From positions 6,282-70,281 of the forward strand of contig JBGAGQ010000028.1 of the NCBI GenBank assembly GCA_044226625.1: a stretch of DNA of 64,000 nucleotides. The letters run 5' to 3'. Positions 1-64,000 of this stretch are shown piece by piece. This stretch comes from Thermoanaerobaculia bacterium (GTDB lineage: Bacteria; Acidobacteriota; Thermoanaerobaculia; Multivoradales; UBA5704). Made by a program: the position numbers and the translations under genes. Each line of letters starts with the position of its first letter. Position 1 is the stretch's first letter. The notes under the pieces are model-generated. The model searched no databases. It was not told the origin of the DNA and saw nothing but the letters and a program-made list of their open reading frames with translations.

Positions 1-2
1 TC

Positions 3-116
3 GACGAACGGTCGCGCACGTTCGAGGACAAGGACACCCCCCTCGACGACCTGATCTTGAAGCAGGGCTTGCGCCGCGTTCAGGCGGAGCCGGAAGCGGC
101 GAAGAAAGCCGCGTAG
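3..116 (+). CDS. partial CDS, 3' end only (gene starts upstream of the window); product not identifiable
   Basis: Frame +3 is open from the window edge to TAG 114-116. 33 of 37 codons end in G or C, like the neighbouring genes. Too short for a family call. Confidence 0.3.
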   Translation, partial: DERSRTFEDKDTPLDDLILKQGLRRVQAEPEAAKKAA

Positions 117-172
117 GCCGTTTCGGGCCTCGGGGCTGGGCCGCCGAGCGGTCCGCCCCGACCCTCTAAAGC

Positions 173-1192
173 ATGCCGCCCTACAAACGAAGCACCCAGC
201 GCACCTCCCCGAAGGGAAGCGGCCGTGGGTCGCGCTCCGGAAAATCGTCCGGCGGTTCGAGCGGGGGCTCGAACGGCGGTTCGAATGGCCGCCGCGCGAC
301 GATCGTCGTGCTCGGCCTGCTCGCCGCGCTGGCGGCGGTCTACCTCTCCTGCCAGACGCGGGGCGGGGAAGAGAAGACCGGCACCGGAAAAACGTCGCGA
401 GCCTCGACCGGACATACCGGCTCGGCCTCGTCGCGTGGCACGCGCGGCCAGGGCTCGAAACGCCACGGCGTGCCGGAGCAGGGCGGGGTGAGCTCGTCCG
501 TCCCCTCGGCGGCAGGGCCGCGGATCGCGATCGTCATCGACGACCTCGGCCGCGAAGAGACCGAGATCGAGGAGATCGAATCGTTCCAGGTGCCGATCAC
601 CTACTCGGTCCTCCCCTACGAGGAGCAGACGGGCGCGGTCGTGGCGGAGCTCGAGACGCGCGGCGAGGAGATGCTCTGCCACCTGCCGATGGAGCCCGAA
701 GGTGCGGGCGACCCGGGGCCCGGAGCACTCCTCTCGGCGATGACCGAGGCGGAGCTGGTCGAGGCCACCGATCGCGCGCTCGCGGCGGTACCGGGGGCCG
801 TGGGCGTGAACAACCACATGGGCTCCGGGCTCTCCGCGGACCCGCGGGCGATGCGCCCGGTGCTCGCGCGGCTGGCGAAGAAGCACCTGTTCTTCCTCGA
901 TTCCCGAACCAGCGCGAAGAGCGTCGGCTACCGCATGGCGATCGAGCTGGGGGTCCCGGCGGCGGAGCGGCAGGTGTTCCTCGACGACGTCGAAGAGCCC
1001 GCGGCGATCCGCGCCCAATTCGCCCGCCTGCTCGCGCTCGCCCGAAAGCGAGGGGCGGCGATCGCGATCGGCCACCCTCACCCCAACACCCTCGCGGTCC
1101 TCGCCGAGGAGATCCCGAAAGCGGTGGCGGACGGCTTCGAGATCGTCCCGGTAAGCTACCTGCTGGATCACCCGGGAGAGCTGCCGGAGTAG
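173..1192 (+). CDS. divergent polysaccharide deacetylase family protein (YibQ-like), membrane anchored
   Basis: 339-aa ORF with a Gly/Ser-rich N-terminus and one TM helix (IVVLGLLAALAAVYL). It then has IAIVIDDLG, VNNHMGS and IGHPHP blocks typical of YibQ-type deacetylases. Confidence 0.8.
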   Translation: MPPYKRSTQRTSPKGSGRGSRSGKSSGGSSGGSNGGSNGRRATIVVLGLLAALAAVYLSCQTRGGEEKTGTGKTSRASTGHTGSASSRGTRGQGSKRHGVPEQGGVSSSVPSAAGPRIAIVIDDLGREETEIEEIESFQVPITYSVLPYEEQTGAVVAELETRGEEMLCHLPMEPEGAGDPGPGALLSAMTEAELVEATDRALAAVPGAVGVNNHMGSGLSADPRAMRPVLARLAKKHLFFLDSRTSAKSVGYRMAIELGVPAAERQVFLDDVEEPAAIRAQFARLLALARKRGAAIAIGHPHPNTLAVLAEEIPKAVADGFEIVPVSYLLDHPGELPE

Positions 1193-1229
1193 GGGCGGCC
1201 GGACTTTCGAGGTTAGGGGGCCGCCGGAT

Positions 1230-3788
1230 TCACTCGTCGCGCAGCACTTCGATCGGCCGGCGTTCCAGAGCTCGTACGCTCGCCGCGAGGCCGGCGACCA
1301 CGGAGAGGGTGATCGCGAGGGCGAGCCCCAATCCGAGCCGTGGGAGGTCGATTTCGTAGGGGAGCTCGAAGCCCCGCGTGATGACCCCCCAGCTGATCGC
1401 CGCTCCGGCGGCCGTGCCGAGGAGGCCGGCGACGGCTCCGATCAGGGCGTATTCGACCGCAAACGCGGTCGCGACCTGCCGGCGCGTCATGCCGAGGGTC
1501 TTGAGCAGGGCGACCTCGCGTCCGCGCCGCACCGAGCCGGCACTGATCGCCCCGGCGAGGATGGCGATGCCGGACAGAGCGGTGAAGCCGCCGAGGAAGC
1601 GGACGCCGAGCCCGATCCGTTCGAGCACGCCGAGGATCTTGCTCAGGATCTCGCGGATGCGCAGGAAGGTGACGTTCGGGTACGCCGCGGCAAGGAGGTC
1701 CTGGACGCGCTGCTCGCTGCCGGTCGCGAGGCGGGCGGTCGCCACCCGCTGCTGCGGCGCCTGCTCGAGGACGCCGGGCTCGACCACCAGATAGAAGTTG
1801 ATGCCGAAGGTTCCCCAGTCGACCGTGCGCAGGCTGGTCACCACGAGGTCGATCGGCACCCCCTGGACGTCGAAACCGAGGTGGCTGCCGAGACCCACGC
1901 CGAGGTCCTCGGCGAACGACTGCTCGAGGCTCACCTCCCCCTGGCGGGGGTCGCTCCAGAGCTTGCCCGCGACGATCACGTTGTCGGCGGGGAGCTTCTC
2001 GAGGTAGGTGAGCCGCTGCTCGCGGGTGAGCGCCCAGCGCCGGCCGCGCTCCTCGCGGCTTTCGTTGTCGTCTCGTTCCGGGCGTCGTCCGCGCCGCTCG
2101 GCGGCGATCTGGTCGACGGGCCGGCCGTCGATCGAGCGGATGCGCGCCATCACGACGGGGACCGATTCGATCCGGTCAGCCCGAGAGCGGGTGAGGAGGG
2201 CGCGCACGCCCTCCCACTGCTCGGGCTGGATGTCGACCATGAACGCGCTCGGCGCGTTGGTCGGCAGGTCGCGCTTGAGCTCGTGGGAGATCCGGTGCTC
2301 GACCAGCGACATGGTGAGGACCGTGATCACGCCGAGCCCCAGGGCGACGATCGCACCGACCGTGGCGGCGCCCGGACGGACCAGTGCGCCGAGGCCGTGG
2401 CGTAGCGCGACGCTCGAAAATCGGGGCAGCTTGCCGATCGAGCGGGCGAGGCCGGTCGCCCCGGCGGCGAGCACCGCGGTCGCGAGGGAGAGCGCCCCGA
2501 CGAACTGGGCGGAGAGGAGCGGCGACTTGGTCTGAGCGTAGGTGAGCGCGAGCAGGCCCAGGGCGAGCGCCACGAACGCGAAAACCGCCGTCATGCGATG
2601 GACCGGCAGCGGCTCGGCGTCGCGGCGCAGCACGCGCGAGGGGGGGACGCGCAGCAGGCCGGCGAGCGGCGGCAGGCTGAACAGGAGCGCCACCCCGACC
2701 CCGAGCGCGAGGCCGCGCAGGAGCGCGCCGGGCTGCCAGGGCTGGATCAGCGCGGCGGGGACCAGGTCGCCGAACAGGCGGGGGATCGCGAGCTGGACGG
2801 CCACGCCGAGCGCGATTCCGATCAGGCTGCCGACGAGGCCGAGGAAGGCGGTCTGGCCGAGGTAGAGCGTGAGCACCTCGCGCGGCCGGAGGCCGAGGCA
2901 TTTGAGGATCGCGATCGCGTCCAGGCGTCCGGCGAGCCAGGCGCGCACGCTCTGGGCGACGCCGATGCCGCCGACGAACAGCGAGAGCAGGGCGACCAGG
3001 CCGAGGAAGCGGCCGACCTGCGCGAAGCTCCGGCGCAGCTGCGGCTGCGCCTGGCGATAGGTCTCGACGCGATAGGCCTCGTTGGCCGGCAGGGCGGCGC
3101 GCACGCGCTCGGCGAGCTTGTCGAGGCCCGCGGCCGGGGTGGAGCCGGGGACCGCGATGAGGGTCGTGTACGAGACGCGGCTCCCCTTTGCGATCAGCCC
3201 GGCGCGCGCGAGCCCCTCCATCGACAGGAACACCCGCGGGCCGAACGCCGCGCCGATGCCCACCCGGTCGGGCTCGGCCGAGACCTGGCCGGCGACGCGG
3301 AAATCCGCGGTGCCGATGCGGAAGACGAGCGGCGGACCGCCCGGCCGTTCGCGAAGCCCCAGGGCGCCGAGCAGCTCGGGCGCCACCACCGCCGTCTCGG
3401 GCGTGAGCAGCGCGGCGAGCGGCCGGTTTGGAACGACCGAGAGCTTGCCGTAGAACGGATAGCCGCGCTCGACGGCCTTGAGCTCGACGAGCTGGCTTCG
3501 GCCGGGTTTGCCGTCCTTGGGCGGCGCGGCGACGACGGTCACCATCTCGCGGACGGCGGCGGTCCGCGAGCCCGGGGGGAGCAGGCGGGAGAGGTCGAGC
3601 TCGGGAGGCAGCGCGCGGCGGCTTTCGATCGACAGATCGGCCGCGAGCAGCTGCCGCGCTTCCGAGCGGATGCCGGAGTCGAGCCCCGAGGCGAGCCCAG
3701 CGATCGCGACCACCGCGGCGACCCCCACGGCGAGGCAGGCGACGAAGAACGCGAAACGGCCGAACGCGCCGCGCGATTCGCGGAGCAT
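1230..3788 (-). CDS. ABC transporter permease, FtsX/MacB-type (YbbP-like)
   Basis: C-terminal 853 aa of the 1159-aa track ORF, starting MLRESRGAFGRFAFFVACLAV at ATG 3788. A TTG at 3815 overlapping the upstream stop is an alternative start. Repeated FtsX-like hydrophobic blocks. Lies directly downstream of the ATPase gene, as in E. coli ybbA-ybbP. Confidence 0.85.
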   Translation of the reverse strand: MLRESRGAFGRFAFFVACLAVGVAAVVAIAGLASGLDSGIRSEARQLLAADLSIESRRALPPELDLSRLLPPGSRTAAVREMVTVVAAPPKDGKPGRSQLVELKAVERGYPFYGKLSVVPNRPLAALLTPETAVVAPELLGALGLRERPGGPPLVFRIGTADFRVAGQVSAEPDRVGIGAAFGPRVFLSMEGLARAGLIAKGSRVSYTTLIAVPGSTPAAGLDKLAERVRAALPANEAYRVETYRQAQPQLRRSFAQVGRFLGLVALLSLFVGGIGVAQSVRAWLAGRLDAIAILKCLGLRPREVLTLYLGQTAFLGLVGSLIGIALGVAVQLAIPRLFGDLVPAALIQPWQPGALLRGLALGVGVALLFSLPPLAGLLRVPPSRVLRRDAEPLPVHRMTAVFAFVALALGLLALTYAQTKSPLLSAQFVGALSLATAVLAAGATGLARSIGKLPRFSSVALRHGLGALVRPGAATVGAIVALGLGVITVLTMSLVEHRISHELKRDLPTNAPSAFMVDIQPEQWEGVRALLTRSRADRIESVPVVMARIRSIDGRPVDQIAAERRGRRPERDDNESREERGRRWALTREQRLTYLEKLPADNVIVAGKLWSDPRQGEVSLEQSFAEDLGVGLGSHLGFDVQGVPIDLVVTSLRTVDWGTFGINFYLVVEPGVLEQAPQQRVATARLATGSEQRVQDLLAAAYPNVTFLRIREILSKILGVLERIGLGVRFLGGFTALSGIAILAGAISAGSVRRGREVALLKTLGMTRRQVATAFAVEYALIGAVAGLLGTAAGAAISWGVITRGFELPYEIDLPRLGLGLALAITLSVVAGLAASVRALERRPIEVLRDE

Positions 3789-3811
3789 CCAGGTCAGGAG
3801 GGTGCGCGGCT

Positions 3812-4582
<771 letters not shown>

Positions 4583-4633
4583 GGGGGTCTTTCGTGAGAC
4601 TTCCTAACCGTTCCCGCCCCTCGGGCATTTCCC

Positions 4634-5488
4634 ATGGGGCGGCGAGGTTACGATGGGGCGATGAAAAATTCCGACACGCTCCCAGGGAGACAGTACGTTT
4701 CAATTCCACTCGGTCTTACTCGGCTGGCTCGGCTCGCGGTGTTTTCCGGATTCGCCGGGTTTGCTGTCCTCTCGCTCGGCGCCTGCGGCCGATCCAATGA
4801 AAAGGTCGACGAACCGGCCGCGAAGGTCTCGCAGGATGCGGCCCCCGTGGCCTCGACGGTTGAGGAACCGGCCGGTGCCGCCCCCTCGGCCGCTTCTCTC
4901 GCCTCTCCGGGCTCGGCCCCGCCGAAGGTGCTGTTCGTGGGCGACAGCCTCACCGCCGGGCTTGGCGTGTCGGTCGAAGAGGCGTTCCCTGCGCGGGTGG
5001 GGGAGATCCTCGCCGCCGAGGGGCACCCGATCCAGGTAATCAACGCCGGGGTGAGCGGCGACGTGAGCGCCGGCGGTGTGAGTCGCATCGATTGGTTGTT
5101 GCGGCAGAAGCCGGCGGTCGTGGTGGTCGAGCTGGGCGCCAACGACGCCCTCCGCGGCCAGCCGCTCGCGGATCTCGAAAAGAACCTGCGCGCGGTCGTC
5201 GAGCGCTCCCAGGCGGCCGGGGCGAAGGTCCTGATCCTGGGCATGAGGATCCCGCCCAACTACGGCAAGGACTACGCGGACGGCTTCGAGGCGATCTTCC
5301 CCCGGGTGGCCGAGGCGACCGGCTCGGCTCTCGTCCCGTTCCTCTTGGAGGGGGTGGGAGGAGAGCCGGAGCTCAACCAGGCGGACGGCATCCATCCGAC
5401 CGTCGAGGGGCATCGGATCTTGGCGAAAACCGTCGCCCCATACCTCGCCCGCGTGCTCGAGTCGCTCGGCACGCTCGAGAGAAAGTGA
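4634..5488 (+). CDS. SGNH/GDSL hydrolase, TesA-like (arylesterase/lysophospholipase type), probable lipoprotein
   Basis: FVGDSLTAGLG (block I), GANDALRG (block III), DGIHPT (block V). Possible lipobox LSLGAC. Divergent from the ybbA-like gene, as in E. coli tesA/ybbAP. ATG 4661 is an alternative start. Confidence 0.85.
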   Translation: MGRRGYDGAMKNSDTLPGRQYVSIPLGLTRLARLAVFSGFAGFAVLSLGACGRSNEKVDEPAAKVSQDAAPVASTVEEPAGAAPSAASLASPGSAPPKVLFVGDSLTAGLGVSVEEAFPARVGEILAAEGHPIQVINAGVSGDVSAGGVSRIDWLLRQKPAVVVVELGANDALRGQPLADLEKNLRAVVERSQAAGAKVLILGMRIPPNYGKDYADGFEAIFPRVAEATGSALVPFLLEGVGGEPELNQADGIHPTVEGHRILAKTVAPYLARVLESLGTLERK

Positions 5489-5532
5489 TCGCGCCTCTTG
5501 TGATGAGCGGAGATCACGAGTATCATTTCGAC

Positions 5533-6138
5533 ATGAGCGACCGACCGTATCCGACCGGCTCGGCGTACGCCGGAGAAATCGCCGAATCGGTGGCCCTGGC
5601 CTACGGCGAGAGCCCCTGGCCGAAGGCGGACCTGATCGCCCTCGTCCGCTCCCTGCTCCAGGCCGAGTCAGTCAGCCGGCGGAGCGCCGCGACGCTGATC
5701 GAGGCGATGCTGCCGGATATGCCCGTGCCCAGCCCGGCGGCGGTGCTCCAGGCGCGGCGCAACGCGGCGGCCCGCGACCAACTACTGCGCGAGTTCGGGG
5801 GGCTGTCGAGCCGCGAGGTGGCGGAACGGGCGGGGTCGCGCGCGCGGAACCGGGCGGCCCTCGCGAACCGGTGGAAGCAGGAGGGGCGGATCTTCTCCGT
5901 ACTCCACCGCGGGGCCGAGGTCTTTCCCGGATACCAGTTCGACGAGCAGGGGCAGCCGCTCGCCGCGGTGCGCGACGTCGCCGTGGCCCTCTCGGGCCGG
6001 TCGTCGTGGGAGCTCGCCCTCTGGTTCGCGGCCGACAACGGTTGGCTGGAGGGACGCAGGCCCGTCGACCTTCTGGAGACGGAGCCGGAGGCCGTCGCGG
6101 CGGCGGCCGGGCGCGCGGCGGAGGGGATCGTCTTCTGA
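5533..6138 (+). CDS. antitoxin of a RES-Xre type II toxin-antitoxin pair (MbcA/ParS-like, DUF2384-type C-terminal domain)
   Basis: Only the last ~201 aa of the 348-aa track ORF look like protein (MSDRPYPTGSAYAGE...). The upstream part is an Arg/Gly-rich overlap of the tesA-like gene. The C-terminus (WLEGRRPVDLLETEPEAV) resembles the RES-toxin-binding domain. The gene is immediately followed by a RES gene. Confidence 0.7.
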   Translation: MSDRPYPTGSAYAGEIAESVALAYGESPWPKADLIALVRSLLQAESVSRRSAATLIEAMLPDMPVPSPAAVLQARRNAAARDQLLREFGGLSSREVAERAGSRARNRAALANRWKQEGRIFSVLHRGAEVFPGYQFDEQGQPLAAVRDVAVALSGRSSWELALWFAADNGWLEGRRPVDLLETEPEAVAAAAGRAAEGIVF

Positions 6139-6788
6139 CCTCGACCGAAGGAACCCGACCCCGGCTCCCTTCACCGCCCGAAACGCTCGATCCTCTGACC
6201 GAGATCTGGACCCCCGGCGAGCCCGTCGTGCGTTGTCACGACGGGCGTTTCGGCGCGACGGAGTTCAACCCGGGGTTTGGGGCCGGGCGGTTCCATCCGT
6301 TCGACGACGGGCGGGGAAGGGCCGTTCCGACGATTTATGGGGCCTCCTCGTTCGACGGGGCGCTTTCGGAGACGCTCTTCCACGACGTTCCGCTCGGCGG
6401 TGGGTTCCGGATCGTCGAACGCTCCGCCCTGCGGCCGCTCCTGATCTCGGTCGTGGGGGCGCGCCGGCCGCTCCGTTTCGCCCAGCTCCACGGGTTCGGC
6501 CTCAGTCGCCTCGGGGTGAGGCGCGTCGACCTGATCGAGTCGGAGGCCTCCTCCTACCGGGCGACGGCCGCTTGGGCCTCGGCGCTCCACGCTTCGTCCG
6601 AGCGGTTCGATGGGCTGGTCTGGATCTCCCGACAGCACGACACCTCACGGGCGGTCGTCCTGTTCGGCGACCGGGTCGAGCGGCGGGACCTCGAAATGGT
6701 GGACGCCCCGATGCCTCTCTACCTGGGCGCCGGCTATCTTCGGGTGCTCGAGGCCGCCGAGGCGGCGGGAATCACGATCGTCGAGTGA
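6135..6788 (+). CDS. RES domain toxin (MbcT/ParT-like NAD+-targeting family)
   Basis: R/E/S signature seen in GAGRFHP, LSETLFH and VWISRQHD, followed by AVVLFGDRV. The 5' end is uncertain, because no ATG/GTG/TTG precedes the conserved N-terminal block. The coordinate given is a CTG overlapping the antitoxin stop (CTGA). Confidence 0.7.
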   Translation: MTSTEGTRPRLPSPPETLDPLTEIWTPGEPVVRCHDGRFGATEFNPGFGAGRFHPFDDGRGRAVPTIYGASSFDGALSETLFHDVPLGGGFRIVERSALRPLLISVVGARRPLRFAQLHGFGLSRLGVRRVDLIESEASSYRATAAWASALHASSERFDGLVWISRQHDTSRAVVLFGDRVERRDLEMVDAPMPLYLGAGYLRVLEAAEAAGITIVE

Positions 6789-6789
6789 G

Positions 6790-7611
6790 CTAAAGACCCG
6801 ACCGTTTCGCCTCGTTCCAAAGTGCGTCCATCTCCTCGAGCGTAGCGTCGGCCGGGCTTTTGCCCGCCGCGGCGAGGCCGGCCTCGATCGCCTCGAACCG
6901 GCGGCGGAACTTCAGGTTCGCCCGCGCGAGGGCCGCCTCGGGATCGAGGTCGAGCTTGCGGCCGAGATTCGCCAGGGTGAACAGGAGGTCGCCGAGCTCT
7001 TCGGCGATGGCTTCGCGACTTGCGTCGCGCGTCGCCTCCCGGTCCGTGGATTCCTCGCCGCGCTCGAGCGCTTGGCGGAGCTCCCCCAGTTCTTCCTCCA
7101 CCTTGTCCAGGACCGAGGAGGCGTCCGGCCAGTCGAAGCCGACCCCTGCGGCCTTCTGGGTCAGCCGGTAGGAGGAGAGCAGGGCGGGAAGCGAGGCGGA
7201 GACCCCGGCGAGCACCGAACGGCCCGGATCTTTTTTCACCTTCCGCCGCTCCCAGGCCTCGCGCACCGCCTGGGCGTCGGAAAGGCTCGCTCGGTCCTCC
7301 TCGGCGCCGAAGACGTGGGGGTGCCGGGCGACCATCTTCGCGTGCACTCCCTCGATCGCCTGGGCGAGCTCGAACGCCCCGGCCTCCTCGGCGAGGCGGC
7401 CGATGAACGCGACCTGGAACAGGAGGTCGCCGAGCTCCGCGGCCACCTCCTCCCAATCGCCGGAGTCGATCGCGCCCGCCGTTTCATGGGCCTCTTCGAG
7501 CAGGTAGGCTCGAACATCCGCGAGCGACTGCTCGCGGTCCCACGGGCAGCCGTCCGGCGCGCGGAGGCGGGCGACGAGGTCGACGAGCTTCTGGAGGTCG
7601 GGGGCGGGCAT
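6790..7611 (-). CDS. mazG: nucleoside triphosphate pyrophosphohydrolase MazG
   Basis: 273 aa with two MazG repeats: CPWDREQS, LLEEAHE...ELGDLLFQV and EELGELRQA...EELGDLLFTL. Confidence 0.9.
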   Translation of the reverse strand: MPAPDLQKLVDLVARLRAPDGCPWDREQSLADVRAYLLEEAHETAGAIDSGDWEEVAAELGDLLFQVAFIGRLAEEAGAFELAQAIEGVHAKMVARHPHVFGAEEDRASLSDAQAVREAWERRKVKKDPGRSVLAGVSASLPALLSSYRLTQKAAGVGFDWPDASSVLDKVEEELGELRQALERGEESTDREATRDASREAIAEELGDLLFTLANLGRKLDLDPEAALARANLKFRRRFEAIEAGLAAAGKSPADATLEEMDALWNEAKRSGL

Positions 7612-7787
7612 GGATTGGAAGGGCGAAGGGCCGGAGACGCCGTAGATTGCCGGGGCGGCCTTATGATCGCCTCTACGAATCGACTTGCCGCGGGAGATTT
7701 GCGCTTGCTACGCTTTTTGTCAACGTTCGTACCTCGTTTCCCCCCTTCCACGCCGAGCTGGCTTTCGAAAGATGGGGTCCTCGCCCC

Positions 7788-8294
7788 GTGAGCGACGAAA
7801 AGATCAAGGTCACCGACAAGAGGATGTTCACGGCGGACGGCAAGCTTCGGGAGGAATACAGCTTCCTCGCCGAGCCCCGCGCGGCCGAGCCGGAGGTTGC
7901 CGAGACCGGCGCTCCCGAGGCGCCGACTCCTGCCGCTTCACCCGCTGCCCCGGCCCCTGTCGGGGCGGCCGCTACGCCGCCTCAAGGCCCTCCGGGACGC
8001 GGCGAGGAGGGCGGGAGCGCCCGCCTGGAGCTTCCCGGTACGCCGCCCGGCCTCGGTCGGCCGACGTTTTACGACCTGGTGAGCCTGCTCGCCGAGCCGA
8101 TCGCCATCTATCTCGGCGACCTCGAGCTTCCGACCGGCGAGTCGGCCGAGAATCTGGAGATGGCGCGGCTGCACATCGACCTGCTGGACGTCCTCCGGCA
8201 GAAGACGGCCGGGCATTTGAGCGTCCAGGAGGCCGCCTACCTCGAAGACCTCCTCTATCGCTCCCGGGTTCGCTATGTCCAAAAGCGGGGCTGA
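7788..8294 (+). CDS. DUF1844 domain protein
   Basis: C-terminal block PTFYDLVSLLAEPIAIYLGD...MARLHIDLLDVLRQKTAGHLSVQEAAYLEDLLYRSRVRYV is typical of DUF1844. I prefer GTG 7788 (VSDEKIKVTDKRMF) to the track start 7647. Confidence 0.65.
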   Translation: MSDEKIKVTDKRMFTADGKLREEYSFLAEPRAAEPEVAETGAPEAPTPAASPAAPAPVGAAATPPQGPPGRGEEGGSARLELPGTPPGLGRPTFYDLVSLLAEPIAIYLGDLELPTGESAENLEMARLHIDLLDVLRQKTAGHLSVQEAAYLEDLLYRSRVRYVQKRG

Positions 8295-10038
8295 GGCCCA
8301 GCCTCGTCGCGCGCTCGCCGTCCTCGGGGGCCTGGCGGTCCTGGCGGCGTTCCTCGGTCTGGGGGATGTCCGGCCGGCCGCCGCCGCGCTCGACGAGCCA
8401 CGCTTCGAGCTAGGCGACCCCGTGTCGCGCACCCTCCATCAGACCCAGGACCAGGCGGTGCAGTGGCTGGTCCAGGGCGATCCCGACAAGTCCGTCGACC
8501 GGGTGACCGACCTGCTCGAGACGACCCGCGGTCTCGGTTTCGCGCGCATCCCGGATCTCGCCCGCGGCGCGCTCCTGCGCGCGGTCGACGGCGCCCGCAA
8601 GGGAGATTTCGACCTCTCTCGCCAGGCGCTCGCCGCGGCGGAACGGTTCGATCCCGGCCGTCCGGAGATCTCGTTCGCCGCCGCGACCGTGGCGCGGATC
8701 GGCGGCCGGTATCCGACCGCGGTCGGCCAGACCTTCGTCGGCGTCTGGAGGGTCCTCACCTGGCCTTTCGAGCGTCGATTGTTTCTCGAGGGAATGTTGG
8801 TCTGGGCGTTGTGGCTGCTGCTCGCCGCGGCCGCCCTCTTCGTCGCGATCCAGTTCGCGGCTAAGGGCGGCGCGTTGCTCGCGGACGTCGGCCGGATCTT
8901 CTCCGCCCGATCGAGTCGCTTCTCCCTGCCGTTCGCGGTCGCCGTCGCGGTCTGGCCGCTCGTCCTGCCGACCGGCCTGATCTGGCTCGTGCTCTGGTGG
9001 TCGGTGCTGCTCTGGGGCTACGCCTCGGTGAGCGAGCGGGTGGTGCTCGCGAGCGCCTGGGCCCTCCTCGCGATCGCTTCGCCGGTGCTCTCCGAGCAGC
9101 GCCAGCGCCTGGCGATCGCTCTCTCCCCGCCGGCCCTCGCTCTCGACAGCCTGGAGCGCCGGGAGCTTTCGGGCGATCTGTTCAACGACCTCGGCACGCT
9201 CAGGACCCTGCTGCCGGAGAGCGTCGCGGTCCGTCAACTGGTCGCCGACGTCCACCGTCGGCTCGGTCAGTGGGAGCCGGCCCGAGAACTCTACCTGGAA
9301 GTGATCCAAAAGGAGCCGCGCAACTCCTCCGCCCTGGTGGACGTCGGTTCCTATTATCTGGTGCGCCACGAATACGAGCAGGCGATCGAACAGTACAAGC
9401 GGGCGGGCGAGGTGGACTTGCAGAGCGCCGAGGCGCAGTACAACTTGTCGTGGGCCTACCGCGGCTCGTACCGGTTCCAGGAAGCCGAGCGCGCCGACGC
9501 CGAGGCCCGGACGCGCGACCGCGCGAAGGTCGAGGGGTGGGTCCAGCGAGCCGAGCGGGTGGTGACGCTCGACGGCGGATTCGATCGCATTCCCGAGATC
9601 CGCGCCCAGCTCGAGGAGAAGCTCGCGAGCCCCGCCGCCTCCCGGCGTGGACGGGGGGATCTCCTGCGACGGTTCGGCACCGCGGGCGTCGCGCTCTCCC
9701 TGCTGCTCGTGGCGGTGGCGCTCGACGCGATCCGGCGGAACCGCTCCGGCTATAGCGACGTTCCGCTCGCGGTGAAGGTCGGTTCGCGTCCCTCGCAGCG
9801 TTGGCTTCGGGTCCTCCTGCCCGGCTTGCCGTCGGCGGAGGTGGGGGACGGCCTACGTGGGTTCGGGGCGATGCTCGGCGCCCTCGCCTTCATCTCGATT
9901 CCGTTCCTGCCTCGGCTCGGATTCCGTCTCCCCGGGGGCTTCGGGCTCGGTCAGGGGACCGCCTGGACGCTGATGCTCCTCGGCCTCGCCGTGTTCTACT
10001 TCGCACGCTACCGCTTCGATCTGGCGAACGAGATCTGA
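8275..10038 (+). CDS. multi-pass membrane protein with TPR repeats
   Basis: 587 aa with a signal-like N-terminus and several hydrophobic helices. TPR-like segment (ARELYLEVIQKEPRNSSALVDVGSYYLVRHEYEQAIEQYKRAGEVD). GC3-rich codons. Confidence 0.65.
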   Translation: MSKSGAEAQPRRALAVLGGLAVLAAFLGLGDVRPAAAALDEPRFELGDPVSRTLHQTQDQAVQWLVQGDPDKSVDRVTDLLETTRGLGFARIPDLARGALLRAVDGARKGDFDLSRQALAAAERFDPGRPEISFAAATVARIGGRYPTAVGQTFVGVWRVLTWPFERRLFLEGMLVWALWLLLAAAALFVAIQFAAKGGALLADVGRIFSARSSRFSLPFAVAVAVWPLVLPTGLIWLVLWWSVLLWGYASVSERVVLASAWALLAIASPVLSEQRQRLAIALSPPALALDSLERRELSGDLFNDLGTLRTLLPESVAVRQLVADVHRRLGQWEPARELYLEVIQKEPRNSSALVDVGSYYLVRHEYEQAIEQYKRAGEVDLQSAEAQYNLSWAYRGSYRFQEAERADAEARTRDRAKVEGWVQRAERVVTLDGGFDRIPEIRAQLEEKLASPAASRRGRGDLLRRFGTAGVALSLLLVAVALDAIRRNRSGYSDVPLAVKVGSRPSQRWLRVLLPGLPSAEVGDGLRGFGAMLGALAFISIPFLPRLGFRLPGGFGLGQGTAWTLMLLGLAVFYFARYRFDLANEI

Positions 10039-10060
10039 GGCGCCCGAAGGCGAGATCCAG

Positions 10061-11305
10061 ATGAGCGTCGAAGGCAACCTCGATCTCTTTCAGCTGCCCG
10101 AGATCCTGCAGCTGATCGCCCAGCAGCAGAAGACCGGCATTCTCACGGTCCAAGGGACCGAGGACATCGTCGCGATCTCCTTCCTGCACGGGAAGATCGT
10201 CGTCGCGGACTCCCTGAACCAGGCGGTCGAGGAGGGGTTGAAGCAGGTCTTGGTCGATACCGGGGTGCTCTCGGCCGCGGACTTCGCGCGGGCCGCGAGC
10301 GAGCAGGCGACGACCGGCCAGAGGCTGATCGACTTCCTGGTCGAGCGGCGGTTCGTTTCGCGCGCCCGGCTGCTCGAGGCGTTGCGGGTCCATACCCGGC
10401 AGCTGCTCGAGACGCTCCTCGACTGGCGGGAGGGCGATTTCAAGTTCTATTCGGGCGACGAGGTCTCCTACGAGGAAGGCTTCGTGCCGATCCGGGTCGA
10501 CGAGCTGCTCCTGCATGCGGTGAGCGCGAAGGCCGCCCCTCCGGCGCCGCCCCGCCGAGCCCCGGCGCCCTCGCCGGCGCCGCCCCCCGGCCCGCCGTCT
10601 GGGCCGCCCTCGATGTCCATGGATGCCCCCTCCCTCGCGCCGATGGTCCCGCCGGACGGCGCGAGGCCGGGAGGCTCCGGGGCGGTGTTGGGATTCCCGC
10701 CCGCGGCGCGGGCCGCCGAGGCCCGGTCCAGCGAGATGCTGCCGGCGATCGTCGTTCCGTTCCCCGGGACGGAGCCCGCCCATGGACCCGCCGGCCCGCT
10801 CGGGAAGGTGGGAGGCGTGGGGATCCGGCAAATGACGCTCGATCCCACCCCGGTTTCGCGGCCGGCTCGGCATTTGGGGCGGATCCTCGCCGTGCTCGCG
10901 ACGTTGGGGATCGTTGCGTTGACGTTCTTCCGCCCGGGGCAGGTGGTTTTGCCGTTTTCCTGGCAGTCCGCCTCGCTCCAAGGCCTCGACGAGACCCAGC
11001 GGTCGGCCCAGTTCCTGAAAATCGATCGGGCGGCCCAGACCTTCTATCTGCTCGAGGGTCGCTTCCCCGAGCATCTCCGGGAGCTGCGCGATCGCGGCCT
11101 GCTGGGCTCGCAGGACCTGGTCGACGTCGATGGGAGACCTCTCCGCTTCATCGCCCACGAGAAGACCTACCAGCTGCATGCCGAAGGTCGGAGCGAGGGG
11201 GAAGAAGAGGTCCAGCGGAGCATCTCGGGCAATTTCCTCCTCGATCCCGAATTCCTCGCCGTTCGCCCCGGTAGCCGGGTCGCCCCTCTCGTCCTCCTCG
11301 ACTGA
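10061..11305 (+). CDS. DUF4388 (PatA-N-like) domain protein with a Pro-rich linker
   Basis: N-terminus GNLDLFQLPEILQLIAQQQKTGILTV is the DUF4388 signature. A PAPPPGPPSGPP low-complexity linker follows. Confidence 0.7.
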   Translation: MSVEGNLDLFQLPEILQLIAQQQKTGILTVQGTEDIVAISFLHGKIVVADSLNQAVEEGLKQVLVDTGVLSAADFARAASEQATTGQRLIDFLVERRFVSRARLLEALRVHTRQLLETLLDWREGDFKFYSGDEVSYEEGFVPIRVDELLLHAVSAKAAPPAPPRRAPAPSPAPPPGPPSGPPSMSMDAPSLAPMVPPDGARPGGSGAVLGFPPAARAAEARSSEMLPAIVVPFPGTEPAHGPAGPLGKVGGVGIRQMTLDPTPVSRPARHLGRILAVLATLGIVALTFFRPGQVVLPFSWQSASLQGLDETQRSAQFLKIDRAAQTFYLLEGRFPEHLRELRDRGLLGSQDLVDVDGRPLRFIAHEKTYQLHAEGRSEGEEEVQRSISGNFLLDPEFLAVRPGSRVAPLVLLD

Positions 11306-11431
11306 CCCTTCTCGGGAGATCGCCGCGCCCGGCGGTTGGTGGACAAACGGCGCACCGGGGCCAGAGGAGGTTCGGACAGCTCCGGCGGCCGAGATATGAG
11401 TGTTTCGATGTAGATCTCTGATTTTCGGGAA

Positions 11432-11460
11432 TTGACTCGGGTTCGCTTAGGTTTTAACCT
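11432..11460 (+). promoter_or_regulatory. putative sigma70-type promoter of the dnaK operon
   Basis: TTGACT (11432-11437), 17-nt spacer, TAACCT (11455-11460), about 70 nt upstream of the dnaK ATG. Pattern match only. Confidence 0.3.
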
Positions 11461-11531
11461 CCGTACGCGATGCGGCGAGCGACGAACGCAGGTTTCGCCC
11501 CGCGACCATCCCGCGAACCCAGGAGGAGAGC

Positions 11532-13427
<1,896 letters not shown>

Positions 13428-13482
13428 GCTTGGCGGGTTCTCGGTCGACAGGAACAAGCGAGAAACGGGCAAAGGAGAGCCG

Positions 13483-13926
13483 ATGTCTCCGCGCAAGAAT
13501 TATCTCGACGAGCTGGCTCGCATCCAACAGCGGATCAACGCGCTGTTCGAGCAGGCTCTCCTGTCGACCGAGCTGGACGATCGGGAGATCTCTCCTCCGG
13601 GTTTTTGGACCCCGGCGGTCGACGTGCTGGAGACCGAGGACGGTTACTCGATCCATGCCGAGCTGCCGGGGGTCCGCCGGGAGGACATCGACCTGCAGGC
13701 CGAGGATCGGCGGTTGGAGATCTCCGGCCGCCGCCAGCCCGCCGAGGGCCACCGGAGCTTCCTTCGCATGGAGCGGAGCTACGGCAGGTTTCGCCGCGTT
13801 TTCGAGCTGGGGTTCGCGATCGACGTCGAAGGGATCTCCGCGCAGTTCCAGCAGGGAGTCCTTCGAGTCTCGGTGCCCAAGCGACGTATGGAAAGCGTGA
13901 AGATCACCCCCCGCCAGGAGGCTTGA
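13483..13926 (+). CDS. Hsp20/alpha-crystallin family small heat-shock protein
   Basis: PAVDVLETEDGYSIHAELPGVRREDIDL and GVLRVSVPK alpha-crystallin blocks, 147 aa. Confidence 0.9.
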   Translation: MSPRKNYLDELARIQQRINALFEQALLSTELDDREISPPGFWTPAVDVLETEDGYSIHAELPGVRREDIDLQAEDRRLEISGRRQPAEGHRSFLRMERSYGRFRRVFELGFAIDVEGISAQFQQGVLRVSVPKRRMESVKITPRQEA

Positions 13927-13927
13927 G

Positions 13928-14311
13928 GTGGCGCGTCGAAGGAAAGCGGACGACAGCTCGTTCGTGATGATCAGCGTGGTCTCGGAGCGATTCGGAATCC
14001 ATCCGCAGACCTTGCGTCTCTACGAGCGGGAGGGGCTGATCAAACCGGTACGGAGCGCGGGCAACACCCGCCTCTACGACGAGGTGGCGATCCGCCGGCT
14101 GAAGATGATTCTCGCGCTCACCCGCGACATGGGCGTAAACCTCGCGGGGGTCGAGGTCATCCTCAACCTCCAAGAACGCCTCGACCAGGTTCAAGGCGAG
14201 CTCGACAAAGTCCTCGACTTCGTCCGCCAAGAGATGTCCGACCGCCGCGCCGGTGTCGACCGCCAACACGCCCTGGTAAAGATCGAGCGGGGGGCGTTGG
14301 TCAAGCGGTAG
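13928..14311 (+). CDS. hspR: MerR-family heat-shock transcriptional regulator (HspR-like)
   Basis: MerR HTH ISVVSERFGIHPQTLRLYEREGLIKPVRSAGNTRLY. Last gene of a dnaK operon, as for HspR. GTG start 1 nt after the hsp20 stop. Confidence 0.8.
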   Translation: MARRRKADDSSFVMISVVSERFGIHPQTLRLYEREGLIKPVRSAGNTRLYDEVAIRRLKMILALTRDMGVNLAGVEVILNLQERLDQVQGELDKVLDFVRQEMSDRRAGVDRQHALVKIERGALVKR

Positions 14312-14443
14312 ACAATCGGCCTATTGGCATATCGAATTTTTATAAAAACGATGCGGCCGTGGGGCGAATCCTGTAGATTTCTCGCGTCTAAGAGGGGAAA
14401 TTGAGAAAGGCGGTAGCTTAGGTCTTTCTCGACAGGAGAGAGA

Positions 14444-15421
14444 ATGGTCGAGGAGATTCTCTGGAGAATCCTAGTCTGGGGCAGATTGTACTTGCGGTGG
14501 GCGTTCGGATTAATTTTCAACACATGGATGATGTTTGGTTTATTTGCAACAGGGCTCCTTGCTTCGAACAGGGATGGCGCTTCTGGCTGTCTTGCTCCGC
14601 TAGTTCTGGCGTTATTGCTAGTTGGTTCAGATGTGGCCGCAGCGTTCTCTATCGAGCAGGATAGGAAGCGTGAGGCTGCCGAAAAAGATAACTTCACGGG
14701 CGGTAGATTGTTCTTTCGATACGGAGATGAGATTCACAGAGCGATATTCTCGATAAAGGTTGGAGATTCATGGTCAAAACAGCAAGTAGATTTGTTTGCG
14801 GTGAAGCTGCGGGATGAAATGGCTAGTCGTTTGGCGGCCAGGCTTTCCTGTGATCGCTGTGGAGTGAGCGCAGTCGCAATCCGAAACTCGTTAACAGGCA
14901 GTGAAAAGATCTTCCTCCGGATATTGGCTACCACTCCCCGGGGGAGTCTCGTTGCCCATTTCGCGCATTATGCACCCTTCCAAAATACGATCACGGCTCA
15001 TTATTTTACCTTTGCGCGTGGCACGGTAGGAATTCCGGAGACCATCCTCTGGGTTTTGGAGGCGCCCTACCGCATTTGGTTCTGGGGGATACCCTGGTTG
15101 TTGAACCGGTATAGCGTCCTGTCCGAGGTAAGTGATTTCAGGAATGATTCGTACGACCTCATAGACCTCCAGACGATGTACATGATGATCAGCGACAGCC
15201 TGTTGCGAGTTACGGCGGATGTGCTGCGAGACGAAGGGCTTCTCACGGAGGAGTTGCAGACCATAATTGTGAATCAACTCTTCTCGGCGCAGCAGGTGAA
15301 CATCGGTGGCCCGCGTTCTCAGTTCCTGAATGTTTCTGTGAGTGGGGACTCTTCGGTTGGGAATGTGTCCCAAGAGGCCAATGTGAACGAAGTTGGACCG
15401 TCTGGCAAAGACGTCGCGTAG
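14444..15421 (+). CDS. hypothetical multi-TM protein with a G/N/S/V/Q-rich C-terminal tail (island gene 1)
   Basis: 325 aa; AGGAGAG RBS at 14434-14440. Hydrophobic helices at about res 19-40, 49-70 and 201-220. No recognisable family motif. The tail (res 283-325) carries QFLNVSVSGDSSVGNVSQ. GC about 48-50%, against about 68% in the flanks. Confidence 0.7.
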   Translation: MVEEILWRILVWGRLYLRWAFGLIFNTWMMFGLFATGLLASNRDGASGCLAPLVLALLLVGSDVAAAFSIEQDRKREAAEKDNFTGGRLFFRYGDEIHRAIFSIKVGDSWSKQQVDLFAVKLRDEMASRLAARLSCDRCGVSAVAIRNSLTGSEKIFLRILATTPRGSLVAHFAHYAPFQNTITAHYFTFARGTVGIPETILWVLEAPYRIWFWGIPWLLNRYSVLSEVSDFRNDSYDLIDLQTMYMMISDSLLRVTADVLRDEGLLTEELQTIIVNQLFSAQQVNIGGPRSQFLNVSVSGDSSVGNVSQEANVNEVGPSGKDVA

Positions 15422-15509
15422 GGCGGCGGTTCAAAGGCCCGTGCGAGGCGTAGTTGAACTCGAGCCACGGTTGGTTATTATTTCACCGTCGTGTTGAAGT
15501 AGGGGTGCT

Positions 15510-16238
15510 ATGGCCGAGATAGAAGCCAGCCAGCGACTCAACATTCACGTCGAAGGCGGGTCAACCGTTGGGAATGTCTCACAGGTCTACGGAGCTCGCC
15601 GTAGCGAGCCGGGCCGTCGGGCAGACGACAGGTCGGTTCTGCTATTGATTGCGTCCGATCCGTACTCTCGCGACCGTCTCCGGCTGGATCTAGAAGTGAG
15701 GGCCGTTGAAGACGTGCTTCGATCATCCGGTCGTGAAGATAGCCTGGTCCTTGAACAGCTCTGGGCGCCGACTTTTTTCGATGTGCAAGAGGCCCTCCTT
15801 CGGTACCGGCCCACGTTCCTTCATTTCAGTGGCCATGGGACACCCCTCGGACAGCTGGAGTTCGAGAAGAGCCCGCGGCTGCCGAACGAGGGTAGACGCC
15901 CGAGCCAAAGCGATCAGCGAACGATTGATTCCTTTGCAGATCTCTTGAGAGGCATAGAAGGTGTGAGAATTCGTTGCTTGGTTTTGAACGCCTGCTTCTC
16001 CGAAACCCTGACGACAGAAGTTGCGGGGTGTGTGGACTGTGTGATCGGGCTCGCCGCAGAAGTCCACGACTCTGCAGCGGTCCAATTTGCTCGAGGTTTC
16101 TACGGAGGATTGGCGTGGGGGCAGAGCGTTCAGGCTGCGTTTGACCTGGGCGTCGCACAAGTGAGCTCGAAGAACGACGCGAGTCTCTATCGACTCATGG
16201 CTCCCACTTCCGATCCCCGATCCGTGAAGATGCTGTAA
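15510..16238 (+). CDS. stand-alone CHAT/caspase-fold cysteine protease-like protein (island gene 2)
   Basis: 242 aa. VLLLIASDP...RPTFLHFSGHG (His109) and IRCLVLNACFSE (Cys162) match the His-Cys dyad spacing of CHAT/caspase-like peptidases. AVQFARGFYGGLAWGQSVQAAF resembles the CHAT C-terminal helix. The N-terminal residues 8-25 repeat the tail motif of gene 1. Confidence 0.7.
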   Translation: MAEIEASQRLNIHVEGGSTVGNVSQVYGARRSEPGRRADDRSVLLLIASDPYSRDRLRLDLEVRAVEDVLRSSGREDSLVLEQLWAPTFFDVQEALLRYRPTFLHFSGHGTPLGQLEFEKSPRLPNEGRRPSQSDQRTIDSFADLLRGIEGVRIRCLVLNACFSETLTTEVAGCVDCVIGLAAEVHDSAAVQFARGFYGGLAWGQSVQAAFDLGVAQVSSKNDASLYRLMAPTSDPRSVKML

Positions 16239-16344
16239 TAGCTGTGAGGATGAAGCCTTGCCAAAGGTAACCAGCGAGCCTAACGCAACAACGCCGAAGT
16301 ACTGCTTTCTTCCGTGAGGTTGAGTCTGGAGGCATCTCTCGAGC

Positions 16345-17637
16345 CTAGCCTGCCGGTATCGGCTCGGCGAGCAGGCTTTCGATGAGCCCTTCGAATTCCT
16401 TCTTGAGATCCGTGAAGTGGGCGCCGGTCCCCGGGCCGTCGAAGCCGGAATGGATCTTTCGCACTTTGCGGTCGCGGCCGAGGAAGATGGTGGTGGGGAA
16501 GGAGGCCACTCGAGTGAGGTCGGGCAGGGCAGCGCCGGCTTCTTTCTTGTCGTTGGTTCCGGCGAGTAACAGCGGATACGAAATGCCGTAGCGTTCGCCG
16601 AAGCGGCGGACGAATTCGCGATCGCGATCAGAGTCTCCGGTCACCTCGAAAGCGAGACCGACGATCTCGAGGCCCCGGTCGCGGTAGCGCTTGTGAAGCT
16701 CGGCGAGATAGGGCCCTTCGTCGTTGCAGTTGGGGCACCAGGAGCCGAACAGGTTGACCAGCACGACCTTGCCGGCGAAGCGCGGATCGTCGAGACCGAC
16801 CGGTCGGCCCGAAAGATCGGGGAAACGGAAGCGGAAGGTTCCGTCGGGATTCGTGAGGCCGACCTCCTTCCAGGCGTCGGGGAGGACCGGTTCTCCGGCG
16901 GCGGCGCGCCGCGCGGTCCAGGTCGCGTGGTAGCTGTCTCTCGACCAGAAGTCTCCCGAGAGCGTTCCGCCCGGCTCCGCCTTCGCCTGGTACAGGAAGG
17001 CGTGGGCGCCGTCGAACGCGGAAAGGCGGAGAACTCCGTTCTCGTAGCTCCCTTCGAGGAAACGGTGATCGCCGGTCGGCGTGCGGAATGTCCCCGAGAC
17101 GCGCGAACCCTCTTGGCGTAGCTCGGCCTCGGCCGGGGAGGCTCCCTCCTCGTCCACGAACGTCACCGCCCAGGGACCCCCGATTTGGGACACCGCATTG
17201 CGGGCGTCCGCTCCGACGGAAGGGAGTTGGGCCGCGTCGGCGGGCTGGAATCGGGGAGCGGAGGCTCCTTCCGGCTCTCGCTGGGCGAGGAACGGCATCG
17301 AGACGTAGCCGGCCTTGGCCCGCTTCTCCCATTGGCCTGAAAGCCGATCCCCTTTGATTTTCGCGACGATGCGCGAGTCGTAGCCGTCGAAGCGGAGGGT
17401 GAGATCCTCGCCCCGGGTCTCCACGGCGGAAACCGGTGCGCGCTCCTCTCCGTTCTGGACCGTGGCGCGAAGCCCTTGCGCGGTCGATTCGATCTGCAAG
17501 CCGAACGGCAACTCGCCGCCGGGCGAGGTGAGGACGGCCCGCCACCGGCCGACGGGTTTCGGCGCCTTTCCACAGGCGAAGGAAAGGAATGTCAGGGACG
17601 CGAGGACGAGCGCGACGGTCGGTCGAAGGAAGCGCAT
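16345..17637 (-). CDS. TlpA-like thioredoxin-fold thiol:disulfide oxidoreductase, lipoprotein with an N-terminal extra domain
   Basis: Lipobox LSFACG. Redoxin motif VVLVNLFGSWCPNCNDEGP. 430 aa. Confidence 0.85.
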   Translation of the reverse strand: MRFLRPTVALVLASLTFLSFACGKAPKPVGRWRAVLTSPGGELPFGLQIESTAQGLRATVQNGEERAPVSAVETRGEDLTLRFDGYDSRIVAKIKGDRLSGQWEKRAKAGYVSMPFLAQREPEGASAPRFQPADAAQLPSVGADARNAVSQIGGPWAVTFVDEEGASPAEAELRQEGSRVSGTFRTPTGDHRFLEGSYENGVLRLSAFDGAHAFLYQAKAEPGGTLSGDFWSRDSYHATWTARRAAAGEPVLPDAWKEVGLTNPDGTFRFRFPDLSGRPVGLDDPRFAGKVVLVNLFGSWCPNCNDEGPYLAELHKRYRDRGLEIVGLAFEVTGDSDRDREFVRRFGERYGISYPLLLAGTNDKKEAGAALPDLTRVASFPTTIFLGRDRKVRKIHSGFDGPGTGAHFTDLKKEFEGLIESLLAEPIPAG

Positions 17638-17699
17638 TGGGTCATTCTAAGCGCTCGCTCGGAACCCTCTCGCGAAAACGCGCGTGCTAGCATCCGTCG

Positions 17700-18530
17700 G
17701 TGTCCGAAACGGTGGATTTGAGAGTGTGTCCCGAGTGCGGAGGACGGGGTTGGATCGTCGTGGCCGACGGCGGCAACGGTACGGCCCGGGTCTGCGTCTG
17801 CCGGGAGCGCGAGCGGATCCCCCGGCTGTTCGAGGCCGCGCGAATCCCCGAGCGCTATCGGCGTTGCCGCCTGCAGACGTTCGACCGAAGCCACAACCAT
17901 TCGCGGGCGAAGGAACAGCTGCTGCGGGCGTATCGCGAGAGCGAGCGCTATCTCGATGAATTCCTGACCGAGAAGGGGGACTTTCGCGAGTCCGGGCTGA
18001 TCTACTTCGGTCCCCCGGGCGTAGGCAAGACCCATCTCGCGGTCGCGGTGCTCTCCGAGCTGATCGAGCGATACGGCGTCCACGGGCGGTTCGTGAATTT
18101 CAACGAGCTGGTGCAGGACATCAAATCGACGTTCGATCCGAGCTCCGAGGAGTCGACGGCCCAGGTTTTCGATCCCCTCTCCCGCGCGGAGGTCCTGGTC
18201 TTCGACGAGTTGGGCGGACAGAAACAGACGCCCTGGGTGAACGACCTCCTTTACCTCATCCTCAACCAGCGCTACGTGAAGCGCCTGCCGACGATCTTCA
18301 CCACGAATTATCTGTTGCAGCCGGAACGGGCGGCCAAGGCGCCGGCCTCCGGTCCTCGCTCGCTCGACCGCGGAGCGGACGCTCCGGCCGACGTGGAGGT
18401 CACGCGGCTCCTCTCCTCCCGCCTCCCCGCGCCGCTCGTCTCGCGCATCTTCGAGATGGCAAAGCCCATCGACCTCGCCTCGGCGACCGATTTCCGTCGC
18501 GAGGTCTTGATGCACGGCAAGCATGCTTGA
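17700..18530 (+). CDS. DnaC/DnaI/IstB-like AAA+ ATPase with an N-terminal Cys4 zinc ribbon
   Basis: CPECGGRGW...CVCRE at the N-terminus. Walker A FGPPGVGKTHLAVAV, Walker B VLVFDELG, sensor TIFTTNY. Confidence 0.8.
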   Translation: MSETVDLRVCPECGGRGWIVVADGGNGTARVCVCRERERIPRLFEAARIPERYRRCRLQTFDRSHNHSRAKEQLLRAYRESERYLDEFLTEKGDFRESGLIYFGPPGVGKTHLAVAVLSELIERYGVHGRFVNFNELVQDIKSTFDPSSEESTAQVFDPLSRAEVLVFDELGGQKQTPWVNDLLYLILNQRYVKRLPTIFTTNYLLQPERAAKAPASGPRSLDRGADAPADVEVTRLLSSRLPAPLVSRIFEMAKPIDLASATDFRREVLMHGKHA

Positions 18531-19452
18531 AGGGCGGCCTCGCCTCTCGGCGATCGACTGCGTGGAGCACGGCACGGCGAGCCTGCGCGCGAGCTGGCCG
18601 GTGTTGGCGGGAGCCCGAGTGCTGCGCAACCTCGTCCTCCTCCTGCTCATGGCGCTCAGCTTGGTTCCGCCGCTCGCGGTCATCGGGTTCGACGTCTGGG
18701 GCGATCTTCCGCACGATGCGAACGACGCGCTCGACTGGTTGGCCACCTTCGTCGGTCGGCTTGCACCGACGCCTGCCCTCCTCGGCGCGTTCGGCGTGAT
18801 GTTGGGAGTCTGGTTGCTCGCCGGCTACCTCTACTGCTACTTCCAGGCCGGTTTATTCGGGGTTCTCGACGCGGCGGAGCAGAACCGGGGCGTGAGGTTC
18901 CGTTGGGCCGACTTCGATCGGTTCGGGAGGCGCCGGCTGAATCCCATGTTCGCGCTCGCGAACCTCTACGGCGCAATCATTGGAGGGCTCATGGTGCTCG
19001 GCCTCCTGATCGCCCTGGCCGGCGTGGGGGCCGCCCGAACGGGAGGAGCTCCGGGGGTGCTCGCGGGGCTCGGCATCGGTTGCGCCGGCTTGGCGCCGAT
19101 CTTCGTGCTGCTCGTGGGGAGCGGCCTCTGGTTCGACCTCGCCTGTGCGCAGCTCGTGCGGGAGGGTTCGAACGTGCGCGGCGCGGCGCGAGACGCTTGG
19201 TGGATCCTGCGTAGGCGGGTGGGAACGGTGGGGCTTCTGCTGGTATTGTTCATGGCGGCATCGATGGTGATCCAGGTCGCGCTCTCTCCGTTTTCCGCCA
19301 TGGCTTCGTTCACCTCGAACGGGGAAACCTTGCGGTTGATCGCGGGCCAGCTGGTCTCGAATCTCTTGGGTCTCGTGCCGAGCGCCTTCATCGAATCGGT
19401 ATTTGCCGGGTCGCTCGTCGCCCTGGTGGCCTCGGAGGCGTTTCGCGCGTGA
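18523..19452 (+). CDS. hypothetical integral membrane protein
   Basis: 309 aa with about 6 hydrophobic helices and GC3-rich codons. Overlaps the upstream stop by 8 nt and the downstream start by 4 nt (operon-like). Confidence 0.55.
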   Translation: MLEGRPRLSAIDCVEHGTASLRASWPVLAGARVLRNLVLLLLMALSLVPPLAVIGFDVWGDLPHDANDALDWLATFVGRLAPTPALLGAFGVMLGVWLLAGYLYCYFQAGLFGVLDAAEQNRGVRFRWADFDRFGRRRLNPMFALANLYGAIIGGLMVLGLLIALAGVGAARTGGAPGVLAGLGIGCAGLAPIFVLLVGSGLWFDLACAQLVREGSNVRGAARDAWWILRRRVGTVGLLLVLFMAASMVIQVALSPFSAMASFTSNGETLRLIAGQLVSNLLGLVPSAFIESVFAGSLVALVASEAFRA

Positions 19453-21764
19453 GGCGATCCGTCGCCCTCGCGCTCGTCGCGGTCGTTTCGGCAGCCTGTG
19501 CCCGTAACACTCCGCGCCCCGTGACACCGCGGCCAGCGCCGGGGAAAGTCGCTCCGAAACCGGCGCCGCAAGCTCCCAAGCCCGCCGAACCGAAGCCGAC
19601 CCCGGGCAAGCCGGCCTCCCCTCCGGTCGCTCCGAAGACCACGCCCCAACCGACCCCGAAAGTGGAGCCGCCGAAGGCGCCCGCACCGCCGCGCTCCGGA
19701 GCGCAGACTCGTCGCCTGCCGGGCGGAAATCCCTTGATCAAGATCGGGCTCGCGAGCGACATGCCCGCGGTGGTCCTCCCCTGCTGCGAAAGCGACGTAT
19801 CGGTGCAGGTCGGCAACGACCCCCGCCCGGTGGCGATCGCGTCGCCGATCCGCGTCGAACCGGCGGCCGGCGCGGCGGAGCTCGGCATCTATCGCATCCA
19901 GGTGGCGGCGCTGCGGGACGAAGGGCAGGCGGCCGGCCTGGCGGCGAGCCTCTCCACTCGATTGGGCCAGCCGGCCGATTCGCACTTCGATGCCGGCGGG
20001 GACCTCTACCGCGTCCGAGTCGGCAGCTATCCGACGAAAGAGGCGGCGGACGCCGATCTGAGGCGCCTTTCGAGCCTCGGTGTCACCGACGCCTGGGTGG
20101 TCTCGGAGGGCGCCCACGTCTCCTCCCCGGCGTTGCGCATCACCCAGAACGGTGAGAGCAAGGTCTATCCGGGACGGTGGCTCGCGGTGTACACCGGAGG
20201 CGGTCGTGGGATCGCGGTGGAGGGGAAGCGCTACCGTGGGCGCATCCTGGTCTTCCTGAACGACCGCGGATCGCTGAACCTGATCGACGAGCTGCCGCTC
20301 GAGGAGTATCTGCGCGGGGTCGTGCCGAGCGAGATGGGGCCGGAGCAATACCCCCGGATCGAGGCGATCAAGGCCCAAACCGTCGCCGCGCGGACCTACG
20401 CGCTACGCAACCTCGGTGAGTTCGCCCGCGAGGGGTACGACATCTGCGCCACGCCCCGTTGCCAGGTCTACGGCGGCATGGGGGTCGAGCATCCGGTCTC
20501 CGATCGCGCGATCTCGGAGACGGCGGGGCAGGTCCTGCTTTACGACGGCGAGCTGATCGACGCCCTCTACAGCTCGACTTGCGGCGGCCATACCGAGGAC
20601 GTGAGCGTGATGTTCCCGTTCAAGTCCGATCCGTATTTGAAGGCGGTCCCGTGCGTCGAAGCGGGGAGCGACACGCTCGAGGGGACCTATCCCGCCGGGG
20701 AGGCGTTTCCCGCGGGGCTCGCGCGGAGGCTCTTTCCTCCCGTGGCGGGCGCCGCTCCCGAAGAGAACCTGGAGGCCCGCCTCGAACACCTCGGTCTCCT
20801 GGCCGGCCTCGCGATGCCGGAGCAGCGCCTGGCATCGCTCGATCGGCGCGAGGTCCAGCGTTTTCTGTTTTCGGCGTTCGACCTCGCCCTCGACGCTCGC
20901 TTGTTGATGGCGCAGGAAGACATTGCCTATCTGCTCCAGGACGCTCCGCCGGGCTGGAGCGACGAGGACCGGATGCGGGCCGCCTACCTGCGCAAGGGCG
21001 GCCTCCTCGGAGGCTCGCTCGCGAACGCCGTGGGTGAAGAGGAGCAGGACGCCTTGTTGCTCGCCCTCGCGGAGCGGCTGCAGGTGATGCGCCGCGAGCC
21101 GGTGTCGTACCTGTCGGTCGCCGATGGCCAGATGGTCGTTCGAGCGGACAAGGAGGACCGGGTTCAGCTCCTACCGCAGTCGTTCGGAACCTTTCGGCGC
21201 ACCGGCGACCTGGTGTCCTCGGGGCCGCTGCGGCTGGTCGCGGGCGACCGGCTGACCTTCTACTGGCTCGGCGGCGCGCTCGCCGCGATCGTCCAGGACG
21301 TCGACCTCGAAGGGGTCGCGTTCGATCGGAGCAGCAAATTCTCCTCCTGGACTCGCTTTCGCAGCGACGCCCAGATCGCCAAGCAGATGCAGACGCGGTT
21401 TCCCGGCGTCGGCTTCTCGGGGCAGATGGAGATCCTCACCCGCGGCGCCTCCGGCCGCGTCGGGCAAGTCCGCATCTATGGCGACGGCACGAACGGCGGG
21501 CCGGCCAGCGTGGTGGTGGCGGGCCTGCCCATCCGCTGGACGTTGGACGTCCCCGACACCCTTTTCACGATGAAGCGGCTCGAGCCGCCGCAGGGCGAAA
21601 AAGGGTGGCTGTTCGTGGGACGGGGGTGGGGGCACGGCGTGGGCATGTGCCAGGTGGGCGCCTACGGCATGGCGCAACGAGGCCATACCTATCGCGAGAT
21701 CCTGCTCCACTATTACCGCGGGGCCGAGCTTGCGAGGTTGAAGCCGCCCCCAGGGGCTCCCTAA
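19449..21764 (+). CDS. SpoIID/LytB domain protein with SPOR domain (amidase-enhancer type)
   Basis: Pro/Lys-rich linker. SPOR-like YRIQVAALRDEGQA...YRVRVGSYPTKEAA. SpoIID blocks EEYLRGVVPSEM, AQTVAARTYAL, CATPRCQVYGG, SSTCGGHTED. Confidence 0.85.
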   Translation: MRRSVALALVAVVSAACARNTPRPVTPRPAPGKVAPKPAPQAPKPAEPKPTPGKPASPPVAPKTTPQPTPKVEPPKAPAPPRSGAQTRRLPGGNPLIKIGLASDMPAVVLPCCESDVSVQVGNDPRPVAIASPIRVEPAAGAAELGIYRIQVAALRDEGQAAGLAASLSTRLGQPADSHFDAGGDLYRVRVGSYPTKEAADADLRRLSSLGVTDAWVVSEGAHVSSPALRITQNGESKVYPGRWLAVYTGGGRGIAVEGKRYRGRILVFLNDRGSLNLIDELPLEEYLRGVVPSEMGPEQYPRIEAIKAQTVAARTYALRNLGEFAREGYDICATPRCQVYGGMGVEHPVSDRAISETAGQVLLYDGELIDALYSSTCGGHTEDVSVMFPFKSDPYLKAVPCVEAGSDTLEGTYPAGEAFPAGLARRLFPPVAGAAPEENLEARLEHLGLLAGLAMPEQRLASLDRREVQRFLFSAFDLALDARLLMAQEDIAYLLQDAPPGWSDEDRMRAAYLRKGGLLGGSLANAVGEEEQDALLLALAERLQVMRREPVSYLSVADGQMVVRADKEDRVQLLPQSFGTFRRTGDLVSSGPLRLVAGDRLTFYWLGGALAAIVQDVDLEGVAFDRSSKFSSWTRFRSDAQIAKQMQTRFPGVGFSGQMEILTRGASGRVGQVRIYGDGTNGGPASVVVAGLPIRWTLDVPDTLFTMKRLEPPQGEKGWLFVGRGWGHGVGMCQVGAYGMAQRGHTYREILLHYYRGAELARLKPPPGAP

Positions 21765-21838
21765 GCTCCGACGTTTCTAGACACAGCCCTTTGGCGAGAG
21801 AGGGAGGCGGCCCCGCGATCACCCGCGGAAAGCCAAAC

Positions 21839-22921
21839 CTAGGTTTCCCAGACGTGGTCGCGTCCCCGCCCTTCCTGTTTGCTCCGGTAGAGGGCCTGGT
21901 CTGCCTTCTCGGTCAGCTCCGAAAGGGAACGTCCATCCTTCGGGTAGGCCGCGATGCCGGTCGAGATCGACACCGGAAGCCTCGCCTCGCCCACGTCGAG
22001 CGGATGCCGTTCGAGGTAAGCCCGGACGCGGCGACAGTAGGCGAGCGCACCTTCGCTGGGGGTACCGGCCAGGCGGACGATGAACTCGTCGCCGCCGATC
22101 CGCGAGCAGAGGTCGTCGCCGCTTCGGGCCGCGCTTCGGATGCCGTCGGCGACGGTCCGAATCAGCTCCGAGCCCAGGGTGTGGCCGAAATTGTCGTTGA
22201 TTCGTTTGAGCCCGTCGACGTCGACCATGACGATCGAATAGGCGGAACCGAGCGAACCGCGCAGATCGGCCGAGGTGGTGAAGAACCGCAGGTTCGGCAG
22301 GCCGGTGAGCGCGTCCGTGTGCGCCGCCACGTAGAGCGAACGGTGAAGGCTCACGCCGAGGGGACCTGCCTCCGCACAGAAATAGGCGACCAGCCAGAGG
22401 CTGATCAGCGGCCAGACCAGATGTCCGACGAGCGCGGGCCACTCCTCGCTCGGTCCCACCCCGCCGAGGCGGCCGTCGAGCGGCAGCAGGACGGCGAGGA
22501 TCAGAATCGTCGCGAGGCCCGCCTTGGCGTAGGTCTGACGTCGCGCGGCCGCCGGGGCGCTCTCGTAGAGGACGATGTAGTAGAAGAAGAACAGCGGGCT
22601 TTCAGTGGCTCCGGAAAACAGCACCACGGCCGTGATCCAGAGCAGGTCGATTGCCCCTTCGATCCAGACCCGGCCGTCGACCGAGAAGCGGGCCAACAGG
22701 CGCGAGTGGAGGGTGAGCGTGTAGAGCATCATCACGCTCGCAAGGCTCCACAGTACCAATCGGTCCGCCCGCGGCTGGATCAGCGGGTAGAGGACGACCA
22801 GCGCCGAGGCGAGGTAGTGGAGGTTTCGAACCAGCAGAGAGTACGAACGGAACCGCTCCCGCTCGATCGCGGCGAGCGCGTTGGAAGGCTCGAACGACCG
22901 GGCCGAGTCCTGGGCGGGCAT
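21839..22921 (-). CDS. membrane-anchored diguanylate cyclase (GGDEF)
   Basis: Start MPAQDSARS at ATG 22921, in an ATGA overlap with the upstream stop. About 5 TM helices, then RIGGDEFIVRL. The track ORF's extra 114 N-terminal residues are Arg-rich shadow. Confidence 0.85.
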   Translation of the reverse strand: MPAQDSARSFEPSNALAAIERERFRSYSLLVRNLHYLASALVVLYPLIQPRADRLVLWSLASVMMLYTLTLHSRLLARFSVDGRVWIEGAIDLLWITAVVLFSGATESPLFFFYYIVLYESAPAAARRQTYAKAGLATILILAVLLPLDGRLGGVGPSEEWPALVGHLVWPLISLWLVAYFCAEAGPLGVSLHRSLYVAAHTDALTGLPNLRFFTTSADLRGSLGSAYSIVMVDVDGLKRINDNFGHTLGSELIRTVADGIRSAARSGDDLCSRIGGDEFIVRLAGTPSEGALAYCRRVRAYLERHPLDVGEARLPVSISTGIAAYPKDGRSLSELTEKADQALYRSKQEGRGRDHVWET

Positions 22922-24960
22922 CAGGCGGATCCTTCCGTCGAGCCGAGGGGCGGAGCCGCACCGTCCGGAACGGTTCGTACCTTGAGCGACGAGACCTCGC
23001 CGAAGATCGGATGGAGGTCCGCTTCCCACCCTCGTCGTAGGCGCTCGACCCTCGGAGCCATAGACGATTCTGACCCGGATTCGAGCGGAGGCCAAGAGAG
23101 GATCAGACGGCCGAGCCCGCGCTCCAAAAGTCGACGGGGAAGCCGGAGGCTCGAGCGGCGCCAGGAGCGTCCGGCCGCAAACTCTCCTAGAGCGGAGAGC
23201 GTCCCCGAAGATCCTCGGTAGGAGACGCGGACCGTGCTTTCCCGGTCCGACGCCGCGGGGCACCGGAGCACCGAGCGGATCTCGAGGTCGGTCTCTCCGG
23301 AGGAGATCAGCGCGAAGGCCGACTCGGGCCAGGGATAACGAAGGAAGGCCCGCCGCGGCAGGTCCTCGTGGTCAAACAGATCGGCGAACGGCAGCTCGAG
23401 CGGCTCCCACGGCCAGGGTGGTCGGGCGAGCTCGGTCCAGGCCGGCCCGATCGCGCGGCAGAGAATTCGGCGGTGCAGGATATCGGTGAGGCTCGAGCCC
23501 CTTTCAGCGAGGACGGTTCGGGCGGCTTCGAGCAGCGCGGCATCGAGGAAATCCCAACGCCAGCCGTGGGGAAGGCCGAGCCGGCAAGGGGAATCGAGGT
23601 TCCGCCGCTGTGCCGGCGTGAGGAGCGCCGGCACGGGGGAGGTCCTCGCCTCGATCAGGTCGCCGAGCGCTTGTTCCGCATGCGGCGAGAGCGCGAGCGC
23701 CTCGGTGAGGTAGGGGGCGAGGAATTCTCCCTTGTTCGAGAGCGGAAGGAGCCGATGCGCGCCGTGGATCGCCGCGCCGAGCCTGGCCGTAGCTTCCGTT
23801 TCCGCCGAGATCGGGAGCGCCCGGGCGTGGGACTCCAGGGTGGCGCGGTCGATCCCTTCGAACGTTTCGCCGAGGAACGGCAGGATCTCGCGGGCGATCG
23901 CCGCGGCGGCGATCCGGAGGCCCTCCGACGAGTGGTGGCAGTAATCGAGGAAGAAGCGGCGATCGGGAATCGGCGAGTCGGAGGCCTCAGCGAGTCGCTG
24001 GCGAAGGTCGACCCGAAGCCAGCCGTGGCGGTTCACCGCGGATTCAAGGATCTCCGCGCTCTGGGTGGTCGCCTGCGGCGCGCCGAGGTTCGCGATGGTC
24101 GGATACGTCGCGGCGTCGACCTCGGCGCGAAAAGCGGCTGCCGCGTCCTCCGAACGGCCGAGCTTTTCGAGCGCACGCCCCAACAGCCGGTAGCCGGTCG
24201 GGCAGAGTCCGCCGTCGATCTCGAGGAGCGCATGGGCGTAGCGCGCCGCCTCCCGCGCATCCTCCCGGTCGAGCGCGTCGCGTCCCTCGGCGAGCCGCCG
24301 GTGCCAGCGCATCGCGGTGGCACCTTCGAGGCCCGCCGGAGGTTGCAGGTTTTCCCAGCCGTCGAGGTTCACCTCGGGAATGACGACCACGACCGGGATT
24401 CCTATCGCGCGGGCGATGTCCGCGATCCGATCGAAGGCTGCCTCGGCGCGGTCGGCGATCCGTCGGCGCCCTTCCGCCACGACCGCGGCGACCGAACGGC
24501 TGAGCAGCTCGCCGAACGCGCGGCGCGCGGGCGGCGATGGGGCCGAGGCGGAGAGCTCCGGCGTCTCGAGCAGATTCCAGTTGTTGCCCGCCCAGATCAC
24601 CAAAATGTCGGGCTGAATCTGGATCGCCGCTTCGACCGTTCCGACCAGGCCGGCGAGCGTTTCATTGGTCCGCGCGAGGTCGACGACCTCCGTGAGCCCC
24701 GGAGCCGCGGCCTCCAAGGTGGCCGCGAGGATCTTCGCCGGGGTCACGGCCGGCGCGTAGAGGTATCCGGCGGCGACCGACTCGCCGAACAGGACCACGC
24801 GCAGCGGCAGCTCGGAGCGCTTCGGCCGCAGGATCGGCGCGTCGGCGAAGTGATCGCCCAAGGGAGACGGCTCCGGTCGGACGAAGACGGCGTCTCCGGA
24901 CGGGTCGAGCCGAGGTTTCCAGATGGAGATCGGCCGGGGTGGGCGGCGGGGCTCAGACAA
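22921..24960 (-). CDS. hypothetical protein with an SGNH-hydrolase-like N-terminal half and a TPR-like insert
   Basis: LFGESVAAG (block I-like), IWAGNNW (block III-like), DYCHHS (block V-like DxxH). The C-terminal ~300 aa are unassignable. The proposed start is a TTG overlapping the carbamoyltransferase stop, so the start is uncertain. Confidence 0.6.
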   Translation of the reverse strand: MSEPRRPPRPISIWKPRLDPSGDAVFVRPEPSPLGDHFADAPILRPKRSELPLRVVLFGESVAAGYLYAPAVTPAKILAATLEAAAPGLTEVVDLARTNETLAGLVGTVEAAIQIQPDILVIWAGNNWNLLETPELSASAPSPPARRAFGELLSRSVAAVVAEGRRRIADRAEAAFDRIADIARAIGIPVVVVIPEVNLDGWENLQPPAGLEGATAMRWHRRLAEGRDALDREDAREAARYAHALLEIDGGLCPTGYRLLGRALEKLGRSEDAAAAFRAEVDAATYPTIANLGAPQATTQSAEILESAVNRHGWLRVDLRQRLAEASDSPIPDRRFFLDYCHHSSEGLRIAAAAIAREILPFLGETFEGIDRATLESHARALPISAETEATARLGAAIHGAHRLLPLSNKGEFLAPYLTEALALSPHAEQALGDLIEARTSPVPALLTPAQRRNLDSPCRLGLPHGWRWDFLDAALLEAARTVLAERGSSLTDILHRRILCRAIGPAWTELARPPWPWEPLELPFADLFDHEDLPRRAFLRYPWPESAFALISSGETDLEIRSVLRCPAASDRESTVRVSYRGSSGTLSALGEFAAGRSWRRSSLRLPRRLLERGLGRLILSWPPLESGSESSMAPRVERLRRGWEADLHPIFGEVSSLKVRTVPDGAAPPLGSTEGSA

Positions 24961-26740
24961 ACGTGTAGAGCTCCTCCGAGATCGCGCTCTTACCCGAGGA
25001 AAAACCGCTTCGCCGTCGCTCGCGCCAAGCCGGGAGGAGTGTGCGCCAGACGGCCGGCAGATCCGCGCCGTCGACCAGGAAATCGCCGAGCACGAGCGCG
25101 TCCAGCCCGGCGTCCGCGGCGGTCAGGAGCGCGTCGGCCGGCGTCGCGACGATCGGCTCGTCGGCGACGTTGAAGGAGGTGTTCACCAGGATCGGGCAGC
25201 CCGTCCTGGCGGAGAACGCGCGAAGCAGCGCCGCGAAGCGGGGCGAGGATTCCGGGTCGACCGTCTGCGGCCGGGCTGAGCCGTCGACGTGCGTGATGCC
25301 GGGAAGCGCGATCGGCGACCGTACGGCGTAGGTCTCCAGCATGAAGGGAGACGGGTGGGGGAGATCGAAATGCACGTCGGCCGCCTCGGCAAGGACGCTC
25401 GGCGCGAACGGCCGGAACGACTCCCGTTTCTTGGTTCGGCGATTCAACCGGTCGCGAATCTCCGGATCGAGCGGATTGGCCAGAATGGAGCGATGGCCGA
25501 GCGCGCGAGGACCGTGCTCCATTCGCCCTTGGAACCAGCCGACGATCTGCCGGTTCGCCAGCCGATCCGCGACCTCGGTCAGAAGCTCCTCCTCGCGCCC
25601 GGAGAAGTCGGTGGCCGGAAGGCCCGCCGCGGCGACGGTCGCCGCGATTTCAGCCGGCGAGAACGACGGCCCGAGGTCGGCGCCTCGAAGAGGCCCGAAG
25701 ATCAGCGAGCCGGTGAGCTGTCGATGGGCGAGAGCCGCCGCCCCCAGGCAGCCTCCCGCGTCGCCGGCGGCGGGTTGGACGAACAGGCGGCGGAACGGAC
25801 CCTCGCGCCGGATGCGGCCGTTGGCGACGCAGTTGAGCGCAACGCCCCCCGCCATGCAGAGATCCGCCTCGCCCGTCTCCCGGCCGAGCCAGCGCGTCTT
25901 TTCGAGCAGGATCTCTTCGAGCAGCAGCTGCGCGCTCCGAGCGAGATCGCGATGTACGGGCAGAAGCTCCTCGCCTTTGCGGCGGGGCGGTATGCCGAGC
26001 AGATCCTCGAACGCGGGGCTCCACATCCGCGTCCCGGCGACGAAGTCGAAATAGGCGAGATCGAGCGCGAACCCGGGCCCCGGCTCGACCCGGATGGTTT
26101 GGGAGAGCTTGTCGAGGAGCCGCGGCTCGCCATACGGCGCGAGGCCCATCACCTTGTATTCGCCGTCGTTCACCGTGAAGCCGAGGTAGGAGGTGACGGT
26201 CGAGTAGAGCAGACCAAGCGAGTGCGGGAAGTCGACCGAGGCGAACAGGGAGAGATCTCCCGCCTCGCCGCGGCCGTAGGTCGTCGTCGCCCACTCCCCG
26301 ACGCCATCCACGGTGAAGGTCGCGGCCCGCTCGAAGCCGCTCCAGAAGTACGCGCTCGCCGCGTGGCAGAGGTGGTGGGGGAAGAAAAGGATCTCCCCTT
26401 CCCAGCCAAGCCGCTCGCGGATCGCCCGCTCCGGCGCGTCGGCGTCGGGGAGGATGATGTCCTCGCCGTCCCGCACCGGTCTTTGCCCTGAAGCCTGCGA
26501 CATTGCCCAGACCTGGCGCTCCCGCTTGAGGTGCGGCAGCTCGTAATAGGCGATCGCGTCGAGGTCGAGCAGGTCGAGCCCCTCGTGCTCGAGGCAGTAT
26601 CGGAACGCCTCGACCGGCAGGCGGGGATCGTGTTTGACCCGCGTGAACCTCTCCTCGGAAGCCGCGGCCGCGAGCCGACCGTCGCGCAGCAGGCAGCACG
26701 ACGACTCGTGGTAAAAGGCCGAAATGCCGAGGATGTTCAT
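24953..26740 (-). CDS. carbamoyltransferase (NodU/CmcH family)
   Basis: MNILGISAFYHESSCCLLRDGRL..EERFTRVKHD N-terminus and a C-terminal YrdC-like half typical of NodU/CmcH. 595 aa. Confidence 0.9.
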   Translation of the reverse strand: MNILGISAFYHESSCCLLRDGRLAAAASEERFTRVKHDPRLPVEAFRYCLEHEGLDLLDLDAIAYYELPHLKRERQVWAMSQASGQRPVRDGEDIILPDADAPERAIRERLGWEGEILFFPHHLCHAASAYFWSGFERAATFTVDGVGEWATTTYGRGEAGDLSLFASVDFPHSLGLLYSTVTSYLGFTVNDGEYKVMGLAPYGEPRLLDKLSQTIRVEPGPGFALDLAYFDFVAGTRMWSPAFEDLLGIPPRRKGEELLPVHRDLARSAQLLLEEILLEKTRWLGRETGEADLCMAGGVALNCVANGRIRREGPFRRLFVQPAAGDAGGCLGAAALAHRQLTGSLIFGPLRGADLGPSFSPAEIAATVAAAGLPATDFSGREEELLTEVADRLANRQIVGWFQGRMEHGPRALGHRSILANPLDPEIRDRLNRRTKKRESFRPFAPSVLAEAADVHFDLPHPSPFMLETYAVRSPIALPGITHVDGSARPQTVDPESSPRFAALLRAFSARTGCPILVNTSFNVADEPIVATPADALLTAADAGLDALVLGDFLVDGADLPAVWRTLLPAWRERRRSGFSSGKSAISEELYTFV

Positions 26741-26948
26741 GGGTTCCCGAGGGCCGGACCGCCGGCCAAGACTGCGGCGATTGGAGCCCGACTATTTTGC
26801 ATCCCGAGGGGTGTTTTGCAAGGCGGAGGGCGCCTTCTCTAAGAGGGGGCCGGAGAGCGGGCGAGAGCGGGGATCCGAGTGCGGATAAGATCCCGCCGCC
26901 TTCAGAGATCCGGAGGCCGCCTCAAAGCTCCCCAAGAAAGGTTCCCGC

Positions 26949-27596
26949 ATGGAAGCGCTCGGCCAACTGCTCGACTACTTTCTTCACTTGGACAAGTACC
27001 TGAACCAGGCGGTCGCCGCGCTCGGACCCTGGTTCTACGGCCTTCTTTTCACCATCGTCTTCTGCGAGACCGGTCTGGTGGTGACTCCGTTCCTGCCCGG
27101 CGATTCGCTCCTCTTCGCGGTCGGGGCGCTCGCCGCCTCGCAAGGGTCGCCGATCTCGCTCGGGCTCGCGATCGTCCTGTTGATGGTTGCCGCCATCTTG
27201 GGGGATGCGGTCAATTACGCGATCGGGTACAAGCTCGGACCGGCGGTCTTCCGGCGCGAGGACTCCCGCTGGCTGAACCGCAAGCATCTCGACGAGACAC
27301 AGCGCTTCTACGAGAAATACGGCGCCAAGACGATCGTGCTCGCCCGGTTCCTGCCGATCGTCCGCACCTTCGCCCCGTTCGTCGCCGGGATCGGCCGGAT
27401 GTCCTACCGCCGCTTTGCGGTCTACAACGTAGCGGGGGGAGTCGCCTGGGTCCTCCTGTTCACCCTCGCCGGCTATTTCTTCGGCGATCTGCCTTGGGTG
27501 AAGACGAACTTCCACTACGTCATCCTCGCCATCATCGTGCTGTCGGTGATCCCGCCGGTCCTGGAGATCTGGAAGGCCCGGCGAGGGCCCAAATGA
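26949..27596 (+). CDS. DedA family membrane protein
   Basis: VVTPFLPGDSLLFAVGAL and GAKTIVLARFLPIVRTFAPFVAG blocks. 215 aa. Confidence 0.85.
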   Translation: MEALGQLLDYFLHLDKYLNQAVAALGPWFYGLLFTIVFCETGLVVTPFLPGDSLLFAVGALAASQGSPISLGLAIVLLMVAAILGDAVNYAIGYKLGPAVFRREDSRWLNRKHLDETQRFYEKYGAKTIVLARFLPIVRTFAPFVAGIGRMSYRRFAVYNVAGGVAWVLLFTLAGYFFGDLPWVKTNFHYVILAIIVLSVIPPVLEIWKARRGPK

Positions 27597-27624
27597 AACG
27601 CACGAACGAGCTAAAGTAAGGCCG

Positions 27625-27984
27625 ATGCGAGTCGCTCCCGAAGAGTTCGAGGCGCTGGTCGCCAAAGCATTGGACGAGCTGCCGGAGGAGTTCGCGGCCC
27701 TGCTCGAAAACGTCGCGGTGGTGGTCGAGGAGGAGCCGACCGAGGAGGATCTCGCGTCGGTCGATCTCGACCCGGAGGACGACCTACTCGGTCTCTATCA
27801 AGGCGTGCCCCTGTCGGAGCGGGATTCGCTCTACGCCGCGCTGCCCGACCGGGTCGTCATCTATCGCGGACCGATCCTGCGCGCCTGTGAGTCGCGACGC
27901 GATGTGATTCGCGAGGTGCGCGATACTGTGGTCCACGAGTTGGGCCATCACTTCGGCCTCGACGAAGACGACATGCCGTACTGA
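27625..27984 (+). CDS. small zincin-like metallopeptidase family protein (DUF1025-type)
   Basis: 119 aa with an acidic N-terminal half and HELGHHFGLDEDDM (HExxH) at the C-terminus. Confidence 0.75.
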   Translation: MRVAPEEFEALVAKALDELPEEFAALLENVAVVVEEEPTEEDLASVDLDPEDDLLGLYQGVPLSERDSLYAALPDRVVIYRGPILRACESRRDVIREVRDTVVHELGHHFGLDEDDMPY

Positions 27985-28018
27985 GCCTCCGTCGAATCGA
28001 GACTCGAGGCGCGCCGCC

Positions 28019-29647
28019 GTGGGCAAGCTGAAAAAGCGACTGATCCTCCTGATCCTGGTCGCCCCGACGATTCTGGTTCTGGTATCCGCGCTGTTCTACA
28101 TGGCGGGGATGCGCCTCCTCGAAGGGCAGCCGCGAGGGTTCTGGGACAGCCTGTCCTGGGCCGCCGAGACCCTGACGACCACCGGCTATGGGGCCGATTC
28201 CCGTTGGCACCATCCGGCGATGGTGATCTTCGTCGCGCTCGTGCAGTTCGTCGGGGTCTTCCTGGTCTTCATGATCTTTCCGGTGTATCTGATCCCGGTC
28301 CTCGAGGAGCGTTTCCAGGCGCGGCTGCCGCGCCGGCTCGATCGGCGGCTCGAACGGCACGTCGTGATCTTCCGCTACGGGCCCGCGGTCGAAAGCCTGC
28401 TCGGCGAGCTCGCCGCGTCGGGGGTCGAGAGCCTGATCGTCGAGCCGGACGAAGGGACGGCGCGATCGGTGTTCGAGGCGGGGCGCAGGGTGTTGCACCT
28501 GGGATTCGGCGAGGGGCTCGCGGCGGCGGACCTGTCGAAATCGCGGGCCTTGATCGCGAACGGCACCGACGCGGAGAACGCGGCGGTGATCCTCGCCGCC
28601 CGGCAGGAAGGGTATGCCGGGCCGGTGCTCGCGATCGTCGAGGAGCCGTTCCACCGCCGGCCGATGATGCTCGCGGGCGCTTCGGCGACCTTTACGCCGC
28701 GGCACATCCTCGGCGCTTCGCTCGCCGCTCGGGCGTCGGCGCGGATCGATCCTCGGGTCGCGGGCCTTCACGAGCTCGGCCGCCGGCTCGAGGTGGTCGA
28801 GATGCAGATCGGCCCCGAGAGCCCGCTAGTCGGCGAGACGCTCGAAAGCGCCGCGGTTCGCACCCAGACCGGCGTGACGGTCCTCGGCCAATGGATCGAA
28901 GGTCGGCTCGTCGCGCCGCCGCCTCCCGGGATGAAGCTCGCCTCCCATGGAATCCTGGTGGCGATCGGACCGGCCGCCAGCCTCGACCGGCTGGGAGCTC
29001 TCGCCCGCGGACCGGTCGCGTTGCGGAGGAAAGGCCCTTTCCTCATCGCCGGCTACGGCGAGGTCGGACGCAAGGTGGCCGAGCTCCTGCGCGACGCGGG
29101 CGAGGAGGTCCGGGTGGTCGATCGCGAGCCCGCTTCGGGGGTGGACCAGGTCGGCAGCCTGCTCGACCCGTCGATCCTCGAACGGCTCGATCCGCGCAGC
29201 GCCCAGGCGGTGATCCTCGCGCTCTCGAGCGACAGCGCGACGCTGTTCGCGACCGTAATCGTGAAAGACCTGGCGCCCGAGGTGCCGGTGATCGCGCGGG
29301 TGAACGAGGCCGAGAACGTCGAGCGCATCCGCCGCGCGGGAGCCTATTTCGCCTTGTCGATCAGCCAGGTTTCGGGCCAGATGCTCGCGAGGAAGCTCCT
29401 CGGCCAGGAGGCCGTCGCCGTCGACCCACGGCTGGAGATCTTGAAGGTTCCGGTCGAAGGCCTCGCGGGGCTCGCGCCCGGCGACCTGTCGATCCGCGAA
29501 AAGACCGGCTGCACGGTGGTCGCCGTCGAGCGCGGCGAGGACGTCCTGGTCGAGTTCGGCCCGGACTTTCGCTTCGTTCAGGGGGACGGTGTGTACGTTT
29601 TCGGCACCACCCACGACGTCCGTCGCTTCGCGTCGCGCATGGGATAG
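28019..29647 (+). CDS. potassium channel protein with tandem RCK/TrkA domains
   Basis: Selectivity filter AETLTTTGYGAD after two TM helices. Two Rossmann-like RCK-N segments (HVVIFRYGP.., FLIAGYGEVGRKVA) with RCK-C segments. GTG start. Confidence 0.85.
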   Translation: MGKLKKRLILLILVAPTILVLVSALFYMAGMRLLEGQPRGFWDSLSWAAETLTTTGYGADSRWHHPAMVIFVALVQFVGVFLVFMIFPVYLIPVLEERFQARLPRRLDRRLERHVVIFRYGPAVESLLGELAASGVESLIVEPDEGTARSVFEAGRRVLHLGFGEGLAAADLSKSRALIANGTDAENAAVILAARQEGYAGPVLAIVEEPFHRRPMMLAGASATFTPRHILGASLAARASARIDPRVAGLHELGRRLEVVEMQIGPESPLVGETLESAAVRTQTGVTVLGQWIEGRLVAPPPPGMKLASHGILVAIGPAASLDRLGALARGPVALRRKGPFLIAGYGEVGRKVAELLRDAGEEVRVVDREPASGVDQVGSLLDPSILERLDPRSAQAVILALSSDSATLFATVIVKDLAPEVPVIARVNEAENVERIRRAGAYFALSISQVSGQMLARKLLGQEAVAVDPRLEILKVPVEGLAGLAPGDLSIREKTGCTVVAVERGEDVLVEFGPDFRFVQGDGVYVFGTTHDVRRFASRMG

Positions 29648-29666
29648 GGCTCGCCCGCGAGGAAAC

Positions 29667-29690
29667 CCGGCCGCCCCCTCGGGGGGCCGG
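29667..29690. terminator. GC-rich hairpin between convergent genes (possible bidirectional terminator)
   Basis: CCGGCCGCCCCC-TC-GGGGGGCCGG stem with one bulge. No clear U-tract. Confidence 0.3.
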
Positions 29691-29695
29691 TGCCC

Positions 29696-30004
29696 TCAGC
29701 TCTCGCCGCGCAGCTTGCCGATCTTGTGGTCGCGGTTTTCTTCGATCCGTCGCCGCTCGCGCACGTATTCTTCTTCCTCCGCTCGGCGGGCTTCGGCGTC
29801 GAACATCCCCTTCAACCGATCGCGGTGGAGGATCTCCAGCTCGGCCAGTCGGGCGTCGGCCTGGCTGCGGACGTCGGCGATCTTCTCGCGCAAGGCGTCG
29901 GAAAATTCTTCGCCGCGCGGCCGTTCGATCCCCTGCTTTTCGAGTCGTTCGAGAGCCAGCTCGTAGGCGGACTTCATGCCGGCGGCCTTGTCTTTCTCGC
30001 TCAT
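29696..30004 (-). CDS. small charged coiled-coil protein, hypothetical
   Basis: 102 aa from ATG 30004 (MSEKDKAAGMKSAYELALERLEKQ...). Highly charged, GC3-rich. The track ORF's upstream 45 residues look non-coding. Confidence 0.45.
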   Translation of the reverse strand: MSEKDKAAGMKSAYELALERLEKQGIERPRGEEFSDALREKIADVRSQADARLAELEILHRDRLKGMFDAEARRAEEEEYVRERRRIEENRDHKIGKLRGES

Positions 30005-30153
30005 GCGGGGAAGCATAGTCGAAAGATGCGTCAAAATGGCGTAGCCAGCCGCCGGTTTCGGCGGGAAACCCTTTGGATTCAGGGTCTTTCGGGCGGCACC
30101 CGTTTTGCTGCGGAGGGCGCCGGAGCCCGCGGGTTCCATTCGAGGAGGGATCG

Positions 30154-31182
30154 ATGATCGAAGCGCAGAACTTGAACCGACGGTACGGCGATTTCACCGC
30201 CGTGTCGGACGTCTCCTTCGCTGTCGGCGAAGGGGAAATCCTGGGCTTGCTGGGCCCGAACGGCGCCGGCAAGACCACCACGATCCGCATGATCACCGGA
30301 TTCCTCCCCCCGACCGGCGGCAAGGTAACCGTCGGCGGTACGGATCTCTTCGAGGCGCCGGTCCAGGCGCGGCGCCAGATCGGCTACCTGCCGGAGAATG
30401 TCGCGCTCTACGGCGAGATGCGGGTCGGCGAGTACCTCGCGTACCGGGCGCGCCTCGAAGGATTGAACCGGACGGAGGCGAAGCGGGCGTGCCGGTCGGC
30501 TCTCGAGCGCTGCCTGCTCGCCGACGTCGAGAATCAGGTGATCGGCACCCTCTCGAAGGGCTACCGGCAGCGGGTGGGCCTCGCGACCGCGATCCTCCAC
30601 GACCCGGAAGTCCTGGTCCTCGACGAGCCAACCGTCGGCCTCGATCCGAAGCAGATCATCGCGATCCGCGACCTGATCCGCGACCTCGGCCGCGAGCGGA
30701 CGCTGATCCTCTCGACCCACATCCTCTCGGAGGTCGAGCTGCTCTGTAACCGCGTGCTGATCATCGACAAGGGGCGGATCATCGCCGAAGGGACGCCGGA
30801 GAGCCTGCGCCAGAGCGCTCGCGGCGCCTCCGAGATCCGCGTCGCCTTCGCGGGAGCGAACGAAGGCTCGGCGCCCGGCGCGATCGCCGAGGCCCTCGGC
30901 GCCCTTCCGGGCGTGAGCGGTGTCGCGCCCGGCGGAGTAGCCGGAGAGTTCCGCGTGACGGCGGGCGCCGATGCTGACCCGCGGGCGGAGATCTTCCACC
31001 TCGCGGTGGCGAAGGGCTGGACGCTCGTCGAGCTCAGCCAGAGCAAGGCGAGCCTCGAAGACGTGTTCGTCCGCCTGACGACGAATCAACGGGCTTCGGA
31101 GCCCAGCGAGCCCACCGAGCCGGCTGAGCCCGTCGAGGCCGCCGAGGCCGCCGAGGAAAGCGACGAGGAGGTGGCGTCATGA
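30154..31182 (+). CDS. ABC transporter ATP-binding protein (ABC-2/GldA-like)
   Basis: GAGGAGGG RBS then ATG 30154 (MIEAQNLNRRYGDF). Walker A GPNGAGKTT, signature LSKGYRQR, Walker B VLVLDEPTVGLD. Acidic PSEPTEPAEP tail. Confidence 0.9.
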   Translation: MIEAQNLNRRYGDFTAVSDVSFAVGEGEILGLLGPNGAGKTTTIRMITGFLPPTGGKVTVGGTDLFEAPVQARRQIGYLPENVALYGEMRVGEYLAYRARLEGLNRTEAKRACRSALERCLLADVENQVIGTLSKGYRQRVGLATAILHDPEVLVLDEPTVGLDPKQIIAIRDLIRDLGRERTLILSTHILSEVELLCNRVLIIDKGRIIAEGTPESLRQSARGASEIRVAFAGANEGSAPGAIAEALGALPGVSGVAPGGVAGEFRVTAGADADPRAEIFHLAVAKGWTLVELSQSKASLEDVFVRLTTNQRASEPSEPTEPAEPVEAAEAAEESDEEVAS

Positions 31183-31910
31183 GGGCGGTCGTCGCGACCT
31201 ATCTGCGCGAGCTGCGCGCCTACTTCCTCTCGCCGCTCGCCTACGTGGTGGCGTTCTTCTTCCTGGCGATCAACGGCATCCTGTTCGGCTTGATGGTCAC
31301 CCAGCTCGCACAGCCGGGCGCTCCGTCGGGTCCGCCGATGGGGTACTTCTTCGGCTCGACCTGGCTGATCCTGATCGTCCTCGGCACGATCCTGCCGATG
31401 CGCCTGTTTTCCGAGGAGCTCCGCTCGGGCTCGATCGAGGTGCTGATGACCGCGCCGATCACCGAAGGGCAGGTCGTGGCGGGCAAATACCTCGCGGCGC
31501 TCTCGTTCTTCGCCCTGCTCTGGCTTCCGACCCTCGGCTACGCCGGGATCCTCGCCCATTACGGCGAGGTGCAGTGGGGCCCGATCGCCGCGGGGTACCT
31601 GAGCGTCCTGCTGGTGGGTGCTCTGTTCCTCTCCGTCGGTACCTTCGCCTCGACGATGACCAAGAGCCAACTGATCGCGGCGGTCATCACCTTCGCGATC
31701 CTGGTGGTGCTGTTCCTGATCGGACTACTGGAGCAGATCGTGACCGGTGAGCTGCTCAAGAACGCGTTCGGCTACATGGACATCAGCGCGGCGATGGACG
31801 AGCTGGGCAAAGGGGTGGTCGACACCCGGCGCCTGGTCTACTACGTGAGTACCAGCCTGTTTTTCCTGTTCCTCACCAGCCGCGCGCTCGAAGACCGGAA
31901 GTGGAGATAA
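31179..31910 (+). CDS. ABC-2 type transporter permease (GldF-like)
   Basis: 243 aa with six hydrophobic helices. 4-nt overlap with the ATPase stop. Confidence 0.8.
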   Translation: MRAVVATYLRELRAYFLSPLAYVVAFFFLAINGILFGLMVTQLAQPGAPSGPPMGYFFGSTWLILIVLGTILPMRLFSEELRSGSIEVLMTAPITEGQVVAGKYLAALSFFALLWLPTLGYAGILAHYGEVQWGPIAAGYLSVLLVGALFLSVGTFASTMTKSQLIAAVITFAILVVLFLIGLLEQIVTGELLKNAFGYMDISAAMDELGKGVVDTRRLVYYVSTSLFFLFLTSRALEDRKWR

Positions 31911-31915
31911 CCGCC

Positions 31916-33460
31916 ATGTCCTCCGCCCCTCGATCCTCGAACCGCCCCTCGGGCTCCATGAGCCGTCAACTGGCGAAGACCGGTCTCCTCTCGGCGGGGA
32001 TTCTGCTCGTCGCCGCCCTGCTCCTGATCGTCAACTATTTCGGTTGGAAGTACCACAAGCGGTTCGACTGGACCTCGACCGCCCTCTACTCGCTGTCGGA
32101 AAAGAGCGAGAAGGTGCTCAAGAGCATCGACCGTGACGTCGAGGTGGTGGTGCTCCTGTCTCCCCAGAAGCAGCAGGCGCTGTTCGGCCCGACCCGCGAG
32201 CTGCTCGACCGCTATGCCGCGGCCTCCCGGCGGCTCAAGGTCCGCTACGTCGATCCCGAGCGCAATCCGGTCGAGGCGCAGCAGCTCGCCCGCCGCTTCG
32301 GGCTCGAGAACGCGAGCGTCGTCTTCGAGGCGGGCGACACGAAGAAGGTGGTCGACGCGGGCGACCTCGCAGAGTACGACTACTCCTCGATGAGCTTCGG
32401 CGGTCAGCCGACGCTGTCGGCGTTCAAGGGCGAGCAGCTGTTCACCAACGCGCTGATCCAGCTCGGCCAGACCCGCCAGCCGAAGATTCGCTTCACCACC
32501 GGCCATGGCGAGGCGTCGCTCGATGGCGCCGACGAGCGCGGCCTCTCCTCGCTGCGCGAGCTGCTCAAGGGAGACGGCTTCGCCGTCGAGAGCTGGACTT
32601 CGCTCGGCCAGCCCTCGGTTCCCGAGGACACGGATCTGCTGGTGATCGCCGGACCGCAGGCCAATTTCGTCGAGCCGGAGATCGCCGCGATCGGCGCCTA
32701 TCTCGATCGGGGAGGGCGCCTGCTCGCTCTGCTCGATCCCGTCCTTTCGCGGACGGGCACGGGGCTCGTCGCGAGCGGGCTCGAGCCGCTGCTCGCCAAG
32801 CACGGCGTCCGGGTGGACGACGACATCGTCGTCGACCCCTCGAACCCGTTGCCGATGTACGGCGCCGGAACGCTGTTCTCCAACTCCTACGGCAACCATC
32901 CGATCGTCGAGCCGCTGTCGCGCCAGAGCCTGCCGATGCTCGTGAGCCTCGCCCGCTCGGTCCGGCCGATGGACGGACCCGCCGGTTCGAAGGTGACGCA
33001 GCTGCTCGAGACGACCCCGGCGGGATGGGGAGAGACGAATCTCACCGCGCTCGACCGGGTGAACAAGGACGACGCCGACCTCTCCGGGCCGCTGTCTCTC
33101 GCCGTCGCGGTCGGCGGGCCGAGCAAACCGCCGGTCCCGACCGACGACGACGTCCCCGCCCCGTCGCCGGTCCCCGACGACCCGAAGGCGCCTCGTCTGG
33201 TCGTCTTCGGCGACTCGGATCTCGCGACGAACCAGTTCTGGAACGTGAACGTGGGCAACGCGAACGCGATTGCCAACGCGGTCAACTGGCTGGTCGAGCG
33301 GAAAGACCTGATCGCGATTCCGCCGAAGAAGACCGAGCAGACGCACCTGACGCTGACCGGCAGCCAGCTCTGGAACGTCTGGATCCTGATCCTCGGCGTG
33401 CTGCCGGGGTTGGCGATCGCCGCGGCGATCGTGGTCCGGATGCGTCGGCGGAGGCGCTGA
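31916..33460 (+). CDS. GldG-like ABC transporter auxiliary component
   Basis: N- and C-terminal TM anchors flank a large periplasmic region. Its position after the ABC-2 ATPase and permease matches gldA-F-G order. I prefer ATG 31916 to GTG 31901. Confidence 0.7.
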   Translation: MSSAPRSSNRPSGSMSRQLAKTGLLSAGILLVAALLLIVNYFGWKYHKRFDWTSTALYSLSEKSEKVLKSIDRDVEVVVLLSPQKQQALFGPTRELLDRYAAASRRLKVRYVDPERNPVEAQQLARRFGLENASVVFEAGDTKKVVDAGDLAEYDYSSMSFGGQPTLSAFKGEQLFTNALIQLGQTRQPKIRFTTGHGEASLDGADERGLSSLRELLKGDGFAVESWTSLGQPSVPEDTDLLVIAGPQANFVEPEIAAIGAYLDRGGRLLALLDPVLSRTGTGLVASGLEPLLAKHGVRVDDDIVVDPSNPLPMYGAGTLFSNSYGNHPIVEPLSRQSLPMLVSLARSVRPMDGPAGSKVTQLLETTPAGWGETNLTALDRVNKDDADLSGPLSLAVAVGGPSKPPVPTDDDVPAPSPVPDDPKAPRLVVFGDSDLATNQFWNVNVGNANAIANAVNWLVERKDLIAIPPKKTEQTHLTLTGSQLWNVWILILGVLPGLAIAAAIVVRMRRRRR

Positions 33461-33464
33461 ACCG

Positions 33465-34889
33465 ATGAAGCCGCGTTCTCTGCTGATCCTGCTAGTCCTG
33501 GTCGTCGGCCTCGGCTCATTCATCGCGTTCTTCGAGCGCAAGCTCCCGTCGAGCGAAGAACGGGAACGCCGGGCCAAGAAGATCTTCTCCTTCGGACCGA
33601 GGGACGTCCGTTCGCTCGCGATCGAGCGCCAGGGCGCCCCCCTAGCCTTCGAACGGATCGAAAAACCGGAGAAGGCGGCCGAAACGTCGGACGAGAGCGC
33701 TCCGGCCGCCGAGTCGATCACGGCCGCCGATTGGAAATGGCGGATCGTCCATCCGATCGCCGCCAACGCCGACTCTCCGAGCGTAGGACGGCTGGTCGAT
33801 ACGCTCGCCGGTCTGGAGCGGAGCAGCACGATCGACGATGTCGATCCCAAAGCGACCGGGCTCGACCATCCCGAAGCCAAGGTTCGTTTGAAGACGGGTG
33901 AGGGCGTCACCGTCTTGGAGGTCGGCGCCCGCGTGCCGGTCGGCGGGGAGCGCATCGTCCGGATCGAAGGGGAGAAGGAGGCGTATTCCGTCCCCGACGC
34001 GTTCTGGAACGAGCTCATTCGCGAGCCCGGCTCCTGGCGCGACAAGCAGATCTACTCCGGCGACCGGGAGGCGATCCAGCGGATTTCGATCCGCCCAGGG
34101 AGCTCCAATGCCCCGGCTGGAGAGGTGGTCCTCGCCCGCCATCCGGACGGGTTCTGGATCGAGCGGCCGATCGCCGATCGGGCGGACCGGGATCTGGTGG
34201 AAGCCCTGCTCTCCGACGTCACCGGCCTGACGGCCGACCGCTTCGTCGAGACACCCGCCTCGCCGGCCGAGATGGGCCTCGAGCCGCCACGGGGGACCAT
34301 CGAGGTGGTCGCCAAACCGGGCGAGCCGAGCAAGCCGTTCCAGCTCGACCTCGGCGGCAGCGTCGGCGCGGCGGCGGACGGCGAGGCTCCGTCGACTTAC
34401 GCACGAGCGGGGGGGCAGCTGTTCACCACGAAGTCGCGGGTGGGCGAGGCGCTCATGCGCGGCGCCGAGGAGTGGCGCTCGCACGCCGTCACCGGGATGG
34501 AGGTCTATCAGATCGATTCGCTTCAGGTGGAAGACCCGGCGGGCTCGTTCGTGGTCAAGCGCGCGGGCTCCGACTGGCAGCGGGGGAAGGACACGATCTC
34601 GTATACCCCGGTGTCGGATCTGCTGTACGCGCTCTCCGAGCTCAAGGCCGAGAAGCTCGACGCCTCGGCGGTACCTGGCGGCAAGCCCACCCTCGCGGCG
34701 ACGCTGGTGAGCTCGGACGGACGGAAGGAGACGGTTCGTTTCTACGCGACCCCGGCGGGCGCGGTCGCCCGGACCGACGGGCGCGAGACGACGCTCGAGC
34801 TGGCCGCGGGCAAGCTCGCGGAGATCCAGGCGAAAGTGGCCGACGTTCGCAAGGAGAAACCGGTCGCAAAGACCGCGGCGAAGCCATAA
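33465..34889 (+). CDS. DUF4340 domain protein
   Basis: N-terminal anchor MKPRSLLILLVLVVGLGSFIAFF. The size and the position after a GldG-like gene are typical of DUF4340 partners. Confidence 0.65.
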   Translation: MKPRSLLILLVLVVGLGSFIAFFERKLPSSEERERRAKKIFSFGPRDVRSLAIERQGAPLAFERIEKPEKAAETSDESAPAAESITAADWKWRIVHPIAANADSPSVGRLVDTLAGLERSSTIDDVDPKATGLDHPEAKVRLKTGEGVTVLEVGARVPVGGERIVRIEGEKEAYSVPDAFWNELIREPGSWRDKQIYSGDREAIQRISIRPGSSNAPAGEVVLARHPDGFWIERPIADRADRDLVEALLSDVTGLTADRFVETPASPAEMGLEPPRGTIEVVAKPGEPSKPFQLDLGGSVGAAADGEAPSTYARAGGQLFTTKSRVGEALMRGAEEWRSHAVTGMEVYQIDSLQVEDPAGSFVVKRAGSDWQRGKDTISYTPVSDLLYALSELKAEKLDASAVPGGKPTLAATLVSSDGRKETVRFYATPAGAVARTDGRETTLELAAGKLAEIQAKVADVRKEKPVAKTAAKP

Positions 34890-34910
34890 CGTTCCAGCTC
34901 CGGTGAATTG

Positions 34911-34950
34911 AAAAGGGGGGGTGGGCTCGACCGAGCCCACCCCCCTTTTG
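34911..34950. terminator. bidirectional rho-independent terminator
   Basis: AAAA-GGGGGGGTGGGCTCG-ACC-GAGCCCACCCCCC-TTTTG, located between the convergent DUF4340 and permease genes. Confidence 0.8.
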
Positions 34951-34976
34951 TTCGTTCGGCGGGTTAAACCTGCCGA

Positions 34977-36479
34977 CTATCGGCCTTCCGTGCCGTGCTT
35001 CTCGATGTACCCCTTCATGACGCTGTGCTTCTGGCCGTAGAGGAAGTAGATCAGCAGGCCGATTCCGAGCCAGACCAGGAGGCGCCACCAGTTGCCGTAC
35101 GGCAGCGAGAACATCAGCAGCAGGCACATTACGATGCCGAGGATGGGCACCACCGGCACCATCGGGCAGCGGAACGGCCGCTCAGCGTTCGGATAGCGCT
35201 TCCTCATGATGAGCACCGCGGCGCAGACCACGACGAACGCGAACAGCGTTCCGATGTTGGTCAGACGGAGCAGGAAGTCGATCGGCAAGAAGCCTGCGCC
35301 GAACATCACGGACACGCCGATGAGGATGGTCGAGAGCCAGGGCGTCTGGAACTTCGGGTGGACGTTGCCGAAGAATTTCTTGGAAACCAAGCCGTCGCGC
35401 GCCATGGCGAGGAAGACGCGCGGCGCCGAGAGCATCATGACCAGGAGCACCGAGGTGATGCCGGCCACGCCCGCCGCGGCGATGATCCATTTCGCCCATT
35501 GGATGCCGCGCTGCGCGAACGCCTGCGAGACCGGGGCGTTCACGTCGAGCTCCTTGTAGTTCACCATGCCGGTGAGCACGGCGACCACGGCGATGTAGAG
35601 GATCGTGCAGAGGATGAGCGAGACGATGATGCCGATCGGCACGTCGCGCTGCGGGTTCTTCGCCTCTTCCGTATGGGTCGACACTGAGTCGAACCCGATG
35701 TAGGCAAAGAAGATGATCGCCGCTCCGGCGAGCATGCCGAGCGGGTTGCCCTGCGGGTCCGTCTGCCCGGAAAGATGAGTGCCGAAGAAGTTCACGCCGG
35801 TCCAGCCAAACGGCGCGAACGGATGCCAGTTCGCCGAGTTGATGTAGAAGACGCCGACGCCGATCACGAACAGCACCGCGGCGAGTTTGATGCCGACCAT
35901 CGCCGCGTTGAAGCTCGCGCTCTCCTGGATGCCCTTGACCAGGATGATCGTCACGATCGCGACGATGATCACCGCGGGAAGGTTGATGAACGAGCCGGTC
36001 GAGACGAACAGCCCGGTGGTCCCGTCGTAGCGCCAGGGCGACTCACGGAACGCCAGAGGCAGGGCGTCGGCCCCGAGTAAGCTTTGTAAGTATCCTGACC
36101 AGCCTGTCGCGACCGTCGCGCTGCCCACCGCATACTCGAGCACCAGGTCCCAGCCGATGATCCAGGCGAACAGCTCGCCGAGCGTCGCGTAGGCGTAGGT
36201 GTAGGCGGATCCCGCGACGGGTACCATCGAGGCGAACTCCGCGTAGCACAGGGCGGCGAAGATGCAGGTCACGCCGGCCACCACGTAGGAGATCATCAAC
36301 GCCGGACCGGCCACGTTGTGCGCCGCGGCGCCGGTCGCCACGAAGATGCCGGCGCCGATGATCGCGCCGACGCCCAGGGCGGAGAGCTGGACCGGTCCGA
36401 GAACGCGGCGAAGCCGGTTGTCGCTCTTCAGTTCTTCGAGCAGCAAGCTGAGCGGCTTGCGCGCGAACAGTTGGCTCAT
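34977..36479 (-). CDS. APC-superfamily amino acid permease (cationic amino acid transporter-like)
   Basis: 500 aa, about 12-14 TM helices. N-terminal LGPVQLSALGVGAIIGAGIFV signature. Confidence 0.9.
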   Translation of the reverse strand: MSQLFARKPLSLLLEELKSDNRLRRVLGPVQLSALGVGAIIGAGIFVATGAAAHNVAGPALMISYVVAGVTCIFAALCYAEFASMVPVAGSAYTYAYATLGELFAWIIGWDLVLEYAVGSATVATGWSGYLQSLLGADALPLAFRESPWRYDGTTGLFVSTGSFINLPAVIIVAIVTIILVKGIQESASFNAAMVGIKLAAVLFVIGVGVFYINSANWHPFAPFGWTGVNFFGTHLSGQTDPQGNPLGMLAGAAIIFFAYIGFDSVSTHTEEAKNPQRDVPIGIIVSLILCTILYIAVVAVLTGMVNYKELDVNAPVSQAFAQRGIQWAKWIIAAAGVAGITSVLLVMMLSAPRVFLAMARDGLVSKKFFGNVHPKFQTPWLSTILIGVSVMFGAGFLPIDFLLRLTNIGTLFAFVVVCAAVLIMRKRYPNAERPFRCPMVPVVPILGIVMCLLLMFSLPYGNWWRLLVWLGIGLLIYFLYGQKHSVMKGYIEKHGTEGR

Positions 36480-36552
36480 CGAGGGTCCTCCGGAAGGTGG
36501 TTCGTCATCGATTCCTCCGCAAACGGGGGCGAGGCTTGAAATTCGGCAGAGC

Positions 36553-38097
36553 TTACCCCTTCGGGGCAGGCTCCAGCTCGGTTTTGGGATCGCGCCGGGT
36601 CAGGAAATACACGGGGATGCCGATCAGCACCAGGATCAGCCCGGGGAGGGCCGTCTTGGTCCGGTAGAAGAGGAGGACGAGGGCGATGGTCGACGCCGCG
36701 ATCATGTAGAGCGCGGGGACCAGCGGATAGCCGAAGGCGAGGTAAGGACGCTCGGCCGCCGGCTGAGTCCTTCGGAGCCGGAAGATCCCGGCGATCGTGA
36801 CGACGTAGAAGATCAGCACCGCGAACACCACCCAGTCGAGCAGCACGCTGTAGACGTTGCCGTATTCCGCCACCCCCGCGGCGCTCACCGAGCGGGTGCG
36901 CGGCAGGACCAGGAGCGAAGCCCACACGCATTGGAGGGCGAGGCCGACCGCGGGCACCCGACGCTCGTTGAGCCGACCGGTCGAGCGGAAGAAGACGCCG
37001 TCCTTCGCCATCGCGTAGTAGACCCGGGCGCCCGCCAGGATCAGCCCGTTGTTGCAGCCGAACGTCGAGACGACGATCGCGATCGCCATCACCGCCGCGC
37101 CGCCGCCGCCGAAGATCGCCGAGAGAGCCGCCGTCGCCACCCGGTCGTCCGGCGCGGTCCGGATCTCCTGAAGCGTCAGGACCGAGAGGTAAGCGACGTT
37201 GGCGAGCACGTAGAGCAGGGTGACGAGGCCGGTGCCGAGCGCGAGCGAGAGCGCCAGGTTCTTCTTCGGGTTCTTGACCTCGCCCGCCGTGAACGTGATG
37301 TTGTTCCAGGCGTCGGAGGAGAAGAGCGAGCCGACCTGGGCGACGCCGAACGCGACGATCAGCCCGAACCAGCCGGCCGAGGCGACCGTCGGCGGGACGA
37401 ACGAGAAATCGGGGGTGATCGTCGCGGGATCGACCGGCGTCCAGGCGTTCGCGAAGTTCGCCGCGAGGTTATGGCCGAAGATCAGCCCGACGCCGATCAA
37501 GACCGCGAGCGCGAACGTCTTGGCGCTGGTAAAGACGTTCTGGATCAGCTTGCCCAACCGGATGCCGCGGGTGTTGATCCACGACAGGACGACGATCATC
37601 ACGATGCCGACCAGCTGCTGGGTCGAGAGCGAGATCGCGTAGCTGCCGGAGAGATCGATCGGCGCCACCACCCAATTCGTCGGCGAGATCCATGGCACCA
37701 GCACCCCGAGATAGCGGGCGAAACCGACCGCCACCGCCGCGATGGTGCCGGTCTGGATGACCAGGAACAGCGTCCAGCCGTAGAGGAATCCCCAGAGCGG
37801 CGACCACGCCTCCCGCAGGTAGACGTACTGCCCGCCCGCCCTCGGCATCATCGCGGCCAGCTCGCCATAGGAAAGCGCGGCGCCGAGCGTGAGCAGCCCG
37901 GTGATCAGCCAGGTGAGCAGCAACCCGCCCGAGGAGCCGACCTGGCGCGAGATGTCGGCCGAGACGATGAAGATGCCCGAGCCGATCATCGACCCGGCGA
38001 CGATCATCGTCGAATCGAGCAGGCCGAGCTCCCGGACGAAGCCGGATTTCGAGTCCTGCGAGGCATCGAGCGGGGCGGGGGTCGCGGATCCGGCCAT
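36553..38097 (-). CDS. APC-superfamily amino acid permease
   Basis: 514 aa, about 12 TM helices. LGLLDSTMIVAGSMIGSGIFIV signature. Confidence 0.9.
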   Translation of the reverse strand: MAGSATPAPLDASQDSKSGFVRELGLLDSTMIVAGSMIGSGIFIVSADISRQVGSSGGLLLTWLITGLLTLGAALSYGELAAMMPRAGGQYVYLREAWSPLWGFLYGWTLFLVIQTGTIAAVAVGFARYLGVLVPWISPTNWVVAPIDLSGSYAISLSTQQLVGIVMIVVLSWINTRGIRLGKLIQNVFTSAKTFALAVLIGVGLIFGHNLAANFANAWTPVDPATITPDFSFVPPTVASAGWFGLIVAFGVAQVGSLFSSDAWNNITFTAGEVKNPKKNLALSLALGTGLVTLLYVLANVAYLSVLTLQEIRTAPDDRVATAALSAIFGGGGAAVMAIAIVVSTFGCNNGLILAGARVYYAMAKDGVFFRSTGRLNERRVPAVGLALQCVWASLLVLPRTRSVSAAGVAEYGNVYSVLLDWVVFAVLIFYVVTIAGIFRLRRTQPAAERPYLAFGYPLVPALYMIAASTIALVLLFYRTKTALPGLILVLIGIPVYFLTRRDPKTELEPAPKG

Positions 38098-38119
38098 AGG
38101 GTCCTTCTCCTTGCCAGAG

Positions 38120-38178
38120 AGACGCCCGGGATCGGCGCGTCGATTCCATGAAGACGCCCGGTACGCGGGTGTCGATTC
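38120..38178. repeat. two imperfect direct repeats AGACGCCCGG-N9-GTCGATTC, 32 nt apart, in the leader of the second permease gene
   Basis: Unit A is 38120-38146 and unit B is 38152-38178. The heptamer TCGATTC also occurs at 36508-36514, upstream of the first permease gene. Confidence 0.5.
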
Positions 38179-38193
38179 GGTGACGGAACGAGC

Positions 38194-39972
38194 TTAGGGG
38201 GCGGATGCTATCTCGCGAAGCGCCGAAAGGGGACGGGGCGGGCTGATCCAATGCCCCTGGCCGAAGTCGACGCCGAGGGCGCGCAATTGATTCACCGCGG
38301 CGAGGCTGCCGACCGATTCGGCGATCGTCTCGAGCCCCATCACATGCCCGACCTGGTTGATCGATTCCACCATCGCCCGGTCGAGCGGGTCGGTGACGAT
38401 GTCCTGGATGAACTTGCCGTCGATCTTGAGGAACGAGACCGGCAGCTCCTTCAAATAGGCGTAGGAGGCCATGCCGTTGCCGAAATCGTCGAGCGCGAAT
38501 CGGACCCCGCGGCTGCCGAGTCGGCCGAGCAGGCGGACCGCCTGCTGCAAGTTCTCGATCGCGGCCGTCTCGGTGATCTCGAAACAGAGCTTGCGAGGCG
38601 GAAACCCGGTCGCGGCGAGCCGGTCCTCGACGAAATCGAGGAAGGTCTCGTCGCCGAGCGAGACCGCCGAGAGATTGATCGCGCAGAGCGAGAGGCCGTC
38701 GAGCCAGGCGGGAGCCTCGGCCGCGAACGTCTCGAGCGAACGGCCGATCACCCAACGATCGATCGAGCGCATCAGGCCATATCGTTCGGCGGCGCGGATG
38801 AAGTCGGATGGCAGGTGGATCTGCCCCCCCTCCGAGATCATCCGTAGGAGCACCTCGAAGCGGAGCCCCTCCCCTTCGCGTCGGCCGAGCGGACGGATCT
38901 CCTGGGCGAACAGGCGGAAACGGTCACGCTCCAGCGTCTCCTGGATGCGCAGGACCCAGTTCATGTCGGCGTCGCGGCGCACGAACTCCGCCGTGTCAGG
39001 ACGGTAGACCTGAATCCGGTTCCTCCCTTTCTCCTTCGCCACGTAGCAGGCGTGATCGGCGGCCGACATGAGGTGCGCGACCGAGGCGAAGTCCTCGGTC
39101 ACCGGCACCAGACCGATCGAGACGCCGACCGAGAACGTTTTGTCCTGCCAGGCGAAACGGTATCCCTGGAGCTCGCGGTGGAACTTCGCGAGGTACCGCT
39201 CGGCGGTCTCGAGCGGCGAGTAGAGCGACAGCCAGGCGAACTCGTCCCCCCCGAGTCGCGCGACGACGTCGGAAGAGCGCATGGCGGCCTGGAGCATCTC
39301 GGTGATGCGATGGAGCAGCTCGTCGCCCGCCAGATGGCCGCAGGTGTCGTTGACCAGCTTGAACTGGTCGAGGTCCATGTAGGCGAGCGCGTGGGGGACC
39401 CCGGTTCGCCGCGTCTCCTCGAGCGCCCGTTGCAGATGCCCGTCGAACGCCGCCCGATTGAACAGGCCGGTGAGACCGTCGTGTGTCGCCTGGTGGGCGA
39501 GCTGGAGCGCGAGTAGCCGCTTCTCGGTGACGTCCTGGAACACCAGCACGGCGCCGACCTGCGCGCCCTGGCGGTCGCGGATCGGCGAGCAGGTGCACTC
39601 GACCGCGTGGCGCCGGCCGTCGCGCCGCTGGAGCGCGATCCGGTCGGTCAAGCGGAGGCTCTGACCGGTGGCGAGGCAGCGCTCGATCGGATGCTCGATC
39701 TCCCGGCCGTTGCTCTCGTCGATCAGGCGGAGCACCTCGGCCGCGGGGAGGCCCGCCGCGTCGCGCGCCGACCAGCCGGCGAGCTCCTCGGCGACCGGGT
39801 TCAACAGCTCCACCCGGCCGCGCGCGTCGGTCGAGAGGACCCCGTCGCCGATCGAGGCGAGGGTCACCTGGGCGAGCTCCTTCTCCGCCGCGATCGCCCC
39901 GAGCTGATCGTCGTAGGCGCGCGTCGTCTGCACCAGCAGATTGCGCAGGATCTCCCCTTCGAACCGGTTCAT
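38194..39972 (-). CDS. PAS-GGDEF-EAL signalling protein (c-di-GMP turnover)
   Basis: Start MNRFEGEIL at ATG 39972, in an ATGA overlap with the FIST gene stop. PAS (SIGDGVLSTDARGRVELLNPVAEELAGW), RLGGDEFAW, EAL-domain blocks RFEVLLRM, FEITETA, ALDDFGNG. Confidence 0.9.
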   Translation of the reverse strand: MNRFEGEILRNLLVQTTRAYDDQLGAIAAEKELAQVTLASIGDGVLSTDARGRVELLNPVAEELAGWSARDAAGLPAAEVLRLIDESNGREIEHPIERCLATGQSLRLTDRIALQRRDGRRHAVECTCSPIRDRQGAQVGAVLVFQDVTEKRLLALQLAHQATHDGLTGLFNRAAFDGHLQRALEETRRTGVPHALAYMDLDQFKLVNDTCGHLAGDELLHRITEMLQAAMRSSDVVARLGGDEFAWLSLYSPLETAERYLAKFHRELQGYRFAWQDKTFSVGVSIGLVPVTEDFASVAHLMSAADHACYVAKEKGRNRIQVYRPDTAEFVRRDADMNWVLRIQETLERDRFRLFAQEIRPLGRREGEGLRFEVLLRMISEGGQIHLPSDFIRAAERYGLMRSIDRWVIGRSLETFAAEAPAWLDGLSLCAINLSAVSLGDETFLDFVEDRLAATGFPPRKLCFEITETAAIENLQQAVRLLGRLGSRGVRFALDDFGNGMASYAYLKELPVSFLKIDGKFIQDIVTDPLDRAMVESINQVGHVMGLETIAESVGSLAAVNQLRALGVDFGQGHWISPPRPLSALREIASAP

Positions 39973-41135
39973 ACCGTCGCCTCGCGCAGCAGGACGAGGA
40001 CCGCGGTGTGATTGTAGAAGGCGGGGGCCGCCTCGCCACTCGGTCCGATTTCGCCGAGCGAGAGGAAGCCCGAGAGTGGGGCGTCGCCGAGCGTGCGCTG
40101 GATCGCGGCGACCTCCTCTTCCGCCCGCTCTTTGAGCGCTCCCGCGCGATCGACGCACGAGAACAGGATCGCCGCCTCGGGGGGAGCGCCGCCCACTCGG
40201 CGATCCGCGCCTTCGGTCGGCTCCGGCGCCAGGTCGTTCTCCAAGCCGCCGAACATCCCCATCCGCACCTGATCGCCGGTTTCCAGCCCGCCCCAGAAGG
40301 TCACCGCGCCGGCCGGACGGTCGAACTCGCGCAGGCTTCGGTAGAGATCCTGCCGCCGGTGCGTGGGACCTACGACGATCAGGGGAAACCCCTGCGCCGC
40401 CTCGGGCAGCGGAGCGAGCTCTCCCCGCACCGTAAAGAAGCGACGGTACCAATCGGTCGCCGGCTCGCCTTCGATCTCGTAGACCACGTTCCCCTCGGCG
40501 CGCGTGACCGTATAGATCGGGCTCGCCGGCATGAATCCCCGCAGGACCTCGACCTGCGTTTCGACCCCCGTCAACAAGAGGGCGAGGCTGGTCGAAGCGC
40601 GAATCTCGCGATCGAGAAAGACCCGCGCTCCGCACCCTCGATCCCGCCGGCAGGGGTCCGCGGCCGTGGCCGAGGCGAGCCCCCCGGCGATCGCGCACGC
40701 CGTCGAAGCGAGCCGCCGGCCGACCTCGGTGAGAACCCGCTCCGCGGGAAAATCCAATCCATCGACCAAGAACAGCCCACCGCCCGCCGCGCCGAGTCGT
40801 TCGGCCAGGGCGGCTGTCCCCTCGTCGCCCGGCGGCCGGTCGAAAGAACCTTCGAGGGCGATCACCTCCGACCGGCCGGCTCCGTCGAACCAGAACGCGT
40901 GGACGACCCCTTCCGCCACCGAACGCCCGTCGGCGATCTGTCCCGCCGCCTCGCAGCCGAGCCGCACCGCCCCGGGCCACGCGTCGGCGAGCGTCTCCAC
41001 CTCGCGGCCGAGGTCGACCGAGGCGGGGAGGAACGCCAGCGCCAGATCCGGATCGCGCCCGAAGGAACGGGCCACCGCCCCGAGCTCGCTCGAAGATAGA
41101 CCCGCCGACGTCGACACGATCGTGCGGCTGCGCAT
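39969..41135 (-). CDS. FIST domain sensor protein
   Basis: 388 aa from ATG 41135 (MRSRTIVSTS). FIST_N-like DLALAFLPASV...VRLGCEAAGQI. FIST_C-like GFPLIVVG...VTFWGGLETGDQVRM and LSGFLSLGEIGP...FYNHTAVLVLL. Confidence 0.8.
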   Translation of the reverse strand: MRSRTIVSTSAGLSSSELGAVARSFGRDPDLALAFLPASVDLGREVETLADAWPGAVRLGCEAAGQIADGRSVAEGVVHAFWFDGAGRSEVIALEGSFDRPPGDEGTAALAERLGAAGGGLFLVDGLDFPAERVLTEVGRRLASTACAIAGGLASATAADPCRRDRGCGARVFLDREIRASTSLALLLTGVETQVEVLRGFMPASPIYTVTRAEGNVVYEIEGEPATDWYRRFFTVRGELAPLPEAAQGFPLIVVGPTHRRQDLYRSLREFDRPAGAVTFWGGLETGDQVRMGMFGGLENDLAPEPTEGADRRVGGAPPEAAILFSCVDRAGALKERAEEEVAAIQRTLGDAPLSGFLSLGEIGPSGEAAPAFYNHTAVLVLLREATV

Positions 41136-41338
41136 TGCCTCATCCCGCGGGCCGTCCCGCGGCTTTGGATCGTCACGAAGGCGCCGATGCGCCTTCCAGG
41201 ATTTTGGATCTGGAGAGGATTCTACGACGGCCGCCGGTAGCGGGGATACGTTACCGGGGGAGGCGCTTTGCCCTGGGGGCACCTGGCGAGCGGGCCTTCT
41301 CGCAGTGTTACGCTTTGCGCTGTTTCCGGAAATCTGCG

Positions 41339-41665
41339 ATGAGCTCCGACATCGAAGTCTGGCCGCCGCCGGACGACCCCACGGCGTTCGAGTCCCTCTG
41401 CCTCGACTTCTGGTCGGACCTCTGGGGACCCGAAAGCCACGCGCAGAAGAACGGTCGCTCCGGCCAGCCTCAGGCCGGGGTGGACGTCTACGGGACCGAT
41501 CGAGCCGGCTGGCAGGTCGGTGTCCAATGCAAACAGAAGAGCGGCCTTCTTCGCTCGAAGTTGACGGTGGCGGAGCTGGAGCGAGAGGTCGGAGAGGCGA
41601 GGACGTTCCTCCCCTCGTTGAAGCTTTTCGTCGTCGCGACGACCGGGGTGCGGGACGAGGCGCCA
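41339..41665 (+). pseudogene. 5' fragment of a gene encoding an Mrr-cat-like (PD-(D/E)xK) restriction-endonuclease-fold domain, truncated by an IS66 remnant
   Basis: MSSDIEVWPPPDDPTAFESLCLDFW...AGVDVYGT...WQVGVQCKQKSG...LKLFVVATTG has the FE..C / GxDxxG / QCK / hhhhTT pattern of Mrr-type nuclease domains. After about 41665 the frame reads Arg-rich nonsense through transposase DNA. Confidence 0.5.
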
Positions 41666-41666
41666 G

Positions 41667-42683
41667 AAGTACCGCTGTCGGTGCAACGGCTGCGTCCGGA
41701 CGGCAGAGGGGCCGCTCAAGCTGATCCCCGGCGGCCGGTATTCGGTCGCCTTTGCGGCCCACGTGGCCACCCAGAAGTACGGCTTCCACCTGCCCCTGGA
41801 GCGCCAGGTGGAGTCGATGGAGCACGCGGGTTTGGTCGTTACGTCGCAGACGCTGTGGGATCAGATCGAGGCGGCGGCCCGGGCGCTGGAACCGACGTAC
41901 GAGGCGCTCGAACGCTGGCTGATGGAGCGCGATCTGCTCCACCTGGACGAAACCGGATGGCGCCAGCTGGGCGAGACGGAAAAGCCGCGTTGGACCGCGT
42001 GGTGCCGATGCACCGATCGAGCGATGCGAATTGACATTGCAAGCTCGAAGTCCGAGGAGGTGGGCCGGCGTCTGCTGGGCGGCTATCGAGGCACGGTGGT
42101 GGCGGACGGGTACCAGGTCTACAAAAACCTGGCGCGAGGTCCGAACGGCTTCCCCCTGGCGCACTGCTGGGCTCACGTGCTGCGCAAGTTTCAGGAAATT
42201 GAAGAGAACGAACCGCGCGCTCGGTGGATGCTCGGCAAGATCGGATTGCTGTTTGCGCTCGAACGAGAGATCCAGCTCGAAGCGGCACAGGACGCGGAGC
42301 GCCATCTGGCTCTCCGCCGCGAGCGAGCCGGTCCCTTTGTCGAGGAGATCCGTGCCTGGGCGCTCGCTCAGGGCGGTCTTCGTCGAAGCGAATTCGGCAA
42401 GGCCGTCGCCTACGTGCTTTCCCACTGGGAAGGCTTGGTGCGATTTCTCGATGACGCCGCCGTGCCGCTCGACAACAACCGGGCCGAGCGAGCGCTGCGA
42501 GGCCTGGTCTTGGGTCGAAAGAATCACTACGGCTCGCGCTCGCAGCGGGGCGCCAACGTCTCCGCCCTTTTCTATTCGCTGATCGGGACGGCGAAACTCA
42601 ACGACCTCGACCCGGAAACCTACCTACGCGAAGCCTTGGCCGCCGCCTTGAAGTCTCCCGGCGCGGTTACCCTGCCGTTTTGA
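41667..42683 (+). mobile_element. IS66-family transposase (TnpC) remnant, 5'-truncated, without tnpA/tnpB
   Basis: KYRCRCNGC...LIPGGRYSVAFAAHVATQKYGFHLPLERQ, HLDETGW, ADGYQVY, CWAHVLRKF and PLDNNRAERALR are IS66 TnpC blocks. An in-frame TGA at 41619-41621 and the absence of the N-terminal ~200 aa indicate truncation. Confidence 0.7.
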
Positions 42684-42765
42684 TTTGAGCTACGCCGGAA
42701 GCCGGCTGCGAATCGACGGCCCGGCGGCCGCGGATGTCCGCCGACGGGGCAGGGCGAGGAGGTAC

Positions 42766-42912
42766 GGAGCACCCGTGCGCTGGAGCTTTGCAGCGGTGCA
42801 ATCTGTCAGAGCACTCCTGCGCTGGGATTCTGCACCAGTGCACAGTGGGTTTGCAGCCCGACAAAACTCCAGCGCACCGCTGCAATCTCGCGGAGCACCC
42901 GAGGCCGGGCTC
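42766..42912. repeat. seven tandem degenerate 21-bp units with an invariant GCA and a mostly conserved TGC (core GCA-N4-TGC)
   Basis: Units, from 42766: ggagcacccgtgcgctggagc / tttgcagcggtgcaatctgtc / agagcactcctgcgctgggat / tctgcaccagtgcacagtggg / tttgcagcccgacaaaactcc / agcgcaccgctgcaatctcgc / ggagcacccgaggccgggctc. GCA is at unit positions 4-6 in 7/7 units and TGC at 11-13 in 5/7. Confidence 0.7.
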
Positions 42913-43147
42913 TAGGCCGCGCAGCCCGGACCTACCGCTCCGCTGCACGGTCCGAGCGAAGATGCGCCCCGACCGTGCGAACCAAGGCGCGCCTTCAGAT
43001 CACTGGTCGCGAAAGCCGCCTTCGCGCACCAGAGCGCCGCGCCCGGGATTCCCGGGACCGCCGGCGTCCTCGCCGGCCTCGACGAGGAGCGAACGCCCGA
43101 GCGACGAATCCCCTTTCGGGACGGCGCTCCCTCCCCGCCGCCCCGCC

Positions 43148-44677
43148 CTACTCCCCCCGCACGTGGTTCGAGGCACACCGGTACCCACCCCCGCGGATCA
43201 CGCTCTCGGCAAGCGGCGGCAGCAGCGTCAACCGCGCACCGGCCGCCGCGTAGGCGGCTTTCGCCTCGGCGTCCGCGGTAGACAAACCGCTCGCGAACAT
43301 CTCGGCGCGGAGCGCGCCGTCCCGCGTTTCGAGGACGGCGTTGTTCCAGCCGATCAGAAAGCTCCCTCCCTCCGGTAGCTCGTCCGCCCGAGCGAGCGCC
43401 GAAAACGGTGCGAAGAGCAACGGCAGCCGCCGCACCTCCATCCCCTCTTTCGCCAGCTGGGCGGCGACAGCGTCGAGGAAGGCTCCGAGGCGCGCGGCTG
43501 CTGGCGTCTCGAGACCCGCTCGAAAGACCGCGCGGAGGTCGGCGCCCGGCGCGAACCCATACGTCGTACGGGCCGCGGCCAGGTCCGCCAGGGTGAGCCG
43601 ATCGAGGAGAGCGGAACCCGCCGCGACGTCGGCGACCAGGGCGATCCGCGCCGTTTCGCCTTTCCCAGCACCGGGCAGCAGCGTGACGATCGAATCGAGA
43701 TCGGTTCCCGCGCCGCCGCCGAGGGTGCGGAGCTGCTCGCTCCGCGCGCTCACCTCTCCCGAGTCGGGGAGCGGATGAACGAAGCGCACCGGCCGGCCGT
43801 AGAGGGCGGCGAGCTCGTCGGCCGCTCGACGGGCGGCGGACAGGTAGCGGTCGATCCCCGCCGCGGTTCCGAACGTCTCTACCGGCACCCGCGAGATGCC
43901 GAGGAGGTCGAGGATGCGCGGCTCCAGCGTGTGGATCGAGATCCAGACCGCGTCGGGCGCCACGAGCGCTTGGCCGTTGTGGAACGGCACGGTCGCGACG
44001 GTCCAGATCGGCCGGCCGAAGCGGCGGTCGAGATCGTCCGGCAGGGTCTCGATCAACGCCCGGCCGAGCGTCTGGTCCTCCTCCCGGCCGCGCTGCACGT
44101 TCGGGCGCAAGAGAACCGCGAGGCCGCCATCCGGCCCCGGGCGGTGGGTGAGGCTCAAGGGGTCGCGCGGCCAGGGGGAATAGGGACGGTCGAAGGTGGG
44201 GAGCGCCCGCACCTTCGCGAGGCCGTCGAGCGCCTTTCGAGCCGCCGGATCGGCGAGCACGAGAAGCTCCCGCTCGGGGGCCGCGGCGTGGATCGCCGAG
44301 AGGAACGCTTTCGCCTCTCCGGCGGAAAAGAAGCGCGAAGGGAGCGAATAGAGCGAAGCGGTGATCGGCTTCGTCCAATCGTCGTCGAAGCGGAGGACGC
44401 CCGGGGCCGGCGGATCGAGCCGACGCTCCACGCTCGACCGGGGCGCGAGCTCGGCGGCGACGGCGAGCCGCTCGGTCTCGTCGAACGACAACCCTTCCGC
44501 CGCCACCCGCGCGGCGAGCGCCGATTCGGTGGTTGCGGGAACCGCCGGGACCGCCGGTGCGGCGGAGGCCGGCGGAGGACTTTTGGCCGCAGCGCAGCCG
44601 GTGACCGAGAAGAAGACCGAGCCGGCGACCGCCCAGACGATCGGTCCGCCGAGCGCGGGGAAGGAGCGGCGCTTCAT
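43148..44677 (-). CDS. lipoprotein, possibly of the guanidino-group-modifying enzyme (deiminase/amidinotransferase) superfamily
   Basis: Start MKRRSFPALGG..SVTGCAA (lipobox) at ATG 44677. The C-terminal RGGGYRCASNH resembles the catalytic-Cys motif at the C-terminus of agmatine/arginine deiminase-fold enzymes. The functional call is tentative. Confidence 0.55.
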   Translation of the reverse strand: MKRRSFPALGGPIVWAVAGSVFFSVTGCAAAKSPPPASAAPAVPAVPATTESALAARVAAEGLSFDETERLAVAAELAPRSSVERRLDPPAPGVLRFDDDWTKPITASLYSLPSRFFSAGEAKAFLSAIHAAAPERELLVLADPAARKALDGLAKVRALPTFDRPYSPWPRDPLSLTHRPGPDGGLAVLLRPNVQRGREEDQTLGRALIETLPDDLDRRFGRPIWTVATVPFHNGQALVAPDAVWISIHTLEPRILDLLGISRVPVETFGTAAGIDRYLSAARRAADELAALYGRPVRFVHPLPDSGEVSARSEQLRTLGGGAGTDLDSIVTLLPGAGKGETARIALVADVAAGSALLDRLTLADLAAARTTYGFAPGADLRAVFRAGLETPAAARLGAFLDAVAAQLAKEGMEVRRLPLLFAPFSALARADELPEGGSFLIGWNNAVLETRDGALRAEMFASGLSTADAEAKAAYAAAGARLTLLPPLAESVIRGGGYRCASNHVRGE

Positions 44678-44826
44678 GGGGCGAAGTGTAGCCCGGGCCG
44701 TCGGCCTAGACATTCGATGCCTGGGGGCGTGGAGGTCGAAAGCTCGCTCCGATGGGTCCGCCCTTTGCAGGACCGGGGGGTTGCGTGCCTCCCCGCGGCG
44801 CGTCCGACCCGATCGAAAGGTCCGCG

Positions 44827-45672
44827 ATGAGCCGAAGCCCGGCAAAACTCTGTCTCGCCACTGCACTTCTTGCCTCGCTGTTTTCGGGCTGCGTCTCGCT
44901 GTTTCCCCCCGATCCACACCAGGCGTTCGCAGGGCGCGAGGCCCCAAGTTTCCATACCTACCGCGCGCTGGGACGGAAGATCTTCGCCGCGGAAATCGGG
45001 CCGACGAACGGGCCGCCGGTCCTGATCGTCCACGGCTCGCCGGGCTCCTGGGGCGTTGCCGCGAGCTTGATGACCGATCCGGCGTTGGTCGAGCGCGCGC
45101 ATCTGATCGCGATCGACCGGCCGGGCTTCGGCCGCTCCGGCCGCGGGCGGCTCGAAACGTCGCTGCTGCGCCAGGCGGCGATGCTCAAGGACGTTCTCGA
45201 ACAGGCGGCGCCGGGGCGGAAAGCGGTCGTCGCCGGCCACTCGCTCGGCGGCCCGGTTGCCGCGCGGCTCGCGATGGACGCGCCGAGCAAGGTCCGCGGC
45301 CTGGTCCTGGTCGCGGGCGCGCTCGATCCCGCGCGGGAAAAGACCACCGGCCTGCAGCGATTCGCCCGTCTGCCTCTGATCCGCTCGATCTTGCCGAAAC
45401 GTTTCGTGCTCGCCGACGACGAGATTCGCCCGCTCAAGGGCGAGCTCGAGAAGATGCTCCCGCTGTGGCGGAAAATCCGCGTGCCGGTCGAGGTCATCCA
45501 GGGCGATTCCGACGCTCTGGTGGCGCCGGAAAACGCCGATTTCGCCGCGCGCATGCTCACCGGAACGAACGTACATCTGACGCGCGTGCCGAACCAGGGG
45601 CATGAGATTCCGTTCGATCGGCCGGACCTGATTCGCGACGCGATCGTCCGCATCCTCGACGGGGAGAGTTGA
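44827..45672 (+). CDS. alpha/beta hydrolase lipoprotein (paralogue 1)
   Basis: Lipobox LFSGCV, HGSPGSW oxyanion region, GHSLGG nucleophile elbow, C-terminal GHEIPFDRPD. Confidence 0.85.
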   Translation: MSRSPAKLCLATALLASLFSGCVSLFPPDPHQAFAGREAPSFHTYRALGRKIFAAEIGPTNGPPVLIVHGSPGSWGVAASLMTDPALVERAHLIAIDRPGFGRSGRGRLETSLLRQAAMLKDVLEQAAPGRKAVVAGHSLGGPVAARLAMDAPSKVRGLVLVAGALDPAREKTTGLQRFARLPLIRSILPKRFVLADDEIRPLKGELEKMLPLWRKIRVPVEVIQGDSDALVAPENADFAARMLTGTNVHLTRVPNQGHEIPFDRPDLIRDAIVRILDGES

Positions 45673-45821
45673 GCCGGTCCGAAAACTCGACGGCGGGTTC
45701 GCCGTAGATCCGAGGACGCGGCGACGGGTGGACCCGATCGAGCTGCCGCGCCGAACCGAACACCCTAGCGGATATCGTGGGCCCGCGCCCGGGCCGTCGC
45801 CGGAAACGTCAAGGACGAACG

Positions 45822-46676
45822 ATGAAAAAGCGCTCGAAGAAACTCCTCGTCTTGGCCGGACTCGTCGCCCTAATGGCCGTCGGCCTGCTCCGTTGCGTGT
45901 CCTTCGGCCCGCCGGATACCAGCAAGGCGTTCGCAGGACACATACCGCCGACGTTTCACGACTACACCGTGCTCGGCCGGACGATCCACACCGCGGCGAT
46001 CGGCCCGGTGGACGCGCCTCCCGTGCTCTACGTCCACGGCTCACCCGGCTCCTGGGACGACGCGGTCTATCTCATGACCGACCCGCGGCTCGTCGATCGG
46101 GTCCGCCTGATCGCGGTCGACCGCCCCGGATTCGGCGGCTCGGGCTACGGCCAGCTCGAGACCTCGCTCGAGCGGCAGGCCGCGGCGCTGCGCGGCGTGC
46201 TCGACCAGGCGGTGCCGGGGCGGAAGGCGATCGTCGTCGGCCACTCGCTCGGCGGCCCGGTCGCGGCGCGGTTGGCGATGGACGATCCGGAGTCCGTGGC
46301 CGGGCTGGTTCTGGTCGCCGGCTCGATCGATCCCGCGCTCGAAAAGACCACCTGGTACCAGAAGGCCGCGCGCTGGCCGGTCGTGCGCGCGATCGTCCCG
46401 GACATCCTCGAGCTCGCGAACGACGAAATCCGCCCCTTGAAAGGAGAGCTCGAGAAGATGCTCCCTCTTTGGGCCGGAATTCGGATGCCGGTCGAGGTGG
46501 TCCAGGGGGACGACGACTCCCTCGTCCCGCCCGCCAACGCCGACTTCGCCCAACGGATGCTCACCGGCGCGAAGGTCCACATGATGCGCATCCCGAAGCA
46601 GGGGCACCTGATCCCCTGGGAGCGGCCGGATCTGATCCGCGACGCGATCCTGCGGCTGGTAGACGGGGAGGGGTAG
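45822..46676 (+). CDS. alpha/beta hydrolase lipoprotein (paralogue 2)
   Basis: MKKRSKKLLVLAGLVALMAVGLLRCV, HGSPGSW, GHSLGG, GHLIPWERPD. Collinear with the preceding gene and shares long identical runs (GHSLGGPVAARLAMD, DEIRPLKGELEKMLPLW). Confidence 0.85.
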   Translation: MKKRSKKLLVLAGLVALMAVGLLRCVSFGPPDTSKAFAGHIPPTFHDYTVLGRTIHTAAIGPVDAPPVLYVHGSPGSWDDAVYLMTDPRLVDRVRLIAVDRPGFGGSGYGQLETSLERQAAALRGVLDQAVPGRKAIVVGHSLGGPVAARLAMDDPESVAGLVLVAGSIDPALEKTTWYQKAARWPVVRAIVPDILELANDEIRPLKGELEKMLPLWAGIRMPVEVVQGDDDSLVPPANADFAQRMLTGAKVHMMRIPKQGHLIPWERPDLIRDAILRLVDGEG

Positions 46677-46738
46677 AAAGCTCGCTGCCAGCAGGTTACT
46701 CGCCGCCGATGGCCGGCGCGCCGGGTCGAGGCTTGATT

Positions 46739-46755
46739 GCTATCATTATGATAGC
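46739..46755. promoter_or_regulatory. perfect 17-bp palindrome GCTATCAT-T-ATGATAGC, candidate VapB operator
   Basis: Lies 28 nt upstream of the antitoxin ATG and contains a -10-like TATGAT. RHH antitoxins typically bind palindromes in their own promoter. Confidence 0.45.
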
Positions 46756-46782
46756 CTTTGCTGTCGCAGAGTGGAGGATGCC

Positions 46783-47013
46783 ATGCCAGACGTTTTGGTC
46801 CGAGATCTCGACCCCCAGGTTGTGGAACGGCTCAAAGGTCGAGCCAAGCAGCACGGACGCTCGCTTCAGGGGGAGGTCAAAGCTATCCTAGAATCCGTAT
46901 CACCCATGTCCATGAGCGAGGCCCGAGCGCTGGCCGAACAGTGGCAAGGGCGGTTGGCCGGACAGATCAGGGGGGACAGTAGCGAGCTTCTCCGCGAGGA
47001 CAGGGAGCGGTGA
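46783..47013 (+). CDS. RHH/Arc-type antitoxin (VapB/FitA-like)
   Basis: GGAGGA RBS then ATG 46783. MPDVLVRDLDPQVVERLKGRAKQHGRSLQGEVKAIL is a typical ribbon-helix-helix N-terminus. The stop overlaps the PIN gene start. Confidence 0.75.
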   Translation: MPDVLVRDLDPQVVERLKGRAKQHGRSLQGEVKAILESVSPMSMSEARALAEQWQGRLAGQIRGDSSELLREDRER

Positions 47014-47417
47014 CGCGATTCGTCGTCGATGCGAGCGTCGCGGTCAAGTGGTTTCTTCCTGAGAGTGCGTTGCTCCTCCTGCGGAGCGGATACAACCTTC
47101 TGGCTCCCGATCTCCTCTGGGCCGAGGTCGGCAACATCCTCTGGAAGCGGTGGCGCCGGAACGAGCTGCCCCAAGAGACGGCCTATGCGATTCTCCGAGA
47201 CCTCCGGAGGCTGCCGATCCAAATACGCCCTTGCGACGAGCTCGCCGAGACGGCGTGGAGCATTGCGACCCTCCGGGACAGGTCGTTCTACGACAGCCTG
47301 TACCTCGCACTGGGCGCACAGGAGGAATGCTCTATGGTGACGGCTGACGGCAAGCTATACAACGCGCTGGGAGGTCCAGCGGCCGGACTCCTCTGGGTCG
47401 AAGACATCCCCACCTGA
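47010..47417 (+). CDS. vapC: PIN-domain toxin VapC
   Basis: FVVDASVAVKWF (first acidic residue), LLAPDLLWAEVGNIL, SFYDSLYLALG, VTADGKL. 135 aa. Confidence 0.85.
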   Translation: MTRFVVDASVAVKWFLPESALLLLRSGYNLLAPDLLWAEVGNILWKRWRRNELPQETAYAILRDLRRLPIQIRPCDELAETAWSIATLRDRSFYDSLYLALGAQEECSMVTADGKLYNALGGPAAGLLWVEDIPT

Positions 47418-47453
47418 GATGGCTCGCCGGGCAGCAAGTTCGTGTGGGCGAAC

Positions 47454-48665
47454 CTACCGCACCATCGCCATCCAACCCTTGAGGTACTCCCCCTCGCGGT
47501 GGGCGATCGAGACCGGATGGTCGGAGGCGGCGGCGAGCGGTTCGAGGAGCGAGACGCGCACGCCCGCCTCGACGGCGGCGGAGAAGAGGACCTGGCGGAA
47601 GAGCTTTCCGTCCATCGCACCGCTGCACGAGAAGGTGAAGAGTAGACCGCCGGGGGAGAGGCGCTTGAGCGCGAGCCGGTTCAGGTCCTTGTAGGCGCGG
47701 GCGGCGGCGTCGAGGTCCTGCCGTTTCTTCACCAGCGGCGGCGGATCGCAAATCACCAGGTCGTAGAGATCGGTCCGGGCGCGCAGGTCTTCGAAGACGT
47801 TCGCCCGGACCCACTCGGTCCGGTCTGCGGGTAGGCCGTTGTTCTCGTACAGCCGCTCACCCCGTTCGATCGCCTTGGGCGACGACTCTACGTGGACCAC
47901 CCGGGAAGCACCGCCCGAGAGGGCGTAGAGCCCGAACGCTCCCGTGTGGGCGAAAAGATCGAGCACGCTCCGCCCCGCTGCGTAGCGCGCGACGCGGCGG
48001 CGGTTTTCGCGTTGGTCGCAGTAGAAGCCGGTCTTTTGGCCCCCCGCGAGGTCGGCGGAAAAACGCAGGCCGGATTCCAGGAACTCGACCTCTTCGGGCG
48101 GCGTGCCGGCGATCACCTCGTCTTCGAGCGGCAGCCCCTCGCCTCTCCGCGCCGGCAGGTCGTTCACCTGGAGGATCGGCAGGCCGGGATAGGCCTCGGC
48201 GAGCGCGGCGTAGGCCTCGGCGCGCAGCGCTTCGAGCCCCGCTACGGTGATTTGGCTCACCAACACATCGGCGAAGCGATCGACGGTCCAACCGGGCACG
48301 CCGTCTCCCTCGGCGTTCAACAACCGGTAGCCGGTCGTCTCGGCGGGGAGGACCGCGCGGCGGAGCGTTGCGGCCTCGGCGAGCCGTTCGGCGAAGAACG
48401 ACCGTCCGGCCCAGGCGGGCCGCGGATCGCCGGCGGGGGAGGGGATCATCCGGGCGCGGATCTGCGAGCGCGGGCTGTAGAACCCGAGGCCGAGCGGGCG
48501 GCCGTCGGCCGCGAAGACCCGTGCGAGCGGAGCGTCGGCCGGTCCGGATGCGGCGCCGATCGCTCCGGAAAAGAGCCAAGGATGCCCCTCGAGAATCGGC
48601 TTGTCCTTCCCCGGCAGGAGGCGGAGCCGGACCTCCGCTGCCGGGGGGCTCTGTGCTTCCGTCAT
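47454..48665 (-). CDS. rlmI: class I SAM-dependent 23S rRNA m5C methyltransferase, RlmI-like (PUA + MTase)
   Basis: LLPGKDKPILEGHPWLFSGAI (PUA-like N-terminus), VLDLFAHTGAFGLYAL (SAM motif I), DLVICDPPPL (motif IV). Confidence 0.8.
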   Translation of the reverse strand: MTEAQSPPAAEVRLRLLPGKDKPILEGHPWLFSGAIGAASGPADAPLARVFAADGRPLGLGFYSPRSQIRARMIPSPAGDPRPAWAGRSFFAERLAEAATLRRAVLPAETTGYRLLNAEGDGVPGWTVDRFADVLVSQITVAGLEALRAEAYAALAEAYPGLPILQVNDLPARRGEGLPLEDEVIAGTPPEEVEFLESGLRFSADLAGGQKTGFYCDQRENRRRVARYAAGRSVLDLFAHTGAFGLYALSGGASRVVHVESSPKAIERGERLYENNGLPADRTEWVRANVFEDLRARTDLYDLVICDPPPLVKKRQDLDAAARAYKDLNRLALKRLSPGGLLFTFSCSGAMDGKLFRQVLFSAAVEAGVRVSLLEPLAAASDHPVSIAHREGEYLKGWMAMVR

Positions 48666-50875
48666 TCGACCTCGAAGGGAACGCCGCCGGCGTCGAGCGG
48701 AGGAGAGCCCGGCTCGGCGAGAGATAGGTTCAGCCGGTACTCGCCCGGCGCGAGTCCCGCGGGCTTGAAGCTCACCAGGATCGCCTCGCGCCCATTCGCC
48801 TGGCTCTCGCGTCCGAGCAGGTGGACCTCGCCCCCCGGCACGGCCTTGCCCGCGGGGTCGGTGATCCGGCCGGTCGCCGCGAGCTCTCCGGGCGCAAGAT
48901 GGTAGGCGAGAAGCGACAGCGACGTCGTCTGGTCGACCGAGAGGATCGGCCGGCTCGCGGGAACGAAGGCCTGTTCGCGAACGGTGAACGGATAGGGGGC
49001 GTCGGCCTGGTCGCCTCGCGGCTTCTCCCGCACCATCAACCAGGACGCGGGCGATTCGAGGAAGAACGGCGGGATGAGAGCCGGTACGGCCGGATCGAAA
49101 GCGGGCACTCGTAGCGGTTGGACGACGAGCCCCGAGTCGCCCGTCCGAGCGTTGCGGACGAGGACGCGGAGCGACCAGTTCCCGGGAGCAAGCTCCAGGT
49201 GGCCGTAATACTTGAGGCCGTTTTGCAGCAGCCGGTCCTTCACCTTCGCGAGGTCGAAGCCGAGGGTCTGGGCGAAGAAGTCGCCGATCGAGCCGTCCGC
49301 GGCGAGCGCGTAGGCGTAGATCTCGGTCGGCAGCGGGCCACTCTCGGTCGCGGCGAGCAGCGAGGCGCCGTCCACCTCGACCATGACCGGTACGAAGGAC
49401 TTTCCCCCGCCGGGCAACGGGAACGCGACCAGCGACGAGGCGAGCGTTCCTCCGGCGCGACCGTTGGAGATCTGCTCGGCCGCGTCGAACAGGTGGACCG
49501 CGGCATCGCGCGGATCGTACGGTTTGGGCGCGAAGTATCCGGCGCGATGGGAGACTCGGGTGCCGCGCGAGGGGTGGGCGAGCTCGACTTTGAGCGGATG
49601 GTAGGCGCCGTCGCGCGCCACCGCCGGCTGGAACGAGAGTACGTAGGTCACGCTCGTCCGCTCGAGCATCTTGCCCATCGCCACCGCGAGGTCGTTGAAA
49701 TTGCGGTAGAGCTCTCCGCCGGTCTGGTCTGCCATCGCAAAGAGGCCGTCCTGGCCGTTCGGCCGGGAGAAGCCTTCGCCCCCCTCCGCGCGCAGTCCTC
49801 CGATGTCGACCGCCTGCACCACGCAGTCGGAGCGGCGGAGGGTCTCAATCAGCGCCGAAAGGTCGCTCGCGTTCTTCGTGTTGCCGAAGCGCGCGTCGCT
49901 GTCGACCTTCCAGATCTCCCCCTGCTCGGCGGAGGTCTGCTGTTCGGCGCGCTCGGCCTCGTTGGTCGAGCCGAGCAGCAGCGAGCTGTCGAATCCCTCG
50001 GAGAGCAGGACGACGTACTTCCGCCCCTCGACCGTTCCTACCAGGCGGGCGAGGTCTTCGAGCGCGCGGGTGTAGTCGGTGAGGCGTTGGGTCTCGAAGC
50101 GCCGATCATCCTCTTTGTTGCGGCGGATGTTCTCCCGGGTGTCGGTCAGCAGCTCTTGAAGGGCGATGTCTGCGGCCGCCTGCCGCGGGTCGTCCGGCTC
50201 GGCCACCACCGCGGGGTAGGGCTCCGCGCCGGAGCCGAATTCCGCTTCGAGCACCAGGTTCAAGGGATCGCCGCTTCGCTTGACCAGCTCGGGCTTGCCG
50301 AGCGTCTGGATCGCCGCGGCGATCTGCTTGCGGTCGGAGGTGAAGCCGACGAGGATCTTCGGCCCGTTCGACGGGGAGTGTGTGGCGACCGCGACGACGT
50401 CGCTCGGCGCGAGCTTGTCGACCACCTTCTGGACCGCACGGCGCGCCTGGACGATCGACTTCGGCTCGGAGTTGGCGAGGTCGAACAGAATCAGGAAGTG
50501 GCGTCGCGCCGCGGACGAGACCGGCACGCTCGGGGCGGCCGGCGCGCTGGCTGCTGCGGCCGCCGGGGCTCCGAGGTCGATCACCTCGAAGCCGGTGATC
50601 TCCTGCTTCTTCTTCCCCTCGTAGAGCACGAAATCGGCCTGGGTCAGACCGCGCACGGGCTGGCCGTCCTTGGCGACCTGGAGCGGCACCTCCACCGCCA
50701 CGACGTCGGTTCTCTCACCGCCGAATCGCGGCGGCGTGGCCGCGCCGGCGTTTAAGGGAATGACGATCGCGGTGATCCCCGCCATCGCGGCGATCCCCGC
50801 CATCTTCGCCATCGGGGCGACGAGCGCGGTAGGAGTGGCGGTGCGGCGGACGGGTGGTTCGGTTCTGGATCTCAT
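48662..50875 (-). CDS. secreted VWA-domain protein, acidobacterial VWFA-related family (tandem copy 1)
   Basis: Start MRSRTEPP at ATG 50875. RFGGERTDVVAVEVPLQV, RRHFLILFDLANSEP (MIDAS-like DxAxS), CVVQAVDIGGLR, C-terminal GVPFEVE. Confidence 0.8.
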   Translation of the reverse strand: MRSRTEPPVRRTATPTALVAPMAKMAGIAAMAGITAIVIPLNAGAATPPRFGGERTDVVAVEVPLQVAKDGQPVRGLTQADFVLYEGKKKQEITGFEVIDLGAPAAAAASAPAAPSVPVSSAARRHFLILFDLANSEPKSIVQARRAVQKVVDKLAPSDVVAVATHSPSNGPKILVGFTSDRKQIAAAIQTLGKPELVKRSGDPLNLVLEAEFGSGAEPYPAVVAEPDDPRQAAADIALQELLTDTRENIRRNKEDDRRFETQRLTDYTRALEDLARLVGTVEGRKYVVLLSEGFDSSLLLGSTNEAERAEQQTSAEQGEIWKVDSDARFGNTKNASDLSALIETLRRSDCVVQAVDIGGLRAEGGEGFSRPNGQDGLFAMADQTGGELYRNFNDLAVAMGKMLERTSVTYVLSFQPAVARDGAYHPLKVELAHPSRGTRVSHRAGYFAPKPYDPRDAAVHLFDAAEQISNGRAGGTLASSLVAFPLPGGGKSFVPVMVEVDGASLLAATESGPLPTEIYAYALAADGSIGDFFAQTLGFDLAKVKDRLLQNGLKYYGHLELAPGNWSLRVLVRNARTGDSGLVVQPLRVPAFDPAVPALIPPFFLESPASWLMVREKPRGDQADAPYPFTVREQAFVPASRPILSVDQTTSLSLLAYHLAPGELAATGRITDPAGKAVPGGEVHLLGRESQANGREAILVSFKPAGLAPGEYRLNLSLAEPGSPPLDAGGVPFEVE

Positions 50876-50960
50876 CGCCCTCGGCCCCCTGATTGCCACG
50901 GAAGTTTCGGCTTCGACTGGATCGGACCTCGCGGGGCTCGGCCGGCGAACGCTGCGTCCG

Positions 50961-53138
50961 TCATTCGACCTCGAACGGGACGCCGCCGGCATCGAATCCG
51001 GTCGCTCCCGGCTCGGCCAGCCGGAGGTTCAGCCGGTATTCGCCGGGGGAGAGCCCCGCCGGCTTGAAGCTCACCAGAAGGGCCTCGCCGCCGTTCGGCT
51101 GACTCTCGCGGCCCAGCAGCCGGATCTCTCCGCCAGCGACCTCCTTGCCCGCGGCGTCGGTCACCCGGCCGGTCGCGCCGAGCTCGGTGATCTGGTCCGG
51201 CGCGAGGTGGAAGGCGAGGAGGGAGAGCGAGGTCGTCTGCTCGGCCGAGAGGATGGGCCGTGACGCGGGGACGAACATCTGCTCGCGGACGACGAACGGA
51301 TAGGGGCGGTCGGCTTCGTCTCCTCGCGGCTTTTCCCGCACCATCAGCCAGGACGCGGGCGATTCGAGGAAGTAAGGCCGCGCGAGCGCCGGGGTCGCGG
51401 CGTCGAAAGACGGCACGTGAAGGGTCTGGACGACCAGGCCCGAGTCGCCCGTCCTGCCGTTTCGGACCAGGACGCGGAGCGACCACTCGCCATCGGGCAG
51501 CTCGAGATGGCCGTAGTACTTGAGGCCGCTCTGGAGCAGCTTGTCCTTGACCTTGCCGAGGTCGAACGCGAGGGTCTGCGCAAAGAAATCGCCGATCGAG
51601 CCGTCGGTGGCCAGGGCGTAGGCGTAGATCTCGGTCGGCAGCGGCCCGCTGTCGGCCGCGGCCAGGAGCGAGGCGCCGTCGACCTCGATCACCACCGGGA
51701 CGTACGCCTTCTCTCCGGTGCCCGGGAAGGGGATCGCGACTAGAGAGGAGGCGAGCGCGCCCCCTTCCCGTCCGGTGGTGATCAGCTCGGCGGCGTCGAG
51801 CAGGTGCGCGGCCGCATCGCGCGGGTCGTACGGTTTCGGCGCGTAGTAACCAGAGCGATGGGAAACCCGCGTGCCGCGTGACGGTTTGGCGAGCTCGACC
51901 CGGATCGGGTGATAGGCGCCGTCGCGCGTCACCGCCGGCTGGAACGAGAGCACGTAGGTGACGCTGGTCCGGTCGAGCATCTTGCCCATTGCCACGGAGA
52001 GGTCGTTGAAGTTGCGGTAGAGCTCGCCGCCGGTCTGGTCGGCCATCGCGAACAGACCCTCCTGGCCGTTCGGCCGGGAGAACCCATCGGCGCCGTCGCC
52101 GCGCAGCCCTCCGATGTCGACCGATTGCACCACGCAGTCGGCACGGCGGAGGGCTTCGACCAGCGACTCGAGGTCGCTCGCGCTCTTCGTGTTGCCGAAG
52201 CGCGCGTCGCTGTCGACCTGCCAAACCAGGCCTTTCTCGGCGTCCGTCTGCTGCTCGGCGCGCTCCGCCTCGTTCGTCGAACCGAGCAGGAGCGAGCTGT
52301 CGAAGCCTTCGGAGAGCAGGACGACATATTTCCGCCCTTCGACCGTACCCACGAGGCGAGCGAGATCTTCCAACGCGCGCGTGTAGTCGGTGAGGCGCTG
52401 GGCCTCGAAACGGCGGTCGTCCTCTTTGTTGCGACGAATGTGGTCCCGGGTGATCTTGAGGAACTCCTGAAGCGCGACGGAACCAGCGGATCCGCCGTCT
52501 TCGGCCTCCCCGACCGCATAGGCCTCGCTTTTGGAGCCGTAGTGAGACTCCAGCACCAGATTGAGCGGGTCGCCGCTCCTCTTGATCAACTCGGGCACCC
52601 CCAGCGTCTCGATCGCCGCGGCGATCTGCTTCCGGTCGGACGTGAAGCCGACGAGGATCTTCGGTCCGGCCGAGGGGGAGTGGGTGGCGACCGCGACGAC
52701 GTCGCTCGGCGCGAGCTTATCGACCACCTTTTGCACCGCGCGGCGCGCCTGGATGATCGACTTGGGCTCGGAATTCGCGAGGTCGAACAGGATCAGGAAG
52801 TGGCGCCGGGCCGCGGGCGAGATCGCCACGGGCGGCGCGTTCGGCGAAGCCGGAGCCGCCGCGAGATCGATCACCTCGAAGCCGGTGATCTCCTGTTTCT
52901 TCTTCCCTTCGTAGAGCGCGAAATCGGCCTGGGTGAGGCCGCGGACGGGCTGGCCGTCCTTGACCACCTGGATCGGCACTTCGACCGCCACGACGTCGGT
53001 GCTGCCGCCGCCGAAGCGCGGCGGCCCGGCCGCGGAGGAGGCGGCCGGATGAGTCGTGGCGAAGAGGAGGAACGCTAGGGAAACGGCAAACCAAGGACGA
53101 AGCGACCGGTGAGCCCGGCCATCGTTCGAATCGTGCAT
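50961..53138 (-). CDS. secreted VWA-domain protein, acidobacterial VWFA-related family (tandem copy 2)
   Basis: 725 aa, collinear with and near-identical to copy 1 over long runs (RRHFLILFDLANSEPKSI.QARRAVQKVVDKLAPSDVVAVATHSPS). Same GVPFEVE end. Confidence 0.85.
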   Translation of the reverse strand: MHDSNDGRAHRSLRPWFAVSLAFLLFATTHPAASSAAGPPRFGGGSTDVVAVEVPIQVVKDGQPVRGLTQADFALYEGKKKQEITGFEVIDLAAAPASPNAPPVAISPAARRHFLILFDLANSEPKSIIQARRAVQKVVDKLAPSDVVAVATHSPSAGPKILVGFTSDRKQIAAAIETLGVPELIKRSGDPLNLVLESHYGSKSEAYAVGEAEDGGSAGSVALQEFLKITRDHIRRNKEDDRRFEAQRLTDYTRALEDLARLVGTVEGRKYVVLLSEGFDSSLLLGSTNEAERAEQQTDAEKGLVWQVDSDARFGNTKSASDLESLVEALRRADCVVQSVDIGGLRGDGADGFSRPNGQEGLFAMADQTGGELYRNFNDLSVAMGKMLDRTSVTYVLSFQPAVTRDGAYHPIRVELAKPSRGTRVSHRSGYYAPKPYDPRDAAAHLLDAAELITTGREGGALASSLVAIPFPGTGEKAYVPVVIEVDGASLLAAADSGPLPTEIYAYALATDGSIGDFFAQTLAFDLGKVKDKLLQSGLKYYGHLELPDGEWSLRVLVRNGRTGDSGLVVQTLHVPSFDAATPALARPYFLESPASWLMVREKPRGDEADRPYPFVVREQMFVPASRPILSAEQTTSLSLLAFHLAPDQITELGATGRVTDAAGKEVAGGEIRLLGRESQPNGGEALLVSFKPAGLSPGEYRLNLRLAEPGATGFDAGGVPFEVE

Positions 53139-53163
53139 CGCGGGCCTCTCTTCCGGACCGGGT

Positions 53164-53192
53164 GGCGCCGCGCCGTACCGTGGCGCGGCGCC
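53164..53192 (-). other. perfect 11-bp GC stem-loop between VWA copies 3 and 2
   Basis: GGCGCCGCGCC-gtaccgt-GGCGCGGCGCC. No U-tract follows on the transcribed strand. Confidence 0.4.
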
Positions 53193-53204
53193 TCAGGGGA
53201 TGGC

Positions 53205-55334
53205 TCAGCGGATCGTGAAATCGAGGGCCGCCGCCGTCGCCGGGTTCGCGCCGTCGGCTCCCAGGACTTGAACTTCCAGGCGATAGCCGCCCGCTTTCAG
53301 ACCGACCGGCTTGAAGCTCGCGAGCAGAACGTCGCCCGAGCCGGCGACCCCGGGCTCCCGCCCGATCAGCCGGACCTCTCCGCCCGGGACCTCCTTGCCG
53401 TCGGCGCCGAGCACCTTGGCGCCGAGGCGGACGTCGCCCGACGGCAGGTTCCAGGCGACGAGCGACATCGGCGCGTCCTGGCCGGCCGAAAGCGTGGGAG
53501 CGGCGGCCGGAATGTACGCTTGCTGGCGCGCCATGAACGGGTAGGGAGCGTTTTTCTGCTCGCCGCGCGGCTGCTCGCGGACGACCATCCACTTGCCCTG
53601 CGGCTCGGGGAAGAGCGGCGGGCCGACGGTGGGCTTGCCGCCCTCGGTCACCGGGACGTCGACGGACAGGATGCGGAGGTTTGAGGCGCCGGTGCGGCCG
53701 TTGCGCACCAGGACGCGCAGCGAGTAGCTGCCCGGCGCGAGCTCCAGGTGGCCGAAATATTTGAGCCCGCTCTGCGAGAGCGGTCCTTTGACCTTGCTCA
53801 AGTCGAGGCCGAGCGTCTGGCCGAAGTAGTCGCCGATGGTTCCGTCCGCTCCGAGCGCGTACGCGTAGATCTCCGCGGGCAGCACGCTCCCTTCGGTTCC
53901 GGCGAGCAGGCCCGGGCCGTCGACCTCGATCAACACCGGAACGTACGCCTTGCCGCCCGCGCCGCGGAACGGCGCGGCGAGCACGGATGCCGGCAGGCTG
54001 CCTCCCTCGCGCCCGCCCATGATCGTATCGGCGGCGTCGAGCATGCGGGAGGTCGGATCGATCTGGTCGAACGGCTTGGGCGCGTAATAGCCGGACCGGG
54101 CGCTCACCTTGGTGCCGCGCGGAGAGTTCTTCAGCTCGACTTTCACCTTGTGATAGCTGCCGTCGCGCTTGACCTCGGGCTGGAACGAAAGGACGTAGGT
54201 GACGCTCGTCCGGTCGAGCACCTTGCCCATCGCTTCAGAAAGGTCGTTGAAGTTCCGCAGCAGCTCGCCGCCGGTCTGCTGCGCCATCGCGAAGAGGCCG
54301 TCCTGACCGTTGGCGCGGCGCGCGCCCACCTCGCGCAGGCCGCCGATGTCGACCGCCTGGATCACGCAGTCGGCGCGTCGGAATTCCTCGACCATCTTCT
54401 CGAGGTCGTTGCCGCTTTGGGTGCTGCCGAAGCGCGTGTCGTTGTCGACGTTCCAGATCTCGCCGCTCTCCACTGAGGAGTTGATCTTGGCCGTCTCCTC
54501 GGCGTCGGCGGTGCCGACCAGGAGCGAGCTGTCGAATCCTTCGGAGAGCAGGACGACGTACTTTCGGCCGTCCACGTTGCCCATCGCTTTCGACAGATCG
54601 GAAAGCGAGCGGGTATACGCGGTGAGGCGCTGGGTCTGGAGCCGCCGGTCGGCGGTCTTGTTGCGGTCGACGTCTTCGAGAGCCTCTTCGAGAAACGCCT
54701 CGGCGCCACGGCCGCCGGGGGCCTGGACTGACGAGCCACCCCCTTCTCCTCCCGACGACTGGATCACCAGGTTGAGCGGATCGCCGCTGCGGTCGATCAG
54801 CTCGGGACGGCCCAGGGTGTCGATCGCGAGACCGATCTGCCGGCGATCGGTCGTGAAGCCGAGAGCCAGCTGGGAGCCTTTGGACGCCGAGTAGGTGGCG
54901 ACCGCCACGAGATCGCTCGGAACGAGCTTGCCGACCATCTTCTTGGCCGCGTTCCGCGCGTTGAGGATCGCCTTGGGCTCGGAGTTCGAGAGGTCGAAGA
55001 GCAGGAGGAAGTGGCGGCGACCCGAGCTCGCGAGCGGAATCGGGGCGGCGCCGGACGCGGCCGCGGTGGCGGCCTGGGTGACGTCGATCACCTCGAACCC
55101 GGTAACGGTTTGCTTCTTCTTGCCGTCAAAGACCTCGAAATCCGCGGCGGTGAGCCCGCGAACCGGCTGCCCGTCGCGCGTCACCTGGACGGGGATCTCG
55201 ACCGCGACCACGTCGGTGCGCTCGCCCGAGAAGCGCTGGGCCGGGTCCGCGGCCCGCGCGGGGAGGCTCGCGAGCGAGGCCGAGAGGGCGGCGCAAACCA
55301 GCGCCCGTTGCATTCTTCTTTCGATCGAGACCAT
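53205..55334 (-). CDS. secreted VWA-domain protein, acidobacterial VWFA-related family (tandem copy 3)
   Basis: GGAGGAA RBS before ATG 55334 (MVSIERRMQRALVCAALSASLASLPARA). RRHFLLLFDLSNSEP (DxSxS), CVIQAVDIGGLR. Confidence 0.8.
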   Translation of the reverse strand: MVSIERRMQRALVCAALSASLASLPARAADPAQRFSGERTDVVAVEIPVQVTRDGQPVRGLTAADFEVFDGKKKQTVTGFEVIDVTQAATAAASGAAPIPLASSGRRHFLLLFDLSNSEPKAILNARNAAKKMVGKLVPSDLVAVATYSASKGSQLALGFTTDRRQIGLAIDTLGRPELIDRSGDPLNLVIQSSGGEGGGSSVQAPGGRGAEAFLEEALEDVDRNKTADRRLQTQRLTAYTRSLSDLSKAMGNVDGRKYVVLLSEGFDSSLLVGTADAEETAKINSSVESGEIWNVDNDTRFGSTQSGNDLEKMVEEFRRADCVIQAVDIGGLREVGARRANGQDGLFAMAQQTGGELLRNFNDLSEAMGKVLDRTSVTYVLSFQPEVKRDGSYHKVKVELKNSPRGTKVSARSGYYAPKPFDQIDPTSRMLDAADTIMGGREGGSLPASVLAAPFRGAGGKAYVPVLIEVDGPGLLAGTEGSVLPAEIYAYALGADGTIGDYFGQTLGLDLSKVKGPLSQSGLKYFGHLELAPGSYSLRVLVRNGRTGASNLRILSVDVPVTEGGKPTVGPPLFPEPQGKWMVVREQPRGEQKNAPYPFMARQQAYIPAAAPTLSAGQDAPMSLVAWNLPSGDVRLGAKVLGADGKEVPGGEVRLIGREPGVAGSGDVLLASFKPVGLKAGGYRLEVQVLGADGANPATAAALDFTIR

Positions 55335-55442
55335 GGCTTCCTCCGAGGAACCGCGAATTGTCCATGCCAGCAAAGCATGGATCATATCGATCCCGCCGGC
55401 CGATGGGATCAGCCGGCGCGGCGGAGGGACGATCGGGGCCTC

Positions 55443-57623
55443 CTAGCGGACGACGAACGGCAGGGAGTTCACCTCGCGGATGCCGGTCGCCGGGTCCGTC
55501 ACCTGGATCTTCAAGGTGTAGCCGCCGGCGGCGAGACCGCTGGGCGAAAAGCTCGCCACCAGCTTGTCGAGACCCGCGATCCCGGTGTCCGTTCGTTCGA
55601 CCAGCTTCAATTGGGCGCCGGGCATCGTCTTTCCCGCTTCGTCGACCACTTCTCCCAACACCGAGAGATCGCCCGGTCCGAAGTTGTATCCCACCAGGTA
55701 GACGTCGGTCGGTTTGTCGGGGGAGAGCGTCGGTCGGGCGGAGGGGATGTAGGGTTCGCCCTTGAGCGTGAAGGGGTAGACGACGGAGCCTGCCCCTTCG
55801 GCTTCCTTTTGCCGCACGAGCACCCAGCTGCCCGGCGCCTCGGCGAAGAGCGGGGGGAGCAGCTCGGGCGCGTTGCTGCCGTAGGTAGGAACGTCCAGAG
55901 CCACCGATTCGACTCCCGTACGCCCCGTGTCGGCGTTCCGCACCAGCACCCGGACGCGATACTTGCCCGGGGGCAGCGACAGGTGACCGTAATATTTGAC
56001 TCCGGTCTTCTTGATCGCTTCCCGGCCGGCGCCGAGCGCGAGGCCCACCTGTTGGGTGAAGAAGTCGCGCATCTGCCCTTCGGCGTCGCTCACGTAAGCG
56101 TAGATCTCCACACCCAACCGATCGGAGGTCTGGCCCTCCAGCAGGTCCGCGCCGCCGATCTCGATGATCACCGGCACGTAGGCGAGGTTCGAGGCGGCGC
56201 GGAACGGCGCGGCGAGCAGATGGACGTCGAGATCGCGCCGCGGCGTCGCGCTCGCGATCCCTTCCGCCGCGAGGAGATTCTTTTCGAGGGGATCGAGCTC
56301 TCCGAACGGACGAGGGGCGTAATACCCGGCCCGATGCGACAGGCGAGCGCCGGTGGGCAAGTTCGCCTTCACCCGCAGGCGATGGTAGGCGCCGTTCTCG
56401 GGCAGGTCCGAGCGCTCGAACGTCAGGAGATAGGTCACGCTGGTGCGCTGGAGCACCTTGTTGAGCTGCTGCGAGAGGTTGTTGCCGTCTTCGAACAGCT
56501 CGCCGCCGGTTTCGTTGGCGATGTAGAACAGACCCTCCTTGCCCGCCGCCGTGCCGCTCTGGCCGATGCCGGAGCCCGTACTTCCCGCCACTCGAAGCCC
56601 GCCGATGTCGACCGCCTGGATCACGCAGTCCGACTTGCGGAACAGCTCGAGCATCCGGTTGACGTCGTTCTGCAGCTCGGTGTTGCCGTAGCGGTTGTCG
56701 AGATCCGTCATCCAGGTCTGGCCGGTCGCGATCTCCTGCGCCTCCTGGATCGCATCCTCGGTCTGGCCCACCCCCCGCCCGAGCATCAGACGGCTGTCGA
56801 ACCCTTCGGAGAAGAAGATCACCTGCTTGCGCCCTTTGAGGCTGGAGAGGCTCTTGGCCACCGCGCCGAGGGTCCGGCTGAGCGCGGAGACGCGGCTCTG
56901 GTCGAACATGCGCTGGTCTTTTTGGCCCATCGCGCTCAGCGAGGCGAGGTAGTCGCCGAGTGCGCCGCCGGTGCGGTCGTCGCGGAGGTTCGGAATCTGC
57001 CCCTGGCCGGAGCCCGTCGCCTCGGAAGCGGAAACCTGTGCCTGGTCGACCACGAAGCGGAGGGGGTCGTAGCGCTCGCCGGACAGATCGCTCTTCGAGC
57101 CGAGCGTGTCGATGCCGCGCGCGAGCTGCGCGCGATCGGGCGTGAAGGTCACGACCAGGCGGGGACCCCGTTCGAGCGAGATCGTCGCGACCGCGGCGAG
57201 GTCGGTCGGAGCGAGCGAATGGAGCACGAAGTCGCGCGCCGCGAGGCGCGCTTTGAGGATCGACGGAACCGAGGAGAACGAGAGGTCGAACAGGAGAAGG
57301 AAGTGACGCCGCGACGGCGCGTCCAGCAAGTCGACGCGCGCCCGGTTCGGTTCGGCCGAAATGACGTTGAGGTCGACCACCTCGAAGCTCTCGATCGATT
57401 GCTTCTTGCCGTCGTCGAAGATCTCGAAGTCCTTCGCGGTGAGGCCGCGGATCGCCTGGCCGTCGCGTCCGACGACGTTGACCGGCACCTCGACGGCGAC
57501 CACGCGCGAGGCGTCTTCGAACCGCTCTTTGGCCGGAGCCTGGGCGACCGACCCTCGGGGCGCCCCCGCGAAGAGCAGGGCGACGGGAAGGGCTGCCGAA
57601 AGAAGATGGCGGGACGGGCGCAT
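55443..57623 (-). CDS. secreted VWA-domain protein, acidobacterial VWFA-related family (tandem copy 4, most divergent)
   Basis: GAGGAG RBS. Signal peptide MRPSRHLLSAALPVALLFAGA. RRHFLLLFDLSFSS (DxSxS), CVIQAVDIGGLR. 726 aa. Confidence 0.8.
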   Translation of the reverse strand: MRPSRHLLSAALPVALLFAGAPRGSVAQAPAKERFEDASRVVAVEVPVNVVGRDGQAIRGLTAKDFEIFDDGKKQSIESFEVVDLNVISAEPNRARVDLLDAPSRRHFLLLFDLSFSSVPSILKARLAARDFVLHSLAPTDLAAVATISLERGPRLVVTFTPDRAQLARGIDTLGSKSDLSGERYDPLRFVVDQAQVSASEATGSGQGQIPNLRDDRTGGALGDYLASLSAMGQKDQRMFDQSRVSALSRTLGAVAKSLSSLKGRKQVIFFSEGFDSRLMLGRGVGQTEDAIQEAQEIATGQTWMTDLDNRYGNTELQNDVNRMLELFRKSDCVIQAVDIGGLRVAGSTGSGIGQSGTAAGKEGLFYIANETGGELFEDGNNLSQQLNKVLQRTSVTYLLTFERSDLPENGAYHRLRVKANLPTGARLSHRAGYYAPRPFGELDPLEKNLLAAEGIASATPRRDLDVHLLAAPFRAASNLAYVPVIIEIGGADLLEGQTSDRLGVEIYAYVSDAEGQMRDFFTQQVGLALGAGREAIKKTGVKYYGHLSLPPGKYRVRVLVRNADTGRTGVESVALDVPTYGSNAPELLPPLFAEAPGSWVLVRQKEAEGAGSVVYPFTLKGEPYIPSARPTLSPDKPTDVYLVGYNFGPGDLSVLGEVVDEAGKTMPGAQLKLVERTDTGIAGLDKLVASFSPSGLAAGGYTLKIQVTDPATGIREVNSLPFVVR

Positions 57624-57682
57624 GGTGCTCTCCTCTGGGCCACGAAACCTCGGGGTTTCCCTCTGGCCGTACGAACGCCGTG

Positions 57683-59101
57683 CTAGGAACCACCTCCGGC
57701 CTCACGGCCGTGGTAGACCTCGGATCCAGGATAAAAGCCATACCACCCGAACCAGAACGCCTGGTGTCCGGGCAGGCGGGCGAGCGGCTCGCGCCCGTCG
57801 GCCGTCAGGCCCTCTTCAGAGACTTTCCAGGTCTGGCCGTCCTGGTCGATCAACGCGCCCTCCGGGCCGTTCCGGAAGGTCCGGTCGCCGCGGGAGAACG
57901 CCCGTACCGCGCCGCTCTTCTCGTCCGCGAGCAGGACGACCGGCGTACCGCCCGCGGTGTCGTTGACGATGCGCTCCGCGAGCAGCGTCTCGATCGGGTA
58001 GACCTTCGGGGGGTCGCCGATCCGCAGCGCGAAGACCTCGGCCTTGGGATCGAGCGTGGCGCTCTTCTTCCAGACCGGGAACGAGACGCCGCGCCGCTGG
58101 CGGTCGGCCGCCCCCGGCTGGTAGTTGAAGCCGAACCTTCCGACCAGCGCGGCGTCGAGCGCGAGCGTCGTGGTGTCCGGATGACGGGTTCGCCATTCCT
58201 TCCAGGTGGTGAGAGTAAGCGGCAGCACCGGAAGGCGGATCGGGCTGTTGGCGAGTCGGCCGACGACCGGTTCGCCCGTGAGGTTGTTCCACAACGAGAG
58301 GGTCTGGCGGTCGACCATCAGCTTGTTGCTCCGGTAAAGCAGACCGGAGGTGCCGAAGGTATAGGATTTGCCGCTCGGAGTGCGGGTGTCGTAGAGGATG
58401 CCCGCGCCGCAGAGCGTGCAATAGGAGAGGGTCACGGGGCGGCCGCCCAGCTGGTCGTTCAGCATCTCGTGCCAATCGAGCATGCGCAACGGGTAGGCGC
58501 GCGCCTCGCCTCCGACCAGGGCGCCGAAGACCTTCTCGCCGTCGTTCAGATAACCGGCCTTGGCGGCAGGGATCGTCGTCGGATTGTCGAGCGCCGGAAT
58601 CCCTTCAAACCCGACGCCGCCCGAGACGATCTCCTCCAGGCGGATCCGCGCGGGAGCTCCCGGATAGAAGACCTTCTTGTACGTCGGATGGATACGCGCC
58701 AGCAAGGCCGCCTTCCACTCGGCGTAGCCGGCCTTGGGCTGCCAATCGGCATGGGCTCCTACCTTCTCCACCCAATCGAGGTAGAGCCGCGGGGCCTTCT
58801 CTCCCGAAAGCGCTTCGAGCGCATCGAAGGCCTCCTCGCGCCGGGTCTTCGAAATGAAGAACAGGGCGTCGACGAGGCCGGGGATGAGCGAGCGGTCGCC
58901 CGTTTGGATCAGGGCTTCGGCCGCGGCCTTACGCTCCCGCGTCTGCTCGGACATGAGACCCAGAATCAGCCCGTAGCCTTGATCGGCGGCGATCTCCTGC
59001 GCGCCCGCCGGAGTGGAAGCCCCGGACAACGTGGCGAGCCCGCCGAAGCCCGCCGCGAGGGAAGCCAGGGCCAGAAGGCCGGCGGTCCGGGGGCGCCTCA
59101 C
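57683..59101 (-). CDS. DUF3179 domain protein with an N-terminal helical-repeat region
   Basis: IPALDNPT, GEARAYPLRMLDWHEMLND, VTLSYCTLCGAGILYD are DUF3179 blocks. GTG start in a GTGA overlap with the upstream gene. Confidence 0.75.
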   Translation of the reverse strand: MRRPRTAGLLALASLAAGFGGLATLSGASTPAGAQEIAADQGYGLILGLMSEQTRERKAAAEALIQTGDRSLIPGLVDALFFISKTRREEAFDALEALSGEKAPRLYLDWVEKVGAHADWQPKAGYAEWKAALLARIHPTYKKVFYPGAPARIRLEEIVSGGVGFEGIPALDNPTTIPAAKAGYLNDGEKVFGALVGGEARAYPLRMLDWHEMLNDQLGGRPVTLSYCTLCGAGILYDTRTPSGKSYTFGTSGLLYRSNKLMVDRQTLSLWNNLTGEPVVGRLANSPIRLPVLPLTLTTWKEWRTRHPDTTTLALDAALVGRFGFNYQPGAADRQRRGVSFPVWKKSATLDPKAEVFALRIGDPPKVYPIETLLAERIVNDTAGGTPVVLLADEKSGAVRAFSRGDRTFRNGPEGALIDQDGQTWKVSEEGLTADGREPLARLPGHQAFWFGWYGFYPGSEVYHGREAGGGS

Positions 59102-60213
59102 GACGCGGCCTTCGTCACGCCCAACATGCGGCCAAGCTCCTGCGTCTCGGGGTTCGAGGGGTCCAGCTTCATCGCTCGCTCCAGATGGTGGCGTGCCTTG
59201 TCCAGCTCGCCGAGCGCGACATAGGCCTTGACGAAGCCCACGTGGACCTCCGGCACCTCGCTGTCCTGGCGCAACGCCCGGGTTAGATAGTCGAGCGCCT
59301 TCTGCTCGTCACCCTTGGCGAGCGAGACCTCGGCCTCGTAGACGAAGAAGAAAGGGTTCGAGGTGTTCGCCGCCTCGACCCGGGCGAGGATCTCCTCGGC
59401 TTCCCGCGGACGACCGGTGACCTGATAGAGCCGAGCGAGGTTGGTCAAGATCAAGGCGTTCTCCGGCGAAGTGGCCAACGCCTGATCGTAGAGCTGCCGG
59501 GCGCGCTCGTAATGTCCCTGCCGTGATTCGAGAACGCCGAGGTTGTTCAACGCCTTCTCGAACGTCGGCGCGATCCCGGTCGCGATCGCGAGCATCCGCT
59601 CGGCCTCTTGCGAGTTGCCCGCGAGCAGGGCCTCCGCGCCCAGGTTGTTGAAATAGTGGGCGGCGGCGGTGCGGTCGTCGATCGGCTTGAAATTGCGATA
59701 CGCCTTCGGCCGGTAGGGGAGGAAGTCGTAGGTCGCGAGCTCGCCGTCGAGATACATGCCCGCGACGATGTGCCCTTGCGAGACGACCATCCCCTCGCGC
59801 CGGTTCCACCTCTGGTAGTCGACCACCTCGACATAGAAGGGCGCGAGCCCCTGCTGGCGCGCGACCCCGACGAACAGGTTCACGAACGACAGGCAGTTGC
59901 CTTTCCGGTCGCGAAAGACCTCATGGGCGTCGCGAGTCGGCTGCAGCTCGTAGTGAAGGTCGAGGCGGGAAAAGATGTAATCGAGGATCTGGTTGATCTT
60001 GCGGCGATCGCTCGGCACCGGTGGGAGCTTCGCCGAGACGTCCGCAACGATGTCCGGCGTGAGTTCGAACGGCACCCGGACGCCTGCCGCGGCCGTCGCC
60101 CCTAGATGGTTCCGGTACTCCTCGCGGAGCGCGGCGGCCGAGTCGAACGGTCGATAGGGAGTGCAGGCTGTGAAGGCGCCGAGAAGGGCGACGAGGGCGA
60201 AGGCGCCGCGCAT
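59098..60213 (-). CDS. transglutaminase-like cysteine peptidase domain + TPR repeat lipoprotein
   Basis: Lipobox LGAFTAC. KGNCLSFVNLF (Cys) and SQGHIVAG (His) of the transglutaminase core. Four or more TPR-like repeats at the C-terminus. Confidence 0.75.
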   Translation of the reverse strand: MRGAFALVALLGAFTACTPYRPFDSAAALREEYRNHLGATAAAGVRVPFELTPDIVADVSAKLPPVPSDRRKINQILDYIFSRLDLHYELQPTRDAHEVFRDRKGNCLSFVNLFVGVARQQGLAPFYVEVVDYQRWNRREGMVVSQGHIVAGMYLDGELATYDFLPYRPKAYRNFKPIDDRTAAAHYFNNLGAEALLAGNSQEAERMLAIATGIAPTFEKALNNLGVLESRQGHYERARQLYDQALATSPENALILTNLARLYQVTGRPREAEEILARVEAANTSNPFFFVYEAEVSLAKGDEQKALDYLTRALRQDSEVPEVHVGFVKAYVALGELDKARHHLERAMKLDPSNPETQELGRMLGVTKAAS

Positions 60214-60687
60214 GGTCCCGGTACAATAGCAAGGTCCGCGCCCGCAGGTCGCCTCCCGCGCGCCGCGGGGAGAACGGATCCCTCCTGATGCCGCGGAAGT
60301 TCAAAAGACCGGATCGTCCGAGTCGGGCGGTTTGAATCGAGCGGCCGCGTAGGCCCGCCGTTCGGCTCGTCGGAGGCTGCGTCGAGCGAAGCGGGTTCCT
60401 CGCCGGGTCGCCTCGATCGAGCATTCGACCCGCCTCGGCGGCTTCTCGTCCCGCCACCGCGTCTCGCCCCCCGATTCCCGTTCGCCGCGGCACCGCGCTT
60501 GCTCTCGGGGCCGGTCGTCATGAGCTTCGTCTCCAGTTTCTCGACGCCGCGATCGGACGATTCAAATTTTCACTCCGTCGCGATGCGTCTTTCCTTTTCG
60601 TTTCCATCTCTACCACTTCAAATGGGCAGGAAAGGAGGCTCGGCAACCGGAGCATGGTGTCCTCTACCTTTGAGTCTGTTCCATTCG

Positions 60688-60708
60688 ACCTTCCGGTGGG
60701 AAGGTTTT
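60688..60708 (+). promoter_or_regulatory. short hairpin plus T-run in the leader of the TonB-dependent receptor gene
   Basis: ACCTTCC-GGTG-GGAAGGT followed by TTTCA, 30 nt upstream of ATG 60738. Pattern only. Confidence 0.25.
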
Positions 60709-60737
60709 CAATCATCACCTATTCGGAGAACCGAGCC

Positions 60738-63700
60738 ATGAAACAACCGATCGCACGATCGATCGAAATGCCAGTCTGGAGGCGGTTTTTCTCCACCGTT
60801 CTCCTCTTTTTGGTCGCCTCGTCCGGCGCGTTCGCTCAATTGCAGAGCGGCAACCTCTTTACCAAAGTGACGGACGAACAGGGCACGCTGCTGCCGGGCG
60901 TCACCGTGACCGTTTCGGGGAACGGCGCGCCGCAGGTGCAGGTGACCAACGCGCAGGGTGAAGCCCGTTTCCTCGGACTCGCGCCGGGGACGTACGCGCT
61001 GGAGACGCAGCTCGAGGGCTTCTCGACGCTGAACTACCCGAACGTGGTGATCAACGTCGGCCGCAACACCTCGCTCGAGCTGACGCTGTCGGCCGCAGTC
61101 GAATACCAGATCACCGTGACGACCGAGACGCCGATCCTCGACTCGAAGCGGATTTCGACCGGCAGCACCGTCTCCTCGACCGAGCTCGAGAAGATTCCGA
61201 CGGCGCGCGACCCGTGGGCCGTGCTGCAGTCGACCCCGGGCGTCCTGACCGACCGGATCAACGTCGGCGGTACGGAATCGGGTCAGCAGTCTCAGTACAT
61301 CGGCCCGGGATCGGGCGGCGACCAGGCGCAGTGGTCGCTGGACGGCGTGGTGGTGACGGACATGTCGGCGACGGGTTCTTCGCCGGGCTACTACGACTTC
61401 GACGCGTTCGAAGAGATGCAGGTCACGACCGGCGGCAGCGATGCGTCGATCTCGACCGGCGGCGTGGTGCTGAACATGGTGACGAAGCGCGGTACCAACG
61501 AGTGGCGCGGCTCGGGCCGCTACTTCCAGGCCGACAAGGGCAACCAGGCGGATCTTTCGTTCGACAAGGGCGACCTCGGCAAGGCCGGTCCGTGGAACGG
61601 CGGTCGAGCGCAGGCGGCGTTCAAGCAGGGCAACCGGATCAACAAGGTCGAGGACTACGGCGCCGAGCTCGGTGGTCCGATCGTCAAGGACCGCCTGTGG
61701 ATCTGGGGTTCGTATGCCAAGCCGAAGATCGACCTCCGCACGATCGACAACTTCAAGGACTTCTCGACCCTCGAGGACTGGAACGCCAAGCTGAACGCGC
61801 AGATTTCGGCGAGCAACTCGGCGACGGCCTTCGCGTGGAACAGCGACAAGGTCAAGCTCGGCCGTAACGCCGGTCCGCTCCGTCCGCAGGAGACCAGCTG
61901 GGATCAGGGGAAGTTCGGGGCCTCTCCGACGGCCTGGAAGGTCGAAGACACCCACATCTTCAGCTCGAACTTCTACCTGACCGGTCTGTACTCGAAGGTC
62001 AACGGCGGTTTCCAGCTGGTTCCCGAGGGCGGCAACGTGCCGCCGTTCAACGACGCATCCGGTGTCTGGCACAACAGCTTCTTCCTCGCTCAGATCGAGC
62101 GACCGCAGGAGAACCTGAAGCTCGACGCTTCCTCGTTCTTCAACTCGGGCAACCTCTCCCACGAGCTCAAGTACGGCGTGGGCTACCGCACCGCGGACCA
62201 GACGACCCTTTCCCGCACCCAGGGCGACGGCTACGAAGCCGAGCTGGGCGGTGGCTCGTCGCTGTGGGCGTTGTCGCGCGACTCGATCATCGGCGTGGAA
62301 GCCGAGTACACGAGCGCCTACATCCAGGACACGATCTCGGTGGGCAACCTCACCGCGAACGTCGGTCTCCGCTACGACAAGCAGGGCGGCAAGAACACGG
62401 GCAAGAGCGTCAACGCGAACCCGCTGTTTCCCGAGCTGCTGCCGGCGATCAACTACGCCGGTCAGGATTCCGGTTTCGAGTGGGAGACGATCGTCCCCCG
62501 TCTCGGGCTCACCTACGCCTTGGGCGCGGAGCACAAGACGCTGCTCCGTGCAAGCTACTCCCGTTACGCCGACCAGCTGGGCACCGGCTTCCTCGCCTGG
62601 CTGAACCCGCTGGCGCTCCAGAGCTACGCGTACTTCTACGGCCCGACGTTCGGCACCGGCAACACCCGTCTACCGAACCGCTCGGACCTGTCGCTCGGAT
62701 ACTTCAGCCCGAACGTCAACCCGAACAACGGCCAGCTGCTGCAGTCCAACGCCGTCGATTCGGACCTCAACGCCCCGATCAACGACGAGCTTCTGTTCAG
62801 CGTCGAGCACGCGCTGCTGCCGGAGTTCGTGGTCGGTTTGAACCTCACCTTCCGTAAATATACCGACCTGCTCGAGCAGGAGCGTCTGGTGTTCGATTGC
62901 GCCGGCGGCAGCACCTCCTGCGCCACCGACACGGCGAACCTGAACTCCGTGGGTCGCAAGCACGTCCGTAGCGATTACGTTCCGGTCACCCCGAACCCGC
63001 GTACGGGCGCGAACGGCCGCATCCTTCCGAACGGCCAGCCGTACAACCTCCAGATCTGGGAGCTCCGTCCGGGCGTTTCGACCCGCAACGGCTTCCTGCT
63101 CGAGAACGGCGACCGGGAGCAGGACTACAAGGGCGTTTCGCTGACGTTCAACAAGCGTCTGTCGAACCGCTGGATGTTCCGCGGCAACTTCACCTACTCC
63201 GACTGGAAGTGGAATTCGCCGGAGAGCGAGAACGAGGATCCGACCCCCGGCATCAACGGCCTCGGCGGCCAGGCTCTTCGCGATGGCGACCAGGTCGTTC
63301 AGGGTTCGGGCACGGGCTCGGGCTCGAAGGGCGCGGTCTACATCAACAGCAAGTGGTCGTACAGCATCAACGGTCTCTACCAGATCGCCCCGGATCGTCC
63401 GTGGGGCTTCAACGTGGCGGCCAACCTGACCGGACATCAGGGCTATCCGGTCATCTACTTCGAGCGCGTCGGCGGCTCGGGCCCGCAGCCGGCCCGTAAC
63501 ATTCCCGATGGTTCGCTCGGCGTCAACGTTCCCGTGACGTCGCGTCCGGACTCGTTCCGTTACGACGACACGCGGATCCTCGACCTGCGCGTGGAGAAGG
63601 AGTTCAACATTCGGGACTTCGGCTTCACGGTGGGTGCTGACGTGTTCAACGCGACCAACGAGGCGACCGTGCTTCAGCGCAACGGCCGTCTGCAGCGGAC

Positions 63701-63773
63701 CAACGGCGACCACGTTCTGGAGATCGTGAGCCCGCGGATCATCCGTCTCGGCGTGAAGTTCAACTTCCGCTAA
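60738..63773 (+). CDS. TonB-dependent receptor with an N-terminal CarboxypepD_reg-like domain
   Basis: Signal peptide ..LFLVASSGAFAQ. GTLLPGVTVTVSG..TNAQGEARFLGLAPGTYALE (carboxypeptidase-regulatory fold). Plug-like DPWAVLQSTPGV. About 800-aa beta-barrel region ending RLGVKFNFR. Confidence 0.85.
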   Translation: MKQPIARSIEMPVWRRFFSTVLLFLVASSGAFAQLQSGNLFTKVTDEQGTLLPGVTVTVSGNGAPQVQVTNAQGEARFLGLAPGTYALETQLEGFSTLNYPNVVINVGRNTSLELTLSAAVEYQITVTTETPILDSKRISTGSTVSSTELEKIPTARDPWAVLQSTPGVLTDRINVGGTESGQQSQYIGPGSGGDQAQWSLDGVVVTDMSATGSSPGYYDFDAFEEMQVTTGGSDASISTGGVVLNMVTKRGTNEWRGSGRYFQADKGNQADLSFDKGDLGKAGPWNGGRAQAAFKQGNRINKVEDYGAELGGPIVKDRLWIWGSYAKPKIDLRTIDNFKDFSTLEDWNAKLNAQISASNSATAFAWNSDKVKLGRNAGPLRPQETSWDQGKFGASPTAWKVEDTHIFSSNFYLTGLYSKVNGGFQLVPEGGNVPPFNDASGVWHNSFFLAQIERPQENLKLDASSFFNSGNLSHELKYGVGYRTADQTTLSRTQGDGYEAELGGGSSLWALSRDSIIGVEAEYTSAYIQDTISVGNLTANVGLRYDKQGGKNTGKSVNANPLFPELLPAINYAGQDSGFEWETIVPRLGLTYALGAEHKTLLRASYSRYADQLGTGFLAWLNPLALQSYAYFYGPTFGTGNTRLPNRSDLSLGYFSPNVNPNNGQLLQSNAVDSDLNAPINDELLFSVEHALLPEFVVGLNLTFRKYTDLLEQERLVFDCAGGSTSCATDTANLNSVGRKHVRSDYVPVTPNPRTGANGRILPNGQPYNLQIWELRPGVSTRNGFLLENGDREQDYKGVSLTFNKRLSNRWMFRGNFTYSDWKWNSPESENEDPTPGINGLGGQALRDGDQVVQGSGTGSGSKGAVYINSKWSYSINGLYQIAPDRPWGFNVAANLTGHQGYPVIYFERVGGSGPQPARNIPDGSLGVNVPVTSRPDSFRYDDTRILDLRVEKEFNIRDFGFTVGADVFNATNEATVLQRNGRLQRTNGDHVLEIVSPRIIRLGVKFNFR

Positions 63774-63799
63774 ACCGGTAACGCTGTTCATAGTCCGTC

Positions 63800-63835
63800 G
63801 AGCCGCCGGGGGCAACCCCGGCGGCTCGTCTTCGA
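63800..63835 (+). terminator. probable rho-independent terminator of the receptor gene
   Basis: GAGCCGCCGGGG-GCAA-CCCCGGCGGCTC (12-bp stem, GNRA-type loop) followed by a weak GTCTTCG tail. Confidence 0.55.
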
Positions 63836-64000
63836 AAAGAGGCCGACACGAAGCGGTTCCTCAAAAAACGTCGGAAGGGTCCGTCGTTATTGAATCAAAC
63901 CGCACCGTGCCGTTCGGCTTCTTGGATCGAGCCGCCGGCCGTCTTCCGTCCAACCCAAGGTGCTCGAGTGGCGTAAGCAACTCATCCCTGCGCGCCCCGC

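Follow-up and report, generated by a model that had tools for sequence, protein, structure and literature searches.

Two co-directional ORFs with ATG starts lie 88 bp apart in the window, that is, the whole stretch of 64,000 nucleotides from a Thermoanaerobaculia bacterium that was analysed (Table 1). An earlier note on this DNA had described them as a compact same-strand pair, and its coordinates proved exact. SD-like sequences, read directly from the sequence, precede both genes. The pair is the sole content of an islet of low G+C, which ends on either side at the stop codon of a neighbouring gene; a tRNA, a terminal repeat or an Rfam match was looked for at the islet borders and none was found. 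The spacer between the two genes exceeds that of relatives, whose genes overlap by up to 4 bp or stand up to 15 bp apart, and a promoter-like site within it (15454-15481) was no better than chance.

Table 1. Features of the cassette and its flanks (positions within the window)
Feature	Position	Strand	Basis or remark
Left flank: MerR/HspR-type regulator, dnaK-hsp20-hspR cluster; stop is the islet border	13928-14311		Pfam
Low-G+C islet with the cassette as sole content	14312..16344	.	G+C 0.49-0.60 vs ~0.67-0.70 outside
Gene 1, integral membrane protein (325 aa), family uncharacterised; the constant partner	14444..15421	+	ORF, homologues, AlphaFold2
TM helical hairpin, gene 1 residues ~19-70, two helices and a short loop	14498..14653	+	hydropathy, model
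Conserved alpha/beta core, gene 1 residues ~84-192	14693..15019	+	alignment; pLDDT 90-97
Aromatic hydrophobic helix ILWVLEAPYRIWFWGIPWLL, gene 1 residues 197-219 (WFWGIPW)	15032..15100	+	model; hydropathy
Two helices ending in conserved GLLTEE and leading into the tail, gene 1 residues 236-283	15149..15292	+	alignment, model
Motif copy, gene 1 residues 292-310, SQFLNVSVSGDSSVGNVSQ	15317..15373	+	motif HMM 24.4 bits; BLASTP
Intergenic spacer, 88 bp	15422..15509	+	longer than in relatives
Gene 2, minimal cysteine protease of the CHAT (caspase-fold) type, 242 aa, with the motif at its N-terminus and a flexible linker	15510..16238	+	Pfam, PDB profile, Foldseek
Motif copy, gene 2 residues 7-25, SQRLNIHVEGGSTVGNVSQ	15528..15584	+	motif HMM 29.7 bits; BLASTP
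CHAT catalytic core, gene 2 residues ~42-230	15633..16199	+	Pfam, model, 8TL0 profile, Foldseek
His109 codon CAT, catalytic His in FLHFSGHG	15834..15836	+	sequence, invariance, alignment with HFIGHGT of 8TL0
Cys162 codon TGC, catalytic Cys in LVLNAC	15993..15995	+	sequence, invariance, alignment with VVLNAC of 8TL0
Right flank: convergent redoxin-domain gene; stop is the islet border	16345-17637	minus	Pfam

The same arrangement recurs elsewhere. A check of linkage between homologues of the two genes found a short CHAT gene directly after the gene-1 relative in 11 of 11 other non-redundant loci (L001-L007, L010-L013), these being all the others with downstream DNA, and the same order, a gene-1 relative followed by a CHAT protein of ~240 aa, in three further contigs (L018, L019/L020 and L026). 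The sharp low-G+C islet, together with a pairing that recurs in every testable related locus, marks the cassette as a non-random unit. The genomic contexts differ between the paired loci, and the G+C of the cassette lies below that of its flanks in all 13 of the 13 loci compared; given its patchy and rare distribution, its varied contexts and this lower G+C, we regard it as probably a mobile accessory cassette.

Gene 1 had been described as belonging to no assignable family, which agrees with our searches of Pfam, PADLOC and NCBIfam, none of which gave a match, and with a Pfam search of 25 family members that returned nothing at E <= 1. Its 24 relatives share 34-41% identity over the alignment, and the family is rare (1.84 billion proteins yielded 110 representatives, all of them lacking a Pfam domain); as far as its sequence tells, it is a new, undescribed family of membrane proteins. 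The AlphaFold2 model (pLDDT 83, pTM 0.78) found no significant match among PDB and viral folds. An N-terminal TM hairpin is seen throughout the family by alignment and hydropathy; in the window protein, Kyte-Doolittle peaks of 1.55 and 2.15 accompany strong hydrophobic segments at residues ~21-39 and 50-68, and the modelled helices span residues 2-42 and 47-79. The core behind it, modelled as a five-stranded sheet with a helix at 112-133, holds twelve invariant residues (F84, F90, R92, G94, W110, K155, F157, G167, S168, F173, H175 and R192) and is a candidate ligand- or partner-binding domain, with weak START/Bet v1-like and PsbP/DcrB-like fold matches only (E >= 2e-3, TM <= 0.26). The aromatic helix at residues 197-219, in which P208, W212 and W214 are invariant, falls below the hydropathy threshold of 1.2 in the window protein and reaches ~1.2 in relatives; the earlier description of gene 1 as multi-TM is therefore firm for the two N-terminal helices and not for this third stretch. 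We consider it more likely to be interfacial or membrane-associated than a third full TM helix, because the co-varying tail would have to reach the CHAT protein, which has no apparent signal peptide or TM segment. The tail itself (residues 295-325) is modelled as disordered, with pLDDT < 50. We also considered gene 1 as a gasdermin, Bell or HeLo protein and rejected this candidate, as neither Pfam nor Foldseek against the PDB gave any such sequence or fold match; its predicted fold, a TM hairpin with an alpha/beta core, had no helical-bundle match. Gene 1 is a constitutive membrane protein and not a soluble latent one.

For gene 2, the proposed CHAT/caspase fold with a His109-Cys162 dyad was borne out by profile and structure comparison. 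The protein passes the cut-off of the Pfam CHAT family PF12770 (28.8 bits against 24, residues 58-210), to which all of its close homologues are annotated as well, and its profile matches PDB chain 8tl0_A, a SAVED-CHAT protein, at E 7e-30, covering residues 286-468 of 8TL0 only. Foldseek likewise placed 8TL0 first (E 9e-15, TMq 0.68), followed by caspase-4/-11, the CHAT domain of DdvA, separase and MALT1 (E 4e-4 to 6e-3); pLDDT in the AlphaFold2 model is ~86-97 in the core and < 50 in residues 1-38. Neither dyad residue varies in the family alignment or in any intact partner CHAT, and the catalytic dyad of SAVED-CHAT is H375/C422 (bioRxiv 10.1101/2023.06.23.546230). Gene 2 is thus, on sequence and model, a genuine protease of the CHAT/caspase fold, and on sequence its His-Cys dyad is intact. 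The match to the PADLOC SAVED_CHAT profile is limited to the CHAT part (profile positions 287-479 of 498), and gene 2 therefore has no SAVED domain; Pfam, PADLOC and the model revealed no domain besides CHAT, Pfam found no EAD in the window proteins, and a recognisable sensor domain was found in neither cassette protein. The earlier note was right that SAVED is absent, but its view of gene 2 as a bare catalytic domain needs correcting: the first ~25 residues carry a conserved adaptor-type motif.

This motif, ~20 residues long and rich in N, Q, S, G and V, occurs twice in the cassette, in the tail at the C-terminus of gene 1 and in that at the N-terminus of gene 2, where a disordered linker follows it to residue ~41. 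The two copies are identical at 13 of 19 positions (BLASTP E 8e-5 in a single comparison), and the codons for VGNVSQ agree at 15 of 17 nucleotides between the genes (15356-15372 vs 15567-15583). By the motif HMM these are the only two motif-bearing ORFs of the 64-kb window, and no third one was found in the window or its flanks. The composition is enriched in N (5.8-fold), Q (3.3-fold), S (2.8-fold), G (2.3-fold), V (1.7-fold) and I (1.3-fold), and depleted in L (to 0.32), P (to 0.56) and K (to 0.75). The motif is conserved across both families and kept at the C-terminus of nearly all gene-1 family members; sharing between the C-terminus of one gene and the N-terminus of its adjacent collinear neighbour occurs in the window and in 14 further pairs. 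Furthermore, the copies co-vary within pairs: 10 of 12 tails score highest with their cognate head, the mean score is 63.6 for cognate and 33.2 for non-cognate combinations, and none of 100,000 permutations reached the observed cognate sum (p <= 1e-5). Individual pairs carry their own signatures, such as SSFRDVNQ in both partners of L003, SPGMxFSGxNQxIS in both partners of L007, and a variant shortened by 3 residues in both partners of L012 and of the window alike, that is, shared indels. The likeness could be imagined to be functionless, either a chance match or the relic of a junction duplicated in a gene fission, if one considers only the single-pair BLASTP value over a 19-residue, low-complexity-like segment; this reading, to which we give practically no credence, is effectively refuted by the retention of the motif at the same termini in dozens of family members and with three partner types, and by the within-pair co-variation.

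As the N-terminal motif co-evolves with the C-terminus of gene 1, the cassette falls into the class of amyloid-signalling (BASS-type) paired genes. By composition, placement and pairing as published descriptions give them, the shared motif is probably of the amyloid-signalling type. It bears a superficial resemblance in pattern, (I/V)-x-(I/V)-x-(N/G)-S-x-G-V-x-(I/L)-G-N, to RHIM, BASS3 and fungal PP motifs. Pfam RHIM (PF12721) matched neither the window motifs nor 10 further tails of the family, and by the Pfam test the motif is therefore no RHIM member; the partner motif of L030 from a sister clade, QNISIKNSKGVQIGN, reached 19.8 bits with a cut-off of 20, the controls RIPK1 and RIPK3 scoring 26 and 43 bits. 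The missing RHIM match of the window motif, and a likeness to BASS that is one of description and not of profile, count against the amyloid-type reading.

In other clades the gene-1 family is paired with different proteins, each with a matching N-terminal motif: a motif-EAD11 adaptor (L030, and the contig of P0167) or a protein of ~104-117 aa (L027-L029). The gene-1 family is thus the constant partner, and its partners are interchangeable. Conversely, gene-2-like short CHAT proteins elsewhere begin with EAD adaptors, REC domains or beta-type motifs of other kinds; an adjacent NB-ARC/TPR protein in L022 has the N-terminal motif of the CHAT protein at its own N-terminus, and in L024 an 884-aa neighbour shares it. 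These exchanges bear on a gasdermin-like scheme, already proposed in the earlier note, in which the CHAT protease would cleave gene 1, for example by removing an inhibitory C-terminal segment, and so free a membrane disruptor. The motif, which the earlier note had missed, would in this scheme be a docking or cleavage site that might also serve self-processing. Pairs of protease and membrane-effector genes do occur in bacteria and fungi, the motif would tether the enzyme to its putative substrate, and the substrate channel of SAVED-CHAT takes unstructured peptides (bioRxiv 10.1101/2023.06.23.546230), both cassette tails being disordered in the models. Nevertheless, we consider this scheme improbable, and none of the results points to a cleavage of gene 1 by gene 2: the gene-1 family keeps a co-varying motif with partners that are not proteases (the EAD11 adaptor and the ~104-aa protein), homologous CHAT proteins share their N-terminal motifs with NLR-like neighbours, and co-variation over ~20 residues with shared indels is unlike cleavage sites. 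Moreover, the proposed latent pore-former did not hold up, as gene 1 matches no gasdermin in fold or sequence and is already, constitutively, embedded in the membrane. The cassette still resembles bacterial gasdermin operons in that a protease gene adjoins the gene of a membrane-acting protein, and an outcome in regulated cell death is plausible; the difference is that its partners are coupled by a shared terminal motif, not by a known cleavage site.

Neither PADLOC nor the literature searched contained a system of exactly this architecture, as the earlier note had supposed, and the closest parallels are amyloid signalling pairs (Bell/NLR BASS, Bab/Agp and HET-S/NWD2), whose architecture the cassette shares without an NLR and without a Bell domain. 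BASS pairs are collinear adjacent genes with a motif of ~20-25 residues rich in Q, N, G, V and I and poor in K, P and L, and CHAT is among the domains associated with them (Dyrka et al., bioRxiv 10.1101/2020.01.06.895854). As in Bell/NLR pairs, the upstream gene encodes a membrane-related protein with the motif at its C-terminus, the product of the downstream gene has it at the N-terminus, the motifs are more similar within pairs than between them, and the composition fits the published description. In contrast, its downstream partner is a CHAT protease and not an NB-ARC/NACHT NLR or other large sensor, gene 1 combines integral membrane anchoring with a new alpha/beta core and is no soluble helical domain of the Bell/HeLo/Hell type, and the published CHAT cases have the motif on the C-terminal side of CHAT and an NLR as partner (bioRxiv 10.1101/2020.01.06.895854). 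Its hosts are Thermoanaerobaculia/Acidobacteriota MAGs, whereas Dyrka et al. stressed filamentous Actinobacteria and Cyanobacteria. A second parallel is Bab/Agp, which experiments have shown to act against phages by abortive infection (Ibarlosa et al., bioRxiv 10.1101/2024.11.07.622273). Its motif, BASS11, also occurs with CHAT, TIR, EAD7, NACHT and NB-ARC in adjacent genes (bioRxiv 10.1101/2024.11.07.622273). Like the cassette, Bab/Agp is an NLR-less two-gene pair with a C-terminal motif of ~20 aa upstream and an N-terminal copy downstream. However, its partners are of another kind: Agp is a TPR-GreA/B-C-PIN sensor of 1094 aa and Bab a helical, Bell-related protein of 109 aa, whereas the cassette encodes a CHAT protein of 242 aa and a membrane protein of 325 aa; no defence-island or prophage context was seen at the cassette, and the motifs are likened by description, not by sequence.

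The protease itself points to two further systems. Its closest solved relative, SAVED-CHAT of a type III-B CRISPR/CBASS-like cascade (PDB 8TL0), with which HxxGHG and LNAC align, stays an inactive monomer until cA3 makes it form filaments (bioRxiv 10.1101/2023.06.23.546230), which provides a precedent for an activation of gene 2 by oligomerisation; gene 2 differs in having a ~25-residue motif and linker in place of the SAVED nucleotide sensor. In EAD coupling, a small adaptor is carried by the effector and the core component of adjacent genes and is more alike within a locus (Kaur et al. 2020, PMC7159879; Kaur et al. 2021, PMC8195603). The cassette may follow the same coupling logic, the closest CHAT homologues carry N-terminal EADs, and one gene-1 clade is paired with the motif-EAD11 adaptor; but its own adaptor is a short beta-type motif instead of a helical or death-like domain, and it has no STAND, MoxR or GTPase core. 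Indeed, no core NTPase (STAND, MoxR-vWA, GTPase) lies near the cassette in the window or around L018, L019 and L026.

By analogy, the cassette is probably an NLR-less module akin to the amyloid-controlled cell-death and defence modules of fungi and bacteria. We favour, with moderate confidence, a motif-coupled two-protein module in which gene 1 takes the place of the sensor and the CHAT protein that of the effector, and in which the motif most likely drives a cross-beta co-assembly by which the membrane protein is linked to a proteolysis activated through oligomerisation. It is supported by the recurring gene order, the shared and co-varying motif with its BASS-like composition, the architecture, the other partners of both families, the SAVED-CHAT precedent, the confinement of the motif to these two ORFs of the window, and the lower G+C of the cassette. 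Gene 1 and gene 2 would then form a self-contained module, physically coupled through the motif on their flexible, facing tails, with gene 1 standing where the NLR or another sensor sits in known amyloid-signalling pairs. At rest, the tails would be disordered and the protease monomeric and inactive. A trigger, probably sensed at or through gene 1, would cluster the gene-1 tails, which would take on a cooperative cross-beta fold of the amyloid-signalling type and template the corresponding motif at the N-terminus of the CHAT protein. The CHAT protomers, gathered at the membrane in this way and raised in local concentration, would be activated by their proximity, through induced oligomerisation, and the outcome might be growth arrest or cell death by proteolysis, possibly with membrane damage from the clustered TM hairpins. 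We infer this polarity of the signal, the trigger, the cross-beta assembly, the activation by proximity and a role in defence or regulated cell death. The disorder of both tails in the AlphaFold2 monomers speaks for the scheme; that these monomers show disorder only and no cross-beta assembly counts against it.

The polarity might also be the opposite. The CHAT protein, oligomerising on cue or bridged to a sensor encoded elsewhere, would be the activator that nucleates the fold, and gene 1 the executioner, whose C-terminal motif would be templated so that the TM hairpins cluster and the membrane is permeabilised; both the order of roles and this course of events we hold to be unlikely, though serious enough to weigh. 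In every experimentally studied pair (HET-S/NWD2, Bell/NLR and Bab/Agp), the upstream protein with the C-terminal motif kills by acting on the membrane and the activator carries the N-terminal motif, and gene 1 is an upstream-encoded membrane protein; this classical polarity, which makes gene 1 the effector, counts against the favoured reading. The motif-EAD11 partner in L030 could in addition bridge gene-1-like executioners to larger EAD-based systems, following the EAD principle (PMC8195603). On the other hand, the 242 aa of gene 2 comprise motif, linker and protease core with no evident sensing domain, its homologues act as effectors where SAVED, EADs or NLRs provide the coupling, and its dyad is strictly conserved, which a pure nucleator would not need. 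Furthermore, gene 1 has no similarity to Bell, HeLo or gasdermin, and the ~104-aa partners of the remote clade would be unlikely sensors.

What the module of gene-1 sensor and CHAT effector might serve is touched by its neighbourhood. A defence-island context, which the earlier note had proposed to look for, was not seen: the neighbours in the window and around L018, L019 and L026 have unrelated housekeeping functions, the window cassette has no cyclase or CRISPR genes nearby, neither protein matches a complete PADLOC system, and gene 1 had no matches in phage and plasmid collections. The label 'defence-type' is drawn from the relatives of the parts. Together with the lack of a recognisable sensor domain, these observations weigh against the favoured reading. 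The neighbourhoods and the missing phage and plasmid matches would fit a non-immune module instead, a membrane-tethered protease complex for housekeeping or signal-dependent proteolysis, for instance of a membrane-associated regulator, in which the motif would be a stable beta-strand zipper for hetero-dimerisation and not a switchable amyloid. The neighbouring genes dnaK/hsp20/hspR, redoxin, MutS and Lon belong to housekeeping and stress functions, and the transmembrane anti-sigma factor DdvA, a Foldseek match of gene 2 at E 6e-4, also has a CHAT domain. We judge such a module, and the zipper with it, very unlikely, in view of the mobile and accessory character of the cassette, the partner swaps between clades, and the closest relatives of its CHAT domain, all of which are conflict-system effectors (SAVED-CHAT, EAD-CHAT and NLR-linked CHAT). 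Likewise, both cassette genes are frame-broken in L005, as is common for costly accessory genes.

The membrane protein (gene 1, 325 aa) and the CHAT protease (gene 2, 242 aa) lie co-directionally 88 bp apart, as the earlier note had described, and the ORF listing confirms their coordinates; together they comprise no more than 567 residues. The cassette occupies an islet with a G+C content of 0.49-0.60, compared with about 0.67-0.70 in the flanking DNA, and its borders are sharp, with a dnaK-hsp20-MerR/HspR cluster on one side and a convergent redoxin-domain gene on the other. A tRNA, meaningful direct, inverted or terminal repeats and Rfam elements are all absent from these borders, promoter and terminator matches around the islet are at chance level, and tblastn of gene 1 against phage and plasmid collections returned no match.

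Coordinates of the cassette, its motif copies and related loci (positions in the window, or within the locus for L-numbered loci carrying relatives of gene 1 or gene 2)
Feature	Position	Strand	Description
Gene 1	14444-15421	+	325 aa, ORF listing
Gene 2	15510-16238	+	242 aa, ORF listing
VGNVSQ codons, gene 1	15356-15372		GTTGGGAATGTGTCCCA; 15/17 nt identical to the gene 2 copy
VGNVSQ codons, gene 2	15567-15583		GTTGGGAATGTCTCACA
QQVNIGG segment	15290-15316		gene 1 residues ~283-291, directly before the shared motif
L005 pair	7884-9552		gene-1 relative and CHAT partner, each split into two frames
L022 CHAT	6001-6747		short CHAT P0105; pair also in L023
L022 neighbour	6894-8795		NB-ARC/TPR NLR-like protein
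L024 upstream protein	3350-6004		884 aa, Ig-like domains; pair also in L025
L024 CHAT	6001-6705		short CHAT P0084; overlaps the upstream gene
L027 partner	5960-6271		103-117-aa class, remote gene-1-like clade; matching N-terminal motif
L028 partner	7326-7640		as L027
L029 partner	6555-6908		as L027
L030 locus (GCA_039176995.1)	1452-9136		gene-1-like protein and motif-EAD11 partner, then VWA-like, TM and kinase-like/ankyrin proteins

The earlier note had taken the two genes for a functional pair, and their linkage elsewhere bears this out. A CHAT gene of ~240 aa lies directly 3' of the gene-1 relative in all 11 of the other non-redundant loci with downstream DNA, as well as on three further gene-called contigs. 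In those loci the two genes overlap by up to 4 bp or lie up to 15 bp apart. The surroundings differ from locus to locus (MutS and patatin; kinase/FHA and VWA; Lon), the gene-called neighbourhoods have no third gene in common, and the G+C content of the cassette is below that of its flanks in 13 of 13 loci. No defence-island context, which the earlier note had proposed to check, was seen in the gene-called neighbourhoods. A reading of the pair as a housekeeping complex with a tethered protease is highly improbable, because the distribution is patchy, mobile and partner-swapping. At L005 the pair is either pseudogenised or hit by assembly errors.

Gene 2 proves to be a genuine CHAT protease of minimal size: it matches Pfam CHAT at 28.8 bits (curated cut-off 24 bits), and its family profile finds SAVED-CHAT, the protease linked to a type III-B CRISPR/CBASS-like cascade (PDB 8TL0), at E 7e-30, with HFsGHGt and vvLNAC of the family aligned to HFIGHGT and VVLNAC of 8TL0. 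Furthermore, the AlphaFold2 model (core pLDDT about 86-97) retrieves in Foldseek the activated SAVED-CHAT filament as best match (E 9e-15, TMq 0.68), followed by caspase-4/-11, the DdvA CHAT domain, separase and MALT1. His109 and Cys162, the proposed catalytic dyad, are invariant in the family alignment and in every intact CHAT adjoining a gene-1 relative. The CHAT/caspase fold assigned from sequence alone is thereby upheld, as is the absence of SAVED, since the PADLOC SAVED_CHAT model covers gene 2 in its CHAT part only. The description of gene 2 as a bare catalytic domain overlooked the head of gene 2, a predicted disordered N-terminus which carries a motif shared with gene 1. Neither gene 2 nor gene 1 has a recognisable sensor domain.

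The membrane protein encoded by gene 1 belongs to a new, rare and uncharacterised family, in agreement with the earlier note, which could assign it to no family: it has no match in Pfam, PADLOC or NCBIfam, a Pfam scan of 25 family members at E <= 1 was equally empty, and Foldseek of its model against PDB and the viral models of BFVD gave nothing at E <= 1e-3. Among 1.84 billion representatives, an exhaustive profile search found no more than 110 relatives. Those of known source come from Thermoanaerobaculia/Acidobacteriota MAGs and soil metagenomes, and the remote gene-1-like clades belong to Gammaproteobacteria (Neiella marina) or to genomes of low G+C. The AlphaFold2 model (pLDDT 83, pTM 0.78) consists of an N-terminal TM helical hairpin, a five-stranded alpha/beta core rich in invariant residues, a hydrophobic aromatic helix (WFWGIPW), then two more helices and, from residue 295 to 325, a tail modelled as disordered. 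Of the three hydrophobic segments noted before, hydropathy backs two as TM helices, but the third stretch falls below threshold. START/Bet v1-like and PsbP/DcrB-like folds were drawn from weak Foldseek matches (TM <= 0.26) and were not accepted; likewise, an identity as gasdermin, Bell or HeLo protein was dismissed, there being no sequence or fold signal for any of them.

One motif occurs twice in the cassette, in the disordered tail of gene 1 (SQFLNVSVSGDSSVGNVSQ) and in the disordered head of gene 2 (SQRLNIHVEGGSTVGNVSQ), with 13/19 residues identical between the copies. Its length is about 20 residues, it is enriched in N, Q, S, G, V and I and depleted in L, P and K, and it is located at flexible termini of proteins from adjacent collinear genes. 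Relatives of gene 1 end in a pattern like Q-x-(I/L)-x-(I/V)-x-G-S-x-G-(V/I)-S-(I/L)-G-(N/D)-(V/I)-S-Q, and the adjoining short CHATs start with the same. Moreover, variants of the motif are specific to the pair: SSFRDVNQ is found in both partners of L003 and SPGMxFSGxNQxIS in both of L007, the terminal Q has gone from both partners in L013 and L019, and a motif shorter by three residues is present in both partners of L012 and of the window. The cognate head was the top match for 10 of 12 tails, the mean motif score was 63.6 for cognate vs 33.2 for non-cognate pairs, and none of 100,000 permutations reached the observed cognate sum. Independent drift of unrelated termini is insufficient to produce such matching, which requires selection on the match itself, implying a direct homotypic interaction. 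At the nucleotide level, the near-identity of the VGNVSQ codons could reflect gene conversion between the motif copies or merely shared codon choice. The additional QQVNIGG segment of gene 1 is kept within its subclade (P0005, P0007, P0149, P0160 and P0196), and may represent an incomplete second pseudo-repeat; some BASS (bacterial amyloid signalling sequence) and HET-s motifs have one in their effector-side copies.

The first cases of amyloid signalling came from fungal cell death (HET-S/NWD2). Bell/NLR pairs of multicellular bacteria were later predicted to use it (bioRxiv 10.1101/2020.01.06.895854), and one E. coli antiphage system, Bab/Agp, was recently shown to be amyloid-driven and to act by abortive infection (bioRxiv 10.1101/2024.11.07.622273). 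Compared by published description, the cassette motif shows the length, composition, flexible termini and adjacent collinear genes that define BASS (bioRxiv 10.1101/2020.01.06.895854), and the window motif has the same features as BASS11 of Bab/Agp (bioRxiv 10.1101/2024.11.07.622273). Judged from sequence and by analogy, the motif is probably of the amyloid-signalling type and would assemble into cross-beta structures. Membership of the window motif in RHIM/BASS3 was rejected, as Pfam RHIM matched neither window motif, nor 10 other family tails, while control sequences did match (RIPK1 26 bits, RIPK3 43 bits; cut-off 20 bits). The cassette differs from BASS-type pairs in its new membrane-protein family, its protease-only partner and its lack of an NLR; it would extend amyloid signalling to a rare integral membrane family, add a protease partner without NLR or other large sensor, and bring this signalling to Acidobacteriota and other unicellular lineages. 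A motif-HMM scan of stop-to-stop ORFs in the 64-kb window and all loci found two carriers per locus, both already known, and no third, sensor-type one; the scan covered the window and the locus flanks, and a sensor with the motif may be encoded at a distant site of the genome.

The architecture of the gene-1 family (TM hairpin, core and C-terminal motif) is constant, and it is the partner that changes by clade. The partner in the low-G+C clade, encoded downstream, is a protein of 118-126 aa with a matching N-terminal motif and an adaptor domain of the effector-associated type, EAD11. The gammaproteobacterial clade has instead a 103-117-aa protein, whose N-terminus GTINISVSGGSNDFGNIVQGDNN matches the membrane-protein tail QVMNISISGGKVSMGNVVQGAMN. 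After the motif, the partners in L027-L029 have a stretch free of Pfam matches and a hydrophobic C-terminal end, e.g. WALAPLQKLFSVLLI; they may represent a new small effector or adaptor. The EAD11 partner in L030 has a motif (QNISIKNSKGVQIGN) that scores 19.8 bits with Pfam RHIM, just under the 20-bit threshold; an AAA-ATPase_like + PDDEXK_9 protein is encoded upstream, and L030 may be a larger conflict locus. This swapping mirrors the "EAD principle", in which small homotypic adaptors, more similar to each other inside a locus than across loci, connect effectors to core components (PMC8195603, PMC7159879). As the motif persists and co-varies with partners that are not proteases, we down-weighted its interpretation as a cleavage site or fission relic. 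For the same reason, a gasdermin-like cleavage of gene 1 by the CHAT protease, the coupling which the earlier note had in mind, is improbable; a shared motif of the amyloid-signalling type takes its place, and gene 1 gives no gasdermin signal. The observation made in that note is confirmed, and its interpretation is partly supported.

SAVED-CHAT stays monomeric and inactive until a ligand makes it form filaments, which activates its CHAT domain (bioRxiv 10.1101/2023.06.23.546230), and gene 2 has a motif and a linker in place of the SAVED domain; we therefore prefer a model of clustering and templating, in which trigger, signal polarity, substrates and defence role are all putative. Gene 1 tails would cluster and nucleate a cross-beta assembly, which would recruit and concentrate the CHAT protein and activate it via induced oligomerisation, the outcome being arrest or death driven by proteolysis, possibly with membrane damage. 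We favour gene 1 as core or sensor, because it is the constant partner across clades, and CHAT as effector, because its homologues are effectors elsewhere and its catalytic dyad is strictly conserved. The classical polarity would put a C-terminal motif on the membrane executioner (gene 1) and an N-terminal motif on the activator (CHAT), as is the rule in all characterised amyloid-signalling pairs; this main rival is rather unlikely in our estimate. Taking gene 1 as the core, we tentatively propose that its family might be an unrecognised class of membrane-embedded nucleators or sensors, neither NLR nor NTPase, that detect a cue close to the membrane and relay it to interchangeable downstream modules by a cross-beta motif of ~20 residues that co-evolves rapidly. 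These modules would be the minimal caspase-like protease in Acidobacteriota, the EAD11 adaptor in low-G+C genomes and the ~104-aa protein in Gammaproteobacteria. If true, this would be the first prokaryotic caspase-fold protease to be activated by amyloid templating, and a minimal bacterial parallel to the inflammasomes and death-fold signalling of animals, where filaments induce caspase activation. Should cross-beta templating indeed switch the protease on, the cassette would offer a very small model of higher-order caspase-fold activation and a compact, reprogrammable switch; if it is a simple tethered protease complex, what remains is a new, clearly delimited protein family whose partner is conserved.

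Nature has performed a modularity experiment here, with one membrane protein joined to three motif-matched partners and one CHAT domain to several N-terminal motifs, and the pair-specific variants are clear enough for specificity swaps. Short CHATs homologous to gene 2 bear helical EADs, REC domains, TM helices or other beta-type motifs at their N-termini. For instance, P0105 in L022, 35% identical to gene 2, shares GDVVGRDK(V/I)T near its N-terminus with its NB-ARC/TPR neighbour, and this pair is amyloid-signalling-like with the motif N-terminal on both partners. At L024, an N-terminal "I-x-I-(G/E)-G-x-VSGQV...Q(V/I)Q" is common to the CHAT P0084 and the upstream 884-aa protein; a second CHAT protein (689+ aa) is encoded ~4 kb downstream. 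Finally, two remote relatives, P0245 (639 aa) and P0248 (727 aa), combine gene-1-like cores with a C-terminal extension of ~400 aa that has neither a Pfam domain nor the terminal motif, and may represent an "all-in-one" version of the system.

Follow-up and report, generated by a model that had tools for sequence, protein, structure and literature searches.

The window analysed here, a 64,000-nucleotide stretch from a Thermoanaerobaculia bacterium (GCA_044226625.1 JBGAGQ010000028.1:6282-70281), carries two adjacent genes on its + strand. Gene 1 (14444..15421) encodes a 325-residue membrane protein of an uncharacterised family, and gene 2 (15510..16238), recognised from its ORF and a Pfam CHAT match, encodes a minimal CHAT (caspase-like) protease of 242 residues. 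Both are separated by an 88-bp spacer (15422..15509, + strand) with a purine-rich ribosome-binding site, GTAGGGG, upstream of gene 2. No terminator was found within this spacer, and a scan for promoters and terminators returned counts no higher than those of shuffled sequences. At related loci the spacing of the two genes ranges from a 4-nt overlap to ~15 bp, compared with the 88 bp of the window. The composition profile places the pair in a low-GC island (14300..16300) containing just these two genes, with a GC content of 49-59% versus 61-70% in the flanks. Pfam annotation of the neighbouring genes revealed dnaK-hsp20-merR on one side and a redoxin gene on the other. Direct repeats at the island borders were limited to chance-level 15-17-mers, and no tRNA genes were found there. 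As part of the best explanation for the locus, genes 1 and 2, together spanning less than 2 kb, most likely form a self-contained and horizontally mobile two-gene cassette.

The AF2 model of the gene 1 protein (pLDDT 83, pTM 0.78) comprises two N-terminal transmembrane (TM) helices (14447..14680, + strand), assigned from AF2 secondary structure and a Kyte-Doolittle scan and located at residues 2-42 and 47-79 with hydrophobic cores at ~20-41 and 46-70. They are followed by a predicted cytoplasmic alpha/beta domain of residues 95-283 (14726..15292, + strand), hosting a conserved Trp-rich helix, SPFTIWFWGIPWLLN (15032..15100, + strand). Foldseek comparison of the model with the PDB yielded nothing at E<=1e-3; SRPBCC/START/Bet v1-like folds matched weakly (E ~2e-3 to 5e-2, TM <0.4) and were not assigned. 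As modelled, the alpha/beta domain appears to be novel, having no significant structural neighbour. On the sequence level, 24 homologues were collected for gene 1, whose small family amounts to ~110 clusters among 1.84e9 representatives. Pfam returned no match for gene 1 or among 25 family members, and NCBIfam, PADLOC and a PDB sequence profile revealed no significant relative of gene 1. Several longer members carry N- or C-terminal extensions (P0183, P0190, P0191, P0194, P0202, P0245 and P0248), in which Pfam found no domains either. Candidate identities were rejected in two further cases: a SLATT 2-TM effector, with no SLATT Pfam match at E<=1 in gene 1 or its 24 homologues, and a gasdermin, with no Pfam match, no PDB gasdermin match and an AF2 fold consisting of two TM helices plus the alpha/beta domain. 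Pfam, NCBIfam and the AF2 model showed no NTPase or repeat domain in gene 1, and its copy of the shared motif is C-terminal, unlike the N-terminal copy of NLR/STAND NTPases or other oligomerising sensors.

Gene 2 scored 28.8 bits with the Pfam CHAT model (cut-off 24), and its C-terminal half matched the PADLOC model SAVED_CHAT at 8e-10. The first Foldseek match was the SAVED-CHAT filament 8tl0 (E 3e-14, TM 0.68, 23-24% identity), followed by caspases-4, -6 and -8. Within the catalytic domain (residues 42-240, 15633..16229, + strand, AF2 pLDDT ~90), the motifs HFSGHG with His109 (15822..15839, + strand) and NACFS with Cys162 (15987..16001, + strand) contribute the columns that are invariant in the CHAT alignment, i.e., H105, S107, G108, H109, G110, N160 and C162. 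Judged by alignment and model, gene 2 encodes a predicted protease of the CHAT/caspase-hemoglobinase fold with an intact His/Cys dyad. The preliminary description had named the partner of gene 1 as a CHAT protease rather than an NLR, and the Pfam score agrees with the CHAT assignment. The CHAT domain of ~200 residues comes without a sensor module, and the only appendage beyond it is a 37-residue N-terminal extension. In CHAT paralogues the N-terminal position is occupied by EAD7, EAD9, EAD1, bDLD1 or TRADD-N, while in a sister CHAT clade (L027) an N-terminal motif, GDVVGRDKVT, is shared with the N-terminus of an adjacent NB-ARC/TPR protein. Pfam detected no EAD or Death-like domain in the window proteins. 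Since such domains were found instead in paralogous CHATs and in partners of distant gene 1 relatives, the relation to EAD systems is an analogy of position and not one of membership.

The N-terminal extension of gene 2 shares a short motif with the C-terminal tail of gene 1. Residues 293-310 of gene 1 (QFLNVSVSGDSSVGNVSQ) align with residues 8-25 of gene 2 (QRLNIHVEGGSTVGNVSQ) at 12 of 18 identical positions without gaps, or at 13 of 19 once the preceding Ser is counted. The copies accordingly extend to SQFLNVSVSGDSSVGNVSQ (gene 1 residues 292-310, 15317..15373, + strand, motif HMM 21.7 bits) and SQRLNIHVEGGSTVGNVSQ (gene 2 residues 7-25, 15528..15584, + strand, motif HMM 24.1 bits). When all six frames of the 64-kb window were scanned with the motif HMM, just these two sites scored, the next one reaching 6.4 bits. 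Under BLOSUM62 the top ungapped segment shared by the proteins reached 61, i.e., 8.7 sd above 300 shuffles of both proteins (mean 30.1, sd 3.6, max 46), none of which reached the observed value. At the DNA level 32 of 54 positions are identical, the codons differ at eight of the 12 identical residues, and the longest shared run is the 11-nt gttgggaatgt. Both the ungapped identity and the protein-level, non-duplicative nature of the likeness had been put forward in the preliminary description and hold, as do the further echoes it saw in the gene 1 tail. These are an upstream half-repeat, QQVNIGG (15290..15310, + strand), which resembles the first half of the motif, and a trailing NVNEVG (15380..15397, + strand), read directly from the sequence 3' of the motif. 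The half-repeat is kept solely in the sub-clade of P0005, P0007, P0149, P0160 and P0196, with a weak second motif-HMM stretch at QQVNI, and NVNEVG is not conserved beyond the sub-clade of the window. The two motif copies lie in termini predicted to be disordered (gene 1 residues 295-325 and gene 2 residues 1-37, both pLDDT<50 in AF2), and the monomer models depict the motif regions as disorder only.

Extension of the motif analysis to the family level defined a stretch of ~20 residues in which N, Q, S, G, V and I are abundant, with the consensus [ST]-Q-N-[IV]-x-[IV]-[TS]-G-S-x-G-V-[ST]-[ILF]-G-[NDG]-[VI]-[SQ]-Q. The alignment of the motif comprises 44 instances. Hydrophobic residues alternate at positions 4/6, 12/14 and 17, Gly occupies positions 8, 11 and 15, and Gln is near-invariant at positions 2 and 19; the consensus can thus be read as three short putative strands with glycines between them. 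Enrichment was highest for N (5.9-fold), followed by Q (2.7), S (2.6), I (2.0), G (1.9) and V (1.5). Depletion affected L, P, E, D and the aromatic residues, but not K. This composition agrees with the N/Q/G/V/I bias reported for bacterial BASS motifs (Dyrka et al. 2020, bioRxiv 2020.01.06.895854). Matches of the motif HMM were confined to the last 60 residues in the gene 1 family (66 of 100 full-length members) and to the first 45 residues in CHAT homologues. Altogether, the motif is conserved over ~100 clusters of the family and at over 20 loci. Among 683 word-sharing candidates, a profile of the doubled motif gave no match at E<=10. The Pfam models HET-s_218-289, NACHT_sigma and RHIM matched neither window protein at E<=1, which is a weak test given how short these models are.

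At every related locus with readable downstream DNA (L001-L007, L010-L013, L016-L020, L022, L025, L026 and L029-L032), a gene 1 homologue is directly followed by a gene whose product begins with the cognate motif. The check proposed in the preliminary description, i.e., a motif profile applied to homologous pairs, came out positively: in each orthologous pair examined the motif keeps to these two termini, and its copies co-vary. For 10 of 13 tails the head of the own partner was the top match, and it ranked third or better for the others; none of 20,000 permutations reached the observed sum. Cognate pairs shared on average 11.0 of 21 residues, compared with 7.1 for non-cognate pairs and likewise 7.1 for tails compared with tails (0 of 100,000 permutations reached the observed value, p<1e-5). 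Pair-specific variants and indels include SSFRDVNQ in L003, SPGMxFSGxNQxIS in L007, RNxQ...SPG...DVxV in L019 and a short form common to the window and L012. Hence the motif is conserved, and its two copies co-evolve towards identity within each pair. As the tails are closer to the heads of their own partners than to other tails, shared ancestry alone was ruled out as the source of the likeness. Gene conversion or recent DNA duplication was ruled out as well, because across pairs only 68 of 146 identical residues, fewer than half, use the same codon, at a DNA identity of 52-70%.

The gene 1 family is the constant partner in these pairs, and the downstream modules vary. Besides CHAT proteases, distant gene 1 relatives use the same motif to pair with EAD11 adaptors or with small helical proteins of 106-120 residues. 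Gene 1 appears to stand where the NLR/STAND NTPase stands in the sister CHAT clade, with a swappable module downstream.

Comparison with known systems places the pair close to amyloid-type signalling. BASS1-10 motifs occur in Bell/NLR gene pairs, with CHAT among the attached domains (Dyrka et al. 2020, bioRxiv 2020.01.06.895854). Like the motif of the window, they comprise ~20-25 residues at the C-terminus of one adjacent product and the N-terminus of the other, and are N/Q/G/V/I-rich, beta-strand-prone and occasionally pseudo-repetitive; our comparison with BASS1-11 was made by description and composition. In contrast to BASS1-10, the window pair has, in place of an NB-ARC/NACHT NLR, a protein that lacks an NTPase and joins two TM helices to a novel alpha/beta domain. 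The polarity is also reversed, placing the motif at the N-terminus of CHAT and the C-terminus of the constant partner, and the hosts are Thermoanaerobaculia/Acidobacteriota MAGs rather than Actinobacteria and Cyanobacteria. In Bab/Agp, BASS11 is used by a non-NLR sensor, and experiments showed that abortive infection is set off by amyloid templating; BASS11 is also reported with CHAT, TIR, EAD7, NACHT and NB-ARC (Ibarlosa et al., bioRxiv 2024.11.07.622273). Bab/Agp resembles the window pair in being a two-gene cassette of a non-NLR protein and its partner, with an amyloid motif there and a motif known from sequence here. It differs in that the window membrane protein is large (~300 residues), predicted to be stably inserted and constant, the soluble partner being a protease. 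The fungal HET-s/NWD2, HRAM, sigma and PP pairs share with the window the adjacent genes and the co-evolving terminal motif, including a rung of ~21 residues with short strands, Gly/Asn arcs in between and sometimes an extra repeat on one side; the window pair, however, shows no HET-s_218-289, NACHT_sigma or RHIM Pfam match, no HeLo/Hell domain and no NLR.

The same logic of a homotypic adaptor linking a core protein to a separate effector is found in EAD, Death-like and TRADD-N pairs (Kaur et al. 2020, PMC7159879; Kaur et al. 2021, PMC8195603). There the adaptor is a folded helical domain, whereas the window adaptor would be a 20-residue disordered, beta-prone peptide, and unlike the NTP-dependent conflict systems of Kaur et al. 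the window cassette encodes no NTPase switch. SAVED-CHAT of type III CRISPR (PDB 8tl0), the closest solved structure to gene 2, is a protease active in a filament, i.e., by induced polymerisation; polymerisation is driven there by a fused, cyclic-oligoadenylate-binding SAVED domain, while gene 2 has the motif extension only. The Drosophila PGRP-LC/LE-Imd cRHIM and death-receptor/caspase pathways (reviewed in PMC13506858) also lead from a membrane receptor, with a short amyloid motif, to a caspase-family protease. This is an analogy without sequence relation, and adaptors and kinases stand there between receptor and protease.

On balance, and with moderate confidence, we favor a reading in which a BASS-like homotypic cross-beta adaptor links a membrane-anchored hub or sensor with exchangeable effectors, in this cassette a proximity-activated protease. 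In-register parallel beta stacking requires identity, which is selected here over complementarity; the motif therefore most likely acts in the manner of HET-s/NWD2 and BASS, and we infer that it may polymerise in a cross-beta form. Considering the constancy of gene 1 and the variability of the downstream modules, the role of effector falls more likely to the CHAT protease, and that of hub or sensor to gene 1. In such a sequence of events a trigger would cluster or unmask the tails of the membrane protein, which would then nucleate a cross-beta assembly, recruiting the protease and templating its N-terminal motif. At the high local concentration thus reached, CHAT could become active by induced proximity or polymerisation, as for caspases and the SAVED-CHAT filament, and the activated protease would cleave cellular targets, probably as part of an abortive-infection or conflict response. 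The suggestion of the preliminary description that the motif serves homotypic signalling of an amyloid or EAD-like type is thereby upheld in part. It gains from the conservation, the co-variation, the BASS-like composition and the adaptors (EAD, bDLD, TRADD-N) or NLR-paired motif in CHAT paralogues. Gene 1, a small effector in that description, is instead a membrane protein whose two TM helices precede a novel alpha/beta domain and whose partner modules vary.

Several observations on gene 1 and its surroundings count against the favored reading. Gene 1 lacks an NTPase or a recognisable sensor domain, and no PADLOC model covers it. No conserved defence-island neighbours were found across the related loci examined, and a viral contig collection contained no relatives of the gene 1 family. 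The reversed motif polarity, the extra half-repeat, the frequent effector role of 2-TM proteins and the family member in an injection-system cluster, all taken up below, weigh against it as well.

The pair resembles the amyloid-type signalling pairs of fungal and bacterial cell-death systems and seems to be a new version of them without an NLR. Tentatively, and at somewhat less than even confidence, it can be regarded as an undescribed NTPase-free amyloid-signalling system consisting of a 2-TM sensor/nucleator, a BASS-like motif of reversed polarity and interchangeable modules, and as a bacterial counterpart of the receptor, amyloid/death-fold adaptor and caspase arrangement. In this cassette the module would be CHAT; elsewhere it would be an EAD11 adaptor, a component of a contractile injection system or a small helical protein that targets membranes. 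So far, prokaryotic amyloid-type signalling has been linked to NLR-like NTPases and in one case to a TPR-GreA/B-C-PIN sensor, always together with small Bell-type executioners. If true, a membrane protein without an NTPase switch could drive the same templating logic, which could turn on a caspase-like protease through induced proximity, and one hub family could be wired to different outputs by exchange of a 20-residue peptide. The compact system would then allow an easy test of how short cross-beta motifs encode partner specificity, for which the natural pair-specific variants are a ready-made panel. The list of bacterial conflict and defence systems would likewise gain a candidate family, and engineering a portable, orthogonal protein-recruitment tag.

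The direction of signalling could also be the reverse. Gene 1 would then be a 2-TM membrane-disrupting executioner, inactive until its C-terminal motif is converted as in HET-S, Bell or Bab, and the downstream motif protein (CHAT, or an EAD11 adaptor tied to a sensor encoded elsewhere) would be the activator. We consider this unlikely. The motif polarity of the favored reading is opposite to that of the published pairs, in all of which the effector bears the motif C-terminally and the sensor N-terminally. Gene 1 of the window sub-clade has the extra half-repeat QQVNIGG, a trait of effector-side proteins in HET-s and BASS1/6. Furthermore, 2-TM proteins are often effectors of abortive-infection systems, those such as SLATT being predicted pore-forming effectors in related conflict systems, and an EAD11-only partner could bridge to an NTPase sensor bearing EAD11. 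Against this, the CHAT domain of ~200 residues lacks a sensor module; in the sister clade the N-terminal position of CHAT takes its signal from the NB-ARC/TPR protein, and effector-associated adaptors fill the same position in CHAT paralogues. A constant gene 1 with variable partners follows the usual pattern of one sensor and many effectors, and its TM helices are predicted to be stably inserted rather than to form a masked amphipathic helix.

Rather improbable, in our estimation, is a non-polymeric docking, in which the two copies would join in a stable beta-zipper, 1:1 or as a small oligomer, and so constitutively hold the protease, or another partner, at a membrane anchor. Neither templating nor a prion-like switch would then take part. 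In its favor, strict co-occurrence and co-variation establish just a contact between the two copies, and the amyloid reading follows sequence logic. A gene of the family whose partner is a motif-EAD11 protein is found within a contractile-injection-system cluster, flanked by the spike and PAAR genes; such a setting would be expected of a structural membrane anchor and suits a constitutive anchor no less than a sensor. Heterodimeric strand pairing, however, needs no sequence likeness between the copies, whereas selection for identity, the N/Q/G-rich BASS-like composition and the long disordered termini are signatures of in-register stacking. A minimal caspase-like domain moreover needs an activation step, and the nearest structural relative of gene 2 is filament-activated.

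The preliminary description had offered, as an alternative to signalling, that the motif is the recognition or cleavage site of CHAT, present in its propeptide and in its substrate, here gene 1. The arrangement would resemble that of protease-gasdermin operons. The adjacency of a protease gene and a membrane-protein gene, the exposed position of both copies in disordered termini and the near-invariant Gln residues would suit this proposal. It is nevertheless disfavored, and we regard it as very unlikely, because the same tail-head pairing occurs with non-proteases (EAD11 proteins and the 106-120-residue helical proteins). The motif also differs from pair to pair, indels and length included, while the CHAT active-site region is conserved, and gene 1 is not gasdermin-like in sequence or fold. 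Cleavage may still take place on top of docking. A chance low-complexity match, or a functionless leftover of recent DNA duplication or gene conversion, for which the shortness and compositional bias of the motif and its 11-nt identical run speak, deserves practically no credence, being refuted by the shuffles, by the codon comparison, by the breadth of conservation over family clusters and loci, and by the permutation tests, which depict a concerted evolution at the protein level.

The adjacent genes 1 (14444..15421, plus strand, 325 aa) and 2 (15510..16238, plus strand, 242 aa) encode proteins sharing a motif, located in the C-terminal tail of the first (15317-15373) and the N-terminal head of the second (15528-15584). 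They are the sole sizeable and coherent ORFs of a low-GC island (14300-16300; GC content 49-59% compared with 61-70% in the flanks), which neighbors a dnaK-hsp20-merR (hspR-like) heat-shock cluster on one side and a divergently oriented redoxin gene on the other (Pfam). Flanking repeats, tRNA genes, or an integrase were not found at the island borders. A DnaC/IstB-like AAA+ ATPase gene (17700-18530; Pfam IstB_IS21, 3.9e-15) lies just past the redoxin gene. Exactly as reported in the preliminary description, the alignment of gene 1 residues 293-310 with gene 2 residues 8-25 is gap-free and has 12 of 18 positions identical, or 13 of 19 when the preceding Ser is included. The top ungapped BLOSUM62 segment between both proteins scored 61, and a chance match is ruled out by the shuffle control (n = 300; mean 30.1, sd 3.6, maximum 46). 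The same description had placed the similarity at protein level instead of a DNA duplication, had named gttgggaatgt as the only long stretch identical in DNA, and had noted further echoes of the pattern in the gene 1 tail. All of this was reproduced: 8 of the 12 identical residues are encoded by differing codons at a DNA identity of 32/54, this 11-mer is the sole long identical run, and the half-repeat QQVNIGG (15290-15310) and NVNEVG (15380-15397) are present upstream and downstream of the motif, respectively. The former is kept only within the sub-clade of the homologous proteins P0005, P0007, P0149, P0160, and P0196 and is reminiscent of the double repeats found on the effector side in HET-s and BASS1/6 (bacterial amyloid signaling sequences) proteins. 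No motif-like sequence other than the two copies was detected when the entire window was scanned in all six frames.

Scanning genome and metagenome collections with the gene-1 family alignment yielded 17 loci, 16 of them distinct; Thermoanaerobaculia/Acidobacteriota MAGs and soil metagenomes contributed most. In all of the 17 loci with downstream DNA, a CHAT gene directly follows the gene-1 homologue, with a spacing from a 4-nt overlap to ~15 bp. On longer contigs the surrounding gene neighborhoods are unrelated between loci, thus defining the pair as a self-contained two-gene cassette. The motif was present on all tails and all heads examined, bearing out its proposed conservation at the same termini of homologous pairs. 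For 10 of 13 tails, the cognate head (encoded at the same locus) was the top-scoring one, with a rank of three or better for the remainder, and the cognate scoring sum was matched by none of 20,000 permutations. In a register fixed at 21 columns, the number of shared residues is 11.0 for cognate pairs and 7.1 for non-cognate pairs, the latter value also being obtained between tails of different loci; no permutation out of 100,000 reached the cognate identity value. Common ancestry followed by independent divergence was rejected as explanation, as it cannot bring a tail nearer to its own head than to orthologous tails. Pair-specific variants include length changes, e.g., SSFRDVNQ (locus L003), SPGMxFSGxNQxIS (L007), an insertion-bearing form (L006), a short form (window and L012), and RNxQ..SPG..DVxV (L019). 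Since codons are shared at only 68 of 146 identical residues and the DNA identity of cognate copies is 52-70%, DNA-level homogenization is not the cause, and the codon differences and the cognate-pair permutation result rule out gene conversion. The tail/head motif pair is real, conserved, and functionally meaningful. In one related locus (L005, 5884-6800), the gene-1 homologue is broken into two overlapping ORFs, owing either to an assembly error or to a frameshift, in which case it may be a pseudogene; the CHAT gene downstream likewise lies in two overlapping frames.

The motif consensus derived from 44 instances, [ST]-Q-N-[IV]-x-[IV]-[TS]-G-S-x-G-V-[ST]-[ILF]-G-[NDG]-[VI]-[SQ]-Q, reads as three short strands with alternating hydrophobic residues and glycines between them. 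Relative to the remaining sequence of the proteins that bear it, the motif is enriched in N (5.9-fold), Q (2.7), S (2.6), I (2.0), G (1.9), and V (1.5) and depleted in L, P, E, D, and aromatics, a bias that BASS and fungal amyloid signaling motifs are reported to show (Dyrka et al. 2020, bioRxiv 2020.01.06.895854). In gene-1-family proteins, the motif HMM matched exclusively within the 60 C-terminal residues (found in 66 of 100 full-length members, i-E<=1), and in CHAT homologues exclusively within the 45 N-terminal ones, with no match elsewhere in these proteins. The Pfam models HET-s, NACHT_sigma, and RHIM did not match either window protein at E<=1.

Gene 1 has no relatives in Pfam, NCBIfam, PADLOC, or PDB sequences, and it belongs to a small family, with 110 clusters (50% identity) in a collection of 1.84 billion representatives. 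Its confident AF2 model (pLDDT 83, pTM 0.78) comprises two long predicted N-terminal transmembrane helices, an alpha/beta domain (residues 95-283), and the disordered, motif-bearing tail (295-325); Foldseek returned no significant neighbors, only weak SRPBCC-like matches. A strongly conserved Trp-rich helix (residues 197-219, 15032-15100; family consensus SPFTIWFWGIPWLLN) sits inside the otherwise soluble alpha/beta domain and may contact the membrane as an interfacial or re-entrant segment. The product of gene 2, a minimal CHAT (caspase-like) protease, scores above the Pfam CHAT gathering cut-off and aligns with the C-terminal half of PADLOC SAVED_CHAT, in agreement with the earlier assignment of a CHAT protease, not an NLR, as motif partner. 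In its AF2 model, the disordered residues 1-37 precede a compact alpha/beta domain (pLDDT ~90), which among solved structures comes closest to the activated SAVED-CHAT filament 8tl0 (Foldseek E 3e-14, TM 0.68), followed by caspases-4, -6, and -8. His109 (HFSGHG) and Cys162 (NACFS) are invariant across the homologues, and the protease domain looks catalytically competent.

In place of the motif, the nearest CHAT paralogues have folded adaptors (EAD7, EAD9, EAD1, bDLD1, or TRADD-N), N-terminal in most of those scanned; the motif on CHAT occupies the adaptor position of its relatives. A sister CHAT clade (P0105, P0075, P0071) bears a different N-terminal motif, ...GDVVGRDKVT... (CHAT N-terminus ...GGVNISGSTVNVQGDVVGRDKVT), repeated N-terminally by an adjacent NB-ARC/TPR NLR-like protein (...GDVVGRDKIT...; ...DLSIAGDVVGRDKIT). 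This pair, with both copies N-terminal (L027, 5001-7795; JGI 3300037465, Ga0394876_0000166), represents the classical NLR context of amyloid signaling with CHAT as predicted effector. Distant gene-1-family members keep the C-terminal motif, and the product of the next gene opens with the cognate one. These partners are helical proteins of 106-120 aa without a Pfam family (L022, 5891-6253; L030, 1009-1329; L017, 837-1163), EAD11-domain proteins of 116-118 aa (L025, L032), a protein with a Pro/Ser-rich linker and a domain without assignment (L031), and one incomplete at the contig end (L026). Two of the three helical partners (L022, L030) possess a hydrophobic/amphipathic C-terminal helix (e.g., ...WAAPILKVLAESLLPGVLSKLF), and all three may be effectors that target the membrane, oriented as the mirror image of Bell/Bab proteins. 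As the downstream products vary beside the retained gene-1 motif, gene 1 is the constant partner and the downstream module exchangeable. At L032 (5203-6768; GCA_965184825.1, contig CBCYPW010000338.1), a gene-1-family member of 403 aa with an N-terminal extension and its 116-aa motif-EAD11 partner lie within a contractile-injection-system cluster, preceded by two gp19 tube genes, DUF5908, CIS_tube, and a VgrG-like spike gene and followed by PAAR and gp25 baseplate genes. This suggests that the family may anchor or couple contractile injection machines to the membrane.

The proteins of genes 1 and 2 are thus linked through their disordered, facing termini by a BASS-like motif whose copies co-evolve toward identity, and the homotypic coupling of the two proteins is very probably direct. 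Selection favors sameness, which is a requirement of parallel in-register stacking, and on these grounds a shared cross-beta (beta-arch) assembly of the motif copies is probable, their templating being slightly more likely than not. Clustering or unmasking of the gene 1 membrane-protein tails would nucleate this assembly, which would recruit and template the protease N-terminus. CHAT would then be switched on by induced proximity or polymerization, as in the SAVED-CHAT filament and caspases, with a cell-death or abortive-infection type response as outcome. We consider it reasonably probable that signaling runs from gene 1 to CHAT. The opposite direction, with gene 1 as HET-S-like membrane executioner, fits the motif polarity of published pairs and the extra half-repeat of the window tail, but is unlikely, as CHAT has no sensor of its own and a constant hub faces partners that vary. 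A membrane anchor or 1:1 tether that does not polymerize agrees with the injection-system locus, yet accounts less well for the BASS-like composition and for the selection toward identical sequences, and is rather improbable. The proposal that the motif is the protease's own recognition or cleavage site is disfavored, since non-protease partners exist and the motif varies pair by pair. The pair is rated as a putative amyloid-type or adaptor-type coupling in a bacterial conflict cassette, with even chances for a role in defense or conflict.

CHAT has already been listed among the domains attached to BASS motifs (Dyrka et al. 2020, bioRxiv 2020.01.06.895854), and the experimentally validated Bab/Agp BASS11 system employs a non-NLR sensor (Ibarlosa et al., bioRxiv 2024.11.07.622273). 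The gene 1/gene 2 coupling shares its logic with Bab/Agp, with the EAD principle of Kaur et al., and with BASS/NLR pairs. Unlike these systems, the window cassette is without an NTPase or other known sensor, its constant partner is a 2-TM protein from a new fold family, predicted to be stably inserted in the membrane, and both motif polarity (reversed) and host lineage differ. Neither the gene-1 family nor a membrane-protein/CHAT motif pair was found in the literature searched, the incomplete coverage of which does not prove absence. Two remote family members, P0245 (639 aa) and P0248 (727 aa), carry a helical extension of 350-450 residues without a Pfam match. It follows the 2-TM and alpha/beta module and a degenerate motif-like ..DNSQIQIGT.., an order that may represent an all-in-one architecture.
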